Notes under the pieces: model-generated
What the model was told of the DNA's origin: nothing
Seen by the model: the letters and a program-made list of their open reading frames with translations, nothing else
Databases searched by the model: none
Virus record (IMG/VR): IMGVR_UViG_3300042924_005659
Length of the DNA: 64,000 nucleotides
Direction: 5' to 3' (one strand)
DNA from: a virus
Made by a program: the position numbers and the translations under genes
Part shown: positions 1 to 64,000 of the stretch, one piece after another
Layout of the letters: the number at the start of each line of letters is the position of its first letter
How positions within the stretch are numbered: the stretch's first letter is position 1

Positions 1-37
1 TTAAGTCTGCTACGTCTGCCAGTTTCGTCATCAGGGC
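1..37 (-). tRNA. tRNA-Leu(UAA), 5' half, cut by the window edge
   Basis: The reverse complement GCCCTGA-TG-ACGAAACTGGCAGACGT-A-GCAGA-CT-TAA gives the acceptor 5' strand, a Leu-type D arm and anticodon TAA. Confidence 0.85.
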
Positions 38-98
38 GGGACAGGTATTATGGCTGGTCCTTAAACACATAATACCTGCGAGGCCAACACGACCTCAA

Positions 99-171
99 TG
101 CGCTCGGTGGGACTTGAACCCACGACTTACGGATTAAAAGTCCGCTACTCTACCAACTGAGTTACGAGCGC
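99..171 (-). tRNA. tRNA-Lys(UUU)
   Basis: Cloverleaf: acceptor GCGCTCG/CGAGCGC, anticodon arm GCGGA-CTTTTAA-TCCGT, T loop TTCAAGT. No encoded CCA. Confidence 0.97.
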
Positions 172-177
172 AACTTG

Positions 178-840
178 TCATTTACGCCGGGGCAGTACAT
201 ATGCACCTATGCCATCCACTCGATCCTTTGAAGTATAGGACCGGTATTCGACATCATGCATGTGTTTTGTAACTATGTCAAGCGATGGATTCCGAACATC
301 GTATTTTTCATCGACCGCCACCTTGGCGATCATATGATCGCATCTCGGTATGCCCAACGGAAAGTTGGCGTTCTTAATTCTGCACGGTCCACGCCACACC
401 CAGGTGTCCTGACAGTACTTGCCCAGGGGATCTAGAGACCAAAGGCCTTCGTAGGCAGAAGGTATCCATCGGGTGAGACAGAGAAACATGTCTCCAGTTA
501 CGTATTGGTCGAGTTCTTCCAACACATCAGGCTCTATCAGTATGTCTGAGTTTGCCAGAATGTACAAATCTTCCGTCGTACCCCGATTAGAATAATCAAA
601 GAAGTCCTGATAGGTCGGGCGAACACTTGATTCCGCGAGCCGTACACATCCAACTTTTTGTTTTCTAATTTCAGAAAAACGAACATAGGCCTCAGGAGTA
701 AACTCGCTAAAGAGCACTAATTCTGCGGTTGGATTGGATGAAAAACAGCTTCTGCTGTTTTTTGTCAAACACTTTCCAAGTTCGTCATAGCGATCGGGAT
801 TCGGACAGTCGTACCAGAATGGCGTCATAAAGTAAATCAT
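178..840 (-). CDS. Putative glycosyltransferase-like (GT-A-like) protein
   Basis: 220 aa. ILANSDI acidic motif followed by FLCLTRW, QDTWVW and GIPRCD, a pattern recalled from viral GT-like proteins. Confidence 0.5.
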   Translation of the reverse strand: MIYFMTPFWYDCPNPDRYDELGKCLTKNSRSCFSSNPTAELVLFSEFTPEAYVRFSEIRKQKVGCVRLAESSVRPTYQDFFDYSNRGTTEDLYILANSDILIEPDVLEELDQYVTGDMFLCLTRWIPSAYEGLWSLDPLGKYCQDTWVWRGPCRIKNANFPLGIPRCDHMIAKVAVDEKYDVRNPSLDIVTKHMHDVEYRSYTSKDRVDGIGAYVLPRRK

Positions 841-1184
841 GATTCAAAGACTATGGTCACATAGTCTGCCTTCTTAAGGACGATCTCGGTCCACCTAGGC
901 GCATTGATTTCCTTGGAGTTCTTGACCCCCATAAATATCGCTTTTCCGCAAACCTGGTAGCTGACTCCTCTGCATATCAGCATCAGCTTACTAGCCAGTT
1001 CGTTGTGTTTTCCAGGCTCGTCTTTTTCCGGCACAAACATCATCAGGCCATCTCCCAGGTCTATGGCCATCGGCCAGGATTCCAGAATAGACGGTATCTC
1101 TGCGGTGTTAATCGAGGTTCTCTCCACCTTTTGAACCGAGTCTTTGCCGGCGGGATGAAGTATGACTACTTCTAACTTTTTCAT
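837..1184 (-). CDS. Hypothetical protein
   Basis: The ORF track gives 837..1352. The internal ATG at 1184 (MKKLEVV) looks the more likely start. Confidence 0.5.
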   Translation of the reverse strand: MKKLEVVILHPAGKDSVQKVERTSINTAEIPSILESWPMAIDLGDGLMMFVPEKDEPGKHNELASKLMLICRGVSYQVCGKAIFMGVKNSKEINAPRWTEIVLKKADYVTIVFES

Positions 1185-1362
1185 CTGTGCTGTCCTACGA
1201 AGAAGGTGTCCAGAGTCTTGTAATACGCAGTCCAGAACAGCTTGGGCTGCATCCAATTTGGAGTGTGGGCCAGCCACCACTCCATTACGAATTCTATTTT
1301 TCTTAGCATTTGAAAAGGGCCTGGCCACTTTTGAAGTGTGACCAGGCCCCATGAAAGAGGAA

Positions 1363-1436
<74 letters not shown>

Positions 1437-1443
1437 TCCTTGT

Positions 1444-1983
1444 TTAGCTGCTGCAGAGTTCTAGGACTGGAGCCAGCTTGCCCCACTTGATTCTGCGCTT
1501 CAGGAACTTGTACAGGGCCCAGGTGACCCTGCAGTCCTGCATGCAGTAGGAAGCCATCTTAGGGGATTGACGACTCCAGTCAATAGGAGGTTTGTCCTTG
1601 TGCACTCCTAGTCTATAGCCCCAGGCTTCCAGAGAGTTAGACAACTTACGATCGGGATTCCGGATTCGTTTTTCCCGAAATCCATTTGGAAACATCGACT
1701 TAGCCCGACGGTAAGTGCAGAACACCCGGGGAGTTTTCAAAGTTTTCTGTGTCCAGGTCTGCAGAACGTTGACGTCGAACTCCGCATTATGGGCGATGAT
1801 CTCGTCTGCGGTGTACACCATCCACATTCCGAATGACAGATTGTCGCCTTCGAAGGTGTATTCGTATCCGGTGTCTGCATCAATGGCGCACAGGCAATGC
1901 AGCTTGGTAAGAGAGGATCGGTCTCCCTTGTTCCAGGCATTGAAGTCGATGGCGTTGGTCTCGGTGTCTATCACCAGCTTCAT
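1444..1983 (-). CDS. Stand-alone DnaQ-like 3'-5' exonuclease resembling the T7-type PolA proofreading domain
   Basis: ExoI VIDTET, ExoII AHNAEFD, SLEAWGYRLG, ExoIII YCMQDC. Confidence 0.85.
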   Translation of the reverse strand: MKLVIDTETNAIDFNAWNKGDRSSLTKLHCLCAIDADTGYEYTFEGDNLSFGMWMVYTADEIIAHNAEFDVNVLQTWTQKTLKTPRVFCTYRRAKSMFPNGFREKRIRNPDRKLSNSLEAWGYRLGVHKDKPPIDWSRQSPKMASYCMQDCRVTWALYKFLKRRIKWGKLAPVLELCSS

Positions 1984-2000
1984 GACGGTCCTTTCTTGAA

Positions 2001-2072
2001 AGCGGACGACGGGATTCGAACCCGCAACAGCTAGCTTGGAAGGCTAGCACTCTACCGTTGAGTTACATCCGC
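2001..2072 (-). tRNA. tRNA-Gly(UCC)
   Basis: Acceptor GCGGATG/CGTCCGC, anticodon arm CTAGC-CTTCCAA-GCTAG, discriminator U. Confidence 0.96.
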
Positions 2073-2172
2073 AAAAGCCGATTATTCCAGTTCGGCAAAC
2101 ACTGGCAGTACGCCTTGTCGTATGCTGCGCTGCAGGGCATCTAGAACCCATACAGACATCTTCAGGGCAGCC

Positions 2173-2523
2173 TTAGCCTCTTATAGCGGTCTTGTCGCAT
2201 GCCGCAGATGCATGCAGACCGGCCGGACTATCTGGATAGCTGAGCTCGGCATCTCCAGACGCATTACCCTCAGGTTGATGTTCGCTTATGTAGAACTGAA
2301 TTCTAGCGAATCCCGGCACCAGGCTTTCGGCCTGCCGATCCACCACTTTGTAGGAGAGGTGCTTTTTCCCTGCCCAGCACTTCCACCGGTACGGTTCGGA
2401 TATATAGTACCTGTGTGCGGAGAACAGCTGCCTGAACTGCCACAAGGCCTCCTCCAAAGCCTGTTGTTCTGTATCGAACAGCACTGGCCAAACCCATACG
2501 CCCATCTTCAGTTGATACTTCAT
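2173..2523 (-). CDS. Hypothetical protein
   Basis: The track start at 2553 lies inside the tRNA. ATG 2523 (MKYQLK) follows the tRNA 3' end. Confidence 0.45.
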   Translation of the reverse strand: MKYQLKMGVWVWPVLFDTEQQALEEALWQFRQLFSAHRYYISEPYRWKCWAGKKHLSYKVVDRQAESLVPGFARIQFYISEHQPEGNASGDAELSYPDSPAGLHASAACDKTAIRG

Positions 2524-2526
2524 GAA

Positions 2527-2624
2527 TGCACCCGGTGGGATTCGAACCCACATTATCCGGCTTATCTGGCCGGTGCTTTAACCTGATTATAAGGCAGGCT
2601 GCTTAACCATTTAGCTACGGGTGC
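2527..2624 (-). tRNA. Atypical 98-nt tRNA-Ile with two tandem anticodon arms (UAU and GAU)
   Basis: Perfect acceptor GCACCCG/CGGGTGC-A, D arm, T arm GTGGG-TTCGAAT-CCCAC. Arm 1 is GCCTG-CCTTATAAT-CAGGT; arm 2 is CCGGC-CAGATAA-GCCGG. Confidence 0.8.
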
Positions 2625-2631
2625 TAAAAGA

Positions 2632-3078
2632 TTAGCTAGGCTGCGAGGCTATGAACTCGCATTGGACCTGATGTATTTGCTGCGCTAGATGCTCTAGCTG
2701 CTGCAATACATAGGTCCGAGTTCTGAAACGGTGTGCTCCGGACAACTTAATGTCCAGAGCTGCCTTGGGGTAGTAGTTGAAGCTGAAGCAACCCATGCCT
2801 GTACGATAGTCACAGCTATGGGCGCAGTCAAACCCCAACTCCCAATTTCCATCAACAAGACTTGGTTCGCTGTAGGTGATCCCCCCGTGGACCTCGAACA
2901 TGTACTCCAAGGTCTGCTCTTTATCGTGCTTGATCGTCTGGAAGAGCCCGTGGTCTGCAGGAACAGTGAGATATCCGCAGTAATGGCCGAATGCGTTGAA
3001 GCTGACTCTACCCAGATAGATCCACTCTCTGCCGGCTGGATCAGTGTGCGTCACGGCAAAGGTTGCAACCGTGCCCAT
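2632..3078 (-). CDS. Conserved phage hypothetical protein
   Basis: GHYCGY...VHGGITYS...LGFDCAH pattern recalled from many phage proteins. Upstream SD AAGGAG. Confidence 0.7.
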   Translation of the reverse strand: MGTVATFAVTHTDPAGREWIYLGRVSFNAFGHYCGYLTVPADHGLFQTIKHDKEQTLEYMFEVHGGITYSEPSLVDGNWELGFDCAHSCDYRTGMGCFSFNYYPKAALDIKLSGAHRFRTRTYVLQQLEHLAQQIHQVQCEFIASQPS

Positions 3079-3116
3079 AAATGCTCCTTTTTGAGTGCGA
3101 AAGACTGTACTTAGTT

Positions 3117-3145
3117 ATTGTAACTAGGTATAGGCCTTTATTTAG
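3117..3145 (-). promoter_or_regulatory. Putative promoter of the tRNA operon (CTAAAT-N17-TACAAT)
   Basis: Same bipartite motif and exact 17-nt spacer as five other copies. Lies directly downstream of a terminator. Confidence 0.6.
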
Positions 3146-3150
3146 TTATG

Positions 3151-3183
3151 AAAACCCCCGTTAGTTTTGAGGCTAACGGGGGT
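3151..3183 (-). terminator. Rho-independent terminator
   Basis: 11-bp stem ACCCCCGTTAG/CTAACGGGGGT followed by a U run on the - strand. Confidence 0.8.
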
Positions 3184-3204
3184 CTAAGGATGCGTTCAGT
3201 ACAC

Positions 3205-3609
3205 TCAGTCTTTGGCTTTGGTGGGCTTGTTATCCATCATACTTAGTAGTTTGTCTACAAGCAAGTAGCCGCCTACTCCTCCACCGCCTGCTCCCACCAA
3301 ACCTCCCAAAGCGCCATAAGTAGCAACATCCTTTACTCTATTGCTGATATCGGTGCTTAGTCCGTACAACGCATTGGTAGTACCTGCTCCAAGAGCTGCT
3401 CCATTCCACGCACCCAAAAGAGCGCCTACGTCAGCACCTAGGCCTTTTGCAGCGCCTCTAAGTATCCTGGACATGCGAACCTTGTCCTCAGGAGCAGTCA
3501 GGCCGTGAGCCAACGCACTGATGGTAGTGGCTATCAAAGCCTGCTTGGTAAAGTCGCTTTGAGTCTGGTGTGCCTTAAGGGCCTGAAGATTGTTCGCCAG
3601 TTTAATCAT
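3205..3609 (-). CDS. Gly/Ala-rich glycine-zipper membrane-like protein with MIKLANNL leader
   Basis: 134 aa. GxxxG hydrophobic segments; KLA and KQA motifs. Confidence 0.75.
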   Translation of the reverse strand: MIKLANNLQALKAHQTQSDFTKQALIATTISALAHGLTAPEDKVRMSRILRGAAKGLGADVGALLGAWNGAALGAGTTNALYGLSTDISNRVKDVATYGALGGLVGAGGGGVGGYLLVDKLLSMMDNKPTKAKD

Positions 3610-4133
3610 TCTTCTTGTGCGTACATGTCCGGATTGAGGTAGGGCATCTCCAATCCGCTTGCTGCGCCTCCGCCTGCTCCAAGCAGAGCTCCAAGGCCAA
3701 GACCGATCAGGGCCTTATCTACTCCGGGAGTTCCGCCCTGACCTTCCATAGCATCAAGGCCTAAACCAGCCAGTGCGCCTATTGGAGCTGCTGTGAAGCC
3801 TCCCTTCAATGCGCCCATCAAAGCTCTTCTCAAATAGTTTGGTTTATCAGAACGAGTAATGATGTCTTCGTTTTCGTAACCCGCCAGAGCATTACCTAAG
3901 GCTCCGCCGACACCGCCAATTAAACCGCCTGCTCCTGCACCCAGTAAGCCCGTCGCCAATGCGTTCGGCACATTGCCAGACGAACCAGCTGCGCCAAGCA
4001 GAGCACCATATAGGCCTCCAGCTAAAGCTCCGCCGCCACCGCCAACTAGGGCGCCTCTAGCAAGACGCTTTTTATAATCTACTTCGCGAGCAGCCTGTTT
4101 AAATGAAGGAACGTAATGAGAGTATGGTGTCAT
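3606..4133 (-). CDS. Glycine-zipper membrane-like protein with MTPYSHY...KQAA leader
   Basis: 175 aa. Several GALxGGxxG helices. Start/stop overlap with its neighbour. Confidence 0.8.
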   Translation of the reverse strand: MTPYSHYVPSFKQAAREVDYKKRLARGALVGGGGGALAGGLYGALLGAAGSSGNVPNALATGLLGAGAGGLIGGVGGALGNALAGYENEDIITRSDKPNYLRRALMGALKGGFTAAPIGALAGLGLDAMEGQGGTPGVDKALIGLGLGALLGAGGGAASGLEMPYLNPDMYAQEE

Positions 4134-4146
4134 GCTTAATATCCTT

Positions 4147-5238
4147 TTATTGAGTTAGAGATGAATTATAGCTATTAGCGTTATTTCTAGCTAATGTGCC
4201 AGCTGGTGGCTTAGGCCCTAGAGTGGAAGTTAGTCCATAGTGCGTAGCAATTGGAGCAAAGTCATCTCCATAATAGTTTCTCATACTGGCATAGAATCGC
4301 GAGTTATTGACGGCGTCTTGCGCAGACTGCACCGCATTAGGAGAATATGCGGCAGTTGGCAATTGTGTCATAGCCTGCTGTACGGTTCCCTGTATAGCTC
4401 CAGGTATGGACTTTAACTGGTTTATGGCGCCGTAGCCCAGAGTCTTGCCTACAGCCCCTATAGGACCAGAGGATAAAACTTTGGCTGCTTCTGTAGCGGC
4501 AGTAAAGGCATTATGCGGTTTAGGACTGCCCATGGAACTGGCGAATCTTGCATCTATGGGATTGCTGCCACCTTGACGATATATGTAGTGGTAGGGGCTG
4601 GAGAGATATTCTTTTCCAGCGTGCAAAACTCCGCCCCAGCCCATCTTGTAGGCCAGTCTATATGCATCTTCAGGAGAGTATCCAGCGTCTAATAAAGACT
4701 GTATGGCCTCGACTTGGTAGTTATTTATATTCTGCACTGCTGAAGCCGCTGCACCAATAGTATCTCCAATTACTTTAGGTACGGTTAAAGCAGCAGCAGG
4801 ACGTGCTACAGTTTTAAATACTTGTCCTGCCCTAGCTGCCGTAGGCAGGGCATAGCGAGCAGCCCCTGTAGGCGCTGCTACAAAGCGAAGAGCATGTGGG
4901 GCTACGGGAGCTGCAAGGGCCAATCCTGCTCCTCCAGCTGCAGCTCCGCTGACTCCCAAAGACGCAGCTGCTGCATCTAACAGAGGGTCTTTATATTGAA
5001 GCTCTAGCTGATTTGGACCTGGTAGCGCGTTGTATACTCGACGTACAGTATCTACCCATGGGGAATCATCAGCATAATCTGAGCCAATACGCCCACCGGT
5101 CCAGTAGTGTGCTGCTCCACTAAATGGCTCTACCAGCTGAGAACCAAATGCCTTTACACCTTCCCATAAAGGATTCTCCTCCGCACGCTTGATGCGGAAG
5201 GAGTGCAAGGCAGAAAGATTGTTGGCCAACTTTATCAT
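4147..5238 (-). CDS. Ala/Gly-rich protein with MIKLANNL leader (putative virion/internal protein)
   Basis: 363 aa. Leader identical to that of 3205..3609; KRA motif. Confidence 0.75.
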   Translation of the reverse strand: MIKLANNLSALHSFRIKRAEENPLWEGVKAFGSQLVEPFSGAAHYWTGGRIGSDYADDSPWVDTVRRVYNALPGPNQLELQYKDPLLDAAAASLGVSGAAAGGAGLALAAPVAPHALRFVAAPTGAARYALPTAARAGQVFKTVARPAAALTVPKVIGDTIGAAASAVQNINNYQVEAIQSLLDAGYSPEDAYRLAYKMGWGGVLHAGKEYLSSPYHYIYRQGGSNPIDARFASSMGSPKPHNAFTAATEAAKVLSSGPIGAVGKTLGYGAINQLKSIPGAIQGTVQQAMTQLPTAAYSPNAVQSAQDAVNNSRFYASMRNYYGDDFAPIATHYGLTSTLGPKPPAGTLARNNANSYNSSLTQ

Positions 5239-5882
5239 TATTCAAATTTGTTGTATTTATCTATTATAGCTTTAAACTTAGGATTTTTCATGGCGCGCTG
5301 CTTGGCAACATGTTGGCCAGCCAGACTGCCTAGTAACGATGCCAAGCTTGCTGCAGCTCCACCCTCAAGAATTGGAGTAAGCGTCTTGCCAAATCTATCA
5401 TGACCAGCAAGATAGCCGGCGCCTCCAGCACCTAGTCCAGCAAGCAAAGCTGCAGTAATCCCCCAGTTTCTACCAGAGCGATTTATATCATTTAGCAGTT
5501 GCTTTTCTGTTTTATTAAAAGTATTTAAAGCAGCATCGACTCGTTCTCGCTCTTTGGAGAACAGATGTAGTTGGCCCAACAGTTTACCTATACCTAAACC
5601 TGCAAACATGCCGGCAGGCCCTGCAGTCAATCCACCTATGGCAGCACTAGGCAAACCGTAGGCTCCTTGATAAAGAGCGGTATCTCCAAGCTCCCACAGT
5701 CTTTGTTTGTTTAAAAGCGTAGGCCCAAAGAACTGCTGTTTAAGATCTTCGTATCCTCTGAACGGAGTTTGTTCGGGGCTGTGATCCTGTACCGCTACTG
5801 TTTCAAGTACATCTCCTGGCAGATGAGATAACTGAGCTACCTGTTCTACAGCTTTGGAGATGTTGTTAGGCTTCTTGGCCAC
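5238..5882 (-). CDS. Glycine-zipper membrane-like protein
   Basis: 214 aa. Two pairs of Gly-rich hydrophobic helices. Confidence 0.75.
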   Translation of the reverse strand: MAKKPNNISKAVEQVAQLSHLPGDVLETVAVQDHSPEQTPFRGYEDLKQQFFGPTLLNKQRLWELGDTALYQGAYGLPSAAIGGLTAGPAGMFAGLGIGKLLGQLHLFSKERERVDAALNTFNKTEKQLLNDINRSGRNWGITAALLAGLGAGGAGYLAGHDRFGKTLTPILEGGAAASLASLLGSLAGQHVAKQRAMKNPKFKAIIDKYNKFE

Positions 5883-5884
5883 GA

Positions 5885-8800
5885 TTACTTACCTAGTATC
5901 TTTACGGTATCTGTTGGGCTTAGCTCACCGCGATTAAACGCCTTTATGACATCGTCCTTGGTTTGGAAGACCTTGACGTTGTCTTTATCGGGAGCCTTTT
6001 TGCTAGCTAAATAAAGACCGTATAGGAATTCGTTCTTTATGAACGGCTGCGCTTGGAACGTAGCAGCGGACATTAGGTTACGGCTAGGCAGCATGCGCTC
6101 GTAGGCTTCGGCTACTGCCTTCTCAGAACTAGGTACGTGCAATCGCATCTGGTCTCCGTCGAAGTCTGCGTTAAAGCCTACGACTACGGAAGGAGACAAC
6201 CTTAGCGTACTGCCAGTGGTAAGCTTGGGGCGTGCTGCCATGAAGTTGTACTTGTGCAGAACCGGAGCACGAGTGATCATCACCGGGCGGCGTTCCATCT
6301 CCGAAAGCAAGGCTCGACGGGCCGTAGGAGTACGGCTCTCCACCTGCTTCATGGCTTCCAAGGGATTGGCTCCAGAAGCCACCAATGCCCTTACTACATA
6401 TGGACGGAAGACAGAGAAAGCCATGTCTTCCGGTACTCCAACGTGGTCCATGTCCAGCGAAGGATCAGGGGTAATTACAGCATTTCCTACGCCTTCTACC
6501 GTGGAGCTCAGTACCTTGCGCTGGAACATCGAGAACTTGGGATTGCTGCCCAGAATATGCCGAATAAGGCCGTTGACGTTCTTCTGCTTCAGCTTAGCGC
6601 TGGCAGGATCGGCAAGACCTACGGTTGCCTTTAACATCTTATACAGAGCCAGGCGCTCCTTGCCTGTAGCTTCCTGGCCCAGCTCAGACTGCAGCTCCTT
6701 CAAGTTGCCGTTCATGCTGAACAGCTCCTTGTATAGGTAGTTCATATCCGAGACCATCTGCATGTTGCCGGTATCGGTAATGGGTCTAAAGCGAGGAGGC
6801 AGCACAGGCATGTCTTCCCAGAGGAAGTCACTAGGCTTCAGCTTGCGCTTCTGCATTCCTTCCAGATATGAAAGCTTGGAAATAGCATTGCTGCGCTTCT
6901 GGCCCTTCGATGCCGTGATCTCCCGACGAGTCTGGTCTATCTCGTTGGGAATATCCAGAGTTGCAAGCTTGGCCTCCAAGCCCTGCATGCCCTTGATGCC
7001 CTTTACGGTCTCGCCTGAAACGACGGACTCAAAGTCCTTCTTGGTCAAACCAGTCAAGGAACGAACCACGTCCTCCATGACTGGATTGACCATCTTGGCA
7101 GCAAGAGGAAAGTGTCCGAATGAAGACTGATTGACTCCGAAGATCTTCTCGTCGAAGAAGCCGCCGTCATAGGCCTTACCGGTTTTGAAGTCTATATCTC
7201 GGAAGTCCTTTACTTCTCCTCCAGACATCTTCTTAACATCGGAGCCACTCATGCCATAGATGTTTACAGCTCCGCCTTGGCGTTCGACATTTACTCCAGA
7301 GCCCTTGAGCTGAGCTACGAACTTGTCCCAAACAAATGGAACGTTGACCGAAGGAACTGGAGTTCCGGTCTTGATAGCTCTCCAGTACTCGTCGTTCTTC
7401 TGGCCACGGATAAGTCGGGCGTCCTTCAAGACCTCGATTGCACCGTGGGCCAGAATGGCATTCATGTCAGAGATCGAGATGCGCTTGGCGCCTTCTTCTC
7501 CGCCCTTGACTGGAGCTTCTTCGGTGCTGTAGCCGCCGGTGTCACGAGCGCTCAGCTTCTTCTCTGCCTGGTGGTGCAGGTTCATGAAGTAACGAGTGCC
7601 GGTAAACACATTGTCTACATTTCGGTTCAACCGAGGATCATAGATCGTCTCGGTATCCGCCATGCCGGCTTTCTTCAGCTCTCGCTGAGCGAAATCGATG
7701 AAGCTCTCGTCCATGAACGCCGGAAGTTTGACGGGCTGCCCGTTCTTAGCGGCAATCTTGCCCATTGCGGCTTCCACGGCCTGCACAGGGTTAACGCGAG
7801 TGACAAGAGCCAGGGGATTATAGATGACTTCATACGAGTTACCGTCCTTATCCTTTGGCATGTCTGCGTCAGGAATAATAGTGGAAATTACACCCTTGTC
7901 TCCGTATCGACCTACCAGCTTGTCTCCAACGGACATCGGCTTGTAGGACTTTACCGCTACTTGGTATCCACTGCGAGTCTTGGTTACGTTGGTAACTACT
8001 CCTGGCTGGCTGTGGTCCCAGGTCTGAGCACGGTTGGTATAGCTTGGCCGAGCCTTCTTCATCAGGCCGAACGTATCAGACTTACGCTCACCTACGCCTA
8101 GGATAATAGGATCGCCAGGATTAAGCACGGTGCCCGGCTTGACCACACCTGTTGCGGAGTCAAGGTTCTTGAGCTGATCCTTGTTGTACTGGCCGGGAAA
8201 TAGAGATACAAACTTGCTAAAGTTGGCTTCGTAGTCGTCCTTGCCGTCATAGCCGACGGTGTACATGTGCTCGGAGGACATCTTCTTTGCGGCGGATTCA
8301 GACATTACCACGCCGTCTTCGAAGTTGGAGCCTCCAAGCTCCGGATCTCCCCATACCGTATAGGCCACCTTCAGATTGCGACCCATGGCCATTCTGCCCT
8401 GATCGTCAGAATAGTTGGACTTAGCCAACAGCTGTCCGGGCTTGATCTGGTCTCCGATCTTGACCATCGGAGTGTTATGGATATAGGTCTTGCGATTGAA
8501 CGGAAAGTTGTTGTACAGCTCGTAGCGACGCTTTTCCTTGCCGTGCTTTACTTCGACGTAGTCCGGAGTTACCGCAGTAACCAAACCGTTGCCGAATTCC
8601 GGCTCCGACTGTACTGCGCCAAGGTGAGGAACCAGTTGCTCCTCAAACGACTTGCCTTCCGGATCATTGGGATCTAATCCCTGTACCAGGGGCGCTTCGG
8701 CCTCCTGGACAGGTAACGCTTGGGTAAAGTACTTGGAGCCCATGAGCAGTCGGCCACCCTTGATTCCAGAAATACCTGGAACAAGATTGGAGTTGACGTT

Positions 8801-10807
8801 GAACATGTTGCTGTAGGCAGGCACCTCGTACTCGACCTCTGCAGGATCGACATAGGAAATGCGGCCACGCACCATGGCTCTTACAGGATCTCCGGTCTTT
8901 GCCGAGCGTGCGAGTTCTCCTGGAAATGCGACTATAGAGTCGGTCAGTGTACGGGCAGCCACAGGTTCCATGGCTCCTGTCTTGACCTTGCGCATCTTGG
9001 AGTAAATCTGACCATCAGCTCCCTTGTAGGAGCCTACGGTAAGTCTAAGGTCGATACCTACTTTATCGGATTCCGGAGTACGTACCGGATCCAGGAAGCC
9101 TAAGTGAGAGGGCTGCACCGAACGGCTATCTACTGGAATGCCGTGTGCAGCGGAGCCTATGCCGCCTTCTCCGGTGCGGATAACTCTCATGTTCTGGTCC
9201 AGGATCTCCATCGGATTGACTTCCTCGATGGGAGCTCCCAGTCCGGAACCAAGCAATACGCCATTCAGTACAGGAGTGAATACTCCGTTCTTGAAGGCAT
9301 TGAGATTACCCTTGTTGGTAGCCTTGAACATGGCGGTGCGTAGAGTTGCACCTGCGTCCTTTTCAATGCGCTCTGAGAAGAAGTCCTCTGCGCTCAGGAA
9401 CTTCTGATAGGCCAAGGAGTCACGGTCGTCCTGATCCTCAAAACCCTTTTGAGCATTTAGAATCTTCTGAGATGCCCGCAGCAGAGTATTGCCGGTAATA
9501 CGGCCGAAGTCCTCTTCATTCAGCTGAAGCTGTTCGTAATCTGCGGCATCAAAGCCGGCAGTTTGCGGTGCTGCCTGCTTTTCGGTTAATAGGTCATTGA
9601 TGTCAGAGGCGACCTTTACACCTACTGCCAACCGGAATCCACCGCGAGGCTTGGCCTCCAACAGGAGACTTCTGCGCAACTGCTCAAGTTCCGGGCACTC
9701 GATATCGATGCAGTACTCTCCGTTGCTTGGAGGCAGCACTCCACGGATCTGATAGGTGAATCTACGGCCGGAGCCACAGGTGGCCTCAAAGCTCTTCTTG
9801 AATACTTTCTTCAGCTGACGAATCTCGTCACTAGTGATTACTATCAGCCGGCCCTTGTCGTTGACTGGGGCAATTGCCGGAGATTTATCGGAATCTCGCA
9901 GGGCATAGAACACTCCGTCAACCAGACCGGCAGGTACGGTTATGTACCCGGTGTCTTCTATCTTGAGCGTTCCGCGAATAGGCACATCTGCCTTTTTGCG
10001 AAGGGCTCCGGCATAGCTCAGAGTGCGTCGGGTAACCTCAGGATCAAGCTCCGTGGAATTCAACGCATCTTTGATTCCCTGGTAGATAGTATTGTCATCT
10101 AGTCCCTTGGAGGGATTGTTAGTAAGACGCTCATATATACGTGCTGCGTCATAGCTGGAGCCGAGCTTATTGGATTCCAGCAATTCCTTGCCCCAGGTTC
10201 TCTCCAGCACCGAATCATCGACGCCTAAAGCCTTGAACATGGGATAAGCTGGAGCAACGGACTGGCCTATCTCAGCAACAAACTTTCCCGTATCAGGCAT
10301 GAATGCAACGCGAAAACCACGACCCTTGCCGGGCATGGTGTTGAAGTGCGCCTCAAACTCACCGGACTTTCTCTTGCGGACATATGGTCCTGCAAGAAGA
10401 CGAGACTGATTAGCAACAGTGTATTCGCTGCCAGCATTTATGAAAGTACCACGGTCCGTAAGATAGGGAACACGAGCCAAGGTTATGGATCTGTCCGTCT
10501 GGTCCATTACCTGACCAGTGGCATTGTCCTTCATTACAAGCCTGCCTCTAAGAGGAACAAAGAGGCTTTGATTTTGCATCAAGGCCTCTTGCTGTTCTTT
10601 TAGAGAATACGGCTCTTCTCTGCCGTAATGAAGATCCGCAGCCTCAATTGTGTAGCGGGCATTCTGAAGCGGGAACTTCTTCGCCACCGCATTACGCACT
10701 CCATCAAATATGTTTTTACGAGTAGTGCGATAATCGCTAAAACCCCTCAGCACCGGGGCAAGAGGGGTTACGAGTTGGTTTAAGTCGTCTGCGCCGGGCG
10801 TAGGCAT
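5885..10807 (-). CDS. rpoBC: Multisubunit-type RNA polymerase: beta fused to the N-terminal half of beta'
   Basis: beta motifs RTPESDKVG, RLLMGS, NFEDGVVMSE, GDKLVGRYGDKGV, YFMNLHH. beta' motifs GFFDEKIFG, PVLPPRFRP, RAPVLH and catalytic NADFDGD. Confidence 0.97.
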   Translation of the reverse strand: MPTPGADDLNQLVTPLAPVLRGFSDYRTTRKNIFDGVRNAVAKKFPLQNARYTIEAADLHYGREEPYSLKEQQEALMQNQSLFVPLRGRLVMKDNATGQVMDQTDRSITLARVPYLTDRGTFINAGSEYTVANQSRLLAGPYVRKRKSGEFEAHFNTMPGKGRGFRVAFMPDTGKFVAEIGQSVAPAYPMFKALGVDDSVLERTWGKELLESNKLGSSYDAARIYERLTNNPSKGLDDNTIYQGIKDALNSTELDPEVTRRTLSYAGALRKKADVPIRGTLKIEDTGYITVPAGLVDGVFYALRDSDKSPAIAPVNDKGRLIVITSDEIRQLKKVFKKSFEATCGSGRRFTYQIRGVLPPSNGEYCIDIECPELEQLRRSLLLEAKPRGGFRLAVGVKVASDINDLLTEKQAAPQTAGFDAADYEQLQLNEEDFGRITGNTLLRASQKILNAQKGFEDQDDRDSLAYQKFLSAEDFFSERIEKDAGATLRTAMFKATNKGNLNAFKNGVFTPVLNGVLLGSGLGAPIEEVNPMEILDQNMRVIRTGEGGIGSAAHGIPVDSRSVQPSHLGFLDPVRTPESDKVGIDLRLTVGSYKGADGQIYSKMRKVKTGAMEPVAARTLTDSIVAFPGELARSAKTGDPVRAMVRGRISYVDPAEVEYEVPAYSNMFNVNSNLVPGISGIKGGRLLMGSKYFTQALPVQEAEAPLVQGLDPNDPEGKSFEEQLVPHLGAVQSEPEFGNGLVTAVTPDYVEVKHGKEKRRYELYNNFPFNRKTYIHNTPMVKIGDQIKPGQLLAKSNYSDDQGRMAMGRNLKVAYTVWGDPELGGSNFEDGVVMSESAAKKMSSEHMYTVGYDGKDDYEANFSKFVSLFPGQYNKDQLKNLDSATGVVKPGTVLNPGDPIILGVGERKSDTFGLMKKARPSYTNRAQTWDHSQPGVVTNVTKTRSGYQVAVKSYKPMSVGDKLVGRYGDKGVISTIIPDADMPKDKDGNSYEVIYNPLALVTRVNPVQAVEAAMGKIAAKNGQPVKLPAFMDESFIDFAQRELKKAGMADTETIYDPRLNRNVDNVFTGTRYFMNLHHQAEKKLSARDTGGYSTEEAPVKGGEEGAKRISISDMNAILAHGAIEVLKDARLIRGQKNDEYWRAIKTGTPVPSVNVPFVWDKFVAQLKGSGVNVERQGGAVNIYGMSGSDVKKMSGGEVKDFRDIDFKTGKAYDGGFFDEKIFGVNQSSFGHFPLAAKMVNPVMEDVVRSLTGLTKKDFESVVSGETVKGIKGMQGLEAKLATLDIPNEIDQTRREITASKGQKRSNAISKLSYLEGMQKRKLKPSDFLWEDMPVLPPRFRPITDTGNMQMVSDMNYLYKELFSMNGNLKELQSELGQEATGKERLALYKMLKATVGLADPASAKLKQKNVNGLIRHILGSNPKFSMFQRKVLSSTVEGVGNAVITPDPSLDMDHVGVPEDMAFSVFRPYVVRALVASGANPLEAMKQVESRTPTARRALLSEMERRPVMITRAPVLHKYNFMAARPKLTTGSTLRLSPSVVVGFNADFDGDQMRLHVPSSEKAVAEAYERMLPSRNLMSAATFQAQPFIKNEFLYGLYLASKKAPDKDNVKVFQTKDDVIKAFNRGELSPTDTVKILGK

Positions 10808-10824
10808 AGAACTTGTACTCTAGC

Positions 10825-11832
10825 TTAAAGCTTGAACTTTGGCTTACCTTCTTCAGACTCTTCGAGATCAATGCCAGAAGACAAAGCACCAGAGGCAATG
10901 TCTCGCTTTAGCATGCTTTGCAACGTCTTCAGTTTTGCCTTCTCAGGATCGTCCTTCATCTTGTTGTTCATCATCCACCAACCAAGCAATGCCCCGACAC
11001 CAGGAGCAAGACCCAAGGCATAAGCAGCACCTGGAATGCTGAAACCTGGACCGTGAGGATCCTTCTCTGTAACTATTCTATCGGGAGAAATTGGATCGAA
11101 TGCAACCTTGGTAAGTGCGTCGATCTGGGCTTGAAGATCAGAAGACTGCTTTGAAAGAACCTTTTCAAATTCTTTTTTAGCCTTATCAATCTTCTTATCC
11201 ATCTTAGCTTTGCGCTGCTGATCCACTAAACGAGTACCCAGCATAAAAGTAAGAATACCTGGAGCCAGCACGGCTGCAGGAGTAGCCATACCATACAGCA
11301 TAGGTTCCGTAAGATACTCTCCGAGAGTTGTAGCTGACTTGTCGGCAGAGGATTTCGGAGACTCCATGTCTTCAATCACATCGGCAGAAAGATCTGAGGT
11401 TAGCTCATCTGCCTTTTCCGGAAGCATGTCTGCTGGATTGGAGGCCTGCTGTTCAGAAAGCAGATCTTCCAACTTATGGCTCTTTGGAATAGCTATACGC
11501 TTTTCCATGCGCTTGGCTCTGCCCTCTTGGCCAGGCAAACCAAACATGGATTCGTCGTGGAGGTATTTTGAAAGACCGTAAAGACCTGCGCCGCCTAATC
11601 CAATACCTGCGCTAATTGCAGCATAGTTAAGAAGTTGTCTTACGTTGGGATCCATAGATTCCTTCTTGCTTTCAGGCAGGTCTTCATGCTTGGTTCCGGC
11701 AAAATCTCGTACGTCCTGTTCAGACATACTAGCAGCAGCCTCTTCAGCCTTTCCAGAGCCGATAGCTTTGCCTTCTTGAATGGCTTTAACCAAGCCAAAA
11801 AAGCGTTGTTGCTTTTTGCTTTGAGCAGGCAT
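10825..11832 (-). CDS. Membrane-like protein with an N-terminal MPAQSKKQQRFFG module
   Basis: 335 aa. Three hydrophobic helices; KES, KSA, KQS and KVA motifs between modules. Confidence 0.75.
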   Translation of the reverse strand: MPAQSKKQQRFFGLVKAIQEGKAIGSGKAEEAAASMSEQDVRDFAGTKHEDLPESKKESMDPNVRQLLNYAAISAGIGLGGAGLYGLSKYLHDESMFGLPGQEGRAKRMEKRIAIPKSHKLEDLLSEQQASNPADMLPEKADELTSDLSADVIEDMESPKSSADKSATTLGEYLTEPMLYGMATPAAVLAPGILTFMLGTRLVDQQRKAKMDKKIDKAKKEFEKVLSKQSSDLQAQIDALTKVAFDPISPDRIVTEKDPHGPGFSIPGAAYALGLAPGVGALLGWWMMNNKMKDDPEKAKLKTLQSMLKRDIASGALSSGIDLEESEEGKPKFKL

Positions 11833-11835
11833 TAA

Positions 11836-12366
11836 TTAAATTCCTAGTTTGCTTGAAAGCGAGTCTCTTAGTGCAGCTAGAAGATCTTGCTGCTCAGCCT
11901 TATTTAGCCGGCTTTCGTATCTACGCTCAAAAGCCATTGGAGTGTTGCTTGTGTTCAAGGCCGATAGAGCATCTGCAGCATCTACAAACTGAGAGAGGTA
12001 AGGACTACGCGCAGGAGAAAGATATCCTTCTCCGGTTCGCATGGGGAAATCTGCTCTTAGTTTTGCTAAGTCAGCCTTAGTACCCTCGATATTAGCCTTC
12101 TGATCGGCTAGAGAATAATCTCCCAGGGCCTTGGCTCCAGCGCCCAATCCAGCACCTACTCCTCCGCCGATAAGAGCACCCTTAAGCTTAGATTCTCCGC
12201 GCAATGCGTTAATCAAAGCACCAACGCCAGCACCGGCAAGACCTCCGCCACCTGCATAGATTGCGTAGTCCTTAAGCAAGCTGTCTGTTGGGTTAAGTGC
12301 AGCAAGAGCATCCTGCACAGTAATGTTGGATTGCTTGAGAGTCGGCAGATAATGGGAGTAGGTCAT
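11836..12366 (-). CDS. Glycine-zipper protein with MTYSHY...KQS leader
   Basis: 176 aa. AGGGGLAGAGVG and GGGVGAGLG helices. Confidence 0.8.
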   Translation of the reverse strand: MTYSHYLPTLKQSNITVQDALAALNPTDSLLKDYAIYAGGGGLAGAGVGALINALRGESKLKGALIGGGVGAGLGAGAKALGDYSLADQKANIEGTKADLAKLRADFPMRTGEGYLSPARSPYLSQFVDAADALSALNTSNTPMAFERRYESRLNKAEQQDLLAALRDSLSSKLGI

Positions 12367-12773
12367 TAGGTAGATTCCTTTACATTGTTCGCATTTGTGT
12401 TAATGCGCATTATATCCATTTCATACAGATAGAGGTGCATTTCTTCAGCCGGAATTTGCAATAGAGCGTAGTACTTTATCCACGAAGTCCAGTTTTCTTT
12501 GGACTCAACCCACTCTGCAACCTCCGTAAAATCACACCATCCTCTGTCTTTCCATTTTACCAAAACATCCACTAATTGGTTGTACTGAGCCAGCTCCCCA
12601 TCTTTCCAGAGGCAGAACTGTCTAGAATTAAAAAATGGAGTTTCTTGTGGTCGTTTGTCTTGGCTGTCGTTTTCTTTAACTATTGGCGACACCGAGCCAA
12701 AGAATGGCGGGTCACTCAAGTTCTGGTGCTTAAAGTTAAATAACGGTACGTCAGCAGGGGATCCAATAGTCAT
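12366..12773 (-). CDS. Hypothetical Trp-rich soluble protein
   Basis: 135-aa ORF abutting both neighbours. Confidence 0.7.
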   Translation of the reverse strand: MTIGSPADVPLFNFKHQNLSDPPFFGSVSPIVKENDSQDKRPQETPFFNSRQFCLWKDGELAQYNQLVDVLVKWKDRGWCDFTEVAEWVESKENWTSWIKYYALLQIPAEEMHLYLYEMDIMRINTNANNVKEST

Positions 12774-13069
12774 GGAGGAGACTGTACCTTATCAATCTCT
12801 TCTTGTACCTTTTTACCTATTTCTTTTGCTTTAGCGGCTGCTGCTTCGCTCATGGCGGCTCTAGTAGCCCGGTATTCGTTGGAGCCGAGGTATCCCAGAC
12901 TTCCTCCGGCCAATGCACCTAGAGCTCCAGAGCCTAGACCTAAGCCTAAAGTTTGTTTAGTTTTGGGGGTTAAAAGTTTGTATAAACCATAACCGCCAGC
13001 GCCACCAATGCCGGCACCTAATAAAGCATACAATAGATCGTTAGAGTCCAAGGCAGACAGCTTTTGCAT
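12770..13069 (-). CDS. Small glycine-zipper protein
   Basis: 99 aa. Two GxxxG helices; MQKLSA start. Confidence 0.75.
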   Translation of the reverse strand: MQKLSALDSNDLLYALLGAGIGGAGGYGLYKLLTPKTKQTLGLGLGSGALGALAGGSLGYLGSNEYRATRAAMSEAAAAKAKEIGKKVQEEIDKVQSPP

Positions 13070-13416
13070 TACGCTAGTCCAGACTGTACCAATTTCTTGG
13101 CATTGCGATATTTGGCCAATAGGTGCAACTTCTTGGCTTCTTCTACGGCGCTATAGTTAGGAAGAATAGAGTCGTCGGGATCCAACTCAAACTTAGCCTT
13201 ATTGTAAAGGTAGTTGCTAAGAGCTCCCGCTGCAGTACCTCCAAGCAGACCCAAAGAGCCAAGGAGTAGCCCAGTATGCAGGGTATTCTTAGCTACATCG
13301 TCTACTCCGGATTGCTTATAGCCAGAAAAAGACATTAGTTCCGAAGGGAGGATTCCTAGTTCGGCAGCCTTTTCGCAAAAGCCTTGTCTAAATTCTTGTA
13401 GTTCTTCGTTGGTCAT
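13069..13416 (-). CDS. Small membrane protein (GFCEKAAE...KQSG)
   Basis: 115 aa. One Gly-rich helix; KAA and KQS motifs. Confidence 0.75.
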   Translation of the reverse strand: MTNEELQEFRQGFCEKAAELGILPSELMSFSGYKQSGVDDVAKNTLHTGLLLGSLGLLGGTAAGALSNYLYNKAKFELDPDDSILPNYSAVEEAKKLHLLAKYRNAKKLVQSGLA

Positions 13417-13447
13417 AGTGTAATTCTACCTTAGTTAATAAAATTGC

Positions 13448-14668
13448 TCAAAAGGACAGCTTGCCTAGATTGATCAATGTACCTAGGGCTGCTCCTGTGC
13501 CTTGCATTAGTTTCTGCTCATTTGGCTTAAGATTAACAAACATACCTATGCCTTTGGCTGCGGCGGTTCCAGCAACAGCGCCTGCACCAGCTCCAATAGC
13601 AGCATGAGCGATATCCCTCACCGTAAACCAGGGCTTGTTGGATTCCCGGCTTGCACGAAGCATAAGTCCAGCAGCCTGGCCGTAGTCGACATACCCTGAG
13701 CGCATCTGTTCGCTGACCACGTCGGCTAAGTGAGTCCTAGCTATCTGCATGTCCATAGGTATATAGGAACCATTCTTAGTGGAACCCTTACCTTCAGCAA
13801 CAAGAGCATTAGACCCGGTCGGAATTATACCTGAGCGCCTGCGAGAATCTTGCTGCATATTTTGCTTGTCTGCTTCGGTATAGTTTTCGTTCTTCGGCAA
13901 AGACATTCTGGAGATGTCTGCCATGGTAGAAGGAGCGTTAACAAGCCACGGTGCACTCATACCGCCCAAAGCAGCCAAAGCCATCATGGCCTTTTCCTTG
14001 CCTCTAAAACGCTCCGGGAACATGTACTTAAGTACAGGAATTGCAGCTAAACCTAAACCTGTAAGCCCTACACCTGAAACAAGGTTTCCAAATCGAGTCT
14101 GTGCAGCAGGAGTAAAGCTGCCCTCGTTGTACCAAAGCCCTGGGCTATAACCCAATGCCCGTGATAGATCCGATGTCAGTGCGGCATTCTTATATGCAAA
14201 TGGAGTTGGGCTCATCTTTTTACGCATATAGTCTGCCGTGGCGGGATACAGCTTTTCAGCAGCAGTGCCGCCGACAGGCGTTTGTTGTTTGCTCTTTTCT
14301 CCCACCTGTTTTGTTGCTTTGGTAAGGTCTGCCTTCATGCTGCCAAACAAAGAGGGAAGTTTGACATAGCTGCCATCGCCACCTCCAGAAATGTTAGGCA
14401 TTCCAAATCCAGCGCCAATGCTAGTCGCAGCAGCAGACTCTTTGCTAGGAGCCTGACCTAGCTCTAAGTTGCCTATTACGTTCTTAGGAACGTGAATCTT
14501 GAAGTTGGTGGCGCTATGCGTCAAACCTACAATTCCATCCTTCTCAGAGTCTACGTAGAACTCTTTTGGAGCCTTGAGCACCAAATCGTGAATCAAGTCA
14601 TGCTTCTGAGAGTACTGTTTGGCATCAGAAAACTGCTTTGCTCTTTTAAGGTCTTTAAGTACGCTCAT
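13448..14668 (-). CDS. Modular membrane-like protein
   Basis: 406 aa. Soluble N-terminal domain, then KESA, KNAA and hydrophobic hairpins. Confidence 0.75.
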   Translation of the reverse strand: MSVLKDLKRAKQFSDAKQYSQKHDLIHDLVLKAPKEFYVDSEKDGIVGLTHSATNFKIHVPKNVIGNLELGQAPSKESAAATSIGAGFGMPNISGGGDGSYVKLPSLFGSMKADLTKATKQVGEKSKQQTPVGGTAAEKLYPATADYMRKKMSPTPFAYKNAALTSDLSRALGYSPGLWYNEGSFTPAAQTRFGNLVSGVGLTGLGLAAIPVLKYMFPERFRGKEKAMMALAALGGMSAPWLVNAPSTMADISRMSLPKNENYTEADKQNMQQDSRRRSGIIPTGSNALVAEGKGSTKNGSYIPMDMQIARTHLADVVSEQMRSGYVDYGQAAGLMLRASRESNKPWFTVRDIAHAAIGAGAGAVAGTAAAKGIGMFVNLKPNEQKLMQGTGAALGTLINLGKLSF

Positions 14669-16635
14669 GGAGAGGTCTCCTCGGCAGGCTGCATGTTTTT
14701 GTACACTTCGCTCATTATTGGTTGTAGCTCAGCTAGCGTCTCCGTAAACGGAACCTGCCCAGAAGACGGATTTTGCTGAGCGGCGCTCAAGCGACGAGCC
14801 CCTTCGAGCAACTCCTGATATCCGCTAGGAGCTTGACCTGTTTGCCGGTAGCTGTCATGCATCGCAGACAACATCACGTTAAGGTTGGCCAGCTGAGCAG
14901 TAGCTCCAACTACCGCTTCCGGATTACCTCCGACCAAGCTTGCGACTGGAGACTGCATAAGGTGACGGCCTAGTGGAGAGGACTCTACTTGTGAAGGATC
15001 TTGCTGCAGAGCACTCAAAGCATCGTACAGCCTAGGATCCTGCATAGCTGCCCCAGGAAGGTTCAACATTCCGCCAGTCAGTTCGGGGGCCAGGCTGCCC
15101 ATTCGGAACGTAAGGCTCTGCTGCATTTTCTGTCTAGCCTCAGGAGAAGCTTTTGCTAAAGCCTCTTGAACGTTTGGATCCTGCATCGGGTCCTTGCCTG
15201 TCGCAAACGCCTCTGCAAATGGAGCCCAGGCAGTTCCTGCCGCTATTTCGTCCTGGTTTAAGTCCTCTGAGTAACTGCGAGCACCTAAAGCTCGGAAGGG
15301 ATTAAATGAAGTGCCTTCCGCAAGTCCAGACACGTAAGAGTATGAAGGATTGGCGGAGTTAAACGCATCTGTAACTTCAGTTCTTATTTGATTCAAAGCC
15401 GCGGGATTCTCTTGCACTAAAGCTTGATCCTCAGGAGACAAAGAAGCTACCCGATTAGCTACAGCCTGATCTATAGCTGCAGAACCTTGCTGAGCCAATC
15501 CGGGCATAAAGGCACTCGCCCCTATTCCGTATGGGTTTAGCGAAGTAGGATCAAATGAAAAGCCTCCTGCAGCAAGGGACTCGGCAAAACGTCTAGCAGA
15601 GGCAGGAGTGCCCGCTAGCTCTGGATTAACTTGATTGAAAGACTGCACATCTCTTATAGCATTGGCGTAGTTTCTTGCTGCTCCTTGAGTAGCCAGGTGT
15701 GCTCCTAATTGACTAAACGGCAACGCCCAACTAGATCCAGCAGTAGCGGCGCCAGTTAGCAAGGGAACCGGATTTATTCCAGATACGGCATAATTTAAAC
15801 TTGATGGAACCGACCTACCTGCAAATCTAACAACAGGACTTGCAGCAGTCTGCATTACCGGCTGAAATCCTTGACTCAAAGCTTGGCCGGTTGCTCTAAG
15901 AGCACTGGGCGCTACGCTCTTAGCGCCTTGTACTCCAGCCTGGCCAGTTGCTCTAAGAGCACTGGGCGCTACGCTCTTAGCGCCTTGTACTCCAGCCTGA
16001 GCAGCAGCGCTTCCTCCTGCCGTTCCAGCCATCATCAAAAAACTTGGAGCAGCCTCAAGCGCGTAGCTGGAATAATCCAAAAGAGGATCGTTGTACTGCA
16101 GCTCAAAATTTCCACCCCAACGATTTGCAACTCGCTTTCCAGCATCTGCAAGCATGCTGCCATACACGGCATCAGACTTAGCCTTATCGGCAGATGCCTG
16201 GTTGAATCCCTTCGTAGCGACGTCGTAGCCATACATAAACGGAGCTGTAGGCATGACAGGAGATCTAGCCAGGTCTCCAATAAAGGCTCCTGTTGCACTA
16301 GGACTTGGAGCAACAGCGTTAGGGTTTACTGGAGCAGCACCTCTAGCTTGTGCCTCGTAAAGTCTAAATCGATTTCTTAAATCAATCTGCTCCTGAGACA
16401 TCCCTGTTCGTTCAGAGCCTTTATAACCCCAACCTTTAGTGCTGTAAGTGTAATCCCCGTAAGGAAAAGCACGAGCATACTCAGACTCCAAAGCCTTACC
16501 TTGAGCGGCAAGCTGAGGATCTATATTAGGCCGGTTGTAATAACCAGGCGGCTGAAACGCCTTGCCTGCGGTCTCCGTAGCGGAGGTGTACCCAGGAGCC
16601 TGAGCTTTCTTTATGTAGGAACTGTACGGAGTCAT
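14665..16635 (-). CDS. Large Ala/Gln-rich protein with MTPYSSYIKKA leader (putative virion internal/ejection protein)
   Basis: 656 aa. Shared leader; internal 19-aa duplication. Confidence 0.75.
   Translation of the reverse strand: MTPYSSYIKKAQAPGYTSATETAGKAFQPPGYYNRPNIDPQLAAQGKALESEYARAFPYGDYTYSTKGWGYKGSERTGMSQEQIDLRNRFRLYEAQARGAAPVNPNAVAPSPSATGAFIGDLARSPVMPTAPFMYGYDVATKGFNQASADKAKSDAVYGSMLADAGKRVANRWGGNFELQYNDPLLDYSSYALEAAPSFLMMAGTAGGSAAAQAGVQGAKSVAPSALRATGQAGVQGAKSVAPSALRATGQALSQGFQPVMQTAASPVVRFAGRSVPSSLNYAVSGINPVPLLTGAATAGSSWALPFSQLGAHLATQGAARNYANAIRDVQSFNQVNPELAGTPASARRFAESLAAGGFSFDPTSLNPYGIGASAFMPGLAQQGSAAIDQAVANRVASLSPEDQALVQENPAALNQIRTEVTDAFNSANPSYSYVSGLAEGTSFNPFRALGARSYSEDLNQDEIAAGTAWAPFAEAFATGKDPMQDPNVQEALAKASPEARQKMQQSLTFRMGSLAPELTGGMLNLPGAAMQDPRLYDALSALQQDPSQVESSPLGRHLMQSPVASLVGGNPEAVVGATAQLANLNVMLSAMHDSYRQTGQAPSGYQELLEGARRLSAAQQNPSSGQVPFTETLAELQPIMSEVYKNMQPAEETSP
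15884..15999. repeat. 57-bp in-frame tandem duplication (2 copies, 1 mismatch)
   Basis: The unit starting at 15884 recurs at 15941 and encodes AGVQGAKSVAPSALRATGQ. Confidence 0.95.
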
Positions 16636-17060
16636 GCTAATGCAGTGCTTCCAGGTACTTTAGGTTCTATTTGCGAAGAGCTATGGAATACTTCAGAGTC
16701 AGGCAAAAGAGACTTGTAGTCCTGCGTGGACTTGTTTATATCTGGAACATATTTATCAACAAGCGATTTAGACTCCGATTCAGGCACCACAGGCTGCTCA
16801 TATACAGTTACTAAGTTTGGAGCTACTTTTAGACCGTAGGAAACCAATCTTCTAATCAGGTCCGAGTTTGCGCTTTCCTTAACTACCGTAATCTCGACAA
16901 CTTTGTCTGCAACAGGAGCGCTGTGCTCCAGCTCTGGCTTATTCATTGATGCCAGCATGGACTCCAACTTATCTATTAACATACTTTCTGTGTCGGTAGC
17001 CGACATAGACTCACAGGCACAACAGGCGTATTTGACCAAGTAAGCTTTAAATAAGTTCAC
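16632..17060 (-). CDS. Hypothetical protein (KYA and KESA motifs)
   Basis: 142 aa. First gene of the leftward operon. Confidence 0.65.
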   Translation of the reverse strand: MNLFKAYLVKYACCACESMSATDTESMLIDKLESMLASMNKPELEHSAPVADKVVEITVVKESANSDLIRRLVSYGLKVAPNLVTVYEQPVVPESESKSLVDKYVPDINKSTQDYKSLLPDSEVFHSSSQIEPKVPGSTALA

Positions 17061-17295
17061 AGATTGCTCCTGAGATCACTGCAAATTATAGCTAAAAAGA
17101 AAGTAGGATTCCAACAGTAAATGCCGTTTAAAAAAGTGTATCCACGTTGCGTATGTTTCTTGTTGCTGTATTCTAATTCTATATACAAGGAAATACTTAT
17201 TAGTGAAGAGGTTAGTAACTTTCGCAACGTGGAGGCACTTTTTTTGAAGGTTCTATGTCGACATTTGAAACAAGGTTTTGCTAAAATGCAGTTCC

Positions 17296-17721
17296 ATGAT
17301 TCCATACGCTCATTGTAAACAGGCGGCTCTATTTGAGGGAGCCAACTCCGACGGACTGCAAGGTCTTAGGGCATTAATTGGAGCTGGACTTGGCGGAGTA
17401 CTAGGAGCAGGTTTAGGTGCAGGTGGAGGGTTACTTAAAGAAACTTTCTTTACTCCTGCAGATCAAGCTCAGTATCTTCGCAGAGCTTTACAAGGTATGA
17501 GCCTTGGAGGTTTGGCAGGTGCGGGTATTGGAGCAGGAGTGGGTGCAAGCAATATAGGTAAGGGTGTACAAAATGCTTTAGAGGATTCTGCGGCTAGAGC
17601 CAACACTAAAATGTTGCAATATGTTGTTGACGCTCTTAATGCCGTTGAAGTAAAAGGCCTAAGTCCACTTGTAGGTACCCCTACGTTTGGGATTAAAGAA
17701 AAGGAAACGACTAATGAATAA
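17296..17721 (+). CDS. Glycine-zipper protein with MIPYAHCKQAA leader
   Basis: ATG 17296 gives a leader matching the MTPYSHY family. Two Gly-rich helices. Confidence 0.75.
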   Translation: MIPYAHCKQAALFEGANSDGLQGLRALIGAGLGGVLGAGLGAGGGLLKETFFTPADQAQYLRRALQGMSLGGLAGAGIGAGVGASNIGKGVQNALEDSAARANTKMLQYVVDALNAVEVKGLSPLVGTPTFGIKEKETTNE

Positions 17722-18469
17722 ATCCGCACAGTACAACCTACTTCGTTATTATCTAATGCAAAAGCTTGCTGCAGAATGTGACTGCGGTATGGATGAAGAA
17801 AGTTGCGACTGCGAGGAGTGCAGCAAAAAAGCCTTTCTAGGCTTATTTAGCAGCGATCCCAGTCCTAACGAAATCTCTATTCCTGACCCTTCTGATAGTG
17901 ACGATCCTGACGTTGAAGTAGAGAAGTCCCTTAAAAATTTAGGCTTTACCGATATTCAACGCCACATGTTTACTCCTTACGTGAATCCATTTACGGCGAA
18001 GGGCCCGGATGGAAAATACTACACGATAGATTTAGATGAAGATGAAAATGTTTGGAGGTCTAAATCTATCAGCGATATGTACGGAGTAGATTCTGTTGCA
18101 GATCTTCCCGATCCGTACAATAGATCTGAGCCTAGATTGGTGCGTTATGCAAGTAAAAAAGCAGATACTTCTTTATTGACTGCTAGTCTTTTAAAGTGGG
18201 CGGCCTCTTCTCCAGCCTGGCAGCGTTCCGAGGGTAAGAACCCGGAGGGTGGTCTCAACGCCAAGGGCAGAGCTAGCTACAACAAGGCTACTGGTGGCAA
18301 CCTGAAGCCTCCGGTGAGCGCTGAGGCTGCCGATAAGAGTCCAGCCAAGGCCAAGCGTCGTAGCAGCTTCTGTGCCCGTTCTGACGGCCAGCGTCGCATG
18401 CACAACATCGATTGCTCCAAGACTCCAGACAAGAGAATCTGCTTGGCCAGAAAGAAATGGGACTGCTGA
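17714..18469 (+). CDS. Modular protein with five K-x-A motifs and a C-terminal DUF6321-like domain
   Basis: ATG 17714 follows an AAGGA SD. C-terminal KNPEGGLNAKGRASYN...RRSSFCARS...RICLARKKWDC, recalled as DUF6321. Confidence 0.75.
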   Translation: MNKSAQYNLLRYYLMQKLAAECDCGMDEESCDCEECSKKAFLGLFSSDPSPNEISIPDPSDSDDPDVEVEKSLKNLGFTDIQRHMFTPYVNPFTAKGPDGKYYTIDLDEDENVWRSKSISDMYGVDSVADLPDPYNRSEPRLVRYASKKADTSLLTASLLKWAASSPAWQRSEGKNPEGGLNAKGRASYNKATGGNLKPPVSAEAADKSPAKAKRRSSFCARSDGQRRMHNIDCSKTPDKRICLARKKWDC

Positions 18470-18538
18470 TAGTTTTAAAAATTTCAGCACTTGACAGCCA
18501 GCTCTTTGAAGCTGGCTGCTCTTTATAGGGGTTTACTC

Positions 18539-19588
18539 ATGGCTATATTAAAGACATATATTCCAACCGTACACGACATTCACACTTACGCCTATCCTGC
18601 TACTTTAAATCCCAGACTGGATGCAAGTCCGTTTGGCTTAAATTCAAAATGCCACGCTGCTCATATTCTGTGGAACGGCGTAAGCATACGTCCTAGAGCA
18701 TTCTGCAGAACGATAGGCACTGTATTTCAAACTGGTTGGACTGCCCCATACGAAGCAGAGAACATTAACTTCTGGAATACCTGCAATCCCACAGCTGTTT
18801 TGATATCCCCTAAGCATGCTTTGATATGCCAGCACTATAGAGGTACTCATGACAGACCCGAGGAGTACTACACCTTCTTAGGACGCTCAGGTACCTTCTA
18901 CACAGGCAGAGTCTCAAAGGCTTATTTAAACATAGGCCCAGACCATACTCTCATCGAGTTTCAAGAGCCGTTTATTACTGACGTCCCGTGCTATTCAAAA
19001 ATTGCCGATATAAAGTACATTCCAGCAGGCACTCCTCTTTGGATTCATGAGTGCAACGGCAAAGCTTACAAGATGCTTTTTGGTCAGGCTCAACTTAGCA
19101 CTGCCGGATCTGCAGTTCAGTACACGTACAATCCTAGCCTTGATCCGATTAACATCGGTATTACTGCAAACGGGTGGCCTGCTATATTTGGAGGAGACAG
19201 CGGATCGCCAACCTTTATTGACTACAACGGTACTACTATTTTTGTAGGTCTATTGCACGGCGGCATGCAGGTAAACGATGTAGAGCTAGCTGCTATAAAC
19301 GCAGTATTGCAGCCTCAAGGTTATTCCGTAGAGCATTTTAAAATTTCTGCTAAGCCTGCTGATTTAAATCAGGATGGATTAGTGGATGGCTCTGATCTTG
19401 CTCAGATCATTGGCGCCTGGGGCAATGGATCTGCCCTTGCTGATTTAAATAAAGATGGAGTGGTAGACTCTGCTGACCTATCCGAGTTGCTTGCGTCATG
19501 GGGAGCGTACGTCATGCAGACAAATTTCTTCAAACCTCCGACTACTGTTCAGCCTGACAACAGCACGAATACCAAACCTAAATCTTAA
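18539..19588 (+). CDS. Trypsin-like serine protease with a C-terminal dockerin domain
   Basis: Triad candidates LISPKHALICQH, DHTLIEF and GGDSGSP. Duplicated Ca-binding repeat DLNQDGLVDGSDL...WG / DLNKDGVVDSADL...WG. Confidence 0.85.
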   Translation: MAILKTYIPTVHDIHTYAYPATLNPRLDASPFGLNSKCHAAHILWNGVSIRPRAFCRTIGTVFQTGWTAPYEAENINFWNTCNPTAVLISPKHALICQHYRGTHDRPEEYYTFLGRSGTFYTGRVSKAYLNIGPDHTLIEFQEPFITDVPCYSKIADIKYIPAGTPLWIHECNGKAYKMLFGQAQLSTAGSAVQYTYNPSLDPINIGITANGWPAIFGGDSGSPTFIDYNGTTIFVGLLHGGMQVNDVELAAINAVLQPQGYSVEHFKISAKPADLNQDGLVDGSDLAQIIGAWGNGSALADLNKDGVVDSADLSELLASWGAYVMQTNFFKPPTTVQPDNSTNTKPKS

Positions 19589-19770
19589 ACGTTCGCTTAC
19601 ATACACAACATGCCTATACTTTTTGAGGTACCGGGCTGTTGCACGACTTCTATGAACTGTTACAATGCTACTAGTCACCTTGAGTAAAGTAAGTGACTAA
19701 TTAGCTTATGTCGCGCTTGCATTAGGCAAGGCAGCAAGACTCAAGCAATTTAAATTAAATAGGAGGTTTT

Positions 19771-19968
19771 ATGGAAGTAAAACCAGGTACCAAAACTACT
19801 GAGTTTTGGGTGGCCTTGGCTCCGGTCCTTGCTGGACTGGTAGAGGGTGTACGTGGAGACCCCGTCAATAACCGCTATCTAATGGTATGCGGAACTGTAC
19901 TTGGCGCTTTATACATATGCAGCCGCACTGTCGTAAAGTATATTTCAAATAAATCGGAGTCAAAATGA
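19771..19968 (+). CDS. Small two-helix membrane protein, holin-like
   Basis: 65 aa. KPGTKTTEFW start, two hydrophobic segments, basic tail. SD AGGAGG. Confidence 0.55.
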   Translation: MEVKPGTKTTEFWVALAPVLAGLVEGVRGDPVNNRYLMVCGTVLGALYICSRTVVKYISNKSESK

Positions 19969-21215
19969 TTAGACTGTTTTCTTTACTGTTGGTTTTAGCT
20001 GTTTCTTTTTCTTCGTACGGACAGACTCTTACTGAAAACGCCAATGGCACATCTACTTTGTCTCAGGGTACGACGTCCTACGTAATAGATTCTGCCAAGA
20101 AGTTTAAAGTTACCCTGAGTAGTGATTACAGCAACGAGACTCAAGCTGGACTTAAGCGCAACGGAATTATTGCATATAGAGATGCTTTTATAGAAGTCTC
20201 AGTGCAGATGGCGGCTTTGCCATCTACTCCTACTGGTAGTGCTCCTTATCAAGTATGGAGATCTTCTGATATTTTGATCTCCTACGATGCACAAAAGTTA
20301 GAGTTTGTATCGTGGTCATCTGATCACTTTATGACTGATAAGTCCGTAATAGATGTGGCTAAGTCAGGTGCCTCTGAATGGATTCCTGGGCTAGTGCAAG
20401 TTCACGCACAGTGTCTAAAGGCTCCGGAATCTAGAATTCCTGCCTTACGACGTCAGCCCTTTCAATGGAATTTTGGAGGCTTTATCTGGAGAGAGCAGAA
20501 CAGCCGACAATTAGGCAGACTTAAATTTAAAGTAAAGGGTGATTTCTATTACCCCGAGTCTTTGGCTACTCACATCACTGCTGTAGCCCAGGCGCAATTG
20601 CCAGACGGCTCGTCTGTTAACTCCAAGATCGACGGAGGTATCAGTACAGGCAACAACGTAATTGGGCCAATTCAAAACGACGTCAATAAAATTGCGTTTG
20701 GGCCAAGCCCTGAATCAAAAGTAAATCTTACTCTTAAGGGTCCTGCTACTCCCGTCAAGGCAGGAGATGATTTTGCAGTTCAAATAATCACTACTCCGGA
20801 TTCCGCCCCTCAAGTAATTTGGAGCGTGTCCTCTATCTTCATTTGGGACTCTTCCAAACTTGCTTTATTAGGAATGGATAAGACGGGAGCCAAGGCGTCT
20901 ATCTTCTCTAAGTTCATGCCTGGGGGTTTAAACGAATCCGAGGTTCCTCAGGATGGAAACGCTCAGCATTTGTTTGGAGCTCAGCTTGGAGATAAACGCC
21001 CTATAGCAGGAGATACTTTGATTGTCACCCTAAGATTCAAGGCTCTGCAGGATTTTACAGACACTAAAATTGAGCTGGTGTCTAGATCTGATCCTAGGCT
21101 ATCAGGCGTATCTATTATCGACGAATGCGGAGTCATAGGTAGCGTAGTGGCCGGAAAGTCTGTTACCGGAACTTTGACTTCGGCTGTCATTCGCGGTGTA
21201 GCTGCCCAGCCATGA
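19965..21215 (+). CDS. Secreted protein with two cohesin-like beta-sandwich domains
   Basis: Signal peptide MIRLFSLLLVLAVSFSSYG. Repeats ISYDAQKLEFV...LGRLKFKV and VKAGDDFAV...WDSSKLALLG...GLNESEVPQDG...IVTLRFKAL. Confidence 0.7.
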   Translation: MIRLFSLLLVLAVSFSSYGQTLTENANGTSTLSQGTTSYVIDSAKKFKVTLSSDYSNETQAGLKRNGIIAYRDAFIEVSVQMAALPSTPTGSAPYQVWRSSDILISYDAQKLEFVSWSSDHFMTDKSVIDVAKSGASEWIPGLVQVHAQCLKAPESRIPALRRQPFQWNFGGFIWREQNSRQLGRLKFKVKGDFYYPESLATHITAVAQAQLPDGSSVNSKIDGGISTGNNVIGPIQNDVNKIAFGPSPESKVNLTLKGPATPVKAGDDFAVQIITTPDSAPQVIWSVSSIFIWDSSKLALLGMDKTGAKASIFSKFMPGGLNESEVPQDGNAQHLFGAQLGDKRPIAGDTLIVTLRFKALQDFTDTKIELVSRSDPRLSGVSIIDECGVIGSVVAGKSVTGTLTSAVIRGVAAQP

Positions 21216-21601
21216 CTCCTTATCACTACAACGTACTTCAGGTCATGCGAGTAGTAGACGGAGATACTGTCGATATGCTGTTGGATCTGGGCTTCTCTAT
21301 TTCCATTAAACAAAGAGTAAGGTTGAAAGGAGTCGACGCTCCTGAGATACTTACTAAAGATGCGACCGAGCGCAAGATGGGCTACGAAGCCAAGGCATTT
21401 TTGGAAAGAAAGCTAATGCAGAATGGCAAACTTAAAGTAAGCACCTTCAAAGATGACAAGTATGGGCACCCTCTTGCCGTCATCTACATGGAAGGTGAGG
21501 AAGCCTCGATCAATCAGCAGATGCTTGAACTTGGCTACGTATGGGCCTATGACGGGGGCAGCAAGATAAAAGACCTGGAATCTCTAAGAAAACCCGAATA
21601 A
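21212..21601 (+). CDS. Thermonuclease (SNase-like) family nuclease
   Basis: RVVDGDTV, RVRLKGVDAPE, DKYG.LA, INQQML.GY motifs. Confidence 0.92.
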   Translation: MTPYHYNVLQVMRVVDGDTVDMLLDLGFSISIKQRVRLKGVDAPEILTKDATERKMGYEAKAFLERKLMQNGKLKVSTFKDDKYGHPLAVIYMEGEEASINQQMLELGYVWAYDGGSKIKDLESLRKPE

Positions 21602-21617
21602 GGAATCTTAGATATCT

Positions 21618-21658
21618 AAAAAAAAGACAGGAGGGCGGGTGCGCCCTCCTGCTTTTTT
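21618..21658. terminator. Bidirectional terminator between convergent operons
   Basis: 10-bp stem CAGGAGGGCG/CGCCCTCCTG flanked by an A run and a T run. Confidence 0.85.
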
Positions 21659-21714
21659 AACCCCATACAAACCCGTTAAGAACATATGGGGTTAAGTCGG
21701 GGCGGGGTTGGTTG

Positions 21715-22248
21715 TTACTGGACAGTGATCAGGTCTCCGTCAACGACGACCTTCTTAGCATCGTCCAGGAGGCGGAGGGCCTGGCCGACTTGGTACGGGG
21801 TCAGCCGTTGCTTTGCAGCATGGCGTCGTAGATCTGTCCGGGCGATCTTCCCCTTGGCCGCATGGGCTTGGATCAGACCTAAAACAGCCTCGCTAACAGA
21901 GACCCGGGCGCTTGCACGCTTCTTATTGCTGGAGAGGACTCCCAGCAGCCGGAGCAGGTTGCCGACGGTGAGAGGAGATGTGCCGAGCTCTTCGGCTATA
22001 TCGACTGCTGTTTTGCCTGCCTTGTACTGAGCCTTGACCCAGTTCTTCTGAGCGGCGCTCCAGCGGTATGGCCGGTGTCGGGTGTTCAACTTTCCTGGAA
22101 AGTCACTAGCAGCCTTGGCAGTTGACTGCTTGGGCTTGTCGTCCACGTCCTTCAGCAAAGACCGCAGGCACAGACCTGCGGCTTTGCATCTTGCGGACAA
22201 AGACTCGATCTCATTTAGGATCGACCTCAATTCTTTAAAAGTCGTCAT
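21715..22248 (-). CDS. Basic hypothetical protein with an HTH-like segment
   Basis: KTAVDIAEELGTSPLTVGN is HTH-like. ATG 22248 follows AAGGA. Confidence 0.6.
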   Translation of the reverse strand: MTTFKELRSILNEIESLSARCKAAGLCLRSLLKDVDDKPKQSTAKAASDFPGKLNTRHRPYRWSAAQKNWVKAQYKAGKTAVDIAEELGTSPLTVGNLLRLLGVLSSNKKRASARVSVSEAVLGLIQAHAAKGKIARTDLRRHAAKQRLTPYQVGQALRLLDDAKKVVVDGDLITVQ

Positions 22249-22337
22249 AACGGGTTCCTTATCTGCAGACGTTTTCGTCGCTGTAAGCACCTGCTTACAA
22301 CGCCGTGCCTCCTCGTCTGCCAGAAGGAGGACTATGA

Positions 22338-22370
22338 AAGAAGCCGACAGAGCTTTCGCCCTGCCGACTT
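22338..22370 (-). terminator. Terminator with a GAAA tetraloop
   Basis: GTCGGCAGGGC-GAAA-GCTCTGTCGGC-TTCTTT on the - strand. Confidence 0.7.
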
Positions 22371-22388
22371 CGGAAACAAATGCGCCGG

Positions 22389-22619
22389 TTACCTGCGCTC
22401 CAACAGCTTGAGCAGCAGGTCTTTTTCAATCTCAAGGCGTTCGATGCGCTTTCGAAGCCTGGCTATCTCCTCCCGAGAACGAGCGACTTCGTCGCTGTAC
22501 TCACGGAGGAGTGGGTTTATGGGACGTACAGGTTCTAGGTCCTGCTCTACCTCTATCTGCTTAGGCTGCACTGCTGCCTCCTTCAGATCGGTAATCGTGC
22601 CAGAACGGATCGTCTCCAT
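22389..22619 (-). CDS. Small coiled-coil protein
   Basis: 76 aa. Heptad-like C-terminus EIARLRKRIERLEIEKDLL. Confidence 0.6.
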   Translation of the reverse strand: METIRSGTITDLKEAAVQPKQIEVEQDLEPVRPINPLLREYSDEVARSREEIARLRKRIERLEIEKDLLLKLLERR

Positions 22620-22959
22620 TGAAGGGATCGTTCTCTCCCATCAAGTGCTTGGTTGACTCCGTGGGTGTGTTCGGAGTGTTCTCCGCATTGGGTTCCAACA
22701 GGCCCATAAGCCTCAGGAGATCCTCCTGGAAGATGATCGGCCTATAGCACTTCATCAGCATTGCGGTCCTCTTCTTGGCCTGCTCGTATGAGCATCTGTG
22801 AATTACGCCATCCACCACGATTGCCGAAGATGCCTGAGGATCCTTCGACAGTAGCGTCTTCAGCCCTGGTGTTCGAATTGCGCACGCCAGATCTGTATGG
22901 TGGACTAAACGCCATCCGCGAGGTCCATCGCCATGGTTGAGAGTTAGGCAGATGTACAT
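22561..22959 (-). CDS. Hypothetical protein
   Basis: 132-aa ORF coupled to the upstream gene. Confidence 0.5.
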   Translation of the reverse strand: MYICLTLNHGDGPRGWRLVHHTDLACAIRTPGLKTLLSKDPQASSAIVVDGVIHRCSYEQAKKRTAMLMKCYRPIIFQEDLLRLMGLLEPNAENTPNTPTESTKHLMGENDPFNGDDPFWHDYRSEGGSSAA

Positions 22960-23384
22960 TACTCTGCCTCCTTCAGCTTCGCCTGCACCTTGGCCCAGTA
23001 GGCCTTGGTGCTGCTCTTACGGTGACCCTTGGGGCCACCGTTATGGATACGGGCCATGTCCTCCCAGCTGGCTCCCTTGGGAGCATAGCGGGCCATGTAG
23101 GCCTTGATGACCTCTCTCGCGTAGGCAGGATCCTTGACTGCCTGGTAGCCTCTGGCCTTGAGATCCTGGCGGTGTTCCACCGCGTCGAGCCAGTAGCTAT
23201 GCCAGATCTGATAGGCTCCAAGGGCTTTGCCCTTGTCGCCAACCGCATTGTTGGGGTCCTTTTCGGACCCAGTCTCCACCTTCTGGATGGCGTCCAGGAA
23301 GGTGTCCCAGGTCTGAGCCTGGGCGGTGGTGGGAACGGCGAGGTACAGCATCATCGCCACGATGATTCCAATAACAGGCTTCAT
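22959..23384 (-). CDS. Signal-peptide-bearing i-type (destabilase-like) lysozyme / muramidase
   Basis: MKPVIGIIVAMMLYLAVPTTAQA signal. AIQKVETG, GAYQIW..YW.DA and ARIHNGGP motifs. Confidence 0.8.
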   Translation of the reverse strand: MKPVIGIIVAMMLYLAVPTTAQAQTWDTFLDAIQKVETGSEKDPNNAVGDKGKALGAYQIWHSYWLDAVEHRQDLKARGYQAVKDPAYAREVIKAYMARYAPKGASWEDMARIHNGGPKGHRKSSTKAYWAKVQAKLKEAE

Positions 23385-23388
23385 TGCA

Positions 23389-23448
23389 TTTGTTTCCTGT
23401 TGCTGATGAGAAGTCCTGTCGGAACGCCCGACAGGTAAAACCCGAACT
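23389..23448 (-). repeat. Repeated ~60-bp leader, copy A (hairpin plus SD)
   Basis: TTTGTTTCCTGTTGCTG...CCTGTCG-N7-CGACAGG-TAAAACCC; near-identical to 23697..23756. Confidence 0.85.
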
Positions 23449-23692
23449 ACTTCAAGTAGTCTGGGGAATATACGTACCATCCCGCGTCGGGGATCTGTTC
23501 ATCCCCAGGCGGAAACACTTCCGCATAGAACTGCAGTTTGGGACTTTCTCCCAAAAGCGGGTATCCGTCTCTCACTCCTAATCGGGGAGAGAGATGCCGT
23601 ACTCGCTGCAAATGCCTTTTCGCACCCCTTCCAGTGCGAAATAGCAAATTGATTCGTCCGTCGTCCTTGTCTTTGAATTGAACGCAATACAT
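23447..23692 (-). CDS. Hypothetical protein
   Basis: 81 aa, bracketed by the two repeated leaders. Confidence 0.6.
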   Translation of the reverse strand: MYCVQFKDKDDGRINLLFRTGRGAKRHLQRVRHLSPRLGVRDGYPLLGESPKLQFYAEVFPPGDEQIPDAGWYVYSPDYLK

Positions 23693-23696
23693 GTTT

Positions 23697-23756
23697 TTTG
23701 TTTCCTGTTGCTGTTGAAAATCCTGTCGTAACGGTCGACAGGTAAAAACCCAAACT
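23697..23756 (-). repeat. Repeated ~60-bp leader, copy B
   Basis: Same 7-bp stem and flanks as copy A, with a different 7-nt loop. Confidence 0.85.
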
Positions 23757-23897
23757 CCTTACCTCGCGGAGCCTGGGTCGAGGGGGAAAAGATGCGGTTT
23801 AATAAGCCTCCCGCTGGAGTTCAACACTCAACAGCGGGGGCCTTGGGGGTTCTGAAAAGACCCACAACCCCCACCGGGATTGCAGGCCGTAGATGTA

Positions 23898-23971
23898 TGG
23901 GCCGGGTGGGATTCGAACCCACGCCTTATCGATTATGAGTCGACGGCTCTAGACCGCTGAGCTACCAGCCC
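23898..23971 (-). tRNA. tRNA with CAU anticodon, probably Ile2 (lysidine type); elongator Met not excluded
   Basis: GTCGA-CTCATAA-TCGAT arm resembles bacterial Ile2. G1-C72 is paired and there are no three G-C pairs, so it is not an initiator. Confidence 0.9.
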
Positions 23972-23978
23972 AAAGTTG

Positions 23979-24691
23979 AAGGTTGCTAGGCGCCGGCCGG
24001 ACGCTTTGCTCAGATAGACCTTCCGCTACCCCACACTATCCCGCAGTGGAGCGTCGATTGTTTCCTATGCAATTGCTCCATGTGCCGGTATCGCTCCGGT
24101 CCGTTATATACATGGACTGCCGCAGGTAGAAGAGAGTCGGTGTTACCCGGCCCCACAGGGGCCCTTCTCCCAATGCCTAGTATACTTGGCATCGGTTTGC
24201 TTGCGACAGCTGCTGTGGTTTAGTGCCAAGATTCCAGATCTGACTTGGCGTTTGTAGAGGTGTACCTTAGATAATAAGGCTCTACACTTTGTTGCGTTTC
24301 AAGGGGGATCAGCCAACCTTTGGTACCGAGGTGCAACTGGCTTCGGCAGACTTGACAGAGTGCGCAATCCGACGGGTTGCGCCAACGTCTACTCAACCAC
24401 ATTAGCCTGTCTTCATGTGGTAGCCTGAGCAAGCTTCAACGGGCCTAAACCCTCCACTGGCTCAAGACGGTTAATTTACGATTCAGGTTCCGTAGTCCTG
24501 AATCCCGGAGATGTGTTCGTCTCCGACCCAGACTCCTATTAACCCGGAAGTCGCGAGTTGCCATTCTCGTATGGCTGCCACTCGAGCGGAGTGACGTGTA
24601 CGGAGGAGCTCAGGTGCACCTAGCCCTCAAGTAATGCTCCTACTGAAGAAGCATAGCTTGAGGGCCAGGCCGTAGTCGTCCTACGGCCTGG
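23979..24691 (-). ncRNA. Candidate large (~715 nt) multi-domain structured ncRNA directly upstream of the tRNA; strand not certain
   Basis: No credible ORF. At least 15 helices, including nested long-range ones (23979-87/24311-20, 24329-35/24615-21, 24424-30/24608-14, 24469-75/24538-44). Confidence 0.65.
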
Positions 24692-24698
24692 TTCCTCT

Positions 24699-25040
24699 TC
24701 AGTTAGCAGAAACTGCAGCGGCAGCGGCATCCAGATCTCGGATGTCTCGCAGCCTAGTTTCCAGCATTTGCAGCGAGTACTGAATGTCTGAGCCTCGCGC
24801 TTCTCGCGCTTCTGGAGTCAGCTCCAGCCATTTCTTGACAGCTTCCTTGGAGCCGAATGCAGACATAGGCAGACAATACTGCACTAGGTCCACAATCTCT
24901 TCAAGGCATTGCCAGTTGTAGCTGTCCAGGCTGCGCTTGGCCTGGAATAGATCCCCTTCTAGTACAGCTCGAATGCCGGATCCGGGGGAAATACCGTTCT
25001 TGACATAACGCATCAGACCCTCAACTATCGCTACTCGCAT
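24699..25040 (-). CDS. Conserved phage hypothetical protein
   Basis: EGLMRYV..GI.PGS..RAVLEGDL...GS.EAV..W pattern. SD AAGGAG before ATG 25040. Confidence 0.7.
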   Translation of the reverse strand: MRVAIVEGLMRYVKNGISPGSGIRAVLEGDLFQAKRSLDSYNWQCLEEIVDLVQYCLPMSAFGSKEAVKKWLELTPEAREARGSDIQYSLQMLETRLRDIRDLDAAAAAVSAN

Positions 25041-25275
25041 GCATTTATCTCCTTTCAATGAAGATCGTAGGAGGTCCAAGCGTGTGCCTGGGCCTCGTGG
25101 CGAACCACATCGATGGGTTTCAACCTACGCAGATGCCTAATACCACCTGCAGTAAGCTCCGTTCTCGTAGGAGGCTACTCGGACCGTAGCTGGTCGTATG
25201 CTTCAACACCCACTATCGATTAGATAAAATGGGCTGTAAGCGGCCCTCTGAAAAGCTACTGAAGAGGACTATGTC

Positions 25276-25304
25276 ATGTTACCCCATATATGCTGTATTT
25301 TTAG
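25276..25304 (-). promoter_or_regulatory. Putative promoter (CTAAAA-N17-TAACAT) upstream of the ncRNA/tRNA operon
   Basis: Matches the repeated motif and follows terminator 25322..25350. Confidence 0.55.
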
Positions 25305-25321
25305 CGTATAAAATGAGGTAT

Positions 25322-25350
25322 AAAAAAGCCCTTCTTTTGATCGAAGGGCT
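25322..25350 (-). terminator. Rho-independent terminator
   Basis: AGCCCTTC/GAAGGGCT stem followed by TTTTT. Confidence 0.75.
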
Positions 25351-25361
25351 AACTTGCAAGC

Positions 25362-25556
25362 CTAGTCATCGTCAGATTCGTCAAACTCGTCCAGGTCAAG
25401 TTCTACAAATTGCTTAAAGCCGGGCTCTAATGTGCCGTTGGCCTTCAAGTTATTCGAGTATGCGAGTTGGGCTTTGACGTAGTCGTTGTTTTTAACGTAG
25501 GTAGATATGACAATATCTACATACGAAAAGCCAGTTTCTTTTTTTCGACGTCCCAT
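25362..25556 (-). CDS. Small hypothetical protein
   Basis: 64 aa with a basic N-terminus and acidic C-terminus. Confidence 0.5.
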   Translation of the reverse strand: MGRRKKETGFSYVDIVISTYVKNNDYVKAQLAYSNNLKANGTLEPGFKQFVELDLDEFDESDDD

Positions 25557-25622
25557 TAGGCAATACCTAACTTGAAAGCTCTGATGAACTCTTTATAAAT
25601 CATGTTAACCTGCTTTATTTGT

Positions 25623-26303
25623 TTATTTAGCGCGAGTATTTCCGCCTAAATCCATGGTCTCTATGAACGGATCTCCATCGATGACCACTCCGCAGCTCAC
25701 AATTGGCTTCTTAAGGAACGCCGCACCGTACTGCATGCTCCAGTGGTTGCGATCCACGCCGCATCCAACGTTCATTCCCCATACCTTTGCCGTAGGTCCG
25801 GCCTGGTACCATATGCCGCAGGCGCTATGGTAGTGTCCGATGACCGTATTTTGCATGCGCATCTTGGCTGCATTGAATGCAGGATGCTGACCTCCGCATC
25901 CTTCTCCGTGGTAATAGTACACTCCATCCAACTCTACGTGCTCAACCCACTTCCAGTTGTCGGTGGCGTATAGTTCATTAAATCCCTTCAGATACATCTT
26001 GGGAATACCCATTTTGGCATTTAATCTCAAGACTCGCATGTCGTGATTTCCAACCGTAACCACGGCATCAGGGAATTCTTTGTACAACTTTTGAATCTGA
26101 TTGTATGCCTGAGTGTATTCGTCTCTTGCTCCCGGGCTATCCGGATGCTTGTCGTGAAAGCTGATGCAATGATGATCCACCACGTCTCCTACGTGTATGA
26201 CCTTGTCGGTCTTCCACTTCTTGGCTACGTTCTTCAGGAACTGTATGTAGCCTTTATGCATCGCCGGAGCGTGCGTATCACCGATTACCAGGACTCTGCT
26301 CAT
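25623..26303 (-). CDS. Calcineurin-like metallophosphoesterase
   Basis: GDTH, GDVVD, GNHD, YHG and GHYH motifs. Confidence 0.92.
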   Translation of the reverse strand: MSRVLVIGDTHAPAMHKGYIQFLKNVAKKWKTDKVIHVGDVVDHHCISFHDKHPDSPGARDEYTQAYNQIQKLYKEFPDAVVTVGNHDMRVLRLNAKMGIPKMYLKGFNELYATDNWKWVEHVELDGVYYYHGEGCGGQHPAFNAAKMRMQNTVIGHYHSACGIWYQAGPTAKVWGMNVGCGVDRNHWSMQYGAAFLKKPIVSCGVVIDGDPFIETMDLGGNTRAK

Positions 26304-26379
26304 ATGTTCTCCTGTGGCTGCGGAGTGCAGCGCACGGAGCATAAGCATAGACATCGAGGCTTGTCAACTGTTGATACCT

Positions 26380-26408
26380 AAAAGAAAGCCAGGGTTTTAC
26401 CCCTGACT
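26380..26408 (-). terminator. Rho-independent terminator
   Basis: AGTCAGGG-GTAAAA-CCCTGGCT-TTCTTTT. Confidence 0.7.
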
Positions 26409-26429
26409 CTCTTAGGCACCGCCAACGGG

Positions 26430-26696
26430 TCAGTAGTTCCTGTACCCGTTGCCAGAACGTGCCGCCGTCAGTGCGCTCTGTCGCCGCTCCATTTCTTGGC
26501 GCTTGCGGACGATCTCCGCAACCATAGCCTGGAGCACCGTCTCGGTCTTCTTCAGCTCAGCGATCTGGGCCGCCAAGTGAAGTTCCTCCGAGATCATCGT
26601 GTTCTGGTACTGCGTAGCACCCGTGAGGGTGGCCAAGGCACCAGCGATGACGGACGCAGCTTCCGGCTGCACGATAACGATGTTGTTGTCAGACAT
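26430..26696 (-). CDS. Small coiled-coil protein
   Basis: SD AAGGAG before ATG 26696 (MSDNN). Heptad-rich C-terminus. Confidence 0.65.
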   Translation of the reverse strand: MSDNNIVIVQPEAASVIAGALATLTGATQYQNTMISEELHLAAQIAELKKTETVLQAMVAEIVRKRQEMERRQSALTAARSGNGYRNY

Positions 26697-26793
26697 GACA
26701 ACTCCTTTCTGCCACTGAGTGGCAAAGCCAGCCAGGATGCAATTAAGCAAGCCTGGCAGCGAGATCTTTAAGTCTCAAAAGGAAAAACGTCTT

Positions 26794-26820
26794 GAGCAGT
26801 TTTAGGACCTGCTCAGGTCC
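26794..26820 (-). promoter_or_regulatory. 27-nt intergenic H-type pseudoknot element, copy 1
   Basis: GGACCTGAGCAGGTCCTAAAACTGCTC. S1 is GGACC/GGTCC; S2 is GAGCA/TGCTC. Confidence 0.65.
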
Positions 26821-26824
26821 AGGT

Positions 26825-27244
26825 TCACGGTCTTTTGCTGAGCTCCCAGTCCAGCCGTACGTCCGGCTGCATCGGCTCCCAGCGTTTCGCCATTCGCAGC
26901 ATGGCCTCGTCGGGAACGCCGTGAATGTTCCCGAAGCTGTTCTCGCATGCGAGAATAAATACGCTATAGCCGAACTCCAGGGCGAGCTCCTGGTACGGCC
27001 GGAGTTCCCAGGCCTGGGTAAATGTATTGCTCACCCCGACCTTCTCTAGGCCAAACTCCAAGTCCTTTCGGACTTGGTCGAGGCACCACGCATGTGCCTC
27101 CTTGAGCTTGGAGGGATCGAACCTATAGACCCCTCCCTCCATAAAGTATTGGTCCGCTTCATGGAAGTCATGCCCGCACAAACTGCGGGCAAGGGTGCTC
27201 TTGCCAGATCCGGGCAACCCTCGGATGATGTACAGTGTTTTCAT
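26825..27244 (-). CDS. P-loop kinase (AAA_33 / polynucleotide kinase-like)
   Basis: IIRGLPGSGKST, EADQYF, VSNTF, HGVP motifs. Confidence 0.9.
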   Translation of the reverse strand: MKTLYIIRGLPGSGKSTLARSLCGHDFHEADQYFMEGGVYRFDPSKLKEAHAWCLDQVRKDLEFGLEKVGVSNTFTQAWELRPYQELALEFGYSVFILACENSFGNIHGVPDEAMLRMAKRWEPMQPDVRLDWELSKRP

Positions 27245-27261
27245 GCGCCTCCTAAAAAAAA

Positions 27262-27288
27262 GAGCAGTTTTAGGACTTGCTCAGGTCC
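27262..27288 (-). promoter_or_regulatory. 27-nt intergenic H-type pseudoknot element, copy 2
   Basis: GGACCTGAGCAAGTCCTAAAACTGCTC (26/27 identical to copy 1), just upstream of SD AGGAGG. Confidence 0.65.
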
Positions 27289-27307
27289 CCGGGAACCCCG
27301 GCTCGTA

Positions 27308-27970
27308 TTACGACTTCCACCACCACTTGACAGTGGTCCAGAACCCTGGGTTCTCCAGGGCCTCGACCGCCTGCTCATCCTTCAGTCGTTCCTGCTGGAT
27401 GGTTTCAAGAACCACCTCGTTCCGAGGAGCCTGCTTCAGCAGCTGGCTGTACTCGGGGATGTGCAGGGCGTCCTGGTCAAGGACCTGCTTCGTGTGTGCT
27501 TCCTGGAGGCGTTCCACCACAGCCACCTTCACGGCAGCGACAGCGGGGTCTTCGGCCTCAGCCTTGGTCATGGCCTTGGCATAGGTGGCGCCGAAGCCGG
27601 AAGGACGCTCCACCTCGTTTCCGGCGTACACCGGAACGAGATCTGAGAATTCCTGTCCAGCCTTTTGGACGTAGGAGCGAGTATCGGGCTGGGCCACGAC
27701 AGCCTGAGGCTGCTGTTGAATCAGCATGGCCTTCACCTCTTCAAACTTCGAGATGAGCGTTGCGGTAGCCATCTTCTGGCTGAGGCTGTCAGCCTCAGCG
27801 AGAGTCTTCTTGGCCTCTGCGATGTCCTTGTTGAGCTTTTCGACCAGCTCAGACTGAATCTGCTGTTCGGACTTCTGCTCAACCTGAGTTGCCGAGCAAC
27901 TCTTGGTGAGGCCGAAGGTGCAGATGACAAGGGCGAGACCGACGACAACGATGTTCTTGATGTTACGCAT
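27308..27970 (-). CDS. Exported / membrane-anchored coiled-coil protein
   Basis: MRNIKNIVVVGLALVICTFG N-terminal anchor. ATG 27970 sits at the end of the repeated leader. Confidence 0.75.
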   Translation of the reverse strand: MRNIKNIVVVGLALVICTFGLTKSCSATQVEQKSEQQIQSELVEKLNKDIAEAKKTLAEADSLSQKMATATLISKFEEVKAMLIQQQPQAVVAQPDTRSYVQKAGQEFSDLVPVYAGNEVERPSGFGATYAKAMTKAEAEDPAVAAVKVAVVERLQEAHTKQVLDQDALHIPEYSQLLKQAPRNEVVLETIQQERLKDEQAVEALENPGFWTTVKWWWKS

Positions 27971-28076
27971 TTGTTTCCTCTTTCGTGGATCTATATTGTT
28001 AAGGTGGTCCAGCGACATTGCTGGAATACCTATAGATCCTCTATATATGTATACCGCAATAGAGGCCTATTTTTAG
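27968..28076 (-). promoter_or_regulatory. 109-bp promoter-hairpin-SD cassette, copy 1
   Basis: CTAAAA-N17-TATACA, hairpin TCCAGC/GCTGGA, AGAGGAAACAA-ATG. Repeated at 28666..28774. Confidence 0.8.
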
Positions 28077-28093
28077 GCATATCTTCTATAGCT

Positions 28094-28127
28094 AAAGAAA
28101 ACCCCTGCCGCCATACGACGGCAGGGG
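28094..28127 (-). terminator. Rho-independent terminator
   Basis: CCCCTGCCG/CGGCAGGGG stem followed by TTTTCTTT. Confidence 0.85.
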
Positions 28128-28176
28128 GCCCTGGCACCCGGGCAGGGGTAACGCCTACCGGGTACCCGGTGAGGAA

Positions 28177-28668
28177 TTACTTCTTGCCTGCCTTTCGAGC
28201 AGGCTCTCCGGCGAGAACAGCGTCTCGCTCGTCCGCTGTCGCAACTTCGACACTGACATTCCCCTCGGTAATAACGTAGGGCTTCTGTGCCGGATCGGGC
28301 GTACGAACGTTGTCCTCCGCCTTGGTCTTCGCCTTGGTCTCCGCCTTGGTCTCCGCCTTGGCGATGTGTCCACGCTGGACGCCAGCGATCAGGCCGATCG
28401 CCACGAGGGCGCTAACGCCTGCCCCCAGAATGAACAGCACCTGGCTGTAGCTGATGCTATTCGCCTGCGCAGCATTGGCCTGCTGCGTCGCATGCGCAGC
28501 AGACTCGTCCAGGGCCCAGGAGATCGGATTCCACCACGTTTCGCCGGTCTCCGCAATCGCAGCAACCGGGGCCGGAGTGCCGATGACGAACTGGCCGACG
28601 AGGGCCAGGCCGACGATCAGCATGAAAGGGACGACCACGTACATACCGACGTTCTTCAAAAGGTTCAT
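28177..28668 (-). CDS. Membrane protein with two TM segments and a KAET repeat
   Basis: 163 aa. 12-bp repeat (~3.5 copies) at 28319..28361. Confidence 0.75.
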   Translation of the reverse strand: MNLLKNVGMYVVVPFMLIVGLALVGQFVIGTPAPVAAIAETGETWWNPISWALDESAAHATQQANAAQANSISYSQVLFILGAGVSALVAIGLIAGVQRGHIAKAETKAETKAKTKAEDNVRTPDPAQKPYVITEGNVSVEVATADERDAVLAGEPARKAGKK

Positions 28669-28774
28669 TTGTTTCCTCTTTCAGGGGTCTATATTGTTAC
28701 GGCATTCCAACAACATAGTTGGAATACCTATAAACCCTCTATTTATATATACCCCAAAACAGGCCTACCTTTAG
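28666..28774 (-). promoter_or_regulatory. 109-bp promoter-hairpin-SD cassette, copy 2
   Basis: CTAAAG-N17-TATATA, hairpin TCCAAC/GTTGGA (compensatory change versus copy 1). Confidence 0.8.
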
Positions 28775-28804
28775 CCCTATAAGGCCAATTGCAGCCTGCA
28801 AGTA

Positions 28805-28833
28805 TATATAACGCAAAAAAGGGGTATTTTTAG
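28805..28833 (-). promoter_or_regulatory. Tandem promoter copy (CTAAAA-N17-TATATA)
   Basis: Same motif and spacer as the other copies. Confidence 0.6.
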
Positions 28834-28856
28834 GCCCTATTTAGGGGATCTTTATT

Positions 28857-28900
28857 AGCTAAAAAAAGATTGGTTGTGTATAACCAATCTTCTTTTGGCT
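28857..28900 (-). terminator. Long inverted repeat / terminator
   Basis: AAGATTGGTT-N6-AACCAATCTT followed by a U run, extendable to ~19 bp. Confidence 0.75.
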
Positions 28901-29100
28901 GTTTGCGGGTAGCCACCCTTACCCATTTCGGGATACCTGCCACGGGGTACCGTTCCCGTACCGGTGGGATTCCGGTGTTCCTTCAAAATTTTTGTCACCT
29001 ACCCCATAGGCAGATCTAGGGTAGTAGGAAAGGGCCCAACGCATCAACAGGATGCATTTACCTTTCTGGGCTTGTTGAAGACCTACAAGGCCTCTAAGTA

Positions 29101-29129
29101 TATATACCTCAAAACAGGCCTATTTTTAG
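29101..29129 (-). promoter_or_regulatory. Promoter copy (CTAAAA-N17-TATATA) facing an ORF-free stretch
   Basis: Shares GGCCT, TAGAGG and TAGGT.TTC with the cassettes. Confidence 0.65.
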
Positions 29130-29132
29130 CCC

Positions 29133-29528
29133 TTAAACCCACTCTTTTAGGTACCTATCCGCAGGCTCCTCCAATAGGACCCATCCAGTCATGGGAACCT
29201 TTATGGACATGCCTTTAGGAGTAATTAACTGGCCTCTACTTAACCTCCATCCTCCAGGAATGCATGCATTTATGGCTATTGTCGTAGTGATAGTATTCCA
29301 GCCTGCATAGTTTATACGGAACTCCTGCTCTCCGTTCGGTTTACTTATTCTTGACACTATGTGGTTATCATGCAGCATCGCAGTAATAATTGTATTTCCT
29401 GTAGTGGAGTCGGTATATACTTGTACTCCTCGATTATCTTTCTTTGAGCGATACTCGTCTCCGTTTATGAAGTGAGAACGAAGCTTTCGATTCCTGCAGT
29501 TCATGTTTATGTCCTCGTCTATTGACAA
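29133..29528 (-). CDS. Hypothetical protein
   Basis: 131 aa. LHDN.I...GWNTITT..AIN pattern recalled from phage hypotheticals. Confidence 0.55.
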   Translation of the reverse strand: MSIDEDINMNCRNRKLRSHFINGDEYRSKKDNRGVQVYTDSTTGNTIITAMLHDNHIVSRISKPNGEQEFRINYAGWNTITTTIAINACIPGGWRLSRGQLITPKGMSIKVPMTGWVLLEEPADRYLKEWV

Positions 29529-29573
29529 ACAACCCGGATTGCTCCGGGTTGAAGGTTCTTTTGATTGTATTGG

Positions 29574-31436
29574 TTATTGCGGAGGAGGCGCTGGCTGCCG
29601 CAACTGATCTTTGCCTTGGTTCTCGGCTTGCTGAGTGATCTGATCCAGCATGCTCTTGACCACGGCATGCATATTGGGATCCTGACCCTTGATCTGATCC
29701 AGGATCTGCCTGCGTTGCGGAGAACCCAAGGGGGCAGTTGCCATGATCTCATTGACTCTGGCCTGAGCATCGGCAAAGAAGCTGTCCAGATCTTTGCTTG
29801 GACCTGCTGCCATGGGGCCGGCAACTCCATTGATTGGCATTGGCGGAGCTCCGGGAGCACCTCCAAGGCTTGGACCTCCAGGTATGGCCCCTGCTCCCAT
29901 AGGAGCACCGGGACCTGCGATCATTGCACCTGGAGGAGCCGACATAATCTGCTCGTTCTCCTCCGCCTTGCGCATCTTGTCCATGTACTCCTTCTCGGAG
30001 CGCATCTTGAATTCCTGCTCGGACTGGCGCTTCTTGAAGGTATCCTTCCAGTCGAGACCAAAGAGCGTAAGTACATCCTGCTCTGCGGCCACACCCTGCA
30101 TCATCATCTGCAACATGAGCATACGGCGCTCGATGTCGTCCGCATGGGTAGGTCTGGTGAGAGCTACTTCGCACGGAATCCAGTTGAGGATAGCGCTGAT
30201 GCGATCTACCAGCCACGTAAGCGTAGTCTGTAGCCCGTGCAGGAAGTGAGTTTCTCCTGCTTCGAATAGTCTTGCAGCAAACGGAGCAGCCTGAGCACTT
30301 AGAGTCTTTCTATACAGCTCGACCGGCACTCCTAGCCCGTTGAGGAAGTCGGCCTGGGCTTGTTCCAGCAGCTCTGGAACTACAAATGCCTTGCCCTCTC
30401 CTCCCAGCAGCTGATAGTTGACCGGGAGCGGCATCCACTGCCAGCCAGTTGGATCTTTTCTGGCTCGTTCTACTGAACGCATTACCTGTTGGCCGAAGCT
30501 TCCTATGTTGACGGACTTCATGAAGTCCCCGCCAACACCTACGGAAGCAGGCGTAACCATTCTAATTGGAAGCATGTGATCCAATGCGATGCTTTCGTTG
30601 TTTCTCTTCAGGATCTGCGCAAGATAGGCATCACGGAATCCTGCGATGACAGGAGGCAGCCCCCAATTGCCCATCTTGATGTCGCTGAGATTGCCCAACG
30701 AGAAGTGGTGCACCATGTTATCGCTGAATTGAAACAACGTTCCTGAACGCACAGATTGCACTAGGCCCCAAGGTACGCTCTCCAGGTACTTCTTGTTTCC
30801 TGCCTGTATCTGCTGTACGTCTTGCGGAGGCACTTCGTAGAAATAGTCTGGCTTTCCGCCGTACTGGTGAGCTACAATGCGCATCTGCTTGATTGGCCAG
30901 CGCTTGATGTAGATCTCGTTCTCCTGTAGCGTAGGCCGATCGTCCGGATTCATGCAGCTGCTGTTCTTGCCGCAGCTTGGGCACTGGAAATTAAACCCGT
31001 GGTTGATGGTAAACTTGTAATCCAGGGTTTGAATCGGTCTGCTGGCACCGCAACTATTGCAAGTAAGGAATCTCTTGAAAGGCGCCAGGACGGATACGCA
31101 GCTGTTTCCGTAGACCTTTACGTCTCGGCCTATCATGAACAGCAACGTCTTCAAGTCCAGTTTTTCAACTAAAAACTTCTTGTACTGATTGGCCTTTTCC
31201 TCGTCATCCGAAACAATGTTTATGTCCGTGCCTGTGAAGTAGCTGACCACATACTCTACAGCTTGCGCAAAAGTACGGTTGCTGTAGTACATGGTTTCCG
31301 CAATCTCAAATGCCTCGTTTAGATTGGTAGGCAGGTGCAGAGATGCGTAGTCCAAAAACGGGCTAGGAGCATGCTCGGCATGCGCTAGCTGCCTTCTTCC
31401 AGACATTTGAACGGACGACGACGAAAAATCAGGCAT
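29574..31436 (-). CDS. Putative portal protein with a zinc-ribbon insertion and Pro/Gly-rich tail
   Basis: IGRDVKVYGNS and WGLPP...LAQILKRNNESIALD..LP.R portal-like segments. CxxC...CxxC insertion. Confidence 0.6.
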   Translation of the reverse strand: MPDFSSSSVQMSGRRQLAHAEHAPSPFLDYASLHLPTNLNEAFEIAETMYYSNRTFAQAVEYVVSYFTGTDINIVSDDEEKANQYKKFLVEKLDLKTLLFMIGRDVKVYGNSCVSVLAPFKRFLTCNSCGASRPIQTLDYKFTINHGFNFQCPSCGKNSSCMNPDDRPTLQENEIYIKRWPIKQMRIVAHQYGGKPDYFYEVPPQDVQQIQAGNKKYLESVPWGLVQSVRSGTLFQFSDNMVHHFSLGNLSDIKMGNWGLPPVIAGFRDAYLAQILKRNNESIALDHMLPIRMVTPASVGVGGDFMKSVNIGSFGQQVMRSVERARKDPTGWQWMPLPVNYQLLGGEGKAFVVPELLEQAQADFLNGLGVPVELYRKTLSAQAAPFAARLFEAGETHFLHGLQTTLTWLVDRISAILNWIPCEVALTRPTHADDIERRMLMLQMMMQGVAAEQDVLTLFGLDWKDTFKKRQSEQEFKMRSEKEYMDKMRKAEENEQIMSAPPGAMIAGPGAPMGAGAIPGGPSLGGAPGAPPMPINGVAGPMAAGPSKDLDSFFADAQARVNEIMATAPLGSPQRRQILDQIKGQDPNMHAVVKSMLDQITQQAENQGKDQLRQPAPPPQ

Positions 31437-31774
31437 TACTGTTCATCCTCTGAGTCCATGACCTTCATCAATAGACTGCGGCCGAATTCATTGCCACCCA
31501 GTACCGCCCAGTCATGGGCATTTAGCCCGTCTTCATCCTCTACGTTAGGATCTAGTTTGGGGTTGGCGATGATGAAGAAGGATACCAGGTAGTTAATGAT
31601 GCTGGGGTCGCCAAGGTACGCAGCCATCATAAGAAGAGTGCGACCCCTCTTATCCCGCAACTCAATTAGCTTTGGAAACTTATCCAACAAGGCATTGACC
31701 ATCGGTAGATCGCTGTTCATCACAGATACTACCAATACCGGAATTGCCTCTTGAATGTTATTTACTATCTTCAT
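31436..31774 (-). CDS. Short ankyrin-repeat protein
   Basis: DKRGRTLLMMAAYLG...INYLV and DEDGLNAHDWAVLGG. SD AAGGAG before ATG 31774. Confidence 0.85.
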   Translation of the reverse strand: MKIVNNIQEAIPVLVVSVMNSDLPMVNALLDKFPKLIELRDKRGRTLLMMAAYLGDPSIINYLVSFFIIANPKLDPNVEDEDGLNAHDWAVLGGNEFGRSLLMKVMDSEDEQ

Positions 31775-31928
31775 TAGCAGCTCCTTTTTGCTTTGCCTTA
31801 CAATTACAGCGACAAGTGGGAGTACATGCTCTGACTTTTTCAAAAACTTCGTCAGAGGCAGTTTTCACTGGTTGCGCTTCGGTCTCGCGCTCCACAACGC
31901 CTTTTTTGATGAATTCGGATTCTGACAT
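31758..31928 (-). CDS. 56-aa Cys-rich ORF absent from the ORF track
   Basis: Hand translation: MSESEFIKKGVVERETEAQPVKTASDEVFEKVRACTPTCRCNCKAKQKGAANEDSK. Confidence 0.55.
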   Translation of the reverse strand: MSESEFIKKGVVERETEAQPVKTASDEVFEKVRACTPTCRCNCKAKQKGAANEDSK

Positions 31929-32007
31929 AGTATTTAAAGAAAGTTATTTGAGATTTTAAACAAACGATTTAATTTATGCGGTAGATTTTTTAGCGTCTAA
32001 TGTTGTT

Positions 32008-32664
32008 TTAATTAAGCACTCTAAAGACTACCACATACTTTTTCTGAACTCTATCGTAGAGCTCTATGTTCAGGATCTGGCATAGCAGCTCTTCGCCTTC
32101 GACAATACACTTGAACTCAGGCACGGATATTCTACCATCTTGTTGTAGTTCCGCGACGGGTGGAGTCCACGGCGGTCTACTCGTTTGAGGGTCTAAAGGC
32201 ATTTCCAGCATTAGCCATTTCTGCCCGCCTCTGGCTAAATTTGCAGGTTGATAAATAACATTTAAACAGTTAAGTACCAGCTTAGCCCCATACCAATCGA
32301 GCTCGACTACTTTTACTGCAGCCGTTTGAGGGGTAAAAGAAAGGCCTTGGGGGGCAGGTTGCCCCCCAAGGTCCTTCTTAGGATGTTCCGTCTTAGCAGG
32401 CTCCTGTCGTACTGCAGGCTCAATAGACGTCTCAGGGTCTGTTTGAGCAGGCACCTTCGCTCCATTTACTAGCACTGGGCTTAAACCCAAAGGCTTTTTA
32501 AAGTCTCGACTTTCAGAGGAAGGAGGAACAGGAATGTTGGCAACTGCAGCCCAGCCATCACTATTATTAGTTACTTGGTTTGCCTGCTTAGGCGCACCTG
32601 GACCCTTAGCCACTTTTAGGCCTAGGGGTTTACTAGTATTAGGTCTGGGGGAGTTGCTGCTCAT
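32008..32664 (-). CDS. Hypothetical protein with a Pro-rich N-terminus
   Basis: 218-aa ORF. Confidence 0.7.
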   Translation of the reverse strand: MSSNSPRPNTSKPLGLKVAKGPGAPKQANQVTNNSDGWAAVANIPVPPSSESRDFKKPLGLSPVLVNGAKVPAQTDPETSIEPAVRQEPAKTEHPKKDLGGQPAPQGLSFTPQTAAVKVVELDWYGAKLVLNCLNVIYQPANLARGGQKWLMLEMPLDPQTSRPPWTPPVAELQQDGRISVPEFKCIVEGEELLCQILNIELYDRVQKKYVVVFRVLN

Positions 32665-32670
32665 TGACGG

Positions 32671-34119
32671 TCAGATGGTTATGCAATCTTCTGCGGTGTC
32701 GTTAATGGCAGTTTCCAGATCGTCCGGATCTATAGCTGCCAAGTCCTTGCTGCTGGAGCTAATCGAATCCTGAGAGATGCCGTACTTAGCCAACATCTTA
32801 CCCACTGTTTGATTAGCTGCATCCAACGGTAGGCAGCATACGACATTTCTGCTCATTTGCAACTGAATCTTGTCCAGGCTGTCCTTCAAAGACTCTTCAT
32901 TCTGAGACACCGGACCAAGGACTTTTTCCAAGTCTTCTAGAGAAATTAGCCCAACACTGTACAGTAGCAGCAACGCTTGCTCAGGTCTACGATCCGACAA
33001 GAAGTTAGACGACATCTCGATATAGATCGTCTTTTCATTGGCGTGCAAAGTTCCATTAACTGGTACGAATTTTTGGAACGTTCCTGATTCATCAAATGTC
33101 GGTAATACTCCGAGGGCCAATGCTGCTTTTACCGGAAACATTTCTGGACTTAGGCGCTTGTGAGAATACCGAGTAGTCGGCCACTCGAAGTCGTTAAGCA
33201 TGGAGCAGTAGTGTCCGAACATCGAGCTATGAGGCTGTAGCGTCTGCTTTAGATTGACGAAGAAGTGCTCCAGTAGTTTTCTGCAGGTCTCCAGGCTGCG
33301 GATATTCTGGAATATAGGCAGATTGAGCATCAGCTGATCTCTGTTTCTACCTCCGTCCTTGCTCATCAACGCAGCCATGGTGTGGTGTGCCATGGCTACA
33401 GGAGATTCCTGGCAGGAGAACCAGTGGTGATCCAAAGTATACGGCCACTTGCTGTTCTTGCTGGGCTTGCGCCATTTGATCGTGCAGTTCTCGTCCACTG
33501 GCTGCATGGTGCGGACGATGCCGTAACTCAGTCTGTTGCCGAGATTTCTTTGAGCCCAATGACTTTTTTCACTCGTCTGAAAGTACTGAAATACTTCGGC
33601 ATACACGGCGGTCATCTGATTACGCTTGTCGACAACCCTGGCGTGTAGAGAATATTCCTGAGCTGTGAGGTGGTCCAGGAAGGCTCGGTCGTCGGCAAAC
33701 TCCAAATACTTGAAGGCCAGGCACTTAACGGCTTCCTCCGCCTTGCACTTGAAGCCACGAGAGCTCCAGTTGTAGTCCTGCTCGAACGCCTTGTTGTTGG
33801 CCCTGAGCGTCTTGAGCATCTTCAGGCTTTGGGCAGAGAGCCGTACGCCTGCCTGCTTCAAATCTTCAGCGCCAAGGATAATCCGAATCTGATTGTCTCC
33901 AAGACTGAGAGTATTGGCAACCTTGGCCTTGACGAAGCCCAGTACGCCTCCGCCTTGATTAAGCCCCATCACCAAAGGCACATGCAGCAGGTTGCCCAGG
34001 AAGAAAGGCTCTGGCTGCGCATAAAAGTTCTTTGGTATGACTGTGCCGCTGTTTGAGGCATTTTGATTGAATAGGCGAACGTCTACAAAGTTCTGTTCGA
34101 GAGTTATGTAGTACTTCAT
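32671..34119 (-). CDS. Hypothetical protein
   Basis: 482-aa ORF with no recognised motif. Confidence 0.8.
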   Translation of the reverse strand: MKYYITLEQNFVDVRLFNQNASNSGTVIPKNFYAQPEPFFLGNLLHVPLVMGLNQGGGVLGFVKAKVANTLSLGDNQIRIILGAEDLKQAGVRLSAQSLKMLKTLRANNKAFEQDYNWSSRGFKCKAEEAVKCLAFKYLEFADDRAFLDHLTAQEYSLHARVVDKRNQMTAVYAEVFQYFQTSEKSHWAQRNLGNRLSYGIVRTMQPVDENCTIKWRKPSKNSKWPYTLDHHWFSCQESPVAMAHHTMAALMSKDGGRNRDQLMLNLPIFQNIRSLETCRKLLEHFFVNLKQTLQPHSSMFGHYCSMLNDFEWPTTRYSHKRLSPEMFPVKAALALGVLPTFDESGTFQKFVPVNGTLHANEKTIYIEMSSNFLSDRRPEQALLLLYSVGLISLEDLEKVLGPVSQNEESLKDSLDKIQLQMSRNVVCCLPLDAANQTVGKMLAKYGISQDSISSSSKDLAAIDPDDLETAINDTAEDCITI

Positions 34120-34126
34120 GCAAATT

Positions 34127-34159
34127 CAGGGCGGAGGCAAACCACTCGCCTCCGCCCTG
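34127..34159. other. Strong 12-bp intergenic hairpin
   Basis: CAGGGCGGAGGC/GCCTCCGCCCTG with only a weak U tract. Confidence 0.7.
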
Positions 34160-34165
34160 CTCCTG

Positions 34166-35407
34166 TCAGGGGTTGTTGATGCGAATGGTTTTGCCGTAAG
34201 GCGCCTTGACGTCACTGTTGATTACCCAGATGACATCAAAGCCAGGGTCTGACCCAAATTCACCGTAGCCGTCGGTGAAGTACACCAGCACGTCTATGTC
34301 TGGCTTGTTCTGCTTAAGATGGTCCATGACCGGAACAAACGAAGTTCCTCCGCCGCCCTTAAGCGATGGGATCTCCTCGTTGTGCTGAACCCACTTTGCC
34401 CGATGGACAGTGTAGTCTGCCTCCAGCAGATACACCGGCACCTTGTAAAGCTTGCGGATGGCATCCAATTCCGAGACTCCCTTGGAGATGTCCTGTGGGG
34501 ACATGGATCCAGAGGTGTCGATGGAGAATGCGATGCTGGGCTTCTTCTTGCCAATGCGGCTGGTCAGGATTACGTCCTGATACAGATATCTGCGATTGGG
34601 CGGAGTAAAGGTGTGCCGGTTCCTATTGGTCATGCAGAACTTGTTCCGCAGGTAGTAGGCCAGCACATCGTTCCAACTGACCTCCGGATTAAGCAGCTTA
34701 TCTATCTGCCGTTCCATGAAGGCAGGACAGCTTCCAGCCATTCGACTGCGGGTAGCAGCCTCAAGACCGGCATCCGCCCACTCCTTGGCATTCTGAGGAG
34801 TATCCTCGGATGCCGTACGAATGTCCTGACCATCCGGACCTTCACCAGGCTCGAAGTCGGCCAGATCGTTGCCGTCCTGGATGCCTCCTTCTCCCTGGCC
34901 GCCACCCTCGCCCTTTGTTCCACGCTTCTTGGGAGGAGAGTTCTTCAGGATAAGTTCGTAAACCTCCTCGGTGGTGATCGTGTTGTGATCTATGTCTATG
35001 TTCAGGCCTCTCGACGTGACATAGCTGGATAGATCCAGACGAGTGCCCTTGGACGTAAAGTGGTCCTGCAGCATCTCGTTGATCAACACGTCGCCAGCCA
35101 CATTCCACAGGAACGCCTGACGACCACCCAGACGATTGTGATGATCCAGCAGCATATGCATCACCTCGTGCGCAAGAACGAAGTGAATCATGGTGTCGGA
35201 CAACGACGTGAAGAAAGTGCGGTTGAAGTAGATGTTGCCGTTCCTGTCGATGCAGGCGGTCGGCACCTTCTTTTCATCCTCGGTAAGGCGGACATTGCAC
35301 TTCTCTATCAGAAAGGCCCAGAACGGAAAGTCCTGAAACATGCGAAACATGGACTTGTCTAGTCGTTTCTTGGCCGTCTGAATTACAACTGGATCAATTT
35401 GCGACAT
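34166..35407 (-). CDS. Metallopeptidase-like (HEXXH) plus vWA domain protein (DUF2201-like)
   Basis: FVLAHEVMH; MIDAS IDTSGSMS; GGGGTSF; YFTDGYG. Confidence 0.92.
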   Translation of the reverse strand: MSQIDPVVIQTAKKRLDKSMFRMFQDFPFWAFLIEKCNVRLTEDEKKVPTACIDRNGNIYFNRTFFTSLSDTMIHFVLAHEVMHMLLDHHNRLGGRQAFLWNVAGDVLINEMLQDHFTSKGTRLDLSSYVTSRGLNIDIDHNTITTEEVYELILKNSPPKKRGTKGEGGGQGEGGIQDGNDLADFEPGEGPDGQDIRTASEDTPQNAKEWADAGLEAATRSRMAGSCPAFMERQIDKLLNPEVSWNDVLAYYLRNKFCMTNRNRHTFTPPNRRYLYQDVILTSRIGKKKPSIAFSIDTSGSMSPQDISKGVSELDAIRKLYKVPVYLLEADYTVHRAKWVQHNEEIPSLKGGGGTSFVPVMDHLKQNKPDIDVLVYFTDGYGEFGSDPGFDVIWVINSDVKAPYGKTIRINNP

Positions 35408-36432
35408 TATTCCACCTCGAATGGGACCAGGAGACTGCGGTGCTTGGAAAGCCAGTTCTTTGCGTTGGTAGACTTCATCACGGCTAGCATGAACTTCTCG
35501 TTCTTCTGCTGCAGCAAGCCGCCGAAGTACAGAGAGCTAATCTCGGGGCGGATCGACATCATGACGTTGGCGCCCTTGTCGATCAGGTTGGGATTGCGCA
35601 GGGCACGATAGAGGATGTTGCTGACGACCGCATAGGTCACCGACAGCTTGTTTGGCCCGTCCTGGTATGTGGCCTTGCCGTCAAGCAAGGCGTCGATGTC
35701 AGGCATCACCTTGATCTCGTTGCAGTACTGGATGAACCAGTTTGCAGCACCCTTGCCGATGGCACCCTCGATGGCCTCACGCTCCGTGATGTTGTTGCGC
35801 AGGAGTCGGGAAACCATGGTCCAACCACGAGGAGTGGGGAAGTTGCCGTACTCGTCCTGAGGATCGGAGTACAGGTGCTGGCCGCTGGTGCTGCTCATGA
35901 AGCCCAGCACGTTCTCGTGGATGAGATTGTTCATCGCCCAGTTGCGCCACTGGTTGAAGTCCGGCTGCATCTCCAGAATTACAAAGCGATTGCGGAGAGG
36001 AGCAGACAGCGGATTGACGTGAGCCTTGTGGCTGGACTTGTTGCCGCAGGCCACGATCCACCAGCCGTCACCGAGCTTGTGCGGACCACAGCGACGATCC
36101 AGGATGAACTGCAGTGCCGCATTCTGGACGCTGGGGTCGGCGGTGTTCAGCTCGTCGAAGAGAATGATGCCCTTGCCGTCCTTTGGCAGGAAGTCGGGCT
36201 TGGCCCACTCGACACTGAACTCGGAGCCGTCTCCCTTGCGATTGACGACCGGCATGCCGCGCATGTCGACAGGCTCGAGCATGCTGAGTCGGACGTCCTT
36301 GACCTCGTCGCCATCGGCAGCAGCCTTGCAGATCTCGGACTTGCCGATGCCGGGACCACCGAAGATGAGCAGAGGGACATTTGCGTTACGATACTGCTTG
36401 AGCTTTTCTACGTAGTTGATTGATGCGGCCAT
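35407..36432 (-). CDS. MoxR-like AAA+ ATPase
   Basis: GGPGIGKS, ILFDELN, ACGN, PLRNRF, PTPRGW. Confidence 0.93.
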   Translation of the reverse strand: MAASINYVEKLKQYRNANVPLLIFGGPGIGKSEICKAAADGDEVKDVRLSMLEPVDMRGMPVVNRKGDGSEFSVEWAKPDFLPKDGKGIILFDELNTADPSVQNAALQFILDRRCGPHKLGDGWWIVACGNKSSHKAHVNPLSAPLRNRFVILEMQPDFNQWRNWAMNNLIHENVLGFMSSTSGQHLYSDPQDEYGNFPTPRGWTMVSRLLRNNITEREAIEGAIGKGAANWFIQYCNEIKVMPDIDALLDGKATYQDGPNKLSVTYAVVSNILYRALRNPNLIDKGANVMMSIRPEISSLYFGGLLQQKNEKFMLAVMKSTNAKNWLSKHRSLLVPFEVE

Positions 36433-36456
36433 TTTCGTGTTTTCCTTGATTTAAAC

Positions 36457-36714
36457 TCAATAGACGTGGTAGGTGAAGTCTTCCGGAACCCAGTTGGAGG
36501 TGGGGATCAACGTCCCCTCTAGCAAGAGGAAGTAGTGCTCTTCGTTCTTTTGTTCTTTGTACTGATCTACGTACTCCTTTGCCTGCTCCTTGGAGGTCAT
36601 CGGCAGTATCAGATGAGGAGACTTTTCTTTATCCCAGTGATACGGTATTTGCAGCAGCCACAGGCTACTCTTTTTACTGTTGGTCTTCGCCGTCGTCGGT
36701 TCCGTCATCGTCAT
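36457..36714 (-). CDS. Hypothetical protein
   Basis: 85-aa ORF. Confidence 0.55.
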   Translation of the reverse strand: MTMTEPTTAKTNSKKSSLWLLQIPYHWDKEKSPHLILPMTSKEQAKEYVDQYKEQKNEEHYFLLLEGTLIPTSNWVPEDFTYHVY

Positions 36715-37123
36715 TTGCTCCTGTGTCCTTGATGATGGAGATCAGCGTATCGCAGGTCTCCAGGAAATAAGCACATTCTTTGGTGTAGTTCAGGCTGCTG
36801 ATCGGAGACTTAGAGGTAGTGGTGTACACTCCTGCCACGTTGATCAGCAGCTGCTCGTCGGTATCCAGACCCTCCCAGGTTTTGTACTGCGAGTTGCTGG
36901 ACACAAATGACTCCTTGACAAAGCCAGAACTGAAGATACCCATGCCAAAGAACTCGACCAGCCGGTCGACGTTCTCTATGCGGATATGCTGGCCATTGGT
37001 TCCCTGGATGACTCTATCGTAGGTGTGGGGATCCAGGCCGGTCACCTTTTGAATCTGTTCGACCGGCATCACCTTAGCCTTGTCAAGAGCTCTGATCACG
37101 TGTGCAATGTAGTTTGAAAGCAT
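36674..37123 (-). CDS. XRE/Cro-like HTH protein
   Basis: VEQIQKVTGLDPHTYDRVIQG...IENVDRLVEFFG. Confidence 0.55.
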   Translation of the reverse strand: MLSNYIAHVIRALDKAKVMPVEQIQKVTGLDPHTYDRVIQGTNGQHIRIENVDRLVEFFGMGIFSSGFVKESFVSSNSQYKTWEGLDTDEQLLINVAGVYTTTSKSPISSLNYTKECAYFLETCDTLISIIKDTGANDDDGTDDGEDQQ

Positions 37124-37171
37124 GATGTCCTTTGATTGCTAAAAGCAGGGTAGTACCTGCGGTTAAGAGAC

Positions 37172-37220
37172 AAAACCTACCCGGGACCACCTGTAATCAG
37201 CAGGTGGTCCCGGGATAGGT
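37172..37220 (-). terminator. Long-stem terminator
   Basis: 14-bp perfect stem 37180-93/37201-14 followed by TTTT. Confidence 0.7.
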
Positions 37221-37244
37221 GGGGTGTCAATAATCGTGTTAGGA

Positions 37245-38315
37245 TTATGATGTGACAGCTGCCGGCGTCGAGGGTTTGACCTCAACTATCTCCGGCGGCT
37301 TTTGCCTGGGTGCGGTTTCGGCAGGATGCATCTGCTGCCGAAGTTCATCCAACACAGGCATCTTGAACCCCAGCTGTTCAGCCGGAATGTGCTTCTTGTA
37401 CTTTAGCTGGTAGGTGTCCATCCTACGCGCCATCAAGAAGCATTCCTCATGCTCTGGCACCGAGTAGTTGTCCTGATCGACAACGAACCAGGGCACGGAA
37501 TTCCGGAAGTCTCGCTCTTGCTCACGAGACAACAGCTTAGGCAGGGACTTCTGATCTATTCCCAGCATTTCGAGTGGATGCTCGATCATGTCGGAAATGA
37601 TCTTGATTAGCTGTCCAAGCATACCGCTCTTCTTGCTGATATCCATCATCAGGATATCAGGCCGGCATCCCGCATTGGCGTACATCTGCCAAGGAGTTAG
37701 CCCGTACGCCTTCTGGATCAGATCCCTGACTCTGACATGAGTCGGAGTCATGATTCCGCCCATACCCGAGCAGATGAAGCTCAGGAAGGGCTCTATGGCA
37801 TTGGTGGCGGTATCCACCCCCTGCCGAGGAACCCACAACATGGGTTCGTTGCAGTAAAGCCTGTTGTTACAACAGGCCTCGTCGATTAGGTGAACCTTGT
37901 ACGCCAGAACACCTAGTGCTGGAACGCCAGAACAAACCATGCGGGCAGCATTTGCTGCTTCGCTGTTTTTGGTCTGGACCAGCTGGGCCAGATCGACTTC
38001 TTCGCCGTCGAAGATCCACCGAGGCTCGAAGTCCTCGATGTCGACTGCGAACTCCACGCTGGTGCTGAAATCCAGATGGCGATTGCTGCCTTCGCACCAG
38101 TGGTGCAGTAGGCAGAACATCTGACTTACAGTCCCATCCTGCATGCGCATGATTAGCGCACATGCCGTGGTATCGGCTGGTCCGATGAACAGGGAATTCC
38201 TATTCCGGAACCTCTCGGAATAAGTTGGTCCCCATTCGTTGATGTAGCCGTAGGCTTTGGTTATTGCCACAGGCTCGTTGACGACTGCTTCCTTGCAGTG
38301 CCTCATTTCATACAC
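37245..38315 (-). CDS. Hypothetical protein
   Basis: 356-aa ORF. Confidence 0.75.
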   Translation of the reverse strand: MYEMRHCKEAVVNEPVAITKAYGYINEWGPTYSERFRNRNSLFIGPADTTACALIMRMQDGTVSQMFCLLHHWCEGSNRHLDFSTSVEFAVDIEDFEPRWIFDGEEVDLAQLVQTKNSEAANAARMVCSGVPALGVLAYKVHLIDEACCNNRLYCNEPMLWVPRQGVDTATNAIEPFLSFICSGMGGIMTPTHVRVRDLIQKAYGLTPWQMYANAGCRPDILMMDISKKSGMLGQLIKIISDMIEHPLEMLGIDQKSLPKLLSREQERDFRNSVPWFVVDQDNYSVPEHEECFLMARRMDTYQLKYKKHIPAEQLGFKMPVLDELRQQMHPAETAPRQKPPEIVEVKPSTPAAVTS

Positions 38316-38428
38316 CCCTTACAAGTAAAAACCGCCGACTGCAGATCGGCGGAGGTTCTTTTGGCATCCGTGCACCATGACCGGTTCATGGCGAAACGGT
38401 ACCAAGATATTTTAACTCATTTATGGGC

Positions 38429-38689
38429 TTATTTAAGCGCCGGAGTATCCACGTCTAGCTTGCGCGGTTCGCCTAGATCTTCCAGTACCAGCTTGCCGGT
38501 ATCGGTTGCCTTGAGCCTATACCTATGCAGCCACTTTCCGTTATTACTGGTACTGGTGACTACGCATACCATGGCACTCTTTGACTTGCCGTAGAACGCC
38601 GGCTCTACGATCATCGCTATGCCCTTGCTATCCTTGGGAAACGAGGACTCTGCTTCCATCGGATCTGTTTCGTGAAAGTTGATTCTCAT
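38429..38689 (-). CDS. Hypothetical protein
   Basis: 86-aa ORF coupled to the upstream gene. Confidence 0.6.
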   Translation of the reverse strand: MRINFHETDPMEAESSFPKDSKGIAMIVEPAFYGKSKSAMVCVVTSTSNNGKWLHRYRLKATDTGKLVLEDLGEPRKLDVDTPALK

Positions 38690-39333
38690 ATTACTTCTCT
38701 CAGCTTCTTGAACAGGGCTGCAGCTTCTCCTGCGCCGGGGCCATTTCTAGCTACGTAGACACAGCTAAACGGAGGTCCGTTCTTCTGGTTAAGGTATAGC
38801 CTGCCAGAAAGGTTAGACGGCATGAAGAATGTGATGGGTACAAATTCCTTTATACCGACCACCTGCATGGTCTGCAGTTTTACGGGATCTCGTACCTCGA
38901 TGTCTTCCGGTTCACAGCCGTATAGAATCTTTTCTCCTTCTGCATTCTGCGCCAACCATTTTGAATTGGTCAGCCAGTGCTTGAAGTGAGGCCAATCTTC
39001 CTTCGGCATGCCGTGCAGAAACCGGCTCCAACCTGGCTCAGGGGTTGCAAATCCCACCGGCGGCATGACGTCCTCCACCAATAGAGGTTCAGGCAGTACA
39101 AAATGCATTATTCGAAGCTGCTTGTTGAACTCCTTTGCATAGAGCTCAAAAAGACTAACTGGAATACGCAGGTACATGTGCAAAGTGTTTACAAAGAAAA
39201 GATCGTAATCTTTGGTCCAACTTTGCAGCTCGTCCTTTGGAGCGACGGCATCCTCCAGCACCAGCTCCGTACTCATTGGAGCCAATGCGGCAGCAGCCGG
39301 CGTGAACACTCTATTGGTGGAGGAGTCGGACAT
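38686..39333 (-). CDS. Hypothetical protein
   Basis: 215-aa ORF. Confidence 0.7.
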   Translation of the reverse strand: MSDSSTNRVFTPAAAALAPMSTELVLEDAVAPKDELQSWTKDYDLFFVNTLHMYLRIPVSLFELYAKEFNKQLRIMHFVLPEPLLVEDVMPPVGFATPEPGWSRFLHGMPKEDWPHFKHWLTNSKWLAQNAEGEKILYGCEPEDIEVRDPVKLQTMQVVGIKEFVPITFFMPSNLSGRLYLNQKNGPPFSCVYVARNGPGAGEAAALFKKLREVI

Positions 39334-39337
39334 GCTT

Positions 39338-39730
39338 TTATTCGCCTGCGCCGACTACTTCAAGCGAAGGGCTAGCTGCGCTCTTCTCCTGAGTAGAGGC
39401 CTGAGGTGCCTGATCTGCCTCCTGCTGAGCCTTCATTAGCAGCAGCTGAAGGTTGTTGTGAATGACTCGGAGGGAAGCCAAGGTATCAGATGCGTCCTGG
39501 CCACTGAGCACAAAGCTCTGCGTGGTGTCATGCATGATCCCCAGTTGGGTACGGACCTTGGTGGTCACCTTGACCTCCAGCAGTTCACCTTCTCCCTCTG
39601 GATTGGGAATGCGCGTAAACGTGGTGCTTTCGTTGAGCAACGATACTTGCTTAGAAACAGTCTCTGCCATTTTTAAGTTCCTTGTAGGATTTGGTGGTGG
39701 TTGCTGCCATGTAGACGGACAGCGCGTCAT
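39338..39730 (-). CDS. Hypothetical protein
   Basis: The start is probably the internal MAETV. Confidence 0.6.
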   Translation of the reverse strand: MTRCPSTWQQPPPNPTRNLKMAETVSKQVSLLNESTTFTRIPNPEGEGELLEVKVTTKVRTQLGIMHDTTQSFVLSGQDASDTLASLRVIHNNLQLLLMKAQQEADQAPQASTQEKSAASPSLEVVGAGE

Positions 39731-40247
39731 ATACGTGTTCGTTGCGCCCTTCCAGGACTTGACCTCTCTTGCCTACTATCCAACCGTCAAAGGTTGGAAA
39801 CTTGGCACGCATGGCTTTCTTTACATCCTGTTTACTAGCGGCGCTAACTCCTGTAGCTGCCTTCTTGGCTTCAAAGGGAGTAACTAGCGTGACTGGAGTC
39901 CTAAACCCGTCTATTACAGCGCAAGCGGCACCCCTGGCTAAGGCCATGCTTTTGGCTGCCTGTGCGCTCTTGGATCCTCCGGTTGGACACTCTATGAATA
40001 TATGGCATGGAGACCATCTCATGAGTGCCTGCTCCAGCGATCTGACGAGTTCGGTAACTCTTCTCCATTCGTCGTCCGAGACCTTCATCTTGCCTTTCCG
40101 CATAGTGGCTTTGTCCGACTTCTCTGTGTGGATCGTATCCACCCAGAGGAGGTCGTCTTTGTCCGGACTAAGCGCAAGAACAGCGACTCCGGTATTAGCC
40201 AGAGCCAGGTCGAGGCAAACGATATGGGGAAGGGTTTTGTCAGTCAT
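39651..40247 (-). CDS. ruvC: RuvC-like Holliday junction resolvase
   Basis: IVCLDLALANTG, IFIEC, TPFEAKKAATG...ASKQDV, HVYDAL. Confidence 0.88.
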   Translation of the reverse strand: MTDKTLPHIVCLDLALANTGVAVLALSPDKDDLLWVDTIHTEKSDKATMRKGKMKVSDDEWRRVTELVRSLEQALMRWSPCHIFIECPTGGSKSAQAAKSMALARGAACAVIDGFRTPVTLVTPFEAKKAATGVSAASKQDVKKAMRAKFPTFDGWIVGKRGQVLEGRNEHVYDALSVYMAATTTKSYKELKNGRDCF

Positions 40248-40696
40248 CAGTCGACATCTTCGTCGTCTGCTTCGTTCGTGTCAATTTTGAAGTCGTCAGA
40301 TTCCGGTGGTTTCATCGGATTGTTTGGCTTCAAGTAGTTGAAGAAGTCCTTTAAATCCTTCTCTGGATTGAAGCTAAAGCTTACCCAGTCCGGAGGTCCT
40401 CCAAAGTTGGCGCCTTGGATATTGATGTGGCCGGAGGGAATGTTTAAATCCTTGTTCTCGGTCATCTTTCCAAACACCTTGTTTGGCGGAGCAATCTCCA
40501 TGACGATGTCCATCAGGGCACTGGGGCATGGTTTCTCTGCAATGATCTGCGGATTGAGAGAAATCCAAATGGGTGCATCGCTTATGGGAATGCCTGTATA
40601 GGCGATCTGAGATCCCAGGGTATGCTGCTCTACGATGTAGCCTAGCTGGCCATTTTCATTTACAGCAAACTTTCCTACGTGGGTTTCTGCGGTCAT
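40247..40696 (-). CDS. Hypothetical protein
   Basis: 149-aa ORF, translationally coupled. Confidence 0.65.
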   Translation of the reverse strand: MTAETHVGKFAVNENGQLGYIVEQHTLGSQIAYTGIPISDAPIWISLNPQIIAEKPCPSALMDIVMEIAPPNKVFGKMTENKDLNIPSGHINIQGANFGGPPDWVSFSFNPEKDLKDFFNYLKPNNPMKPPESDDFKIDTNEADDEDVD

Positions 40697-41199
40697 TCCA
40701 ATCCTCTGTTGAAAGACTTGAGTACGTTTTCGGCAGCATTGTTAACCGGCGAGTCCATGTACTGCTTGAAGTCGCTGACACGGGCAATGGCGGCTTGATG
40801 CCACATTCTAACCATGATGTCGCCCAGGTTCTTGAGAACCCAGGTACGTGCCTGCCATGACAGGTTGGTAAAACCCGAAGCCTTGTATGCGTCCTCGGGA
40901 GTAGCGTGGTGCAAGCCCTCGCGAGACAGCACGTATCGTAGGGCCAGCACTGCCTTGCCCATCTCTTCCTCGGAGATCTGCAGCGTCTGAGTAGACGTGT
41001 AGGTATCCACATGCTGAATCAGATTGCACATGCCTACGAAAGCACCAGGCACACAGTTGATCATGTCGTGCTGAGGAACATAGCTCTCATTGGCAGACAT
41101 GACTCCGCGTGGGCTAACAGAGAGCATGTGTCTCGGGTTGAACGGCAGAGCCATGTTGACTGGGATGTCTAGGCTTCTTCGGAAATCGTCTTCGGACAT
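40693..41199 (-). CDS. Hypothetical protein
   Basis: 168-aa ORF. Confidence 0.65.
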   Translation of the reverse strand: MSEDDFRRSLDIPVNMALPFNPRHMLSVSPRGVMSANESYVPQHDMINCVPGAFVGMCNLIQHVDTYTSTQTLQISEEEMGKAVLALRYVLSREGLHHATPEDAYKASGFTNLSWQARTWVLKNLGDIMVRMWHQAAIARVSDFKQYMDSPVNNAAENVLKSFNRGLE

Positions 41200-42098
41200 A
41201 GGTTCTTTCCTTGAATGGTGATGCTTACACTAGCAGGCAGTTGAACTTCAGTGTTAGGTTGAGTACCTCTAGGGCACGAATCATACCCAACCCAGCATTT
41301 GGAGCAATCCGTTGTAAGAAATCTTATGCAATTTTTCTTACGGTCTTGCATCAGCTTAAGGTTGAACTTCTTCTGTTTTGGCGTAGCTCGCAGCAACCCA
41401 ACTGAATTATCTTTTATGTTGAGCCTTGCGGTAGTGTGCCCAACGTGAGGCTCAAACTGCAACAACGGAATGGAGTCTGGATATACCAACATTTGCATCT
41501 GAACTGCTTGCCGGGGATCTGCCAGCTTTATGCGCTGCTTGTCCACCTTGTAGCAGGCTCCCACGGCATAAGACATGCGACTGAAGGACTTAGGTACCTT
41601 CATGTACATATCAAATCCAGCGGCAGGTCCGTCCAAGACTTTCAGGCGGTAGCAGCCTAGGACGTTAGTAGGGTCTTCCAGATGCTCGGCTATGGCGCAG
41701 CTCATCCAGCCCAGCTCTTCAGGCTTGCCGGAGTAGAGCAGTACCGTCCGCTCCTTTGCCAGCTTTCTATTGCCGGCCACCTGCCAACAGATAAGGTCCT
41801 GGATTCTCTTGGTTATAAGGCAGTTGAGAAAGGGCTGTAGCAGACCTCGGCCTATCTCAGGTTCGCAGCCTGTTACCTCTCTCATTGCCCGTATCAGAGC
41901 TGCCAGGTTCTCCTGGCTCAAAGGCTTACCTATCAGCTGCAGCTTTTTTCTAGCTATAATGTTCTGCATGGCCGTCAAGACCTCGATGCACTGGTCTGGA
42001 CGGTTATAGACAGGCTTTTTTGGAGGCTTGAAACTGCCCTCCATATCGGCCAACTTGTAGTCCTTGCTGACCGGCATGAAAGTCTTGTTGTACATCAA
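41169..42098 (-). CDS. Hypothetical protein with a C-terminal Cys cluster
   Basis: 309 aa; C..FLTTDCSKC..GYDSCP. Confidence 0.7.
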   Translation of the reverse strand: MMYNKTFMPVSKDYKLADMEGSFKPPKKPVYNRPDQCIEVLTAMQNIIARKKLQLIGKPLSQENLAALIRAMREVTGCEPEIGRGLLQPFLNCLITKRIQDLICWQVAGNRKLAKERTVLLYSGKPEELGWMSCAIAEHLEDPTNVLGCYRLKVLDGPAAGFDMYMKVPKSFSRMSYAVGACYKVDKQRIKLADPRQAVQMQMLVYPDSIPLLQFEPHVGHTTARLNIKDNSVGLLRATPKQKKFNLKLMQDRKKNCIRFLTTDCSKCWVGYDSCPRGTQPNTEVQLPASVSITIQGKNLCPKTISEEA

Positions 42099-42391
42099 GG
42101 CTCCAATACGCCTAGGATCTCCCCTATGCGCATGATCAGATATCCCTCAGGCATGGGAATTTCCGAGCCTGCAAATGCGCTAAACAGAACCTCGTCTCCT
42201 ACCTTGATGTCTGGAATAGGCAACTTGTTGGCCTTTAGATTGCTGCAGTTGCCTACCTTGATCACGGTGCCTCGCTTGGACTGATAGTCCTTGCGATCTT
42301 CCGGAACGATAATTCCAGCCGTTGTGGTTTCAGGGGCCTTCCACTTTCGGATGACCACCATGTCCTGCAGGGGCTGAAAGTTGTTTAGCAT
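42095..42391 (-). CDS. groES: Co-chaperonin GroES
   Basis: QPLQDMVVIR, TTAGIIVP, GTVIKVG, IKVGDEVLF, EILGV. Confidence 0.93.
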   Translation of the reverse strand: MLNNFQPLQDMVVIRKWKAPETTTAGIIVPEDRKDYQSKRGTVIKVGNCSNLKANKLPIPDIKVGDEVLFSAFAGSEIPMPEGYLIMRIGEILGVLEP

Positions 42392-42436
42392 TTCCTGCTC
42401 TTCAAGTCGTGGGACTATTGCCATCGGTTTGTTCCT

Positions 42437-43348
42437 TTACGCTGGTTTTGCGTTTTCTGTCTTTACTTCTTTAAGTGTTTTAAAGCCGTTTTTCTCTCGG
42501 ATCTTTGCAACCAGCTGCTTGGTGAAGTCAGACTGCACTCTGGAGACCACACCGTCCGGACCAAAGATACGGTCCTTCTCGCTGTCTGTCATGGACTCCT
42601 TGAGTATCTCCACGATTTCGACAACTTCCTTTATGGCTTCGTCGGTGCGCTTGGCTTTAAAAACTTCCCAGCTGATCATTCCAACTCCAACCAGGAATCC
42701 CGCAATCAGCAGCACTGCACCCACCTGGGCTATTTGCTCCATGTAGTACTGCGATGCCGAGGCAAACCCGACCATCAGCAGACCAAGTAGAACAATGGAT
42801 GCACCGTACGCCTTATTGAGAAAGAAGGCTACGGCAGCCCCTATTGCAAGTAATGAAAATCCGATTACCCAGAACATCGTTATATACCCGTAGAGTTTTT
42901 CCAACGCTTTGCCGCGACTAGTCTCGACGGCACTATTGAGCTTAATCAGTTGATCTTCCAGCTGATCGACCTGCTCTACTAAAGTTTCTAGCTTTTGCGT
43001 TTCTTTGTCAAGATCCGCAGCAGCCTCTAGTATGTTGTCTGCCTTGCTGTCTATCTCGTGCAAAGAGTTTATCGCGGAGTCTACGGCAGGCTTGTGTTCC
43101 GGTTCCACGACAGGGTAAACAGTATCCAACGCCTGTACTGCTGTAGCGGACTCTGCGATGATTATCTTGGAGTCCCGCTCAATGTCCTGCACGTTGTCCT
43201 TGGTATTGTCCAATAGAGACTGCAGGCCAGTCGAACTAGACGCAGGCTTGATAGGATCCTTGGGGATCTTAGGTGCGCTTTCACAGCTGCATAGTACAAA
43301 TAGCAGAGTCAGCGCCACCCATTTAACGATGCGATTAATGTTGCCCAT
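42437..43348 (-). CDS. Lipoprotein with a long coiled coil and three C-terminal TM helices
   Basis: Lipobox-like LLFVLCSC, heptad region, three hydrophobic helices. Confidence 0.7.
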   Translation of the reverse strand: MGNINRIVKWVALTLLFVLCSCESAPKIPKDPIKPASSSTGLQSLLDNTKDNVQDIERDSKIIIAESATAVQALDTVYPVVEPEHKPAVDSAINSLHEIDSKADNILEAAADLDKETQKLETLVEQVDQLEDQLIKLNSAVETSRGKALEKLYGYITMFWVIGFSLLAIGAAVAFFLNKAYGASIVLLGLLMVGFASASQYYMEQIAQVGAVLLIAGFLVGVGMISWEVFKAKRTDEAIKEVVEIVEILKESMTDSEKDRIFGPDGVVSRVQSDFTKQLVAKIREKNGFKTLKEVKTENAKPA

Positions 43349-43406
43349 AGCAACACTATACCTATGGCTTTGAGAAGTTGCCATTTGGGTTTTTGCATTA
43401 GAATTA

Positions 43407-43844
43407 TTACCTATGCAGCTGCATGCTGAAAACCTCGGCTTTAACAACTACGGACTCTCCATGTCTATCTTCGGCGCATTCGGCATTGGCTAGGCCGTCT
43501 TCTAGACTTTCTACCAGCTCTTCGGCATCATCGCCATTTTTAAAGACCTGCTCTACGCACCAGTCTTCTAGGACGCCAGTCCTATGATTGTTGTATCTAA
43601 CAACTACTAGGTGTAGAGTTTCTCCAACCTCGGCCTCAAACTCAAGCTCCAGTTCCACAGAGTCTCCTCGCGGTTCCTTAGCCGTAAGCCGTATAGGATT
43701 AAATTCTATGAAGCAGCGTTCTTCGCTATCTTCGTAGTCAAAATCGTCGGAGTCTTCGTCTCTCTCGTCGTCTGAGTCGTCGTCGTAATCCGGGTCGTCG
43801 TTTCTACTTTCAGAGTATTGCAAATAAACAGTGGTGTAAGGCAT
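43407..43844 (-). CDS. Acidic hypothetical protein
   Basis: 145 aa with an Asp/Glu-rich tract. Confidence 0.7.
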   Translation of the reverse strand: MPYTTVYLQYSESRNDDPDYDDDSDDERDEDSDDFDYEDSEERCFIEFNPIRLTAKEPRGDSVELELEFEAEVGETLHLVVVRYNNHRTGVLEDWCVEQVFKNGDDAEELVESLEDGLANAECAEDRHGESVVVKAEVFSMQLHR

Positions 43845-43893
43845 ATTAGCTCCTTACACCACTGTTTACCGCATTTATGAATTTAGTGCAACT

Positions 43894-44259
43894 TTACTTC
43901 TTAGACTTTACCCCGGTCTCTGGCACGAATTGCATTGTTTCGGTAATGCTGGAATCCGACACGCCTCTGACGTACGTCATCGCATAGGTGGCCACTGCGT
44001 ACAGGTATCCACCAGAGACAGGCATGCGACGAGTGACACGCTGGAACTTGTTAGCGATCGTCTCGCCAAGTCGATTGTCCGCCCAGCGCTCTTCGCTAAC
44101 AGTTTCCCAAACAGATTCTGCTTGCGGCTGCGCCTGAGTTACAGCGTCTGTGATCTGCGACTCAAATGCTGCTTTTTCTGTGGGGCTCATAACTCCGACA
44201 TTTGCCTTGAGCGGAGTATTTGCGATATTTCCGGTAGACACTGCTTCAAACTTACTCAT
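43894..44259 (-). CDS. Hypothetical protein
   Basis: 121-aa ORF. Confidence 0.6.
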   Translation of the reverse strand: MSKFEAVSTGNIANTPLKANVGVMSPTEKAAFESQITDAVTQAQPQAESVWETVSEERWADNRLGETIANKFQRVTRRMPVSGGYLYAVATYAMTYVRGVSDSSITETMQFVPETGVKSKK

Positions 44260-44274
44260 TGCTTTCCTTTCAAA

Positions 44275-46776
44275 TTAACCACACTTGCTGCTGCCGCAGG
44301 ACTTACAGGTAACGCACCCTTCCTGTCGCACCAGACTTTCCGACTGACACGAGCTGCATGTCTCTCCCTTGACTTCAGTTCCGTCGGGAATGAACTTCTT
44401 CAAGGTGCGGGCAACGGTCTTGGAGAAAGAGAACATGTCTCCAGTGACCTTTTCCAGCTGATGGACAATGTAGTGAATCTCTACTCCGTGGCGTAGTGCG
44501 GTAGAGATAAGTCTCGTAATTGCGCCTTCTTCGCTGGACACCAAATTACCAAGCCTGTTAAGAGTGAGGATCTCACCTTCGTTCTTATTGTCGATGAACT
44601 CACCCTTATAGTGGCCTCTGGCCATCTTCGTCAAAGTACCGCCCTTAAATCGCTTGGGGATAATGGAGTCTCCGTCTTCGTTGTGATTGACTCCAGCGAA
44701 GATCTCATAAGGAGCTCCATTCCTAGTGCTTACCAGGACGAAGTAAGGCACGCCTCCCACGGTGTGGTGGTGCACCTCGCAAGGCAAGATCTCGGGACGC
44801 TTGTAGCTCACGTCCTTCTTCTTTTCCTCCTTGGCCACCAGAACTCCGGTACGGCATCCGTCTCTGTAGATCGTCATGCCCTTGCAGCCAGACTTCCAAG
44901 CCTTGAGGTAAATCTGGTTTACCGTATCCACGGTAGTATCGGCAGGTAGATTTACCGTACTGCTGATGGCGTGGTCAATGTGTCGCTGCGCAGTAGCCTG
45001 CAGCTCCACTCGGGCCTCCCAGTTCAACTCAGGTGCAGTAGAGCCAGCCCAGGGACTCTTGTCCAGGTCGGACTCTCCGGTGATCTGCATCCACTCAGAG
45101 ACCTTGGGTGGATATACCGTAAATTCCATCCAGTGGTCTCCATTCTGATCCACAAAATCAGATCGGAAGTTCTTGTCGCCAGGATTGCCCTTCTTGCGTC
45201 GGGTGTACGGCTTGATCATGAACTGCGGCTCAATGCCCGAACTGGTCTGCGTAAGGATCGACACCGAGCCGCACGGAGCAGTGGTAAGCAGTGCGATATT
45301 GCGTCGGCCGTACTTCTGCATGTCGGCATAGAGCTTCGGATCCTCCTGTGAGATTCGCAGCAGGAAGGGATTCTCCAGCTCTCTTTCTGCGCTGTAGATT
45401 GGGAAGGCTCCTAGCTCCTTAGCCATGTCTACAGAGGACCGATAGCAGGAAAGCTTGAACTCCCGATAGATGCTATCGATCATGGAGATGCCTTCCTTGG
45501 AGCCGTAGCCGATGCCCAAGGCTGCCAAGGTGTCGCCAATAGCTGTCTGTCCGGAGCCGGTGCGTCGGCCGTTTCTAGCGGCATTACGAACCTTGATCCA
45601 AAGTGCGGTCTCCCGGGTCTTCAGCTCAGCGTCCTCAGGGTCGTTGGCGATCTTGTTGAGAATGCGATCAATGCACTCCAACTCCAGATCCACCATGTCG
45701 TCCATAAGTCTCTGGCACATGTATGCGTCCTGCCGGAAGGAATCAAAGTCAAACTTTGCTTCCTTGGTAAACGGCTTGGACACATATGAGTAGGCGTTTA
45801 CCAACATGAGTCGGCAGGAGTCGTATGCCGACAAAGGAATCTCCGAGCACGGATTGGTGCATACAGTCTTAAATCCCTGGTCTGCATAGCAGTCAGGAAT
45901 GCTTTCCCGGAGGATGTTGTCCCACATCAGCATGCCTGGTTCGGCCGTTGCGTGAGCAGCCTCGATGAGCATGTTCCAGATGTCTCGAGCCCGTACCTTG
46001 TCTTCCACCTTGGCCTTACCTGCGTCTGGCCAGTACTGAGTGTACTCCTGGTCCTGCTCAACGGCATTCAAGAAGGAGTCCGTGAGGCGCACCGAAATGT
46101 TGGCTCCGGTTACCTTTGTGAGATCTCTCTTGCACTTTATGAACTTTTCAACGTCGGGATGGTGAATGGACTGCGTGAGCATCAGAGCTCCACGACGACC
46201 GTTTTGACCAACCTCGCGAATCGAGTTGGAGAAGCGCTCTGCAAACGGAATTGTACCGGTGCTGGTTCTTGCAGCATTCTTGGTCAAGGAACCTTCGGGA
46301 CGCAGAGTGCCCAAGTCGATTCCACAGCCTCCTCTACGCTTGCTGATCTGCACCAGCTCCTCGTCTGCACGGCAAATTCCGGCATACGAGTCTTCCGGGC
46401 TTTGAAGCACATAGCAGTTGCTGAGACTGATGACCTGATAGGGGTTGCCAATGCCGTACATTGGGCTGCCTTGAGGAACGATTCTTGCGAACTTGTGCAA
46501 GGCATCGAAGATCTGGTCTTCGGTGTAGGGCTTCGCAAACTTGCCTGCTTCTATTCTGGCAAACTCTTTGGCAATTCTGCGATGCATGTGCTCCGGAGTC
46601 GCCTCCAGGAGATTCTGCTGTCCATCTCGAAGAGCATACTTGTCGATGAAGACTCTAGCGGCAAGGTCATCGCCTCCAAAGTATTCCGTAGAAGCTTCTA
46701 AGGCCTGCTCGTAAGTGTAGTGCTTTTGAGTTGCGGGCTTGTTGGTGTTAACTGGGGAAATAGTCTGTGGGCTCAA
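44275..46776 (-). CDS. nrdJ: Class II (adenosylcobalamin-dependent) ribonucleotide reductase
   Basis: PQGSPM, LSNCY, RRGALM, TNPCSEI, APCGSVS, SSGIEP; C-terminal CxxC...EGCVTCKSCGSSKC. Confidence 0.95.
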   Translation of the reverse strand: MSPQTISPVNTNKPATQKHYTYEQALEASTEYFGGDDLAARVFIDKYALRDGQQNLLEATPEHMHRRIAKEFARIEAGKFAKPYTEDQIFDALHKFARIVPQGSPMYGIGNPYQVISLSNCYVLQSPEDSYAGICRADEELVQISKRRGGCGIDLGTLRPEGSLTKNAARTSTGTIPFAERFSNSIREVGQNGRRGALMLTQSIHHPDVEKFIKCKRDLTKVTGANISVRLTDSFLNAVEQDQEYTQYWPDAGKAKVEDKVRARDIWNMLIEAAHATAEPGMLMWDNILRESIPDCYADQGFKTVCTNPCSEIPLSAYDSCRLMLVNAYSYVSKPFTKEAKFDFDSFRQDAYMCQRLMDDMVDLELECIDRILNKIANDPEDAELKTRETALWIKVRNAARNGRRTGSGQTAIGDTLAALGIGYGSKEGISMIDSIYREFKLSCYRSSVDMAKELGAFPIYSAERELENPFLLRISQEDPKLYADMQKYGRRNIALLTTAPCGSVSILTQTSSGIEPQFMIKPYTRRKKGNPGDKNFRSDFVDQNGDHWMEFTVYPPKVSEWMQITGESDLDKSPWAGSTAPELNWEARVELQATAQRHIDHAISSTVNLPADTTVDTVNQIYLKAWKSGCKGMTIYRDGCRTGVLVAKEEKKKDVSYKRPEILPCEVHHHTVGGVPYFVLVSTRNGAPYEIFAGVNHNEDGDSIIPKRFKGGTLTKMARGHYKGEFIDNKNEGEILTLNRLGNLVSSEEGAITRLISTALRHGVEIHYIVHQLEKVTGDMFSFSKTVARTLKKFIPDGTEVKGETCSSCQSESLVRQEGCVTCKSCGSSKCG

Positions 46777-46777
46777 C

Positions 46778-47743
46778 TTACTTTACTCCTGTTCCAAAAA
46801 ACAGAACTTTCTTTTTACTTCTTACCGCCGTTCTAAACTCCTCCACAGTATGTTGCAAAATACTGCTGGAGAAGCCTTCTGGGGTAAGCCCCAGTAAGTA
46901 GATCGGACTAGCATCATATAGCTCGACAGATATGTTGTCGAGCCCTTCTACGCTGTGGATGCTGACTCTTTTATGAGGTTCGTGTTTTCGCAGATATTTT
47001 TGAAATTTAACTAACTGGCTGTTCATTTCTTTTTCTTTGCCATCAGAAGAAATTAGTGCAATCCTAACAGATACGTATGGCACTTTATCTAGTATCGATG
47101 CACCTAAAGTCTTGCACCCAATGTAGTTAAATTTCTTCAATCGCCGGATTATCTTTTGCAACAATGCGTCGTCGATAACCGGAGTGTAGCCGTAGCGTTT
47201 TGCTGTAAAAGGAATGTCTATCTCTACAATCTTTGCGTGTAGAGTTTTAAGATCTCTTCCTTCCAGGTTTTGTTTAAATTCTTGATATGTTTTGTTTGCA
47301 AGTCGCATTCTGCAGTTTGGACAAAACATGCTGCGACAAGGCCAGGTTGTTTTGCAGGTCCCCAATGCTGGACACTTATACATTCGACTGGTTTCTGCTG
47401 TTTCTGCGCTTGCTAGTTTGCCAAAACACTTTCTTGTTCCTCGCTTAAAAACCTTGGTCAAAGCGAGCCTACGAACAATTGCACGTATCTCATAGTTTGG
47501 CAAAGTGCTGCTGATATGATTTTTCCAATTTCTAGCCAGGTGGTCCATGGATTTTGTTTCGTAGTACAGCTTCAGGGATTCCCCGAGCCCGTAACCAATA
47601 TCCATCCCACCCAGCTTTATCAGAGTGTCTATCTGAGCGTCCATCAGCTTGACCAGGTATGGAGCCATTCGATAAGGCGTGTAGTTTAAGTCGATAACAT
47701 CCCGGAACGCTTTTGCGTCCTGGGCGGACATTGTGTTTTGCAT
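46778..47743 (-). CDS. Basic hypothetical protein with a Cys5 cluster (possible Zn-binding DNA-binding protein)
   Basis: CPALGTCKTTWPCRSMFCPNC; visibly AT-rich gene. Confidence 0.7.
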   Translation of the reverse strand: MQNTMSAQDAKAFRDVIDLNYTPYRMAPYLVKLMDAQIDTLIKLGGMDIGYGLGESLKLYYETKSMDHLARNWKNHISSTLPNYEIRAIVRRLALTKVFKRGTRKCFGKLASAETAETSRMYKCPALGTCKTTWPCRSMFCPNCRMRLANKTYQEFKQNLEGRDLKTLHAKIVEIDIPFTAKRYGYTPVIDDALLQKIIRRLKKFNYIGCKTLGASILDKVPYVSVRIALISSDGKEKEMNSQLVKFQKYLRKHEPHKRVSIHSVEGLDNISVELYDASPIYLLGLTPEGFSSSILQHTVEEFRTAVRSKKKVLFFGTGVK

Positions 47744-47754
47744 GGGGGCTTATC

Positions 47755-50298
47755 CTAGCCAGGTAGGTGTATAGTTACAACCTGTCCGACTGATAAATTG
47801 TAGTTTAGTATGATCGACCTAGGCGTACCGTAGGTTACTTCTCTCACGCCGCTGGTCCTTGCCATCTTGACCAGGCGAAGATTATCCAAGTATACCTGAC
47901 AGTCAGGATTAGTGGAGAAGTCTGATGGCACTACAACTAGTTTATTATCCGATGCTGATTCGTACGTCAGCACTCCGGTAGCGCTGCTGAATATAAGCGC
48001 CTTGTCGTAGATGGATAGGATTATGGCCGAGCCTGAGCTCCAGCCAACCGGCAAACTCTGCACAAGAAAGCTTAGCTCCTTGCGTGGTTTTACCATCGTG
48101 TCTACGTAATTTTTTGTAGCCACATCAGAGGACTGGACAGGATCCGCCACCGCAATAACTCGATTGTTGTGGGCACTAAGTCCATTTGTTCCTGCTGACA
48201 GCTTGGCAGCGCCGTTGACTATCAGGCTTACGCTTTGTACCTGAGTTTGGCCAACTCCGGTCTGAGACTCTCCTGCAAAGGCGTATGTTGGAACGCCGGT
48301 GCTCAGCACGGAGGAGTAGTTGCTTATGGTGTTAGACAGGCGAATGTACGGGGCGTTGAACGAATCCGTGGCGCCCACCAGCGCATCAGTAGATGCATTT
48401 GCCTCAAGCAGTCGTTTACCGCTGGCCGAGAATCCCACCTTTACGGAGCTTTCCGTCGAGGCGTACATTCCCGTACCGGATTTGCCTATCAGGGGATTTG
48501 CTGGAGCGGAATCAGAACTAATGTTCAAGCCCTTGCTGAGCTGAACAGTTCCGTCCGCCTTAAGGACATTTGTTGTTAGTGAGTTTATGTCCACCCATTG
48601 AGTGCGTCCATTGACGCTCTGCAGGACGCCATTGTTCAAAGAGTTGCTGGGCAACTCGAACACTACATTATTTACTGTACTTGGCGCCTTTATGATGGCA
48701 GCGCCGCCACTGGATGAGTTCATCCTAAACGATGCAGGGGCAGAGGAGCTTCCTATTTCCAAAGTGCCGTTTAAGTACTTTGCATCGCTCTGTACGTATT
48801 TTGAAGTCGAACCAGAGGAGACTATCGGCAACGATCCAGGAGTAGTGCCTACAGGTATTCTGGCATCTACGTATTCTTTATTGGCGGCATCAGCAGGTTC
48901 AACTGGGGCGCCCACGTTTGATACCTGGCTGCCTTTGACGTTTACCTTGGCCTCTGAGAACTCTATGACAGCCTGGCCCTTTACGGCAACTGCCAGTGCA
49001 TCCGTATTGGACCTAAACACTCCTAGTCCTTCCGATCCAGAGAAGGCATATGTTGGCTTAGCAGGATTGTTGATTCCTACAGAGTCAGTGAGGACGACTT
49101 TTGCTGTGCCTGTGGCCAATGCATTTGCAGAAGCAAGACCTTCCGACGAGATCTGAGCAATTGCTGTATTTTGAACTATGATCTTTAGGCTTGAGTTGTC
49201 GGAAGTAAGACCCGCAGTTCCGATGTTAAGTGCTGGCTTTTGTTCAGTTCCTGCATCGACAGACAGAGTGGATGCCGGCTGAAGGACAAAGTCTTTTGAC
49301 TCTTCCGTATTTACAGAAGCAGTCAACGACTGACTGCTTATGTATTTTCTTCCACTTGCCGTATTTACTACAAGTCCTTCAATGCCTGAGTCGTACCATA
49401 GCCCACCTATTGGATTGCTCAGAGGGTCTATGTTGCTAGAGCTAGCTAGAGCCAACGCTCCCGCCATTTGAACGTACGGCTTTACAGAGTTGCCCGATAC
49501 ATCCTGCGGCTTAACTAGCTGCATGACGGGCTGTCCAGCTATGTCAAAGTAGAGCCTAGCGCTGTTATCTGTCCAGGCGGAGGTATATCCCAGACCTGCT
49601 GATGCTGCAAAATCAATGTTGTAGACTGGATATACTACTTCTTGGAAGCCTAGTGGCTTTTTTGTAGCAAACGCGTACTGGCTTCCATCGAAAGTTACAG
49701 GCTGAAAAGGAGTTTGGAACTCCAAGTTTCCAGATGCATTGGCCTGCAGTATTTGGTTTACTGTCGGTGCATTTGTAGGCAGCTGATATGTAGCCACCTG
49801 CAGAGCATTAACCTGGAAGTAGCCTGTAGATACGGTAAGAGATGCGTTGTTGGCCGTTACTTGAAACTGTTTGACGGTATGCAGTTCCTGCATATCGCCA
49901 ATGCCGCTAAGTTGTTTAAAAACAACTTTGTCTTGTACCGTTCCTCCTGGCAGCGTGGCAGCTATGACGTACTCATTTGCCGCCTGTGAAGATGCCAGCA
50001 AACCTATGGTCAGATTGCTATCCAGCCGCAGTTGCTGGGGGCCTGAGGCTAGGAACGCAGAAAATACTGACTGTACGCTTATTAGCGTGTTTAAAGATTC
50101 GTAGCCCAGCGTAAAGCCGGGCTTGATCGTCAGTACGTCGTTAACTGCTCCTAACGCAGGATCAGGTATAGGGCTAGAAACCTGGCCTAACGTAAAATCA
50201 AAGTTGGAATTTAAAGCATCAACTAATAGATTGTAGTTATCTATTAGCTGTTTTTCCGAAATGATCTTGTACAAACCAAGGTCTATTAGCGAAGCCAT
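47755..50298 (-). CDS. Large beta-rich structural protein, tail-fibre-like
   Basis: 847 aa, S/G/T-rich; DAANKEYVD and DVATKNYVD motifs; repeated PTYAF.G modules. Confidence 0.6.
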   Translation of the reverse strand: MASLIDLGLYKIISEKQLIDNYNLLVDALNSNFDFTLGQVSSPIPDPALGAVNDVLTIKPGFTLGYESLNTLISVQSVFSAFLASGPQQLRLDSNLTIGLLASSQAANEYVIAATLPGGTVQDKVVFKQLSGIGDMQELHTVKQFQVTANNASLTVSTGYFQVNALQVATYQLPTNAPTVNQILQANASGNLEFQTPFQPVTFDGSQYAFATKKPLGFQEVVYPVYNIDFAASAGLGYTSAWTDNSARLYFDIAGQPVMQLVKPQDVSGNSVKPYVQMAGALALASSSNIDPLSNPIGGLWYDSGIEGLVVNTASGRKYISSQSLTASVNTEESKDFVLQPASTLSVDAGTEQKPALNIGTAGLTSDNSSLKIIVQNTAIAQISSEGLASANALATGTAKVVLTDSVGINNPAKPTYAFSGSEGLGVFRSNTDALAVAVKGQAVIEFSEAKVNVKGSQVSNVGAPVEPADAANKEYVDARIPVGTTPGSLPIVSSGSTSKYVQSDAKYLNGTLEIGSSSAPASFRMNSSSGGAAIIKAPSTVNNVVFELPSNSLNNGVLQSVNGRTQWVDINSLTTNVLKADGTVQLSKGLNISSDSAPANPLIGKSGTGMYASTESSVKVGFSASGKRLLEANASTDALVGATDSFNAPYIRLSNTISNYSSVLSTGVPTYAFAGESQTGVGQTQVQSVSLIVNGAAKLSAGTNGLSAHNNRVIAVADPVQSSDVATKNYVDTMVKPRKELSFLVQSLPVGWSSGSAIILSIYDKALIFSSATGVLTYESASDNKLVVVPSDFSTNPDCQVYLDNLRLVKMARTSGVREVTYGTPRSIILNYNLSVGQVVTIHLPG

Positions 50299-50321
50299 GG
50301 GGCTATTTTACCTGATTTAGA

Positions 50322-50361
50322 GTAAAAGGGTAGGGCTGTCTTTCAACAACCCTACCCTTAA
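50322..50361 (-). terminator. Rho-independent terminator with a GAAA tetraloop
   Basis: AAGGGTAGGG-TTGTT-GAAA-GACAG-CCCTACCCTT-TT. Confidence 0.8.
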
Positions 50362-50375
50362 AGTAAATGCCGTAA

Positions 50376-50933
50376 TTAGATTATCGTGAGCTCGTGTCCC
50401 GAGGAGACCTGCATAGCAAATGCTTTTGCGGCAAGCTTCTTGCCCTCTTCCGGCAATTCTCTACCTGCTGGTATTTCTTCTAAGGCTTTTTCAGCATTAT
50501 AGTTATTTGCGGTGAGGCGCACGACCTTGCCTGCCCCATCAGTATCCTCAAAGCCGAAAAAGTAAATTGCCTGGCAGCAGTTCTTCATCTCTGCGCAGAT
50601 GTGCTGTCTGGCCTTTGGGCTCATGCTGTCGCAGCAGAGCAGAACGGTATTTCCGTTTATCTTGGAGGTCAGGCTTTCCAATGTGTCGTCGTCTAAACGC
50701 ATTTTCTTGGAAATTTTTGCCTTTGGGTTTATCTCCTTGATTGCGTCAGCAGTGGCATCCGTTCGATACTGGCCCACGTCAATGTCCAGGTATCCCGAGG
50801 TTACGCACTTGGCAGACACCTTTTTATCGTCCACCAAAGTCACGGAGCCCAGCTCGCTAACCGAAATCAATCCTGCTAAAGTTCGACCTATAGAGTTAAG
50901 GCCGACTACTACAAACTCGACTTGCTCATTCAT
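50376..50933 (-). CDS. ThiF/E1-like adenylation-fold protein, degenerate
   Basis: FVVVGLNSIG, VTLVDDKKV, DVGQYRTDAT...IKEINP, LCCDSM. The NLxRQ motif is absent. Confidence 0.65.
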   Translation of the reverse strand: MNEQVEFVVVGLNSIGRTLAGLISVSELGSVTLVDDKKVSAKCVTSGYLDIDVGQYRTDATADAIKEINPKAKISKKMRLDDDTLESLTSKINGNTVLLCCDSMSPKARQHICAEMKNCCQAIYFFGFEDTDGAGKVVRLTANNYNAEKALEEIPAGRELPEEGKKLAAKAFAMQVSSGHELTII

Positions 50934-51880
50934 GGTTGTTTTTCTCTTGCTAACAAGAACCGCTTAACTAATCCTGATTGTAGCACTCGAAGCTTTTCTT
51001 CAAACTCTGCAGCTTCCGTTTTGCTTAAGAGGCTTATGGCTTTGTTGGATTTTTCCGAAGCCTCACTGTTGTTTAAAAGTTCTTTTAAACAAGCTATGTC
51101 CACTTTGGACAAAGTCACTGCATTTAAAACATAATCTTCAAATGCCTGCATAGTCACAGGGACCAGCGGAGCAATCAGGCTATGGCAGGCTTTTGCAAAG
51201 TCTTGAATTTCTTTTTGAGCATGCGAATCCATTCGCAGCTTCAAAAAGTTTAAAAGATTATGCAGGTCTATCTTCCAGTAGAACTCAGTGTACATGTTTT
51301 GAGGCAAGATCATTCGTGCTTGCTCTCTAGCCACGCCTGCATTCAAAGCCTCGGTATAGGCGCCATAAGCCTGCTTATAGAGCAGCTTCATCTCGTCTAC
51401 AAAGGCACTTGCCTCATTACCAGGAAAGTCAAGCAGGTCGGAGCCCTGCTTATTTACGTAGGATTGAGTGCGAATGTCTGTGACCTTGGGAATGGCGCAG
51501 GCATCAGGAACTGCAGAATACCGAGCACTGTATTCATTAATGCTGGCCATTCTGTGTCTCATCCATTGCCTAGCCACAAAGATAGGCATTTTAAGATGAA
51601 ACTTAAACTCCACCATTTCAAACGGTGAGGTATGCCTATGTCGCATCAGATAGCGAATCAAGGATTGATCGCTCTCCGGGCCCTTGCTGCCTGCACCATT
51701 GGAGGTGCGGGCAGCTTGGACTATAGCGACATCTAAAGTGCCGCTTTGCATTCCAGGCATGGTGTCTACCAGTCGTACCCAGCCAGCAGGCCCTACAGAA
51801 ATTTCATTCTTCATTGGGTTCAAATACTTCTTCTGGAATTTCCGAAAGGAAGGAGTCTTGGTCGTCGACCTTATTGACAA
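50930..51880 (-). CDS. thyX: Flavin-dependent thymidylate synthase
   Basis: HTSPFE, RQWMRHR.ASINEYSARY, EQARMILP. Confidence 0.97.
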   Translation of the reverse strand: MSIRSTTKTPSFRKFQKKYLNPMKNEISVGPAGWVRLVDTMPGMQSGTLDVAIVQAARTSNGAGSKGPESDQSLIRYLMRHRHTSPFEMVEFKFHLKMPIFVARQWMRHRMASINEYSARYSAVPDACAIPKVTDIRTQSYVNKQGSDLLDFPGNEASAFVDEMKLLYKQAYGAYTEALNAGVAREQARMILPQNMYTEFYWKIDLHNLLNFLKLRMDSHAQKEIQDFAKACHSLIAPLVPVTMQAFEDYVLNAVTLSKVDIACLKELLNNSEASEKSNKAISLLSKTEAAEFEEKLRVLQSGLVKRFLLAREKQP

Positions 51881-51954
51881 TTGGAATTAGGCTTAGCTTG
51901 AAGTCCAGGGCGTCTAGATTTATGTCTTTAAAGGGCTTTTCCATTTCGCTTTCA

Positions 51955-52470
51955 TCATTCGTACTTAGGAAGATCGTTGTATTCGGCTGGCCAAAGTCCA
52001 CGGCGAATCATCTCCTGTCCGTGCATAATTGCATCAAGGTTAAATGCGCAATGTGCCAAATGATCCTCGTCTGTAGCACCCATCATAAACTGAATGAAGT
52101 GCCTGTTTGCCGAGGCTGCAAACACGCTCAGAGGCATGCCCTTTTCCCAGTTCCGATCTCCGTACTTTCTGGCTCCTAGTTCCATAACTCTACCACGACG
52201 CATGGTAGCGAATGGAGATAGGAGATCCGGTCTAGGCTTTCCTGCTGCGGAATCGCGCTTGGCTCCGGATCCAAAGGTGCGATTATCGTTTGCGAAGTTA
52301 AACCCGTATTGGTCTTCGTCAGTTTGTGGCTCTAGGCTTTCTGCCTCGTTTTCTGGCGGGAGTTTCTGGCGTCCCGATATGTAGCCCGCCAGTCGACCCG
52401 TTGCCTTTCCCAGGCACGTAATCTTCGGCTCTCCAGTGACTTCCGATTGTGATTCCGTCGGTGTAGACAT
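51955..52470 (-). CDS. dATP/dGTP diphosphohydrolase domain protein (DUF5664-like)
   Basis: GKPRPDLL, GARKYGDRNWEKGM, EDHLAHCAFN. Confidence 0.85.
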   Translation of the reverse strand: MSTPTESQSEVTGEPKITCLGKATGRLAGYISGRQKLPPENEAESLEPQTDEDQYGFNFANDNRTFGSGAKRDSAAGKPRPDLLSPFATMRRGRVMELGARKYGDRNWEKGMPLSVFAASANRHFIQFMMGATDEDHLAHCAFNLDAIMHGQEMIRRGLWPAEYNDLPKYE

Positions 52471-52891
52471 GATTTTCAGTGTCCAGTAAGTAGTACCCTA
52501 GTGCGGGAAATTCCTTGGTCAATCCGGCGATTGACCTCTTGGCAAATATAACGCCTTCTTCCCGAGTTTCAAAGTGCTTTACTGCAAGTCCGCTTTTAGA
52601 AATGTTCTCGTCTCCAACCACTAAAGCATACCGATGCTGGCCTTCAGCTGGAGTGTAGTGGAATTCTGGAGACGGGGGAGAGAACCTAAAAGGCTTGACT
52701 TCTGCTTCTTTATCTTGTTGCTTTTTGGCCCAGGTCTTGAGGAAACTTACCGGCTTGGCCTCGTAGTGCTTGGGATGTACCGTTTCGTCGGCTATGACTC
52801 TGCGTACTTCTTTTTCTTCGTCTATGAACGGAGTGTTGCCATCCATCAGGAATGAATCCATTCCTGGGATATACGCTACGTATTTTGCCAT
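52319..52891 (-). CDS. Hypothetical protein
   Basis: 190 aa; overlaps the DUF5664 ORF by 152 bp. Confidence 0.6.
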   Translation of the reverse strand: MAKYVAYIPGMDSFLMDGNTPFIDEEKEVRRVIADETVHPKHYEAKPVSFLKTWAKKQQDKEAEVKPFRFSPPSPEFHYTPAEGQHRYALVVGDENISKSGLAVKHFETREEGVIFAKRSIAGLTKEFPALGYYLLDTENHVYTDGITIGSHWRAEDYVPGKGNGSTGGLHIGTPETPARKRGRKPRATN

Positions 52892-53127
52892 CAGGAGAAG
52901 TCTCTTAAAGGTGCGACGAAAACATTGACTAGCTTTATATGAGCAAAGGCCTTGCTCAGCAATACTTGAGCGTCGGCCTTTCTCTCGTAGGCTAGTTCTA
53001 TGTTATCGAAGATGAAGTCAGGGTGGCGTAGGTAGTCCACCAGGAAGCCGTCTTTCTCGTAGGCTATTACCCACTTGTCTGGACGTTTTCTGGGGCTTGG
53101 ACTCATGGAACTCAACCTTATCTGCAT
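52891..53127 (-). CDS. Hypothetical protein
   Basis: 78 aa; its stop abuts the next start. Confidence 0.5.
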   Translation of the reverse strand: MQIRLSSMSPSPRKRPDKWVIAYEKDGFLVDYLRHPDFIFDNIELAYERKADAQVLLSKAFAHIKLVNVFVAPLRDFS

Positions 53128-53560
53128 GCTCTAGCAGCCACTTTGCTCTTTGTTTAAGCTGCTCTAGTCTCTCCCTGTCTACCAATACAAAATTTGAATT
53201 CTTTTTGGCAGACGTTTCAAGCTTGCAGATATCATACCCTAAATCGATGAATTCCCGAAAGTTAACTCTCGGCTCTTCGTTTAGAATATGATTTTTAAAT
53301 GCAGGTGGTCCTACCTCGATGCTGAGTATAGAAACTCCGGTAATGGTAGGAGTATCTAGCCAGCCGCAGATTTCATCGTAAAGGCAGTTTTCCAATGTAT
53401 GTTTGGCAGGGCTTTTGCTTATTGCCAAAGGACCTTGGCACTTGGGGGCATATTCTTTGAGCACGTACTGACTAAACGCAGATGCATCTGTGATTGCTGC
53501 TTTTATCGTAAATGCCAAAGAATCCCTTAGAGGAATTCGTTCTGGTTTGCTGTCATTCAT
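53018..53560 (-). CDS. Hypothetical protein
   Basis: 180-aa ORF. Confidence 0.6.
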   Translation of the reverse strand: MNDSKPERIPLRDSLAFTIKAAITDASAFSQYVLKEYAPKCQGPLAISKSPAKHTLENCLYDEICGWLDTPTITGVSILSIEVGPPAFKNHILNEEPRVNFREFIDLGYDICKLETSAKKNSNFVLVDRERLEQLKQRAKWLLEHADKVEFHESKPQKTSRQVGNSLRERRLPGGLPTPP

Positions 53561-53925
53561 TTTTTAATCTTTCTGGTAGGTGGCCTGATCCAGTCTGAAA
53601 CTCCATTAAGCTTCATTCGGAATCCTACTACCTCCAAGGGCATGGTGTCTATGGATATCTCCACAAAATCTGCATCTCGGATGTTACCTTTGATTATCTC
53701 TGCGGACTTGGTACTGAGCAGCCAAAGATAGCGCCCGTATCTATCCCCATAGTGCCAGATGTAGTCGCGACTATCATGAGCATCAGCCACAGTATCATAT
53801 GGGCCGAGAATCAATTTATCGCAATTAGGGTCTAGATCCAACATCCAAAGACCAGGATAGACTCTTGGTAATTCTTGTTTTAGGCGTTCGACGGTTTTAT
53901 CTTCCAACAGCGTCGTGTATTGCAT
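53557..53925 (-). CDS. Hypothetical protein
   Basis: 122 aa, translationally coupled. Confidence 0.65.
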   Translation of the reverse strand: MQYTTLLEDKTVERLKQELPRVYPGLWMLDLDPNCDKLILGPYDTVADAHDSRDYIWHYGDRYGRYLWLLSTKSAEIIKGNIRDADFVEISIDTMPLEVVGFRMKLNGVSDWIRPPTRKIKK

Positions 53926-54443
53926 TAATGTCCCGCGATTAACTCCATGAAGCCGTCCAGAGTGTCAATGACTACTCCACCGTCTCCTGAGGTTGAAGTT
54001 CTCATTAAACGAAAATAGCCATTAGGCATTTTGGTATTGAGGCCGGTATGAATGATCATATCCTGCCCTATCACCGAATTGTAAAAGGCCATTGCAGGAA
54101 TTTGCTTAGGGTCGCATTGCTCTACTTTTGCTGCAAATTCTTGCCAAAGAGGTAGTTGCGCCATCTTAGTCGGAGGTCCGAGTAGTTCGTTGATGCTCCA
54201 GCTCTGCAACCTATGCGTAGTAAGGCAGAACGGGCTCATAAGATCCTGGACCTCGGCCAGAGGCTCACTGCTCGCCTCCAGCCGAGTGGTCCAGTACTCT
54301 CGCTCCGAGCTACCCTTTTCAAACAGCCGCGTGATCAGCTTTCGGCAGATCTTATTTTCATAGACCACCTGTCGTCCTGTTTCACGCTTTTGCTTGTATT
54401 CTTCAAACGTATCGAAGAAATCGGGTTTCTCGTTTTCCTTCAT
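53925..54443 (-). CDS. Hypothetical protein
   Basis: 172 aa, translationally coupled. Confidence 0.7.
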   Translation of the reverse strand: MKENEKPDFFDTFEEYKQKRETGRQVVYENKICRKLITRLFEKGSSEREYWTTRLEASSEPLAEVQDLMSPFCLTTHRLQSWSINELLGPPTKMAQLPLWQEFAAKVEQCDPKQIPAMAFYNSVIGQDMIIHTGLNTKMPNGYFRLMRTSTSGDGGVVIDTLDGFMELIAGH

Positions 54444-54445
54444 CG

Positions 54446-55687
54446 TTACTCCTGTTCGGAGATATCTGCTTCCTTGGGAGCCTGTGCCTTGGAGTACCTA
54501 GTCTCCTCGTACACAGACTTGTCCTCGATTTGAAGCATTGGGTAAACCTTCATGCGATTGATGCCCAAGGCATCGGAAAGTCTTTCTCGCATTTCCACGT
54601 TGCGTCGAATCGCAGCACCCATCTCTGAGTCCGTAACGGCAACCAAACCCAGCTCCTTGCAGCTGTACTTGTTGCTGTTTACGGTCACGTTGACGATGTC
54701 CTTCAATCGACTCTTTACGCCAGTCGGACTATCGTCCGTAAGCAGCATGGCCGTAGCGGCATCCCAGTCAAACCAGCATTCGCCAATCTGATTGGTCTCC
54801 TCATCGCCCTTCCAGCGATAAGGAATCTCGATGTTACGCTTGCTGGCACCCATGGAATTCTTGTTTACGGTGATCTTGAGGATTTTTTCCGTAAAGCCAC
54901 GAGTCGCCTTGTAGACAGGAGTACCCTTTACGACCGAGAACCAAAGGTCAAGTACTGCATGGTAGTCTTGACCAGTACCTCCGGGCTTCCGCTTAGCACC
55001 TTGAATAGGGCTATTGGGGTCGTCCGACAAGTGATTGATGTAGACCAAGGCGTATGGCTGCATGTACAGGTGCTTGTTCACGTGCCGGAAAAACTCGTTG
55101 TGAGACTTGCACTTGATCATGCCGCCGGTATTGCGAGGATTGATGCCGCCTTCCTTTTCAATGCGGGCATCGGTCTCCTTGGTGTCAACACCGCCCAGTG
55201 AGTCAATAACGAACATCACTGGCCTGTCCTGCAGAGATGCCTCTGTGGACGAGAAACGAAGAGCGTCCAGAACCTGCTCCTGCCATTGCTCGGTGCTGAA
55301 CGCTACGTACTCCAAGGTACGTAGAGTGTTGGCAGCCCCGACGACGGCTTTGTAGAGAGCAGGACTCTTCTTGTTTTCGGTGTCGACATAGATGCACATG
55401 CCACCTAAGTCCATCCACACCTTGGCCAAGGTCATCGCAAATGCAGACTTACAGCTCTCCTTCATTCCGGCCACGCCGATAATTCTGCTCATTTGATAGC
55501 AGGTATTGTCGCAAAGCCAGCGATAGGAGAGGTGATCGCAAGGAATGCCCCATACCCGGTCGGCCAGGTCTGCCGCAAGGCAGACCTGGTCGTTACCGGC
55601 TTTCTTAGCATGGGCCATCAAAGCCTCGATCCCAGGATCGAGGTTTGAGGGGTTTTCCTTTTCTTCGTCTTTCTTCTTTTTTGCCAT
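54446..55687 (-). CDS. recA: RecA/UvsX-like recombinase
   Basis: Walker A-like GMKESCKS, YVDTE, Walker B FVIDSLG, INHL, KPGG, ITVNKNS. Confidence 0.85.
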   Translation of the reverse strand: MAKKKKDEEKENPSNLDPGIEALMAHAKKAGNDQVCLAADLADRVWGIPCDHLSYRWLCDNTCYQMSRIIGVAGMKESCKSAFAMTLAKVWMDLGGMCIYVDTENKKSPALYKAVVGAANTLRTLEYVAFSTEQWQEQVLDALRFSSTEASLQDRPVMFVIDSLGGVDTKETDARIEKEGGINPRNTGGMIKCKSHNEFFRHVNKHLYMQPYALVYINHLSDDPNSPIQGAKRKPGGTGQDYHAVLDLWFSVVKGTPVYKATRGFTEKILKITVNKNSMGASKRNIEIPYRWKGDEETNQIGECWFDWDAATAMLLTDDSPTGVKSRLKDIVNVTVNSNKYSCKELGLVAVTDSEMGAAIRRNVEMRERLSDALGINRMKVYPMLQIEDKSVYEETRYSKAQAPKEADISEQE

Positions 55688-55705
55688 TGAGTTTTATTCC
55701 TTTCT

Positions 55706-57133
55706 TCAGCCGTTCTTATTGACGCTTCCCTGAAGCTTGTCCATCATGGCCTTCATCTGCGCGGAGAGGTTGGTTCCGCCAGGTGCCGGAATGCTGGGAG
55801 TTGCAGGGCTGGGAGTAGCTGAAACTGGAACAACTGGAGTCGGCGTTGCCAATCCGGGACGCTGTGCGGCTGGAGCAGCCACAGGGCGAGCGGATACTGC
55901 TGGAGCAGCAATCGGGGCTCTAGCAGGAGCAGGCACTGGAACCGGCGCCGGAGCTGCAGCAGGTGCCGGAGCTGCAGCAGGAGCTGCAAATCCGTTCATA
56001 GCCACTCGGTTGCTGCCATCAGAGATGATTCCGGCTTCGATCATCGCCCACTCATCACCGGGGAACAGCTCAAGCAGCCACTGAATCTGCAGCTTCTCGT
56101 TGTTCTCCAGGATGTAGTCGCTGAACGGACGGACCTTGGAAAGGACCTCATCGGGCAGCGAATACGCCGGGCCGAAACGATCCGCCAAGTTCTGCACCGA
56201 GCAGCTGTAGGTGGCGATGCCGGCAGGACCGGAGGCATAGCTGCTGAAGGTGACCAGCTTCTGCACAGACGCAAAGTCTCCGTGCTTGAATCCAGCCTCC
56301 CAAGCCATCTGAGCCTCCAGGCTCTGAGAGATGTCGCCGTAGGTGTCGACAACGGTCTCAGGATCCATAGGCATTCCGTCGACTCGCTCAAACCATGCGT
56401 CGTAGAAGCCTTCCTTGATACGGGCATCCTCACGAGACTTGATTGCCGAGACCTGATTGATCATCAGGATCTTGTGGCGTGGCCAGCAGGGCTGGCCGTC
56501 CTCGTCCTGCGTGTAGTTGATGCCAGCATTGCTGATGACGAAGCCCTGCAGGAACAGCGTACGAGCAGCACGACCAAGTGGAGCATTCAAATCATTTGAA
56601 TCCACCGGGACGAGTTCCAGAGCACGACGATACTTTGCCGTGCTGGTGTCGACATTGATGGTCGGAATCGAACGACGAGCCGACTTGTCGTACTTGTGAC
56701 CGCCGCCGGCCTTCCAGAGGTACTCGCGGAGCTTGTACATAGGGCTCTTGTAGCCATTGCCCCAGTCACGCTCGGTCTGCACGGTCATGCCATCAGGACC
56801 CTCGACCATGTTGATGGCCAGGATGTCCTTGCGCTTGCGCATATCCGGATCATTGCCGACCTTGCGGTAGACCATGACCCAGTCGATGCCGTACTGGCCG
56901 AGAGTCGGGACCACTCCACGCAGCTGATCCTGACGGAAGCCGCCCGAGGTCATAGCGGTGCTGGCTCCATAGGTGGGGTGGGGAGGAACGATGATGAACT
57001 CGCACGGCGCCTTGCTGGACACGTAGCCCAGGCTTGGAGCATCGTCGGTGAACATCTTCTGATAGTCTGAGCTGCGAGAGCCAGTGCCGGTCTTGCTGTC
57101 CTGATGGACAGCCTTGTTGAAGTCGAAAGCCAT
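55706..57133 (-). CDS. Putative ssDNA-binding / recombination-mediator protein with a Pro/Ala-rich tail
   Basis: 475 aa between RecA and PolA; GC3-rich codons; (AP)n linker. Function inferred from position only. Confidence 0.4.
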   Translation of the reverse strand: MAFDFNKAVHQDSKTGTGSRSSDYQKMFTDDAPSLGYVSSKAPCEFIIVPPHPTYGASTAMTSGGFRQDQLRGVVPTLGQYGIDWVMVYRKVGNDPDMRKRKDILAINMVEGPDGMTVQTERDWGNGYKSPMYKLREYLWKAGGGHKYDKSARRSIPTINVDTSTAKYRRALELVPVDSNDLNAPLGRAARTLFLQGFVISNAGINYTQDEDGQPCWPRHKILMINQVSAIKSREDARIKEGFYDAWFERVDGMPMDPETVVDTYGDISQSLEAQMAWEAGFKHGDFASVQKLVTFSSYASGPAGIATYSCSVQNLADRFGPAYSLPDEVLSKVRPFSDYILENNEKLQIQWLLELFPGDEWAMIEAGIISDGSNRVAMNGFAAPAAAPAPAAAPAPVPVPAPARAPIAAPAVSARPVAAPAAQRPGLATPTPVVPVSATPSPATPSIPAPGGTNLSAQMKAMMDKLQGSVNKNG

Positions 57134-57176
57134 TTGTGTGTTTTTCCTTAGGGTTTGTGAATAAAGAGTTTGCAGA

Positions 57177-60065
57177 TCACTTCTTGTACTTGCCTAGAAC
57201 AGGATAGGTAGCGACGTCCTCGTCTGTCAAGGGTTCGCTCCAACGAATGCAGACCTCCGGATCAATGCCAAGTACCAAGTCATTGTTCGGAATCCTGCAT
57301 CTTTCGCACATTGCCATTCTCATGACCTCCATGGTCTCCTCAATCTGCTCTACGGGGCAGCTGACGATAACCTGATCGTGCACGCTCATGAGAACCCTGT
57401 ACTGAAGGTGAGGACGCTCGGCCTCACGGATCATGTATAGGTTTACCAGGGCCAACGACATTAAGTCGCCTACCGTGCCCTGAATCGGTGCATTCATCGC
57501 CTGACGCTTCTGATGAGCCAGCAGCTCGTTGTCCTCGGTATGCTCGAACCGACGACGTCGGCCGAATCCGTTTTCGACATATCCCTGGCTGCCGACCTTT
57601 TCCTGCTGCGAAATCAGCCAATGTGCAAGCTGAGGAAAAGTCGCTTTAAACTTGTCCACAGCCTCTTGAGCTTCTTCCAGCGTAATGTTGACTCCTTCCA
57701 TATATACCGCTTCTTTGATGGCCGCTCCGCCACGACCGTACGCAATTCCGAAGGTGATAGTTTTCGCAATGGTTCTGTACTTTGTGTTTCCGGTTTCCTT
57801 CAGCCAATCTTTCTTGCCTTTGGCATAGTCCGCCGGTGGCTTATCCAGGCGGAACATTTCTATGGCGACCTCGGAGTGGAAGTCCGATCCGGGATCGCTA
57901 AGCTTCTGCTGCATGTTGGTGTCTCCGGAGAGCCACGCCATGACGAAAAGCTCGGCCTGCACCCAGTCGCAATCCAGCAAGGCCCAACCAGGATCCGCTC
58001 TGAAGCAGGAACGGATTGAAGGTATCTGCTGCTGCTTGTCCTTGAAGGCCTTGCTAACAAGGTCCTCCGCGGTCTTTGGCAGCTGAGCCATGTTGGGATC
58101 CGAGTGTCCGTAACGCCCAGTCTCGACGGTCTGCCTAATGCGAGTATGGACTCGGCCATCACACCACAGCTTAGGCAGAATACCGCCATCCACCGAGTGA
58201 CCGCCATCGGGCAGCTCCACGAACTCTCCCGTGAATGTCTTCACGGTCTGAGCTACCGCAGTGTACAGCAGCATGGTGTTAACCAGCTCGTTATCTTTAT
58301 GAATTAGCAGCAAGCTGGTAAGAACAGAACGATCTGTAGACGGAGTATACGACGCCAGTTTTTCCGGCTTTTCCAGAAGCTTGGACCACTTTGCGTCATT
58401 TGTAGCCTTGATGGGCTCAAACCTACATAGAGTGGCAGTTGGTGGAAAGCTGGGCTTGCTGCCTTGCTTTACCCAGCCGAACAAAGCCGCTGCCTTCTGC
58501 ACCGGAGAATCGGGATTGAAATCCGGCCAGTTGAGCAGACCTCGGAGCTTTTCCGTAAGTTCAGTGCGCTTAGCAGTGTACTTGTGAGAAAGCAGCTCCA
58601 ACCGGTCTCTGTCAACGTTCATGCCAGTAGTCTCGATCTCAAGAATCGGCAGAGTGGCAGGCATGACCACGGTCTCGAACAGCGTCCGCACTCTCTCGTT
58701 CTCATGGCGCATCATTTCTGCATATTGAATCAGGAATATGCGGAAAGTGGCATCTGCGTCCTGAGCAGCATACGGAAACAGCACGTCGTCCGGAATTCCT
58801 CCGTAGCCGTGCTCGTCGACGTCGTACTTGCTTTCCTTGATCCAGGCATTCAAGGCAAGTTCATACCTGCCCATCTGAGTGTGCCTGGCTGTGTATACCT
58901 CCAGACCCTGTGCCCAGTTCTCGTCCAGCAAGTGCCCAGCCAAGGCAGTATCCCAGCCTGTGAGTGCAGGTAGGGTGACGTTTACTCCGTTGTGCTGAAG
59001 CCACGGCAAGTCGGCTCGTATGAAGTGGCCTATTAGCTTTGTCTTGCCGTTTTCCACAAATTGCTTTATCAGACTCCAGGCCTGCTGCTTGTTCTGGCCA
59101 AGAGGACTGGGCTGCATGTTGGCGTGATTGAATACCGCTACCAGCGCCTTGCCTGGAGCCCAGCTGAACTGAATGCACCGCAGTTCGCCGCTGAGGTGGT
59201 TTCCGCCGCCCCATTCGCAGTCCACGGAAACCCAGCCTGAGTACTCCTGCTCAATTGTCTGCAGGTGTTGCTGCAACTGGTCCAGCGAGTACACGCAGGT
59301 GTAGGAGATATGAGTGTCGTCCTTTACGGTTACCTGTCCGCTAGCCAGTTCGTTGGCTATCCGAGTCATGTCCAGGGCTATTGCTGCACGTACTTCAGGC
59401 ATGTGGATAATGGCGGAGAAGTCAGTCATGATGGCCGTCTTTATGCCCAACGGACTTTCCTCTGCCGACATCGTACGGTTCTTGTACTTCTCAACCGTAG
59501 CTCTAGCGCCCAGGACGGCCTTCAGCACTTTTGCACCCAGCAGGATTACAAGTTCTGGCTTGGCCAGCTCAAGCTCCTTCTTGAACGCAGCGGAGTAGTC
59601 CTCGACCAGATCTTTTGGGATCGCCGTCTTTTTGCCGTCCACATAGTGTTTGACGTAAGTGGTGTAGTAGCAAGCAGATACTGGAAATCCTGTCTTAGCG
59701 ACCAGATCCTCGAATTCGGAAACCCACTCTCCGCAGTACAGCCGAGAGTTGTCGTTCTCACGAGAGTTTGGCCAGCAACCTACCAGCATTATTCTGCAAG
59801 GAGCAGGACCCAGCTCAGGAGTTGGCAGCAAATGCGCATTTGTCTTGCCCTGAGGAGCAGTAGTATTGAACACAGACTTGAGGTGAATGCCAGGCAGCAG
59901 CTGAATAGGAGAGCTGATTCCATTTACGTTCAGGCAGATCCTGCTTCTACTCATGAGCATCTCTTGAAAGGAGTGCTCGATTGTCTGACTGTATTGCAAG
60001 GCTCTGGCCACGGCCATAGAGCCGTACTTCTGTACGTTCTCTTCCACAGTTGTTTGTATTGTCAT
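57177..60065 (-). CDS. polA: Family A DNA polymerase with N-terminal UDG-like and 3'-5' exonuclease domains
   Basis: UDG-like IMLVGCWP...ELELAKPELVILLG; exo VDCE, ADL, YAAQDAD; Pol TGRY..SDPNMAQLP, DWVQAE, AKTITFGIAYG, NAPIQGT, VHDQ. Confidence 0.95.
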   Translation of the reverse strand: MTIQTTVEENVQKYGSMAVARALQYSQTIEHSFQEMLMSRSRICLNVNGISSPIQLLPGIHLKSVFNTTAPQGKTNAHLLPTPELGPAPCRIMLVGCWPNSRENDNSRLYCGEWVSEFEDLVAKTGFPVSACYYTTYVKHYVDGKKTAIPKDLVEDYSAAFKKELELAKPELVILLGAKVLKAVLGARATVEKYKNRTMSAEESPLGIKTAIMTDFSAIIHMPEVRAAIALDMTRIANELASGQVTVKDDTHISYTCVYSLDQLQQHLQTIEQEYSGWVSVDCEWGGGNHLSGELRCIQFSWAPGKALVAVFNHANMQPSPLGQNKQQAWSLIKQFVENGKTKLIGHFIRADLPWLQHNGVNVTLPALTGWDTALAGHLLDENWAQGLEVYTARHTQMGRYELALNAWIKESKYDVDEHGYGGIPDDVLFPYAAQDADATFRIFLIQYAEMMRHENERVRTLFETVVMPATLPILEIETTGMNVDRDRLELLSHKYTAKRTELTEKLRGLLNWPDFNPDSPVQKAAALFGWVKQGSKPSFPPTATLCRFEPIKATNDAKWSKLLEKPEKLASYTPSTDRSVLTSLLLIHKDNELVNTMLLYTAVAQTVKTFTGEFVELPDGGHSVDGGILPKLWCDGRVHTRIRQTVETGRYGHSDPNMAQLPKTAEDLVSKAFKDKQQQIPSIRSCFRADPGWALLDCDWVQAELFVMAWLSGDTNMQQKLSDPGSDFHSEVAIEMFRLDKPPADYAKGKKDWLKETGNTKYRTIAKTITFGIAYGRGGAAIKEAVYMEGVNITLEEAQEAVDKFKATFPQLAHWLISQQEKVGSQGYVENGFGRRRRFEHTEDNELLAHQKRQAMNAPIQGTVGDLMSLALVNLYMIREAERPHLQYRVLMSVHDQVIVSCPVEQIEETMEVMRMAMCERCRIPNNDLVLGIDPEVCIRWSEPLTDEDVATYPVLGKYKK

Positions 60066-60067
60066 TT

Positions 60068-60355
60068 TTAGTCCGGCTCGATGGTGCAGGTGAGGCTTAA
60101 GGACACTAGCTGATCTTTTAGCAGTTCCGCCCGTTCTTTGTGCGTTACTTCGACGATAGAAAAACCATTTTTGTCTACCTCTGTGGTCTTTACTAGAGCC
60201 ATGTGAGGGTCCATTCTGAGAATCTGCATTAGACATTTGATTACGTGTATGTACGTGTTTACGTCATCGTTGTGGACCAACACCTTCCACATCTTCAACG
60301 GCTTGGTTTCGGGAGGAGTGTTGACAGTCGTAGTATTTGAATTTGATTGTTCCAT
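60068..60355 (-). CDS. clpS: ClpS-like N-degron adaptor
   Basis: WKVLVHNDDVNTY..VI..L, EVD..G..IV...HKERAEL, TIEP. Confidence 0.88.
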   Translation of the reverse strand: MEQSNSNTTTVNTPPETKPLKMWKVLVHNDDVNTYIHVIKCLMQILRMDPHMALVKTTEVDKNGFSIVEVTHKERAELLKDQLVSLSLTCTIEPD

Positions 60356-60359
60356 TGCC

Positions 60360-61490
60360 TTACCTTGAGTTTTCTCTTTGCTTGTTAAGCACAGCTTCCA
60401 TGAGTTCCGAAGTCGTCATGTTGGCTGGATCCTGGCCCTTCGGCAGTTCTATTGCAAGACATCCTTTTGCAATCTTTTGATTCAAAGACGCAATTATGTC
60501 AAAAATCTTGCCATTAACTGCTGCTTCGTGCTCGACCATGAAGACTATTTGTCCATCCTTGAACGATTCTGCCAGCATCTCCTGCTGCATTGGCCTTGGA
60601 TACATGCCAAAGGTGCAGACTCCTGCAAATCCACAGGCAATGGCAGATAGGGCCCCTTCACAAACAATGCAAAACTTTCCGTCTGTGAATTTTTGCGCAG
60701 CCTCCAGCCTGTACAGCGTGGAGCCAAACGAGTAGCCGGGAGCATTCAAATACTTTTGAATGACTGCCTTGCCGGTATTGGGATCCTTGGGAATGTCTCC
60801 TATATATCTGGCAAGCCAGCCATTCCATACGCCTTGCTGTACGTTTGGAATTATCAATCTGTGCTCAGGAGTCACCGTGTGCCAATTGCCTGCAGAGTCC
60901 GTGAATCTTTTATGCCATGGGCTCTTGCTGCAATAGCAGAACTGATATTCATTGGCCAACATGTCTATGTCGGCAAAGTTACGAGACACCAGATACTGTA
61001 TGACCGGATGGTCATCGCTAAGCTGGTTTATCGGAATTAGATCTTCTACTGCCCCAGGCAACTCCATTCTTCGGACCTCGGCATCCATGCCCGTCTTTAG
61101 GTCCTCTGACTTTTGCGTCGTTGTCGGATCGTAGTCAGCGCCGTAAAGCACGTTCCACAGATCTCCCCAGTAGCAGCTTTCGTTATGGCACTTTACGCAA
61201 GAGAACAGCTTTCTACCCGCTTGCTCGCAATAGGTGCCCCATAGATGACTGATGTACAGCCGAGATCTCTTGTCGTTACAGCGAGGACAATTTACCGAAT
61301 AGGTTTCGCCCCAGTTTATGAGATTGATTCTCTTGGAGCTTGCTTCCGGATTGCCGCTTCTTGCAGAAGCCCATGCCGCAATCTTGTCCTCTACGACATG
61401 GTATTTGGCTTCGACTCCCGCGTTGGTGACCTGCACTTTTCCAAACTTTTTCTTCAGAGCCTTTACAAGGATATCGTTTATGTACTTCAT
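60360..61490 (-). CDS. dnaG: DNA primase (Zn ribbon plus TOPRIM)
   Basis: CPRCND...CVKCH..SC; IVCEGALSA; GQDPA. Confidence 0.85.
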   Translation of the reverse strand: MKYINDILVKALKKKFGKVQVTNAGVEAKYHVVEDKIAAWASARSGNPEASSKRINLINWGETYSVNCPRCNDKRSRLYISHLWGTYCEQAGRKLFSCVKCHNESCYWGDLWNVLYGADYDPTTTQKSEDLKTGMDAEVRRMELPGAVEDLIPINQLSDDHPVIQYLVSRNFADIDMLANEYQFCYCSKSPWHKRFTDSAGNWHTVTPEHRLIIPNVQQGVWNGWLARYIGDIPKDPNTGKAVIQKYLNAPGYSFGSTLYRLEAAQKFTDGKFCIVCEGALSAIACGFAGVCTFGMYPRPMQQEMLAESFKDGQIVFMVEHEAAVNGKIFDIIASLNQKIAKGCLAIELPKGQDPANMTTSELMEAVLNKQRENSR

Positions 61491-62956
61491 CCCAGATGAG
61501 ACCTCACGGTTTCGTTGAAGGCCAGCGGATCACGACGACGCTTCCCGGTGGAGGGTGCGTCCTCTTCTTCCGACTGAGCTCCAGACTTCTGGTTGTACAG
61601 CTTCATGGTCTCGGTGTTCACTTCCGACTTGTCCACCAGCTTCCAACGGGACAAAGCGCCGTCCATCTGGATTAGAGAATCCATGAAGGGGGCACCATTG
61701 CGAACCTTTGGAGCATTGACCCAGGCCATGTTGCTTTCCTTGTCGCGATTGCCTACGCAGATCACCGTATCCATGTAGTGGTGCAGAGTGCGGCACATGT
61801 AGGCATCGGTGGCTTCGGGCTTTCGCTGGGGGCCACTGGCCGAAGCCGTGGTGCCCAGCTGATGGTACACAAATATGTTCACTTTCAGATTGCTGCCGAC
61901 CTTGCGCAAGTCGTCGGCCATCTGATTCATGATCTTGGTCTGCTCTGAGGTGTTTATTCCCCGTACAGCCATATAGTTGTTTGCCATCGGCCCGAGCCAG
62001 TCGATGCCTACATACCGTGGTTCCTTTCCGGAATCTCGTGCCTGCTTGACGATCAGCTCGACCTCGTTAGCGCCACCGCCGCCGCCACCGTTGTTCTGTG
62101 CGGCTTCGAGCATGTCAACGATCATCAGCCTTCCAGCAAGCCTCTCCCGCACCTTGTCATACTTGGCCTTCAGTCCTTTGTTGGCCTCGAATCCCTCTTT
62201 GCTAAGTCCCACAAATGAGGAGATCGGTATTCCCATGGCAAATGCGTAGATACGGTTGGTGATGCCTTCCGCATTTTGCTCGTAGGTGAGGATCAATGAG
62301 TCCTCTCCGTTCAAGGCCGCAGTCGTGGCCAGCTGAATGTTGGTCAGGGTCTTGCCGCCACCGGATGGAGCCAGGAACAAAGTCGTCTCTCCGGTGGTTG
62401 CACCTCCGCTAGTCACAATATCGACCCAGTCTACACCCCAAGGTCTCCGTACTGCATTGGAGAGCATGGGAGTTGCGCTCATGAATGGATCTATGAACTT
62501 GGCCCGGCTGATGGAAGTGCTGGCAATAGTCCTGGTCAGTTCCTGCACCTTGTCCACGATGTCCTCGGCACGATCAATGCCAAAAGCAGCGGGACGGACC
62601 TTGCGGTCAATCAGAAACTTATGCAGGAATTCCAGCACATAGGCTTTGTGCTCGTCGAATTCCGCCACTGAGTTGTAGGCCCAGTGCAGGATATCTCCAA
62701 AATGCAATGCCTCGGCATCGTTCAGCACCCTGTTCGGAACCAGCTCGTCCATGAACGCGCTGACTGCGACTTCGTAAGGAACGGGGGTCTTGCTGGTGGC
62801 GTGCCATCTGCTGCCAATGATGAAGGCTACGCGCAACGGAGTCTCGTTGTCGCGAAAGTCCTCCAACTTCAGGCGCTGGACGATCATTCCCATTACTTCG
62901 CTTGACCTGAGCATGCCCAGGACAAGCCACTTGTTGTTAGCGTGACTCAGGTCCAT
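61487..62956 (-). CDS. dnaB: DnaB-like (SF4) replicative helicase
   Basis: GETTLFLAPSGGGKT, TYEQ, GIDWLG, YHQL, K.RNG. Confidence 0.88.
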   Translation of the reverse strand: MDLSHANNKWLVLGMLRSSEVMGMIVQRLKLEDFRDNETPLRVAFIIGSRWHATSKTPVPYEVAVSAFMDELVPNRVLNDAEALHFGDILHWAYNSVAEFDEHKAYVLEFLHKFLIDRKVRPAAFGIDRAEDIVDKVQELTRTIASTSISRAKFIDPFMSATPMLSNAVRRPWGVDWVDIVTSGGATTGETTLFLAPSGGGKTLTNIQLATTAALNGEDSLILTYEQNAEGITNRIYAFAMGIPISSFVGLSKEGFEANKGLKAKYDKVRERLAGRLMIVDMLEAAQNNGGGGGGANEVELIVKQARDSGKEPRYVGIDWLGPMANNYMAVRGINTSEQTKIMNQMADDLRKVGSNLKVNIFVYHQLGTTASASGPQRKPEATDAYMCRTLHHYMDTVICVGNRDKESNMAWVNAPKVRNGAPFMDSLIQMDGALSRWKLVDKSEVNTETMKLYNQKSGAQSEEEDAPSTGKRRRDPLAFNETVRSHLG

Positions 62957-63516
62957 GGAATGAACAGCTCCTCGGGAACGATCTCCTTGAACTTTTCAGC
63001 ATATACTGGCATGCAGTGCACTTGGTGCTTTGCCTTGAGCAGTATATCTTGAGGAAGCTCATGATGGCGCTCCACCTTTCTTGCAATCACGTACATGAAG
63101 AACGGATCAAATGTATTCAAGGGATCTACTAGACACTCTACGAGATCAGCAGTCTCGCATAGTCTTTCTAGTCTCTTGACCATCAACTCGTACTTCAACT
63201 TCAATTTTGAATACTCTGGATCTGGCTTTCCGGCATTCAGGTATTCACGCTGAAAGCCGACAGATGCAAACTTTGACGGCATCGGATAGCCGGGAAATTC
63301 TTTCTGAAAGCACCAATCTACGTAAGCTCTTGGATCGACATCGTTTATAAGTGCCCATCGGGCTATGTCCATCCATCGGCTGTTGTATGTTTTGTTGGTG
63401 CTGTGGACTGCCACTTGGTAGTCCTTTTCAGATCCAGTAATTGATTTTTTAGTGAGGCCGTAGTAATGCTTTAGCTTTTTAGCTATTGCTTCAAATTCAC
63501 TGGGAGTATATCCCAT
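62947..63516 (-). CDS. Hypothetical protein (possible helicase loader by position)
   Basis: 189-aa ORF between the SF2 and SF4 helicases. Confidence 0.65.
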   Translation of the reverse strand: MGYTPSEFEAIAKKLKHYYGLTKKSITGSEKDYQVAVHSTNKTYNSRWMDIARWALINDVDPRAYVDWCFQKEFPGYPMPSKFASVGFQREYLNAGKPDPEYSKLKLKYELMVKRLERLCETADLVECLVDPLNTFDPFFMYVIARKVERHHELPQDILLKAKHQVHCMPVYAEKFKEIVPEELFIPWT

Positions 63517-64000
63517 TGCTTGGCCTCGTAGCTTTCAAACCGAGTCTTGGACCGTCTAGCCGTCCAAACATCGTAGTTGTCTGCAAAGTCAACCAGAATG
63601 CCCTTGCTCTTGCCTGTCGCTATTCGGCAGACTCTTCCAGGCATCTGAATGTCCTTGATGGCGCTTGCTCCTCCATCGGCACGAATGATGACCGACAGAC
63701 TGGGGAAGTCCACTCCAGTGCTCCATATACCTGTAGCAATCGCTCTCTTCAAGGTTCCTGCAGAGAACTTACTGCGAATCTCATCTGCCTGCTTTCTGGT
63801 GATTGGATCGCCATCAAGTAACTTAGCCTTCTTGAATGCCTGTGCCGTAGCGTCATCCATCTCGCCATAGACACAAGTAAAATCCGGCAGGTACTTCTTC
63901 AGTTCCAGGGCATGTTCGATCTTGTCTACCAGAATTAGAATCTGGGGATCCTGCTCGGACACCCGTGCAGGGATCTCCTCATAGACCACTCTGGCTATCG
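63483..64000 (-). CDS. Superfamily 2 helicase, C-terminal domain (cut by the window edge)
   Basis: ATGIWSTGVDFP and IQMPGRVCR (motifs V and VI), LVDFAD. Confidence 0.9.
   Translation of the reverse strand, partial: IARVVYEEIPARVSEQDPQILILVDKIEHALELKKYLPDFTCVYGEMDDATAQAFKKAKLLDGDPITRKQADEIRSKFSAGTLKRAIATGIWSTGVDFPSLSVIIRADGGASAIKDIQMPGRVCRIATGKSKGILVDFADNYDVWTARRSKTRFESYEAKQWDILPVNLKQ

Follow-up and report, generated by a model that had tools for sequence, protein, structure and literature searches.

The window analysed here, that is, the whole stretch of 64,000 nucleotides of the IMG/VR virus record IMGVR_UViG_3300042924_005659, belongs to a phage genome of 174.6 kb and carries on its minus strand a gene coding for an RNA polymerase (RNAP) in which the beta subunit is fused to the N-terminal half of beta'. 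The Pfam families Rpb2_3, Rpb2_6, Rpb1_1 and Rpb1_2 match this protein (P0001); the C-terminal half of beta' maps to about 163992-164879 of the phage genome. A sequence-only reading of the same DNA had noticed that a segment of about 140 residues breaks the beta homology and resembles the 2H phosphoesterases; the coordinates that it gave and the strings that it quoted (GYITVPAGLVDGVFYAL, GRLIVIT, CIDIECPELEQLRRSL and FRLAVGV) are all correct in the minus strand open reading frame. The features of the locus are the following.

5885-10807, minus strand: gene for the fused RNAP beta and N-terminal half of beta', 1640 aa, with the NADFDGD motif (open reading frame and translation, Pfam, beta/beta' matches in the PDB)
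10019-10051, minus strand: conserved lobe helix E253-LDPEVTRRTL-263, directly ahead of the insertion (flanks, motif spacing, helix 256-263 of the AF2 model)
9512-10012, minus strand: entire insertion, residues 266-432, 167 aa, comprising an N-linker, the 2H-like domain and a long C-linker (motif spacing against insert-free relatives)
9989-9997, minus strand: N-linker motif K271-K272-A273, of the K-x-[AS] type (clade conservation, linker identity, pLDDT)
9581-9991, minus strand: degenerate 2H phosphoesterase-fold domain of 2H-SAK type, residues 273-409 (profile limits, phmmer, hhalign, AF2, VIA)
9842-9850, minus strand: former catalytic motif 1, R320-L321-I322, which is H-x-T/S in active relatives (alignments, column counts)
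9755-9778, minus strand: clade-specific motif C344-G-S-G-R348-R349-F-T351, mostly invariant (column counts over 36 clade domain sequences)
9626-9634, minus strand: former catalytic motif 2, R392-L393-A394, which is H-x-T/S in active relatives (alignments, column counts)
9572-9580, minus strand: C-linker motif K410-Q411-A412, of the K-x-[AS]-A type (clade conservation, linker identity, pLDDT)
9464-9508, minus strand: block F434-GRITGNTLLRASQK-448, where the beta homology restarts (profile against enterobacterial RpoB, phmmer against the PDB)

The limits of the insertion were fixed by motif spacing, the alignment with insert-free relatives having been proposed already in the sequence-only reading. 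The motifs 'LDPEVT' and 'D.RDSL' are separated by 206 residues in this protein versus exactly 39 in all seven relatives that carry no insert at this site. A MAFFT alignment of three full-length proteins, which placed the insert at about 190-310, was rejected on the basis of the same spacing. The beta subunits of the PDB and the E. coli-type RpoB can be aligned to residues 34-203 and then again from about 431-437, and the beta parts flanking the domain correspond to about 51-222 and 420-459 of the E. coli-type subunit; the block in which the homology resumes is equivalent to about 420-437 of E. coli beta, in a numbering that relies on our own offset. A weak match to the C-terminal part of Pfam Rpb2_2 falls at residues 427-467. 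Between the conserved blocks, and with the insert excluded, the phage lobe counts about 62 residues versus about 200 in E. coli; it is much reduced and all-helical, with about five helices. The interruption of the beta homology is real, with profile limits of the domain at 273-409 versus the 271-412 proposed from sequence. The place of the segment in the beta2 lobe, with conserved beta blocks on either side, and its absence from related RNAPs are those of a lineage-specific lobe insertion. An ordinary beta insertion of this kind had been named as evidence against the 2H proposal, and this objection holds in part: the segment is indeed a lineage-specific lobe insertion, yet it is built on the 2H fold. 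Inserts of the bacterial beta lobe consist of sandwich-barrel-hybrid or BBM2 repeats, and the fold predicted here is not of that type.

The identity of the domain emerged from a single-sequence phmmer search: with residues 190-435 as the query, small proteins from a set of 1.84 billion were matched over residues 265-398 (P0098, E-value 2.4e-6; P0099, 7.9e-6; P0104, 1.7e-4). All three match the Pfam family PF22547 (2H-SAK, for 'Swiss Army Knife'), P0104 slightly below the gathering score; both H-x-T motifs are intact in P0099 and in the C-terminal domain of P0098, and P0104 has partly lost both. The contigs of P0099 and P0104 are about 1.3 kb long each. When a profile of the clade was compared by hhalign with a profile of active 2H domains, the probability was 99.3% and the E-value 1.7e-20, and R320 and R392 were paired with the two catalytic histidines. 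The CARDB repeat proteins P0094-P0096 were left out of the profile, since their low E-values are the sum of many weak repeats over query positions of about 286-325. The Pfam model itself is silent: PF22547 does not match the insert or the segment 140-520 at E-values up to 10, nor anything in the genome at E-values up to 1. As for the other Pfam families, the insert has only a chance-level match to cytochrome c-550 (E 0.15); the PHROGs search of the insert yielded no family, and the feature search of the ESM Atlas no usable match. On the strength of phmmer and hhalign, residues 273-409 are assigned to a domain homologous to the Pfam 2H-SAK lineage.

The predicted structure leads to the same family. 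The AF2 model of the domain (pLDDT 78.7) was compared with 48,161 chains by VIA, and the 21 best matches were all 2H proteins, with Z from 6.7 to 4.2 over 94-121 aligned residues, the first match of another kind having a Z of 2.6; Z values below 8 can reflect common arrangements. Among these neighbours are MHV ns2, CNPase, CPDase, Acb1, LigT and Usb1. Foldseek against the PDB, one of the checks proposed along with the sequence-only reading, gave weak scores (best E 0.06, TM 0.45), and 2H proteins dominate its PDB and BFVD lists, again with weak scores; the matches in a viral structure library include a 'Swiss Army Knife 2H' phage protein and Acb1. It is the exhaustive VIA comparison that settles the fold as 2H, and the resemblance first noticed by eye goes well beyond chance in the phmmer, hhalign and structure searches.

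The superfamily is defined by two catalytic H-x-[ST]-x motifs, and both are missing from this domain. The column of the first catalytic histidine is occupied in the close clade by R in 20 sequences, K in six, Q in two, N in two and H in one, by F in all five sequences of a deeper branch, and by H in all eight active relatives. The second column is always basic in the clade (31 R and five K) and is H in eight of eight active relatives. Of the 36 clade domain sequences, then, a single one still has the histidine of motif 1, and that of motif 2 is absent from all. The loss of catalytic residues claimed beforehand is confirmed by the alignments and column counts; the claim that arginine has replaced both histidines holds for this sequence and does not hold for motif 1 as a conserved feature, which varies in the clade. 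With both motifs lost, the domain is predicted to be dead by the canonical 2H mechanism. Moreover, the freedom of the motif 1 position (R, K, Q, N, H or F) speaks against the survival of a phosphate pocket like the ancestral one.

The rest of the domain is far from decaying. The mean identity of its core within the close clade (75.8%) is to be compared with 75.6-82.4% for the beta/beta' parts and 35-43% for the linkers, and these figures point to a purifying selection on the domain as strong as that acting on the remaining beta. Across the 36 clade sequences, G345 and R348 never change, R349 is R in 35 and K in one, and T351 is T in 35 and V in one; G347 is invariant in the close clade only and becomes S or N in the deep branch. 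The positions of this CGSGRRFTY motif vary in the active relatives. R378 is invariant in every group, active relatives included, and K398 is lost in the deeper branch.

The comparison with the PF22547 proteins, stand-alone (P0098, P0099, P0104) or embedded in eight RNAPs, reveals homologous domains with the same order of secondary structures and with G279, E328, L374, R378, P387 and F391 invariant in both; the domain studied here differs in the absence of both H-x-[ST] motifs, in escaping the Pfam model and in its clade-specific CGSGRRFTY. The eight phage RNAPs (P0036, P0038, P0039, P0044, P0067, P0084, P0087 and P0101) belong to the same RNAP family and harbor a 2H-SAK that is catalytically intact, as judged from its motifs, at an adjacent site of the beta lobe: their active copy precedes the ELDPEVT helix, whereas the dead copy follows it. 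Some of the active inserts are accompanied by a weak HAD-like match, which is missing from this protein. A further RNAP, P0080, has an intact LigT/Acb1-like 2H domain at the very site of the dead copy. In the domain tree, the node that would tell a stand-alone gene from an active copy embedded in an RNAP as the source of the dead copy has a support of 0.15. No second 2H gene was detected in the 174.6-kb genome with PF22547, PF13563, PF23474, PF02834 and our own profile on six-frame open reading frames. The same genome gave no match to RNA ligases (PF09414, PF09511) or prohead proteases (PF03420, PF04586), but for two of the models the controls were silent as well, which leaves these two negatives without weight.

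Two other identities were considered and discarded. The insertion had been declared not to be an intein, and rightly so: P0001 has no Hint or LAGLIDADG match in Pfam, while inteins of its relatives were detected elsewhere in the protein, and the junctions (...SYAG/ALRKKADVP... and ...LNEED/FGRITG...) lack both a Cys, Ser or Thr at the N-junction and a C-terminal His-Asn followed by a nucleophile. As to an Acb1 anti-CBASS phosphodiesterase, there is no PF23474 match and the His pair is missing, so that the likeness is limited to the fold (7t27, Z 6.3).

The question then concerns the role that such a domain might play in a polymerase. We consider it somewhat probable that residues 273-409 are an exapted pseudoenzyme of the 2H-SAK type, working as a non-catalytic module on the reduced beta lobe. 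According to this model, a 2H-SAK-type domain was inserted into the reduced helical lobe of a phage multisubunit RNAP; its active form, which persists in sister RNAPs, was probably a polymerase-borne phosphodiesterase acting on RNA ends or cyclic nucleotides. The clade would then have lost phosphodiester hydrolysis together with the two motifs, and the domain, tethered on the lobe that forms a wall of the DNA-binding cleft, would have taken on a non-catalytic role. Its basic surface would have been remodelled, with R378 kept from the whole family, R392 (or K) in place of the second histidine and R348-R349 newly fixed; such a surface might accommodate a ligand with phosphates, be it a nucleotide or a nucleic acid, or else a protein partner, unless the domain simply adds bulk to the lobe. 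It is because of these retained and newly fixed basic residues that we suggest that the domain may bind an anion, a nucleic acid or a protein partner. The dead copy probably serves for binding or as a structural part, and the same data also fit a purely structural, space-filling role, or a role exerted solely before proteolytic removal.

Different explanations may indeed account for the same domain. It might be a plain prosthesis of the lobe, that is, a body without ligand that provides bulk or a docking surface, like SI1 of E. coli beta. The shortness of the phage lobe, the fact that Arash, D69 and other relatives manage without the insert and the unconstrained motif 1 are all in agreement with this idea; however, the conserved or invariant R348, R349, R378 and R392/K suggest a specific interaction surface, and the length and disorder of the C-linker suit a body on a tether better than one that is rigidly packed, so that we regard this explanation as possible, albeit doubtful. 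The structural neighbours (Acb1, poxvirus cGAMP PDE, MHV ns2 and rotavirus VP3) and the basic residue retained at the second His position might suggest that the domain senses or soaks up the nucleotides of immune signalling, such as cyclic oligonucleotides or 2'-5' oligoadenylate, sequestering them or switching the polymerase allosterically. The sponge for cyclic or 2'-5' signals put forward in the sequence-only reading finds no support here, and one copy per polymerase is stoichiometrically unattractive; the missing sequence match to the Acb1 family and the lack of constraint on motif 1 also weigh against sponge and sensor alike, which makes this a very unlikely explanation. Even less credit can be given to an enzyme that is still active through a non-canonical mechanism with Arg or Lys in place of His: the domain is strongly conserved, R392/K and R378 included, but the defining His and Thr/Ser are missing at both motifs, and motif 1 varies even to Phe. 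We know of no 2H enzyme that can dispense with the histidines.

A further explanation starts from the linkers, which are predicted to be flexible and disordered (pLDDT below 50 in both). The K-x-A motifs that had been described as bracketing the domain are there, and they are conserved at position 271 in 30 of the 32 clade members and at position 410 in 26 of 32 (29 of 32 with slack), within linkers whose mean identity is 43% and 35%, respectively. If they were sites of a maturation protease, cleavage of the packaged polymerase would free the 2H-like domain from the N-terminal beta in front of it and from the rest of beta/beta' behind it, leaving a beta in two pieces. Both the stand-alone proteins and the active RNAP inserts have K-x-A-A-like strings bordering the domain, too, and neighbouring genes share N-terminal leaders ending in K-[QK]-[AS], e.g., MTPYSHYVPSFKQAA, MTYSHYLPTLKQS and MTPYSSYIKKAQA. 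At the gene level, P0084 follows an HNH gene and begins exactly with the 2H module, and P0080 ends past it; cleavage of the polymerase would thus represent the protein-level counterpart of the splits that these relatives show beside the module. The polymerase may, moreover, be delivered with the virion: in the virion mass spectrometry of Arash, the homologue Gp206 was the most abundant protein (PMC10585845). On the other hand, K-x-[AS] is a common tripeptide, which occurs 22 times in the whole protein, with 12 conserved occurrences mainly in core regions; a relative with an RNAP about 80-90% identical preserves the leaders in part only; and no protease of such specificity came to light, the prohead protease models S77 and S78 of Pfam having no match in the genome. 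We therefore hold a proteolytic cassette to be improbable, and attach the same low likelihood to the more specific proposal that the linker motifs and the leader ends of the neighbouring genes, putatively coding for virion cargo, are protease sites of one kind, and that the packaged polymerase is split at the 2H module after translation.

Lineage-specific insertions are common in RNAP beta. Nevertheless, no report of a beta insertion made from the fold of an RNA-repair or anti-immune-signal enzyme was found in full-text searches of the literature or in the consulted papers of the Aravind group. The forms described above can be arranged in a series, from the stand-alone 2H-SAK (mostly intact) through the active 2H embedded in the lobe to the dead copy, strongly conserved and lodged at a second site, and may offer a tractable case of a polymerase that acquired, and then repurposed, an enzyme related to conflict. 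The phage transcription machinery, perhaps delivered by the virion, may also be linked to the way in which cyclic-phosphate or cyclic-nucleotide substrates are handled.

Several known systems share part of these traits. Like SI1 (beta-i4) of E. coli beta, the insertion is a linker-joined, dispensable-looking extra of the beta2 lobe, found in one lineage only and missing from close relatives; it differs in consisting of a degenerate enzyme fold and in its insertion point, just ahead of the helix equivalent to about 420-437. The viral 2H phosphodiesterases that destroy immune signals (phage Acb1, MHV ns2, rotavirus VP3 and poxvirus cGAMP PDE) share with it a minimal version, about 140 aa long, of the 2H fold and are its best structural neighbours (Z 6.7-4.9), but they have both His motifs and are active, either as free enzymes or as C-terminal domains, whereas the domain of this phage sits within a polymerase, lacks a sequence-family match and has lost the catalytic residues. 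Other non-catalytic 2H folds are those of the central domain of AKAP18/AKAP7 and of the trypanosome mitoribosomal protein 6hiw_DQ, both of them among the structural matches, where the fold serves for binding or forms a structural component of a large machine; AKAP18 retains its H-x-T motifs and binds AMP, and the evolutionary link of these proteins to the domain is at the superfamily level only. Lastly, in Bacillus jumbo phages an HD phosphohydrolase is fused to the C-terminal part of beta (Iyer et al. 2021, PMC7824862). In both cases a phosphoesterase-type domain is physically joined to a phage multisubunit RNAP; the HD fusion, however, is terminal, active and belongs to a separate lineage of split RNAPs, whereas in this phage a 2H domain, in all appearance inactivated, is inserted within the lobe.

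In P0001, the 1640-aa RNA polymerase (RNAP) protein under study, Pfam detects Rpb2 domains 3 and 6 of beta and, further along one continuous chain, Rpb1 domains 1 and 2 of beta', including NADFDGD. This domain order marks it as a fusion in which complete beta is joined to no more than the N-terminal half of beta'; the gene for the other half of beta' lies about 130 kb off in the same virus record (174,569 bp, complete according to CheckV):

window 5885-10807, minus strand: P0001 gene, 4923-nt ORF, 1640 aa
G000:C1:163992-164879 (genome-level coordinates), minus strand: C-terminal half of beta' (Rpb1_5), 653-aa open frame

The nearest named relatives, about 30% identical, belong to Salmonella phage Arash (gp206) and Vibrio phages D69, D148 and D181.

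Comparison with solved bacterial enzymes and an enterobacterial RpoB showed beta homology at residues 34-203 and again from about 431-437; by our own numbering offset, these stretches correspond to about E. coli beta 51-222 and from about 415-420. Residues 427-467 weakly match the C-terminal end of Rpb2_2, the Pfam domain for the lobe. These flanks and this match place the insert in the beta2 lobe. The distance from 'LDPEVT' to 'D.RDSL', exactly 39 residues in seven insert-free relatives, is 206 in P0001 and 224 in the deep branch of RNAPs sharing the insert, a spacing that unambiguously delimits an insertion of 167 aa (residues 266-432); a clade-built profile gave residues 273-409 as the conserved domain. 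In a MAFFT alignment of three sequences the gap fell in the wrong place, and motif spacing was used instead. The sequence-only reading, according to which a segment bracketed by K-x-A motifs interrupts the beta homology, is thereby borne out, and its coordinates are exact (K271-K272-A273 at 9997-9989; K410-Q411-A412 at 9580-9572).

The insert has no recognised family in Pfam or PHROGs. Searching residues 190-435 with phmmer against 1.84 billion representative proteins retrieved three small proteins matching residues 265-398, namely P0098 (E 2.4e-6), P0099 (7.9e-6) and P0104 (1.7e-4). All of them match Pfam PF22547 (P0104 slightly below the gathering score), labelled '2H-SAK, Swiss Army Knife 2H phosphoesterase domain'; the motif pair reads PHITAIT...FHITVAV in P0099 and GRLIVIT...FRLAVGV in P0001. 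Three CARDB repeat proteins (P0094-P0096) were judged spurious and left out of the profiles, their misleadingly low whole-protein E-values (1e-11) being sums of repeated weak matches to P0001 residues ~286-325. A word-based search with residues 150-520 yielded 91 homologous polymerases, 34 of which (P0002-P0035, 93-40% identical over these residues) share the same insert; in the more distant P0036, P0038, P0039, P0044, P0067, P0084 and P0087, as well as in P0101, found by the phmmer search, there is a PF22547 domain whose two H-x-[ST] motifs are intact. The profiles of the dead and active domains align by hhalign with 99.3% probability (E 1.7e-20), pairing R320 and R392 with the two catalytic histidines.

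In the AlphaFold2 model of residues 260-420 (mean pLDDT 78.7), strands and helices follow one another as in a minimal 2H domain. Foldseek matches in the PDB were weak (best E 0.06), with 2H proteins dominating the list, and a viral structure library returned a phage 'Swiss Army Knife 2H' protein and Acb1. In an exhaustive VIA-align comparison with 48,161 chains, the top 21 matches all belonged to the 2H superfamily (Z 6.7 to 4.2; next match, Z 2.6): MHV ns2, CNPase, Deinococcus CPDase, phage Acb1, LigT-like proteins, Usb1, plant CPDase, rotavirus VP3, poxvirus cGAMP PDE, AKAP18 and ASCC1. The likeness to 2H phosphoesterases, at first noted in the motif pattern, is supported by phmmer, hhalign and VIA-align alike.

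Residues at the catalytic motif positions of the inserts
Motif 1 His (R320): active RNAP inserts, H 8/8; close clade, R20 K6 Q2 N2 H1; deep branch, F5
Motif 1 Thr/Ser (I322): active, S/T; close clade, V/I/A/T; deep branch, E
Motif 2 His (R392): active, H 8/8; close clade, R31; deep branch, K5
Motif 2 Thr/Ser (A394): active, S/T; close clade, A/V/S/T/I/H; deep branch, I

With H-x-[ST] lost at both motifs, the domain is predicted to be inactive by the defining criterion of the superfamily, as the sequence-only reading had thought probable. The replacement of both histidines by Arg, also proposed there, is correct for P0001 (R320, R392) but is not a conserved feature, since only the second basic residue is kept. 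G279, E328, L374, R378, P387 and F391 are invariant across the active group, the close clade and the deep branch, and the dead clade has a largely invariant motif of its own, C-G-S-G-R348-R349-F-T-Y. In the close clade, mean identity to P0001 is 75.8% for the domain core (277-400), near that of the N-terminal beta region (75.6%), the beta core (81.7%) and the beta' part (82.4%), and far above that of the N-linker (43%) and C-linker (35%); this pattern shows that the dead domain is kept by selection and is not decaying.

A model of residues 1-530 (pLDDT 86.5) matches the N-terminal part of bacterial beta in the PDB, with E values as low as 1e-16. It has the typical N-terminal sheet domain of beta, and the lobe is shrunk to some five helices (188-263). 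After these comes the 2H-like domain, joined by two low-confidence linkers (269-273 and 405-418, pLDDT <50), and beta resumes at helix 439-454.

The best-supported reading, which we consider somewhat more likely than not, is that of a 2H pseudoenzyme that has been exapted and is tethered to the lobe of beta: the motif residues indicate that catalysis has been lost, and the conservation of the domain shows that some function continues. The pseudoenzyme might hold a phosphate-bearing ligand, a nucleic acid or a partner via R348, R349, R378 and R392, or might simply add bulk to the lobe. A purely structural prosthesis of the shrunken lobe appears unlikely, a nucleotide sensor or sponge very improbable, and non-canonical catalysis by a domain with these motif residues slightly more improbable still. 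No other 2H enzyme was detectable in the 174,569-bp genome with PF22547, PF13563, PF23474, PF02834 and our own profile on six-frame ORFs.

We regard proteolytic excision at K-x-[AS] sites as improbable. P0001 contains 22 such sites, 12 of them kept in at least 60% of the clade and mostly lying in the conserved core; those at 271 (30/32) and 410 (26/32, or 29/32 if some slack is allowed) are conspicuous, since the linkers around them are otherwise variable and predicted to be disordered. K-x-A-A-like strings also flank the 2H domain in stand-alone proteins and active inserts. A leader, MT(P)YSxY...K[QK][AS], whose ending resembles these flanking motifs, is common to three proteins encoded near the RNAP gene, all Gly/Ala-rich but otherwise unlike one another, and two further genes share another leader:

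window 3606-4133, 11836-12366 and 14665-16635, minus strand: MT(P)YSxY...K[QK][AS]-leader genes
window 3205-3609 and 4147-5238, minus strand: MIKLANNL-leader genes

These leaders are kept only in part at L007, the locus of a relative whose RNAP is ~80-90% identical. Virion mass spectrometry ranked the Arash homologue Gp206 first in abundance (PMC10585845), which makes a packaged, processed polymerase conceivable. The Pfam prohead protease models S77 and S78 yielded no evidence of a protease in the genome. The insert is not an intein, in agreement with the sequence-only reading: P0001 gave no intein or LAGLIDADG match in Pfam, while the inteins of P0020 and P0029, two dead-clade RNAPs, were detected elsewhere in the polymerase, away from the 2H site. 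Both proteins are about 400 aa longer (intein plus LAGLIDADG endonuclease, PF14890 and PF14528).

In the active group, the 2H-SAK domain lies before the 'ELDPEVT' helix (site A) and in the dead clade after it (site B). The intact domain at a lobe site of related fused RNAPs suggests that an RNA-end-healing-type module is embedded in their polymerase. The RNAP-core tree recovered the dead clade (0.996) and the active site-A clade (0.955) as monophyletic, with insert-free lineages between them via weakly supported nodes; the domain tree joined both clades and P0099 (0.989), their branching order not being resolved. Two insertions, or one insertion followed by relocation, would fit these trees about equally. 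In P0080 (L008:5272-8043; GCA_029288695.1), a beta N-terminal fragment, site B is occupied by a different 2H domain, LigT/Acb1-like and intact (PF13563, HCTI twice), directly after which the gene stops. P0084 (ENA ERZ1426817) starts directly with 2H-SAK and is preceded by an HNH endonuclease gene, itself after a probable N-terminal beta fragment; on gene order, this locus is a putative gene-level split at the 2H module boundary. In the stand-alone P0098 (JGI 3300042691), a dead 2H-SAK (FRIP) and an active one (HIS/HIT) stand in tandem; a gene for a fused RNAP of 2313 aa lies 6 kb downstream.

Lobe insertions confined to particular lineages, and phage RNAPs with fused enzymes, are already known kinds. 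Full-text searches, together with the Aravind-group jumbo-phage and NAD/ADPr surveys and the mReC RNAP-phage paper, turned up no description of a 2H domain within RNAP beta.

Some minor observations concern the relatives and the window. P0080 also contains an intein of the LAGLIDADG type, and separate small genes downstream at L008 encode what remains of beta (Rpb2_3). Weak, sub-threshold HAD/LNS2-like matches occur upstream of 2H-SAK in some active-group RNAPs; in addition, P0044 has DUF5661, and a SET match in P0036 is borderline. The window is clearly phage DNA, with genes for a ribonucleotide reductase, tail-fibre-like proteins and a family A DNA polymerase (1019 aa; 57177-60236, minus strand), in which an N-terminal uracil-DNA-glycosylase-superfamily domain (PF03167, residues 141-247) precedes the 3'-5' exonuclease domain.

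Follow-up and report, generated by a model that had tools for sequence, protein, structure and literature searches.

The window analysed here, 64,000 nucleotides of an uncultured lake phage (IMG/VR record IMGVR_UViG_3300042924_005659) whose complete genome is about 175 kb long (174.6 kb; CheckV 100%), was found to carry a four-gene island on its plus strand, in which a gene for a serine protease ending in a dockerin is followed, two genes later, by one for an exported protein with two cohesin-type modules (Table 1). A small holin-like membrane protein is encoded between the two and a staphylococcal-nuclease-type endonuclease (SNase) after them, with overlapping stop and start codons at the membrane protein/cohesin and cohesin/SNase junctions. 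Both the SNase, which lacks a signal peptide, and the single bidirectional terminator closing the island had been claimed in a preliminary description of this DNA, and both were borne out. Upstream, a terminator-like hairpin may split the protease gene from the preceding transcription unit. The neighbours of the protease and cohesin genes are of lysis type (holin-like, lysozyme and nuclease), and the lysozyme, encoded on the opposite strand, is likely the phage endolysin. A homologue of it lies less than 2 kb from the cohesin and protease genes at one related locus (L055), where a holin-like gene is also close by. At another (L008), a homologue is separated from the cohesin gene by about 3.6 kb.

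Table 1. Predicted features in and around the protease-cohesin island (positions are those of the window)
Feature	Position	Strand	Basis or description
Terminator-like hairpin between DUF6321 gene and protease gene	18495-18518	+	9-bp stem, 6 G-C pairs, T-rich tail
Dockerin-tagged S1-fold serine protease	18539-19588	+	349 aa; AlphaFold model and family profiles
S1 (chymotrypsin-fold) protease core, residues 1-265	18539-19333	+	Invariant triad; fold matches
Dockerin (residues 273-322) of two repeats, each a Ca loop plus helix with W-G at its end	19355-19504	+	Pfam, NCBIfam
Disordered C-terminal tail and stop codon	19505-19588	+	pLDDT <50 at residues 338-349
65-aa holin-like membrane protein	19771-19968	+	Sequence, hydropathy
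Exported double-cohesin protein	19965-21215	+	416 aa; signal peptide, cohesin-like N-terminal half, cohesin C-terminal half
Sec-type signal peptide, residues 1-21	19965-20027	+	Hydrophobic helix at residues 2-16
Cohesin-like N-terminal module with enlarging insertions (residues 22-243)	20028-20693	+	hhalign against C-terminal module
C-terminal cohesin module, residues 244-416, and stop codon	20694-21215	+	VIA fold match
SNase (staphylococcal-nuclease-type endonuclease)	21212-21601	+	Pfam PF00565, E 2.3e-14; phrog_452, E 9e-38
Bidirectional intrinsic terminator closing the island	21627-21652	both	10-11 bp stem, 8 G-C pairs, T-runs on both strands
Destabilase-type (i-type) lysozyme with N-terminal signal or anchor	22959-23480	-	Pfam PF05497, E 8e-11

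The protease gene was taken to start at the ATG at 18539, as 26 homologues share an N-terminus of the M-A-I-L-K type. The trypsin fold and intact H/D/GDSG triad first noticed in its product were upheld, with His93 (nt 18815), Asp135 (nt 18941) and Ser221 of the G-D-S-G motif (nt 19199) invariant in 27 family members and with every Foldseek match listed for the AlphaFold model (pLDDT 89.8) being an S1-fold chain. Re-alignment of 1000 chains with VIA gave a Z of at least 8 for 962 of them. The best structural neighbours of the core were V8 protease (1QY6; Z 13.3, rmsd 3.3 A, 181 of 216 residues) and Esp (4JCN), with Z of 13.1-13.3 over 180-181 residues; these enzymes share the triad order and the start of the chain at the mature N-terminus, residue 1 of the model aligning with the residue (16 or 1) at which solved S1 enzymes begin once mature. 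The phage protein differs from V8 and Esp in that identity is only 13-14%, in its lack of a Pfam Trypsin match and of a secretion signal or propeptide, and in its C-terminal dockerin. Neither Pfam Trypsin (PF00089) nor Trypsin_2 (PF13365) was matched at E 0.1, and sequence and profile searches returned no PDB protease, indicating a divergent family of the S1 fold and not a member of PF00089. An alanine occupies the position six residues before Ser221, which varies among homologues, and the tail beyond the dockerin ends in a conserved basic K-P-K/R-x that recurs in most of them. Neither a signal peptide, as already noted in the preliminary description, nor a propeptide was found, and cellular homologues carry a signal-like leader just ahead of the position at which the phage protein begins. 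The gene product, an S1-fold serine protease, is proposed to be made in its mature form and to be cytoplasmic.

The duplicated calcium-binding repeat earlier placed at about 19352-19504 scored above the cut-offs of both family profiles, Pfam PF00404 on residues 274-317 (E 1.3e-6, 28.9 bits, cut-off 22.9) and NCBIfam NF041540, dockerin_GC (30.9 bits, cut-off 29). Two D-x-N-x-D-G-x-x-D-x-x-D loops (residues 275-286 and 302-313, nt 19361-19504) are followed in the model by helices at residues 284-292 and 311-319, and the best PDB sequence matches of the region were dockerins. The module is a genuine dockerin on these scores, and calcium-dependent cohesin binding is predicted for it. Its nearest cellular relatives (45-58% identity) reside on Phycisphaerales-type secreted proteins, one of them an M12-like metallopeptidase, and the nearest cellular cluster derives from a Phycisphaerales MAG, in keeping with the earlier impression that this W-G-ended dockerin is of Phycisphaerales style. 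The phage module ends W-G-A-Y, followed by a 27-residue tail, and has no cysteine shortly after the second W-G; of seven cellular relatives retrieved, five (P0088, P0091, P0092, P0093 and the like) have tails of the W-G-x-C type, which P0089 and P0090 lack. The 'GC-type' label presumably refers to this cysteine.

Cleavage of the double-cohesin leader is probable before Gln21, and an equivalent leader ending A/G-Q is present in most viral cohesin homologues. Four homologues lack a leader, so that export is not universal. The previously described pair of cohesin-like repeats, marked by Y-D-x-x-K-L at residue 107 and W-D-x-x-K-L at residue 294, was confirmed by fold comparison of the model (pLDDT 88.1) and by profile alignment. 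In VIA, residues 251-414 superposed on CaCohA2 (6kgc), a cohesin of type I, with 138 of 144 residues aligned at an rmsd of 2.5 A and a Z of 14.4; the best 18 VIA matches of the C-terminal module were all cohesins, aligned over the whole domain (Z 12.8 to 14.4, rmsd 2.2-3.0 A), and cohesins also formed the majority of the remaining matches listed. A fold check of this kind had been suggested at the outset, and the C-terminal beta-sandwich did model as a cohesin. The N-terminal half aligned with the C-terminal half in hhalign (96.8%, E 2.6e-10, 136 columns) and on this profile comparison is a diverged duplicate of it, and probably a cohesin as well; its Y-D-x-x-K-L-E motif also gave a weak profile match to cohesin 5nrm/5nrk (E 0.15), and the best match of the whole model was the type II cohesin dyad 3l8q.

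It was also considered that these modules only resemble docking modules in structure and do not dock, the 416-aa protein being a generic adhesin or glycan binder, the dockerin a calcium-binding stabiliser or polysaccharide anchor of the protease, and their linkage incidental within a variable 'moron' island. Such a reading would account for the absence of any match of the 416-aa protein to Pfam Cohesin (PF00963) even at E 1, for the alignment of its beta-sandwiches with integrin/adhesin Ig-like domains (which spans both domains, at a large rmsd), and for the slightly low G+C content of the island relative to its surroundings (0.45-0.48) and the variable gene order around both genes. It is nevertheless considered improbable, as the best structural matches of the C-terminal module are uniformly cohesins, as 14 of 17 homologues do match Pfam Cohesin at the E 1 threshold (best 1.9e-9), and as the same cohesin family is joined to dockerins in both phage and cellular proteins. 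The eight homologues examined scored 25-38 bits against a Pfam gathering score of 24.1, in each case within the C-terminal module. Beyond its leader and two beta-sandwich modules the model contains nothing further, and no Pfam match to a CBM, SLH or other anchor was obtained.

The gene between the protease and the double cohesin had been called holin-like. A two-helix membrane protein is indeed encoded there, with hydrophobic helices spanning roughly residues 10-27 and 36-51, and with a charged, K/E/S-rich C-terminus; the holin label itself found no Pfam or PHROG match, holin families included, and Atlas returned only weak, sub-threshold leads to such families. The gene has a strong AGGAGG ribosome site, its stop codon overlaps the cohesin start (ATGA), and the lysozyme gene lies 3 kb away. 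Homologues with 59-71% identity adjoin the cohesin gene at four related loci (L005, L069, L092 and L099).

Whether the two proteins belong together was judged from gene content and linkage. In favour of a pair, the whole 174.6-kb genome holds exactly one dockerin and exactly one cohesin-bearing protein, and their genes share a strand, an island and one terminator. The suggested search for synteny in relatives gave a divided answer, in that the two genes are adjacent in three phage lineages only and, for either gene, the majority of relatives have no copy of the other close by. Where they do recur together, at 3.2 kb in L053/L016 and at 0.7 kb in L055, identity with the proteins of the window is only 43% and 36%, which supports pairing. 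Among genomes of at least 90% completeness, just one other (G004, 93%) has a dockerin-protease, and it also encodes a double cohesin, with a holin-like gene directly upstream of it, but there the protease and cohesin genes are at least 21 kb apart and on opposite strands. In a further genome (L065/G005), the dockerin of the protease homologue is replaced by another C-terminal module and no cohesin was found in the recovered 65% of the genome, which again speaks for pairing. Against it, a cohesin gene was present within 8 kb at only 2 of 32 viral protease loci, a protease at only 1 of 36 viral cohesin loci, and none within 10 kb at 44 metagenome cohesin loci; two phage genomes with a dockerin-protease (62% and 73% complete) yielded no cohesin with three different profiles. 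The commonest neighbour of the cohesin gene is the SNase gene and not the protease, abutting it at about 19 of 80 related loci, and gene order varies around both genes. In cellulosomes, moreover, a cohesin and a dockerin that are encoded together need not be cognate. Judged by these loci, the protease-dockerin/cohesin pair is not a conserved unit. Some related phages encode a single exported protein of 229-254 aa that joins one cohesin of the same family to a dockerin of the same type, which shows both kinds of module to be parts of a common system in these phages.

The cohesin profile recovered 628 clusters, 248 of them at E <= 1e-10, and the named cellular ones were all surface proteins of Planctomycetota/Phycisphaerales, in which a signal peptide and an N-terminal cohesin are followed by MopE, TSP3 or HYR repeats and, in some, by a dockerin. 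Among them were P0177, P0178 and P0192 from Planctomycetota/Phycisphaerales MAGs (E 2e-29 to 4e-25), as well as P0188 (TSP3, cohesin and dockerin) and P0282 (cohesin, seven HYR repeats and dockerin). The host of the phage is most likely a member of Planctomycetota (Phycisphaerales). In freshwater Phycisphaerae (Nemodlikiaceae), a non-cellulosomal cohesin-dockerin system tethering peptidases at the cell surface, the 'planctosome', has been hypothesised (Andrei et al. 2019, PMC6461901); it is a model of the host cell, in which the peptidases are M12B and M14 metallopeptidases and the anchor is a very large protein, and a genomic hypothesis without experimental support.

Given this kinship, it is possible, though doubtful, that there is no binding between the two phage proteins and that each plugs separately into the network of the host. 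The dockerin would then take the protease to cohesin-bearing surface proteins of the host, and the double cohesin would capture, cross-link or mask dockerin-bearing host enzymes or receptors, serving as a decoy, in superinfection exclusion or as a shield of the progeny against surface peptidases. Insertion into a host cohesin/dockerin network had been raised in the preliminary description as a second option, and it gains from the planctosome-like anchor and adaptor architecture of the named cellular cohesin relatives (PMC6461901), from the Phycisphaerales-type secreted proteins that bear the nearest cellular dockerins, from the general separation of the two genes among relatives and from the single cohesin-dockerin adaptors of related phages, which require outside partners. 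Set against these points are the presence of exactly one of each module in a complete genome, two genes apart, the recurrence of adjacency in three diverged lineages, and the fact that no host partner can be named.

The explanation tentatively favoured, with a probability put a little short of even, is that the phage took up both halves of the docking system of its host phylum and thereby attaches its protease to the scaffold that it exports, probably at or after lysis. In the wider statement of this reading, the protease may be anchored either on that scaffold or on cohesins of the host. The S1 protease would be made in the cytoplasm already mature, ending in a calcium-dependent dockerin, an arrangement with which the leader of the cellular homologues, positioned just ahead of the phage start, is consistent. 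The double cohesin, translationally coupled to the holin-like protein and the SNase, would be exported into the envelope during infection; the four homologues without a signal peptide count against this part. The protease would meet it only on leaving the calcium-poor cytoplasm, at membrane permeabilisation or lysis, whereupon the dockerin would fold on calcium and dock into a cohesin. With two cohesins in the exported protein, up to two proteases could be held per scaffold. The tethered enzyme may then cut envelope or surface proteins, leading to release from the protein-rich Planctomycete envelope or to destruction of receptors on debris and neighbouring cells.

A more specific form of this explanation, in which the complex is a lysis arm, is regarded as unlikely. 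Here the double cohesin would be pre-positioned in the envelope, and the protease, kept harmless to it by a cytoplasmic location and by a dockerin that needs calcium, would dock on the scaffold once the holin-like protein opened the membrane, and would cut the protein wall while a calcium-dependent SNase cleared the DNA. Such a protein-directed arm would complement the lysozyme.

Location on the virion was weighed as well, with the cohesins decorating the particle and gripping dockerin-bearing surface proteins of the host for adsorption, and the protease riding on it by way of its dockerin and opening a path through the protein envelope during infection. As the protease and four cohesin homologues have no signal peptide, assembly in the cytoplasm would be possible in some phages. 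The cleavable signal peptide of the cohesin protein and of most of its homologues is hard to square with this, neither protein matched a PHROG structural family, the neighbouring genes are of lysis type, and dockerin folding needs calcium, which is scarce in the cytoplasm; virion association of both proteins is held to be very improbable.

In bacterial cellulosomes, cohesin-dockerin pairs serve as the classic modular glue, and they are a mainstay of synthetic biology. No paper on such a pair in a phage was found, in line with the initial remark that such a pair is not known as a phage system. With a natural viral version that carries a protease, the reach of cohesin-dockerin docking would widen to virus-host conflict. 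The genes provide a handle for testing the so far genomic planctosome idea in abundant freshwater Phycisphaerae, hint at the host of a group of large lake phages that are uncultured, and supply new small and probably orthogonal cohesin and dockerin modules, including the adaptors of 230-250 aa. Should the protease turn out to act in lysis or to destroy receptors, it would reveal how phages handle a protein-rich envelope; the lysis arm, if true, would be the first protein-directed one described for Planctomycetota phages and also the first cohesin-dockerin enzyme complex of natural viral origin.

Among known systems, type I pairs of the clostridial cellulosome (C. acetobutylicum CaCohA2-Doc0917, PDB 6KGC; C. 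thermocellum, 1OHZ) share with the phage proteins the cohesin fold, the symmetric two-repeat dockerin and the division into a dockerin-bearing enzyme and a multi-cohesin protein with a signal peptide, encoded together. In contrast to the cellulosome, the phage pair is viral, its cargo is a serine protease and not a carbohydrate-active enzyme, its scaffold has no CBM, anchoring dockerin, SLH or sortase module, and its enzyme lacks a signal peptide. The phage cohesins are only 12-19% identical in sequence to solved cohesins. The planctosome (PMC6461901) shares the signal peptide, cohesin, TSP3/MopE or HYR repeats and dockerin seen in the retrieved Planctomycetota proteins, whereas the phage cargo is an S1 serine protease with no export signal and the scaffold a bare 416-aa double cohesin, both of them viral. 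Among the best structural and sequence matches were also the cohesin-dockerin complexes of C. perfringens glycoside-hydrolase toxins (PDB 2OZN, 2JH2, 2VO8 and 2W1N), which are non-cellulosomal and join secreted enzymes; these link bacterial glycoside hydrolases to each other and involve no phage, protease or dedicated double-cohesin scaffold.

The window spans bases 26115-90114 of the source record (174,569 bp), which CheckV rated 100% complete. Genes in the window lie mostly on the minus strand, including a multisubunit RNA polymerase chain, a ribonucleotide reductase and a family A DNA polymerase; the plus-strand island that carries the protease and cohesin genes is listed in the table below (prefixes L, G and P denote retrieved loci, genomes or contigs, and protein homologues or clusters, respectively). 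ATGA overlaps join the last three genes of the island, and the cohesin gene is tightly coupled to those of a small membrane protein and a Ca-type nuclease, with a lysozyme nearby. A scan for sigma-70 promoters returned fewer sites than were found in shuffled sequences. When the whole phage genome was searched for Pfam dockerins, the protease alone was identified, and the cohesin profile matched only the 416-aa protein. The genome encodes a single plug and a single two-socket protein, lying two genes apart. A DUF6321-ending protein also directly precedes the protease gene in four related contigs (L038-L041, e.g., L039:7715-7978); DUF6321 forms the C-terminal domain of at least eight PHROG families of widely differing lengths.

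Features of the gene island, its surroundings and the cohesin-dockerin fusions of related contigs
Feature	Position	Strand	Remarks
Plus-strand island	17278-21601	+	six genes, Gly-rich small protein first
DUF6321 protein	17687-18469	+	second in island, directly upstream of protease gene
Protease-dockerin gene	18539-19588	+	third in island; start is the ATG at 18539
65-aa membrane protein	19771-19968	+	AGGAGG ribosome site
416-aa cohesin protein	19965-21215	+	between 65-aa gene and SNase gene
SNase	21212-21601	+	last gene of island
Bidirectional terminator	21627-21652	both	closes island
Destabilase-type lysozyme	1.4 kb beyond island	opposite	N-terminal leader
Cohesin-dockerin fusions	L027:7938-8702; L033:7956-8645		also L025, L026, L028-L032, L034-L036

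The start of the protease at 18539 was supported by an M-A-I-L-K-type N-terminus common to homologues from dozens of contigs. Despite the lack of any match of its core to a Pfam protease model or, by sequence, to the PDB, the S1-fold identity of the protein could be established from several lines of evidence. His93, Asp135 and the G-D-S221-G motif were unchanged across 27 aligned relatives, the AlphaFold model was confident (pLDDT 89.8), all Foldseek matches listed for it were S1-fold chains, and VIA comparison with V8 protease, Esp, elastase, plasmin and thrombin gave Z scores of about 13. Residue 1-2 of the model aligns with the mature N-terminus of these S1 enzymes, which is residue 16 by chymotrypsin numbering and residue 1 in V8. 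In the cellular homologues P0086 and P0087, a signal-like leader immediately precedes the point at which the phage protein begins. From this we infer that the phage protease would be made in the cytoplasm already in its 'activated' form. Language-model neighbours of the core were serine-protease clusters, most commonly from Verrucomicrobiota.

The dockerin exceeded both curated thresholds and contains two Ca loops (residues 275-286 and 302-313). The product is an S1 protease, probably active, that bears a genuine dockerin and lacks an export signal. The same architecture was found in about 60 of the 77 homologues. The dockerin is missing from six homologues of 400-415 aa (P0062, P0065, P0069, P0073, P0082 and P0084) and from P0058 (589 aa), all of which keep the S1 core at 42-53% identity. 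In the six, its place is taken by a conserved C-terminal module, unrelated to it and about 140 residues long, and in P0058 by another, still longer module. The targeting end of the protease is therefore exchangeable, a swappable domain like that of endolysins. The dockerin is followed by a disordered tail of 27 residues (19505-19585) with a final K-P-K-S; the tail end is conserved in most protease homologues, with a terminal K-P-R-A/S/V/L in relatives, and may act as a signal for sorting or processing.

In the model of the 416-aa protein (pLDDT 88.1), two beta-sandwich modules come after a leader (residues 1-21); the protein carries no anchor, CBM or other domain. The cohesin assignment of the preliminary description was borne out by the fold, as residues 251-414 could be superposed on cohesins of types I, II and III, with CaCohA2 as the best match (Z 14.4, rmsd 2.5 A, 138/144 residues). 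The sequence from the window itself missed the Pfam Cohesin threshold, which was reached by 14 of 17 homologues, always in the C-terminal module. The larger N-terminal module (22-243) is homologous to the C-terminal one (hhalign 96.8%, E 2.6e-10) and retains the cohesin-like Y-D-x-x-K-L-E motif. Together, these observations justify the description 'double cohesin', with the N-terminal module the less certain of the two. Four homologues were found to have no signal peptide upon inspection of the upstream in-frame sequence (L001:7980-9182, L002:7992-9182, L021:8001-9218 and L069:1462-2601), suggesting that the double cohesin is exported in most phages and in some apparently stays cytoplasmic until lysis.

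Full-text literature searches yielded no description of a phage-encoded cohesin-dockerin pair. The nearest precedent is a 2026 paper (PMC13452462) in which a putative ANME virus contig is noted to bear dockerin domains. Close relatives of both families were restricted to uncultured viral and metagenome contigs, with distant cellular relatives recovered by HMMER. No match to either protein was obtained by tblastn against 50,697 GenBank phage records. Scans of 185,579 species genomes with patterns from alignments of the two families (A1, which includes phage cohesin homologues, and A2) likewise found no relative, the patterns being phage-specific stretches that leave room for distant cellular ones. 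With the profile of the C-terminal cohesin, a full HMMER search retrieved 628 clusters (50% identity), of which 248 had E <= 1e-10, and all named members that were looked up came from Planctomycetota, Phycisphaerales or Planctomycetaceae MAGs. The named cellular cohesin proteins are secreted, and their cohesin is N-terminal and precedes MopE-type or TSP3 repeats; P0188 has an additional second cohesin and a dockerin, and P0282 combines a cohesin, a PKD domain, seven HYR domains and a dockerin. These are the same building blocks as those of the planctosome, a cohesin-dockerin assembly tethering cell-surface peptidases that was proposed by Andrei et al. for freshwater Nemodlikiaceae (PMC6461901). 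Among the nearest cellular dockerins (45-58% identity) are those of a Phycisphaerales protein and of an M12-like metallopeptidase. Both phage modules are kin to a Planctomycetota surface system.

Given the Planctomycetota kin of the cohesin and dockerin and the Verrucomicrobiota neighbours of the protease, our best guess is a host from the PVC group, most likely Phycisphaerales. A Bacteroidota host was also considered, as the leader is directly followed by Gln in all homologues that have a signal, in the lysozyme and also in a neighbouring outer-membrane-like protein, in keeping with the Bacteroidota 'Q-rule' (PMC5837995). This host was rejected because Planctomycetota cohesin proteins share the A-Q-A-Q-S type junction, a Shine-Dalgarno core precedes 46% of the phage genes against a background of 11.5%, and the Bacteroidota promoter motif was not enriched in the phage. 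In cohesin proteins of Planctomycetota (P0177, P0192, P0194, P0198, P0210 and P0181) as well as of the phages, the predicted leader gives way to Gln at junctions of the A-Q-A-Q-S or A-Q-T type. Such a junction mimics the 'Q-rule' and could mislead host prediction.

Linkage of the two genes was variable among relatives. They are neighbours in L053/L016, at a distance of 3.2 kb, and in L055, at 0.7 kb, the latter also having lysozyme and holin-like genes within a few kb, and both occur in G004 (93% complete) at least 21 kb apart; whole-genome co-occurrence refers to two near-complete genomes. However, 30 of 32 protease loci had no nearby cohesin, none of 44 metagenome cohesin loci had the protease within 10 kb (0/44), and two dockerin-protease contigs (62% and 73% estimated completeness) contained no cohesin by three profiles. 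The pair pointed out in the preliminary description therefore recurs as neighbours, and not as an obligate pair. L116 (G012:C1:60147-62450, the contig of L061) contains a 97-aa open frame that may be a cohesin remnant: located some 4.8 kb away from a dockerin-protease gene, it aligns with the cohesin profile over the final 40 positions only (E 1e-4).

In the most economical model, the protease would be tethered through its dockerin to an extracytoplasmic cohesin. This cohesin is tentatively taken to be the phage's own, at slightly less than an even chance, a reading favoured by the single-copy, adjacent arrangement and by its recurrence in three lineages. Use of a host cohesin, somewhat less likely in our estimate, is favoured by the rich host network and the weak conservation of the phage pair. 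The two readings are compatible and not exclusive. Complex prediction with the mature double cohesin (22-416), the dockerin (264-335) and two Ca gave 0.07 and 0.09 (mark 0.32), no answer either way on binding. Dockerins and SNase need Ca, which is scarce inside cells, and the protease would exit the cytoplasm only once the membrane is breached. Action is therefore placed at or after lysis, where the protease might cut envelope or surface proteins for release, or destroy receptors.

The gene seen most often beside that of the cohesin is the SNase gene and not the protease gene; it occurs on either side, at about 19 of 80 loci (e.g., L003, L006, L010, L015, L018, L020, L023, L072, L086, L101, L102 and L109). 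The SNase itself has no dockerin. The 65-aa membrane protein also recurs beside the cohesin, with 59-71% identity compared with 34-37% for the cohesin from the same phages; its relatives include L069:1298-1465, L005:7813-7974, L080, L092 and L099. Ten protease loci encode a protein of 245-277 aa in the vicinity of the dockerin-protease or immediately downstream of it (L038:1872-2627; L039-L043, L060, L062, L063 and L067). It had no Pfam match, is not a cohesin by hhalign (0.2%) and possesses a signal peptide and an aromatic C-terminal end, F-K-F, like an outer-membrane beta-barrel. A 251-aa protein, the commonest protease neighbour in other phages, was ruled out as a hidden cohesin (hhalign 0.2%).

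Eleven viral contigs have a different arrangement, an exported 229-254-aa protein in which one cohesin of the phage family is fused directly to a two-repeat dockerin of the phage type. A signal peptide is present in L027 and absent from L033 as called, and in four contigs (L026, L027, L031 and one related) the fusion gene directly follows that of SNase. These proteins resemble a minimal adaptor or a unit that chains to itself. Cellular high-G+C proteins of the same cohesin-dockerin architecture were also retrieved (P0180, P0185, P0190, P0193 and P0208).

Follow-up and report, generated by a model that had tools for sequence, protein, structure and literature searches.

What is held in an ORF-free stretch of about 715 nt beside a tRNA gene in the genome of an uncultured phage? 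The stretch lies in the window analyzed here, 64,000 nt of a 174.6-kb IMG/VR record from lake water (IMGVR_UViG_3300042924_005659). The DNA polymerase of this phage shares at most about 25% identity with that of any cultured phage (INPHARED), and at the DNA level the tRNA is the only match among INPHARED cultured phages. As for lakes with this phage, 14 DNA runs contain 97% or more of the sampled words. An earlier note, made from the letters of the window, had described the stretch as one large multi-domain structured RNA, either GOLLD/ROOL-like or of a new class. Historically, large elaborate RNAs have been ribozymes, ribonucleoprotein cores or, as in the case of GOLLD and ROOL, self-assembling cages, and to our knowledge very few bacterial or phage RNAs combine a length above about 400 nt with an elaborate conserved fold. 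Several questions can be raised. Is the stretch a conserved RNA? How far does it extend, and on which strand? Does it belong to a known class? What could it do for the phage? As a whole, we consider it probable that it represents a new class of noncoding RNA, which would be co-transcribed with its neighbors, processed by RNase P and active in trans as a folded particle.

On the minus strand, the gene order is a small ORF, the RNA and then tRNA-Met(CAT). The tRNA gene that had been seen to abut the stretch is identified by ARAGORN at 23897-23972 on the minus strand as tRNA-Met with anticodon CAT, elongator-like or Ile2-like; as read from the sequence, it has a G1-C72 acceptor pair and an anticodon stem without three G-C pairs. 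On the other side, the RNA is abutted by the stop codon of the small ORF (24699-25079, minus strand), which encodes 126 aa in the window and 96-114 aa in relatives. Searches of this ORF against Pfam and PHROG gave no family, its Atlas matches are viral hypothetical clusters only, and its AlphaFold model is of low confidence (mean pLDDT 55.7). Neither a sigma-70-type promoter nor an intrinsic terminator was found on the minus strand around the element. Among the neighboring genes are those for a P-loop polynucleotide-kinase-like protein and for a metallophosphoesterase. An RNA-repair link to these neighbors was considered and dropped, as the RNA ligase families PF09414, PF09511 and PF01139 have no member in the whole phage genome; the two genes are kept as context.

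A homolog search by synteny and a conserved-motif scan revealed seven distinct lineages of the RNA, all from lake, river or freshwater samples and all with the order ORF, RNA, tRNA-Met, the tRNA being downstream of the RNA in every case. Conservation is exceptional: over 23897-24700 the relative L003 is 99-100% identical to the window, with flanks at 54-95%, although this identity could partly reflect recent recombination. No ORF within 23973-24698 is conserved across the lineages, in agreement with the description of the stretch as ORF-free. Pairing is conserved instead: compensatory double changes occur in 63 of the 124 non-redundant modeled base pairs, a count that comes in part from alignments fitted to the model. 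In a sequence-only MAFFT alignment, pairing holds in 95.3% of cells, and compensatory changes occur at 41 of 109 pairs, as against 19.7 +/- 2.8 in shuffles (n = 500, none reaching the observed value) and 4-10 in a second control with slid partners. The model-made alignments give compensatory pairs at 26/35, 12/22 and 24/57, with 7/19 in the 5′ hairpins; none of 500 shuffles reaches these numbers, and slid partners yield 0-8 compensatory pairs per module compared with the 7-26 observed. Three covariance sub-models were used instead of one full-length model, and long-range pairs were therefore examined by hand only. Models built from the L014 clade alone recover the window copy with E = 5e-13, 6e-7 and 1e-29, on the minus strand only, and match L020 and L034 too. 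The element is thus a conserved structured noncoding RNA, in which pairs are kept by compensation beyond the controls and no reading frame is conserved. The central reading of the earlier note, a large multi-helix RNA beside a tRNA, has withstood the comparison of homologs that it had proposed: the RNA forms a family with extensive covariation above both shuffled and slid controls.

This family is narrow. Two related phages, L021 and L041, have the same gene order and keep the tRNA-Met, with the RNA missing, and hence the RNA is dispensable for the tRNA and for the gene block; as a natural contrast within one gene order, sister phages that have the RNA and those that lack it could help to find its role. 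Neither BLAST nor the model found a match in G004, a more distant relative that is 93% complete, or in G003, a 32% complete record by which absence is not shown. Two pattern scans that covered 185,579 prokaryote species genomes did not find the RNA. An 18-mer scan gave two matches, L011 and L013, in a coding region of one unrelated phage, and a second motif scan gave one in a Ruminococcus genome that scores only 6.7 bits with the model; these were rejected as chance.

How far does the RNA extend? The whole stretch 23973-24698 folds far better than dinucleotide shuffles on both strands (z = -5.2 minus, -5.5 plus), as had been anticipated. This property resides in the conserved unit, some 475 nt of the minus strand at 24223-24698 (z = -5.09 minus, -4.6 plus). 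The folding of 23973-24222 does not surpass that of shuffles (z = -0.93 minus, -1.79 plus). This part, the insert at 23973-24223, comprises most of what had been proposed as a first structured domain closed by its own long-range helix; the proposal does not hold, as the insert is lineage-specific. It is missing from five of the seven lineages, and the insert of the window is absent or unrelated in L034, L020, L027, L028, L030, L031, L014, L015 and L026. Unrelated core-to-tRNA inserts of about 50, 118, 248 and 251 nt occur, and the distance from the conserved core to the tRNA start is 2-7 nt in five lineages. The proposal of a structured RNA of about 715 nt is therefore right as to structure and too long as to length, the conserved part being about 475 nt.

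The strand had been left uncertain, and single-sequence folding of the core, in which the two strands are about equal, does not separate them. The alignment does: read on the minus strand, paired cells include 164 G-U as against 12 A-C, stem changes among natural variants yield G-U, and the alifold energy is -92.6 kcal/mol, as against -72.0 kcal/mol on the plus strand. Together with the orientation of the tRNA and the flanking genes, these results establish the minus strand as the RNA strand. A cUUCGg loop, once taken in favor of the plus strand, is missing from a 96%-identical natural variant.

At least 15 helices and two candidate pseudoknots make up the core, with invariant junction sequences between them (all on the minus strand, described here from 5′ to 3′). 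The P0 hairpin (24665-24691) begins right after the stop codon of the upstream ORF; it is found in the window, L003, L034, L015 and L020 and is missing from the L014 clade, and its stems change in sequence with pairing kept (e.g., CCAGG/CCUGG vs. CUAGG/CCUAG). P1 (24657-64 with 24624-31) encloses P1a (24647-54 with 24634-41); this element (24624-24664) is present in every lineage, with 6 of 15 pairs compensatory. These are the two strong hairpins that had been noticed at 24665-91 and 24623-65, and both are kept in relatives. The small hairpin H2 (24611-24622; NAGG-UGCA-CCUN) lies inside a palindrome of 10-14 nt with an invariant GUGCAC core; its closing pair is C-G in five lineages; L034 has U-A there, and the window U-G. 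As a side observation, this conserved palindromic hairpin, whose UGCA loop is self-complementary, may offer a lead toward a putative homo-oligomeric cage. Next comes the 5′ strand of the candidate pseudoknot helix P3, CCUCC (24602-24606), with its partner GGAGG at 24451-24455, a pairing already proposed from the window copy and kept in relatives. At one position of P3, a C-G pair (window, L003 and L020) alternates with U-A (L014 clade, L015 and L026), and L034 has two U-G wobbles; the covarying position may be a single evolutionary event, so that P3 is still a candidate.

A row of separate hairpins follows. H3 (24577-24595) has a 7-bp stem with a wholly different sequence between lineages, 100% paired and compensatory at 5 of 7 pairs, and H4 (24560-24575), with the conserved loop ACG..A, is likewise 100% paired and compensatory at 3 of 5. 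The two-part hairpin Hi (24526-24558; helices 3 and 4 of its model-made alignment) has a purine-rich loop of 9-12 nt and an inner helix that is GACUUC/GGAGUC or GACCUC/GAGGUC, while its outer helix aligns poorly in the window copy. Hii (24506-24525; 6-bp stem, 8-nt loop) is compensatory at all six pairs and Hiii (24480-24504; invariant loop core UACGG) at 6 of 8; the earlier note had recognized both as perfect hairpins, and they are kept in relatives. An invariant CCGUC then leads to helix b (24460-66 with 24424-30; whole element 24424-24471), 100% paired and compensatory at 5 of 6, which encloses the 3′ strand of P3 (24451-55), a small hairpin (24441-52) and the conserved junction.UUGA.G; since helix b crosses the candidate P3, a pseudoknot topology results.

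Further downstream are a hairpin with a near-invariant loop core,.AGGC (24397-24420; CAGGC in the window copy; six compensatory pairs), and an element in which the invariant GAGUAG.CG pairs over an internal loop with UG.CAAGUC (24349-24394; 8 of 17 compensatory). The latter encloses a variable hairpin (24362-82) and shows R-Y covariation of 24388 with 24355 as A-U, G-C or G-U. The J7/8 junction and the invariant GUUGC...GCAAC helix (24290-24348) contain a conserved single-stranded GG.UG.U..CC and a local hairpin ACCUN/NAGGU (24316-32), of which the fifth pair is C-G, A-U or a C/A mismatch. The core ends with a hairpin that varies from 14 to 38 nt between lineages (24253-24286; 9 of 14 compensatory) and the terminal hairpin CCAAG/CUUGG (24224-24250; helix 7 of its model-made alignment). 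In the second candidate pseudoknot, the terminal-hairpin loop CUGG (24234-37) would pair with CCAG (24337-40); the pair is CCAG/CUGG in three lineages (window/L003, L034 and L020) and CCUG/CAGG elsewhere. Both candidate pseudoknots have one compensatory event apiece.

Other helices of the earlier note fared differently. GTAGAG/CTCTAC and 24225-30/24244-49 are present and kept in relatives, and GGTTAAT/ATTAACC is limited to the window's own lineage. Two of the long-range helices that it had proposed differ from those that evolution maintains. CCTGAGC/GCTCAGG (24608-14/24424-30) is possible in the window copy, but covariation in the family pairs 24424-30 with 24460-66. AGGTGCA/TGCACCT (24615-21/24329-35) is out of reach of covariation because its sequence is invariant; L020 breaks the pairing, and each strand takes part in a covarying local hairpin.

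The element is also present in RNA libraries. Contigs of four metatranscriptome runs, which are assembled and carry no ends, strand or abundance, lie on 24033-24620; the insert is covered by one of them, at 24033-24202. No joints are seen in these contigs. The same runs have no contig on 4.2 kb of flanking genes, a gap that permits no reading of relative abundance because the runs were chosen for holding the stretch and the contigs are assembled.

Does the RNA belong to a known class? Scans of Rfam 15, at gathering thresholds and at E <= 10 (the latter over 23400-25200 with permissive filters), revealed nothing beyond the tRNA. Consistent with the earlier failure to see a tmRNA or RNase P signature, ARAGORN reports tRNAs only and the corresponding Rfam models are unmatched. 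GOLLD, first seen in lake metagenomes, is similar in being a large, ornate, ORF-free phage RNA often beside tRNA genes, with a conserved and a variable part, and the context typical of GOLLD, a phage or prophage genome with tRNA genes close by, is found here. However, the GOLLD model (RF02032; gathering 150 bits) is unmatched at E <= 10, both over 23400-25200 and over all 174.6 kb of the genome; GOLLD is conserved in its 3′ half, whereas the new RNA is conserved in its 5′ part (about 475 nt) followed by a variable 0-250 nt; many GOLLD members exceed 800 nt; and in the new family the tRNA is downstream of the RNA. ROOL, for which we know of no protein partner or function, is likewise large, structured and of phage or prophage origin; it measures about 580 nt, contains pseudoknots and often lies close to tRNA islands. 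Its model (RF03087; gathering 99.1 bits) has no match at E <= 10 in the region or across the genome, and it is the scan of the region that carries weight, since the control of the whole-genome ROOL scan matched in no genome; sequence motifs and helix order are unrelated, and ROOL comes from the rumen and Firmicutes, in contrast to the freshwater phages of the new family. With the GOLLD and ROOL models unmatched, the RNA is a new class of large structured phage noncoding RNA, GOLLD/ROOL-like in context only, its newness being judged against Rfam 15; a catalogue of 2023 (PMC10690425) lists some 10,000 candidates for structured RNAs of viruses. The alternative of a new class offered by the earlier note has thus prevailed. 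A GOLLD solved by cryo-EM also adjoins tRNA-Met (bioRxiv 10.1101/2024.12.08.627333).

The new class joins the few large ornate phage RNAs. As a third unrelated, phage-borne and tRNA-joined class, it points to a general phage strategy that ties large folded RNAs to the transcription units of tRNAs. Its smaller core and well-defined comparative model make it useful for structural and biochemical work.

What else could explain these observations? The RNA might be a cis-acting leader of the tRNA-Met transcript, serving its maturation, stability or timing with no role of its own. A tRNA always follows it directly, at 2-7 nt in five lineages, with no terminator between the two. Such a leader is nevertheless unlikely: relatives keep the same tRNA-Met without the RNA, unrelated inserts of about 50-251 nt are tolerated between them, conserved complementarity to the tRNA is not established, and about 475 nt with 15 helices, candidate pseudoknots and invariant junctions go far beyond the need of any known tRNA leader. 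A ribozyme, group-I-like or new, acting on itself, the adjoining tRNA or RNA ends, is suggested by the invariant junction nucleotides between covarying helices, by the kinase-like and metallophosphoesterase genes nearby in a genome where no RNA ligase family was found, and by strand order: the P3 5′ strand, the hairpin domain, the helix b 5′ strand, the P3 3′ strand, a small hairpin, a junction and the helix b 3′ strand follow each other as in the P3-P7-P8 pseudoknot of group I introns, in which a long-range helix crosses one enclosing a small hairpin and a conserved junction. Group I introns, moreover, are 400-500 nt long and common in phages, near or inside tRNA genes. The likeness hangs, however, on a P3 with a single covarying position, and P4-P6-like nesting is missing from the hairpin row. 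Of the ribozyme and intron models in Rfam, RF00028 included, none has a hit at E <= 10 with permissive filters, nor could a guanosine-binding-site signature be recognized. The element splits no gene and has no evident exons: a stop codon of its own closes the upstream ORF, the tRNA is intact, and exon-joining contigs are absent. We regard a ribozyme as quite unlikely.

The element might instead work as DNA, as a replication origin, packaging site or recombination hotspot in which inverted repeats fold by chance. The strands fold about equally in single-sequence tests (z = -5.1 and -4.6), and, in the comparison with L003, the element is a near-identical block in a mosaic background. A role as DNA is still very improbable, given that pairing is kept via G-U, which would be A-C mismatches on the other strand (164 vs. 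12 cells), that consensus folding favors one strand by 20-27 kcal/mol, that the repeats are hairpins only, with no iterons or origin-type direct repeats, that RNA-library contigs cover the element, and that its orientation is fixed relative to the tRNA. Hardly credible is a small protein, or several, that ORF calling has overlooked. Individual copies do contain stop-free stretches of 40-122 codons, and in one relative the gene caller set a 134-aa gene on the opposite strand, but these stretches vary in frame, strand and position between lineages and share only 10-32-residue matches that track conserved nucleotide blocks; hairpin lengths differ by numbers that are not multiples of three, and substitutions are compensatory across stems.

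How would a trans-acting RNA, the reading that we prefer, be made? Most likely, it would be carried on one transcript with the upstream small ORF and the downstream tRNA-Met. Cleavage by RNase P at the 5′ end of the tRNA would then determine its 3′ end, or come close to doing so, as in MALAT1/mascRNA, where a long structured RNA also lies directly 5′ of a tRNA-like element; that system is eukaryotic and has a tRNA-like structure, whereas the phage RNA precedes a tRNA and its processing is inferred from the 2-7 nt spacing. The same spacing in five lineages lends support to the suggestion of the earlier note that RNase P defines this end. Once released, the RNA would operate in trans in the course of infection, folded into a stable particle, as is thought for GOLLD and ROOL, and might self-associate through the invariant palindromic loop of H2. 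A bolder version, an active machine, is doubtful: it would be either an RNA-only particle whose self-assembly is nucleated by the palindromic hairpin, like the GOLLD and ROOL cages, or a ribozyme on tRNA or RNA ends, working beside the conserved kinase and phosphoesterase in a phage with no recognizable RNA ligase. At the other end of the RNA, the P0 and P1 hairpins may mark or protect the 5′ terminus. Two variant contigs, which come from two riverine studies, share an end at 24619/24620, at most a weak hint of the RNA 5′ end.

Folding much more stable than that of dinucleotide shuffles on both strands was found for window 23973-24700 (728 nt; z = -5.2 on the minus strand and -5.5 on the plus strand). 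When this region was split, the signal lay in 24223-24698 (z = -5.09 minus, -4.56 plus); on the minus strand the part next to the tRNA, 23973-24222, folds like its shuffles (z = -0.93), and on the plus strand only weakly better (z = -1.79). Alignments place a conserved core at 24223-24698, running from the stop codon of an upstream ORF to a terminal hairpin, CCAAG...CUUGG. The tRNA begins 2-7 nt past this hairpin in six relatives (L020, L027, L028, L030, L031 and L034). Elsewhere the gap is wider: about 50 nt for L026, 118 nt for L014, 248 nt for L015 and 251 nt for both the window and L003. Because the inserts of different lineages are mutually unrelated and L034, the window's nearest distinct lineage (core 79% identical), has none, the "domain 1" that an earlier note had assigned to the RNA is a lineage-specific insert outside the family. 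That note was right in detecting a large structured RNA by a tRNA and in its general reading; it was wrong on the length, the domain plan and two long-range helices.

The window corresponds to bases 26115-90114 of a 174,569-bp IMG/VR virus record, estimated to be complete. Most genes of this phage lie on the minus strand, including those for a family A DNA polymerase, a ribonucleotide reductase, a DnaB-like helicase and a UvsX-like recombinase. No cultured phage has a DNA polymerase more than about 25% identical to this one, and DNA nearly identical to that of the phage is present in 14 or more metagenome runs from lakes or fresh water. On the minus strand, the region is bordered on its 5′ side by an ORF of 126 amino acids, ending at 24699, and on its 3′ side by tRNA-Met(CAT) (23897-23972).

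Homologs of the upstream ORF gave access to syntenic contigs in assemblies from ENA, JGI and Logan, and a motif scan was built from invariant blocks (CGCAACAAAG - gap - CCAAGTC - gap - GGAATCTTGG). Matches of the scan came from five metagenome records and from two viral contigs: the already known L003 and a 45.8-kb contig that is also among the metagenome records. In 185,579 prokaryote species genomes the scan gave 0 matches. After removal of duplicates, eleven distinct copies remain in seven lineages (window/L003; L034; L020; L014; L027, L028, L030 and L031; L015; L026), whose upstream ORF is 48-93% identical to that of the window. All copies keep the order ORF, RNA, tRNA-Met(CAT). Sister phages L021 and L041/L043 retain the ORF, tRNA-Met and the genes around them with only about 170 nt ahead of the tRNA, and covariance models of the RNA find no match in them; the intervals concerned (L021:2804-3127, L041:1901-2148) offer a natural presence/absence contrast. 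The distribution of this RNA class is narrow. L003, a 10.8-kb IMG/VR contig with the gene order of the window, is 99-100% identical to window 23897-24700 (L003:2560-3385; 7 differences in 728 nt), with flanking genes 54-95% identical and both edges of the near-identical block sharp. The tRNA differs more between the two (5 in 76 nt) than does the RNA core (2 in 476 nt).

Covariation among the homologs exceeds the controls. RNAalifold on a sequence-only MAFFT alignment of ten copies gave 109 pairs, with 95.3% of cells standard pairs and compensatory double changes in 41 pairs; shuffles gave 19.7 ± 2.8 (0/500 reached 41), and sliding the partners by 1-3 columns left 4-10 compensatory pairs. For proper alignment of divergent stems, three covariance models were built from the L014-type clade alone, the remaining lineages serving as tests. 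They recovered the window copy, with matches confined to the minus strand (E = 5e-13, 6e-7 and 1e-29), as well as L020 (1e-15, 2e-3 and 1e-24) and L034 (2e-11, 1e-5 and 7e-23). In the resulting alignments, which are fitted to and hence biased towards the model so that the MAFFT result is the unbiased check, 95.8%, 96.3% and 92.8% of cells are paired, and 26/35, 12/22 and 24/57 pairs are compensatory (reached by 0/500 shuffles; slid controls 2-8, 0-4 and 3-8). The 5′ hairpins P1, P1a and H2 add 7 compensatory pairs out of 19 in the plain MAFFT alignment. Counting once a hairpin shared by two models, 63 of 124 pairs covary. The stems of H3, Hii, Hiii and the variable hairpin differ wholly in sequence from lineage to lineage; their position between invariant anchors is constant.

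The minus strand is favored by several lines of evidence. Modelled pairs contain 164 G-U cells against 12 A-C cells, and RNAalifold energies are -92.6 versus -72.0 kcal/mol for minus and plus (-128.0 versus -101.0 for seven non-redundant copies). In a 96%-identical variant from two RNA libraries, both stem substitutions (24362, 24402) read as G-U on minus and A-C on plus, as does a stem difference in L003. It is also the strand of the tRNA and all neighboring genes. The cUUCGg loop cited earlier for the plus strand is cUUUGa in a natural variant. No ORF is conserved across lineages, stop-free stretches varying in frame, strand and place, and coding comparison gave only similarities of 10-32 residues that track conserved nucleotide blocks. 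Contigs from four metatranscriptome runs of four studies cover 24033-24202, 24239-24430, 24296-24619, 24312-24620 and 24396-24584; no joints were seen in them. These assembled contigs show presence in RNA libraries and carry no ends, strand or level, and their empty flanks were not counted as evidence. The element is minus-strand, conserved, highly structured and non-coding; it has a fixed place ahead of tRNA-Met and is represented in RNA libraries.

From 5′ to 3′ on the minus strand, the RNA starts with P0 (24665-91), a hairpin varying by lineage, followed by P1 with P1a (24624-64), the small hairpin H2 (24611-22), the candidate 5′ strand of P3 (24602-06) and a row of hairpins, H3, H4, Hi, Hii and Hiii (24595 to 24480), with conserved loops in H4 (ACG..A) and Hiii (UACGG). 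An invariant CCGUC separates Hiii from helix b (24460-66 with 24424-30), which surrounds the P3 3′ strand (24451-55), a small hairpin and a conserved junction. Then come a hairpin with a near-invariant.AGGC loop core (24397-420) and a variable hairpin enclosed by the invariant internal-loop helix GAGUAG/CAAGUC (24349-94). At 24290-338, GUUGC...GCAAC encloses a local hairpin together with a conserved single strand; a hairpin whose length varies (24253-86) and the terminal hairpin (24224-50) come last. From sequence comparison, two tertiary pairings are candidates, each with one compensatory event: P3 (CCUCC/GGAGG vs CUCUC/GAGAG) and terminal loop with J7/8 (CCAG/CUGG vs CCUG/CAGG). Natural variants (L003, RNA-library contigs) repeatedly alter the junction or loop positions 24344-24346, 24395, 24459 and 24566; several of these changes (such as J7/8 CCGAA to UCAAA and H4 loop ACGAGA to ACGAUA) bring the window nearer the family consensus.

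As to the long-range helices, GCTCAGG (24424-30) had been paired with 24608-14. Its actual partner is 24460-66, with C-G in L014/L015 replaced by U-A in L027; in L020 this helix is lengthened to 10 bp and the alternative partner is absent. The proposed closing helix AGGTGCA/TGCACCT is broken in L020; its sequence is otherwise invariant and therefore beyond the reach of covariation testing. The 5′ strand of this helix forms a palindromic local hairpin in which the closing pair covaries (C-G, U-A or U-G). The 3′ strand lies in another local hairpin, and there the fifth pair is C-G, A-U or mismatched.

The RNA matches no family of Rfam 15, whether gathering thresholds are applied or the cutoff is relaxed to E ≤ 10 under permissive filters: neither GOLLD nor ROOL, whose models also lack a match at E ≤ 10 in the whole phage genome, nor the group I and group II introns, RNase P, tmRNA, riboswitches or any other model. 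The likeness to GOLLD and ROOL is one of context (phage, lake, tRNA-linked, ornate), whereas sequence and fold are unrelated. In strand order, the candidate P3, helix b and the hairpin it encloses mirror the P3-P7-P8 pseudoknot of group I introns, but there is no interrupted gene, no joints and no P4-P6-like nesting, which counts against a group I intron. The RNA represents a genuinely new class among the large structured RNAs of phages.

How might it work? Since no sigma-70 promoter or terminator was found between ORF, RNA and tRNA, the three would be co-transcribed on one transcript; RNase P cleavage of the tRNA leader would free the 3′ end of the RNA, which may then work in trans as a folded particle. 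In L037, a relative of the upstream ORF (1-356) is preceded, two genes upstream, by a gene for a single-subunit phage-type RNA polymerase (PF00940); should phages of this group transcribe with a polymerase of their own, scans for sigma-70 promoters would reveal little about the transcript start. Symmetric kissing loops have been reported for GOLLD, ROOL and OLE (bioRxiv 10.1101/2024.12.08.627333), and by analogy the invariant palindrome with its self-complementary UGCA loop would be a plausible self-association site. The H2 palindrome spans 10 nt in the window, 12 nt in the L014 clade and 14 nt in L034 around an invariant GUGCAC core, and its covarying outer positions are compatible with a local hairpin or with a symmetric duplex between molecules.

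Just upstream on the minus strand lie genes for a metallophosphoesterase and a P-loop AAA_33/polynucleotide-kinase-like protein (25623-26354 and 26825-27244), which keep their position in all RNA-carrying relatives (L014, L015, L034). The pair resembles a split RNA end-healing pair, and these conserved neighbors hint at RNA-end chemistry; RNA ligase families PF09414, PF09511 and PF01139 were not found in the phage genome. Elsewhere, in a tRNA cluster at the start of the window, the Rfam tRNA model matches 98 nt at 2527-2624 (minus strand, 59 bits) where ARAGORN makes no call; this stretch is possibly a tRNA whose variable arm is long or that contains an insertion.
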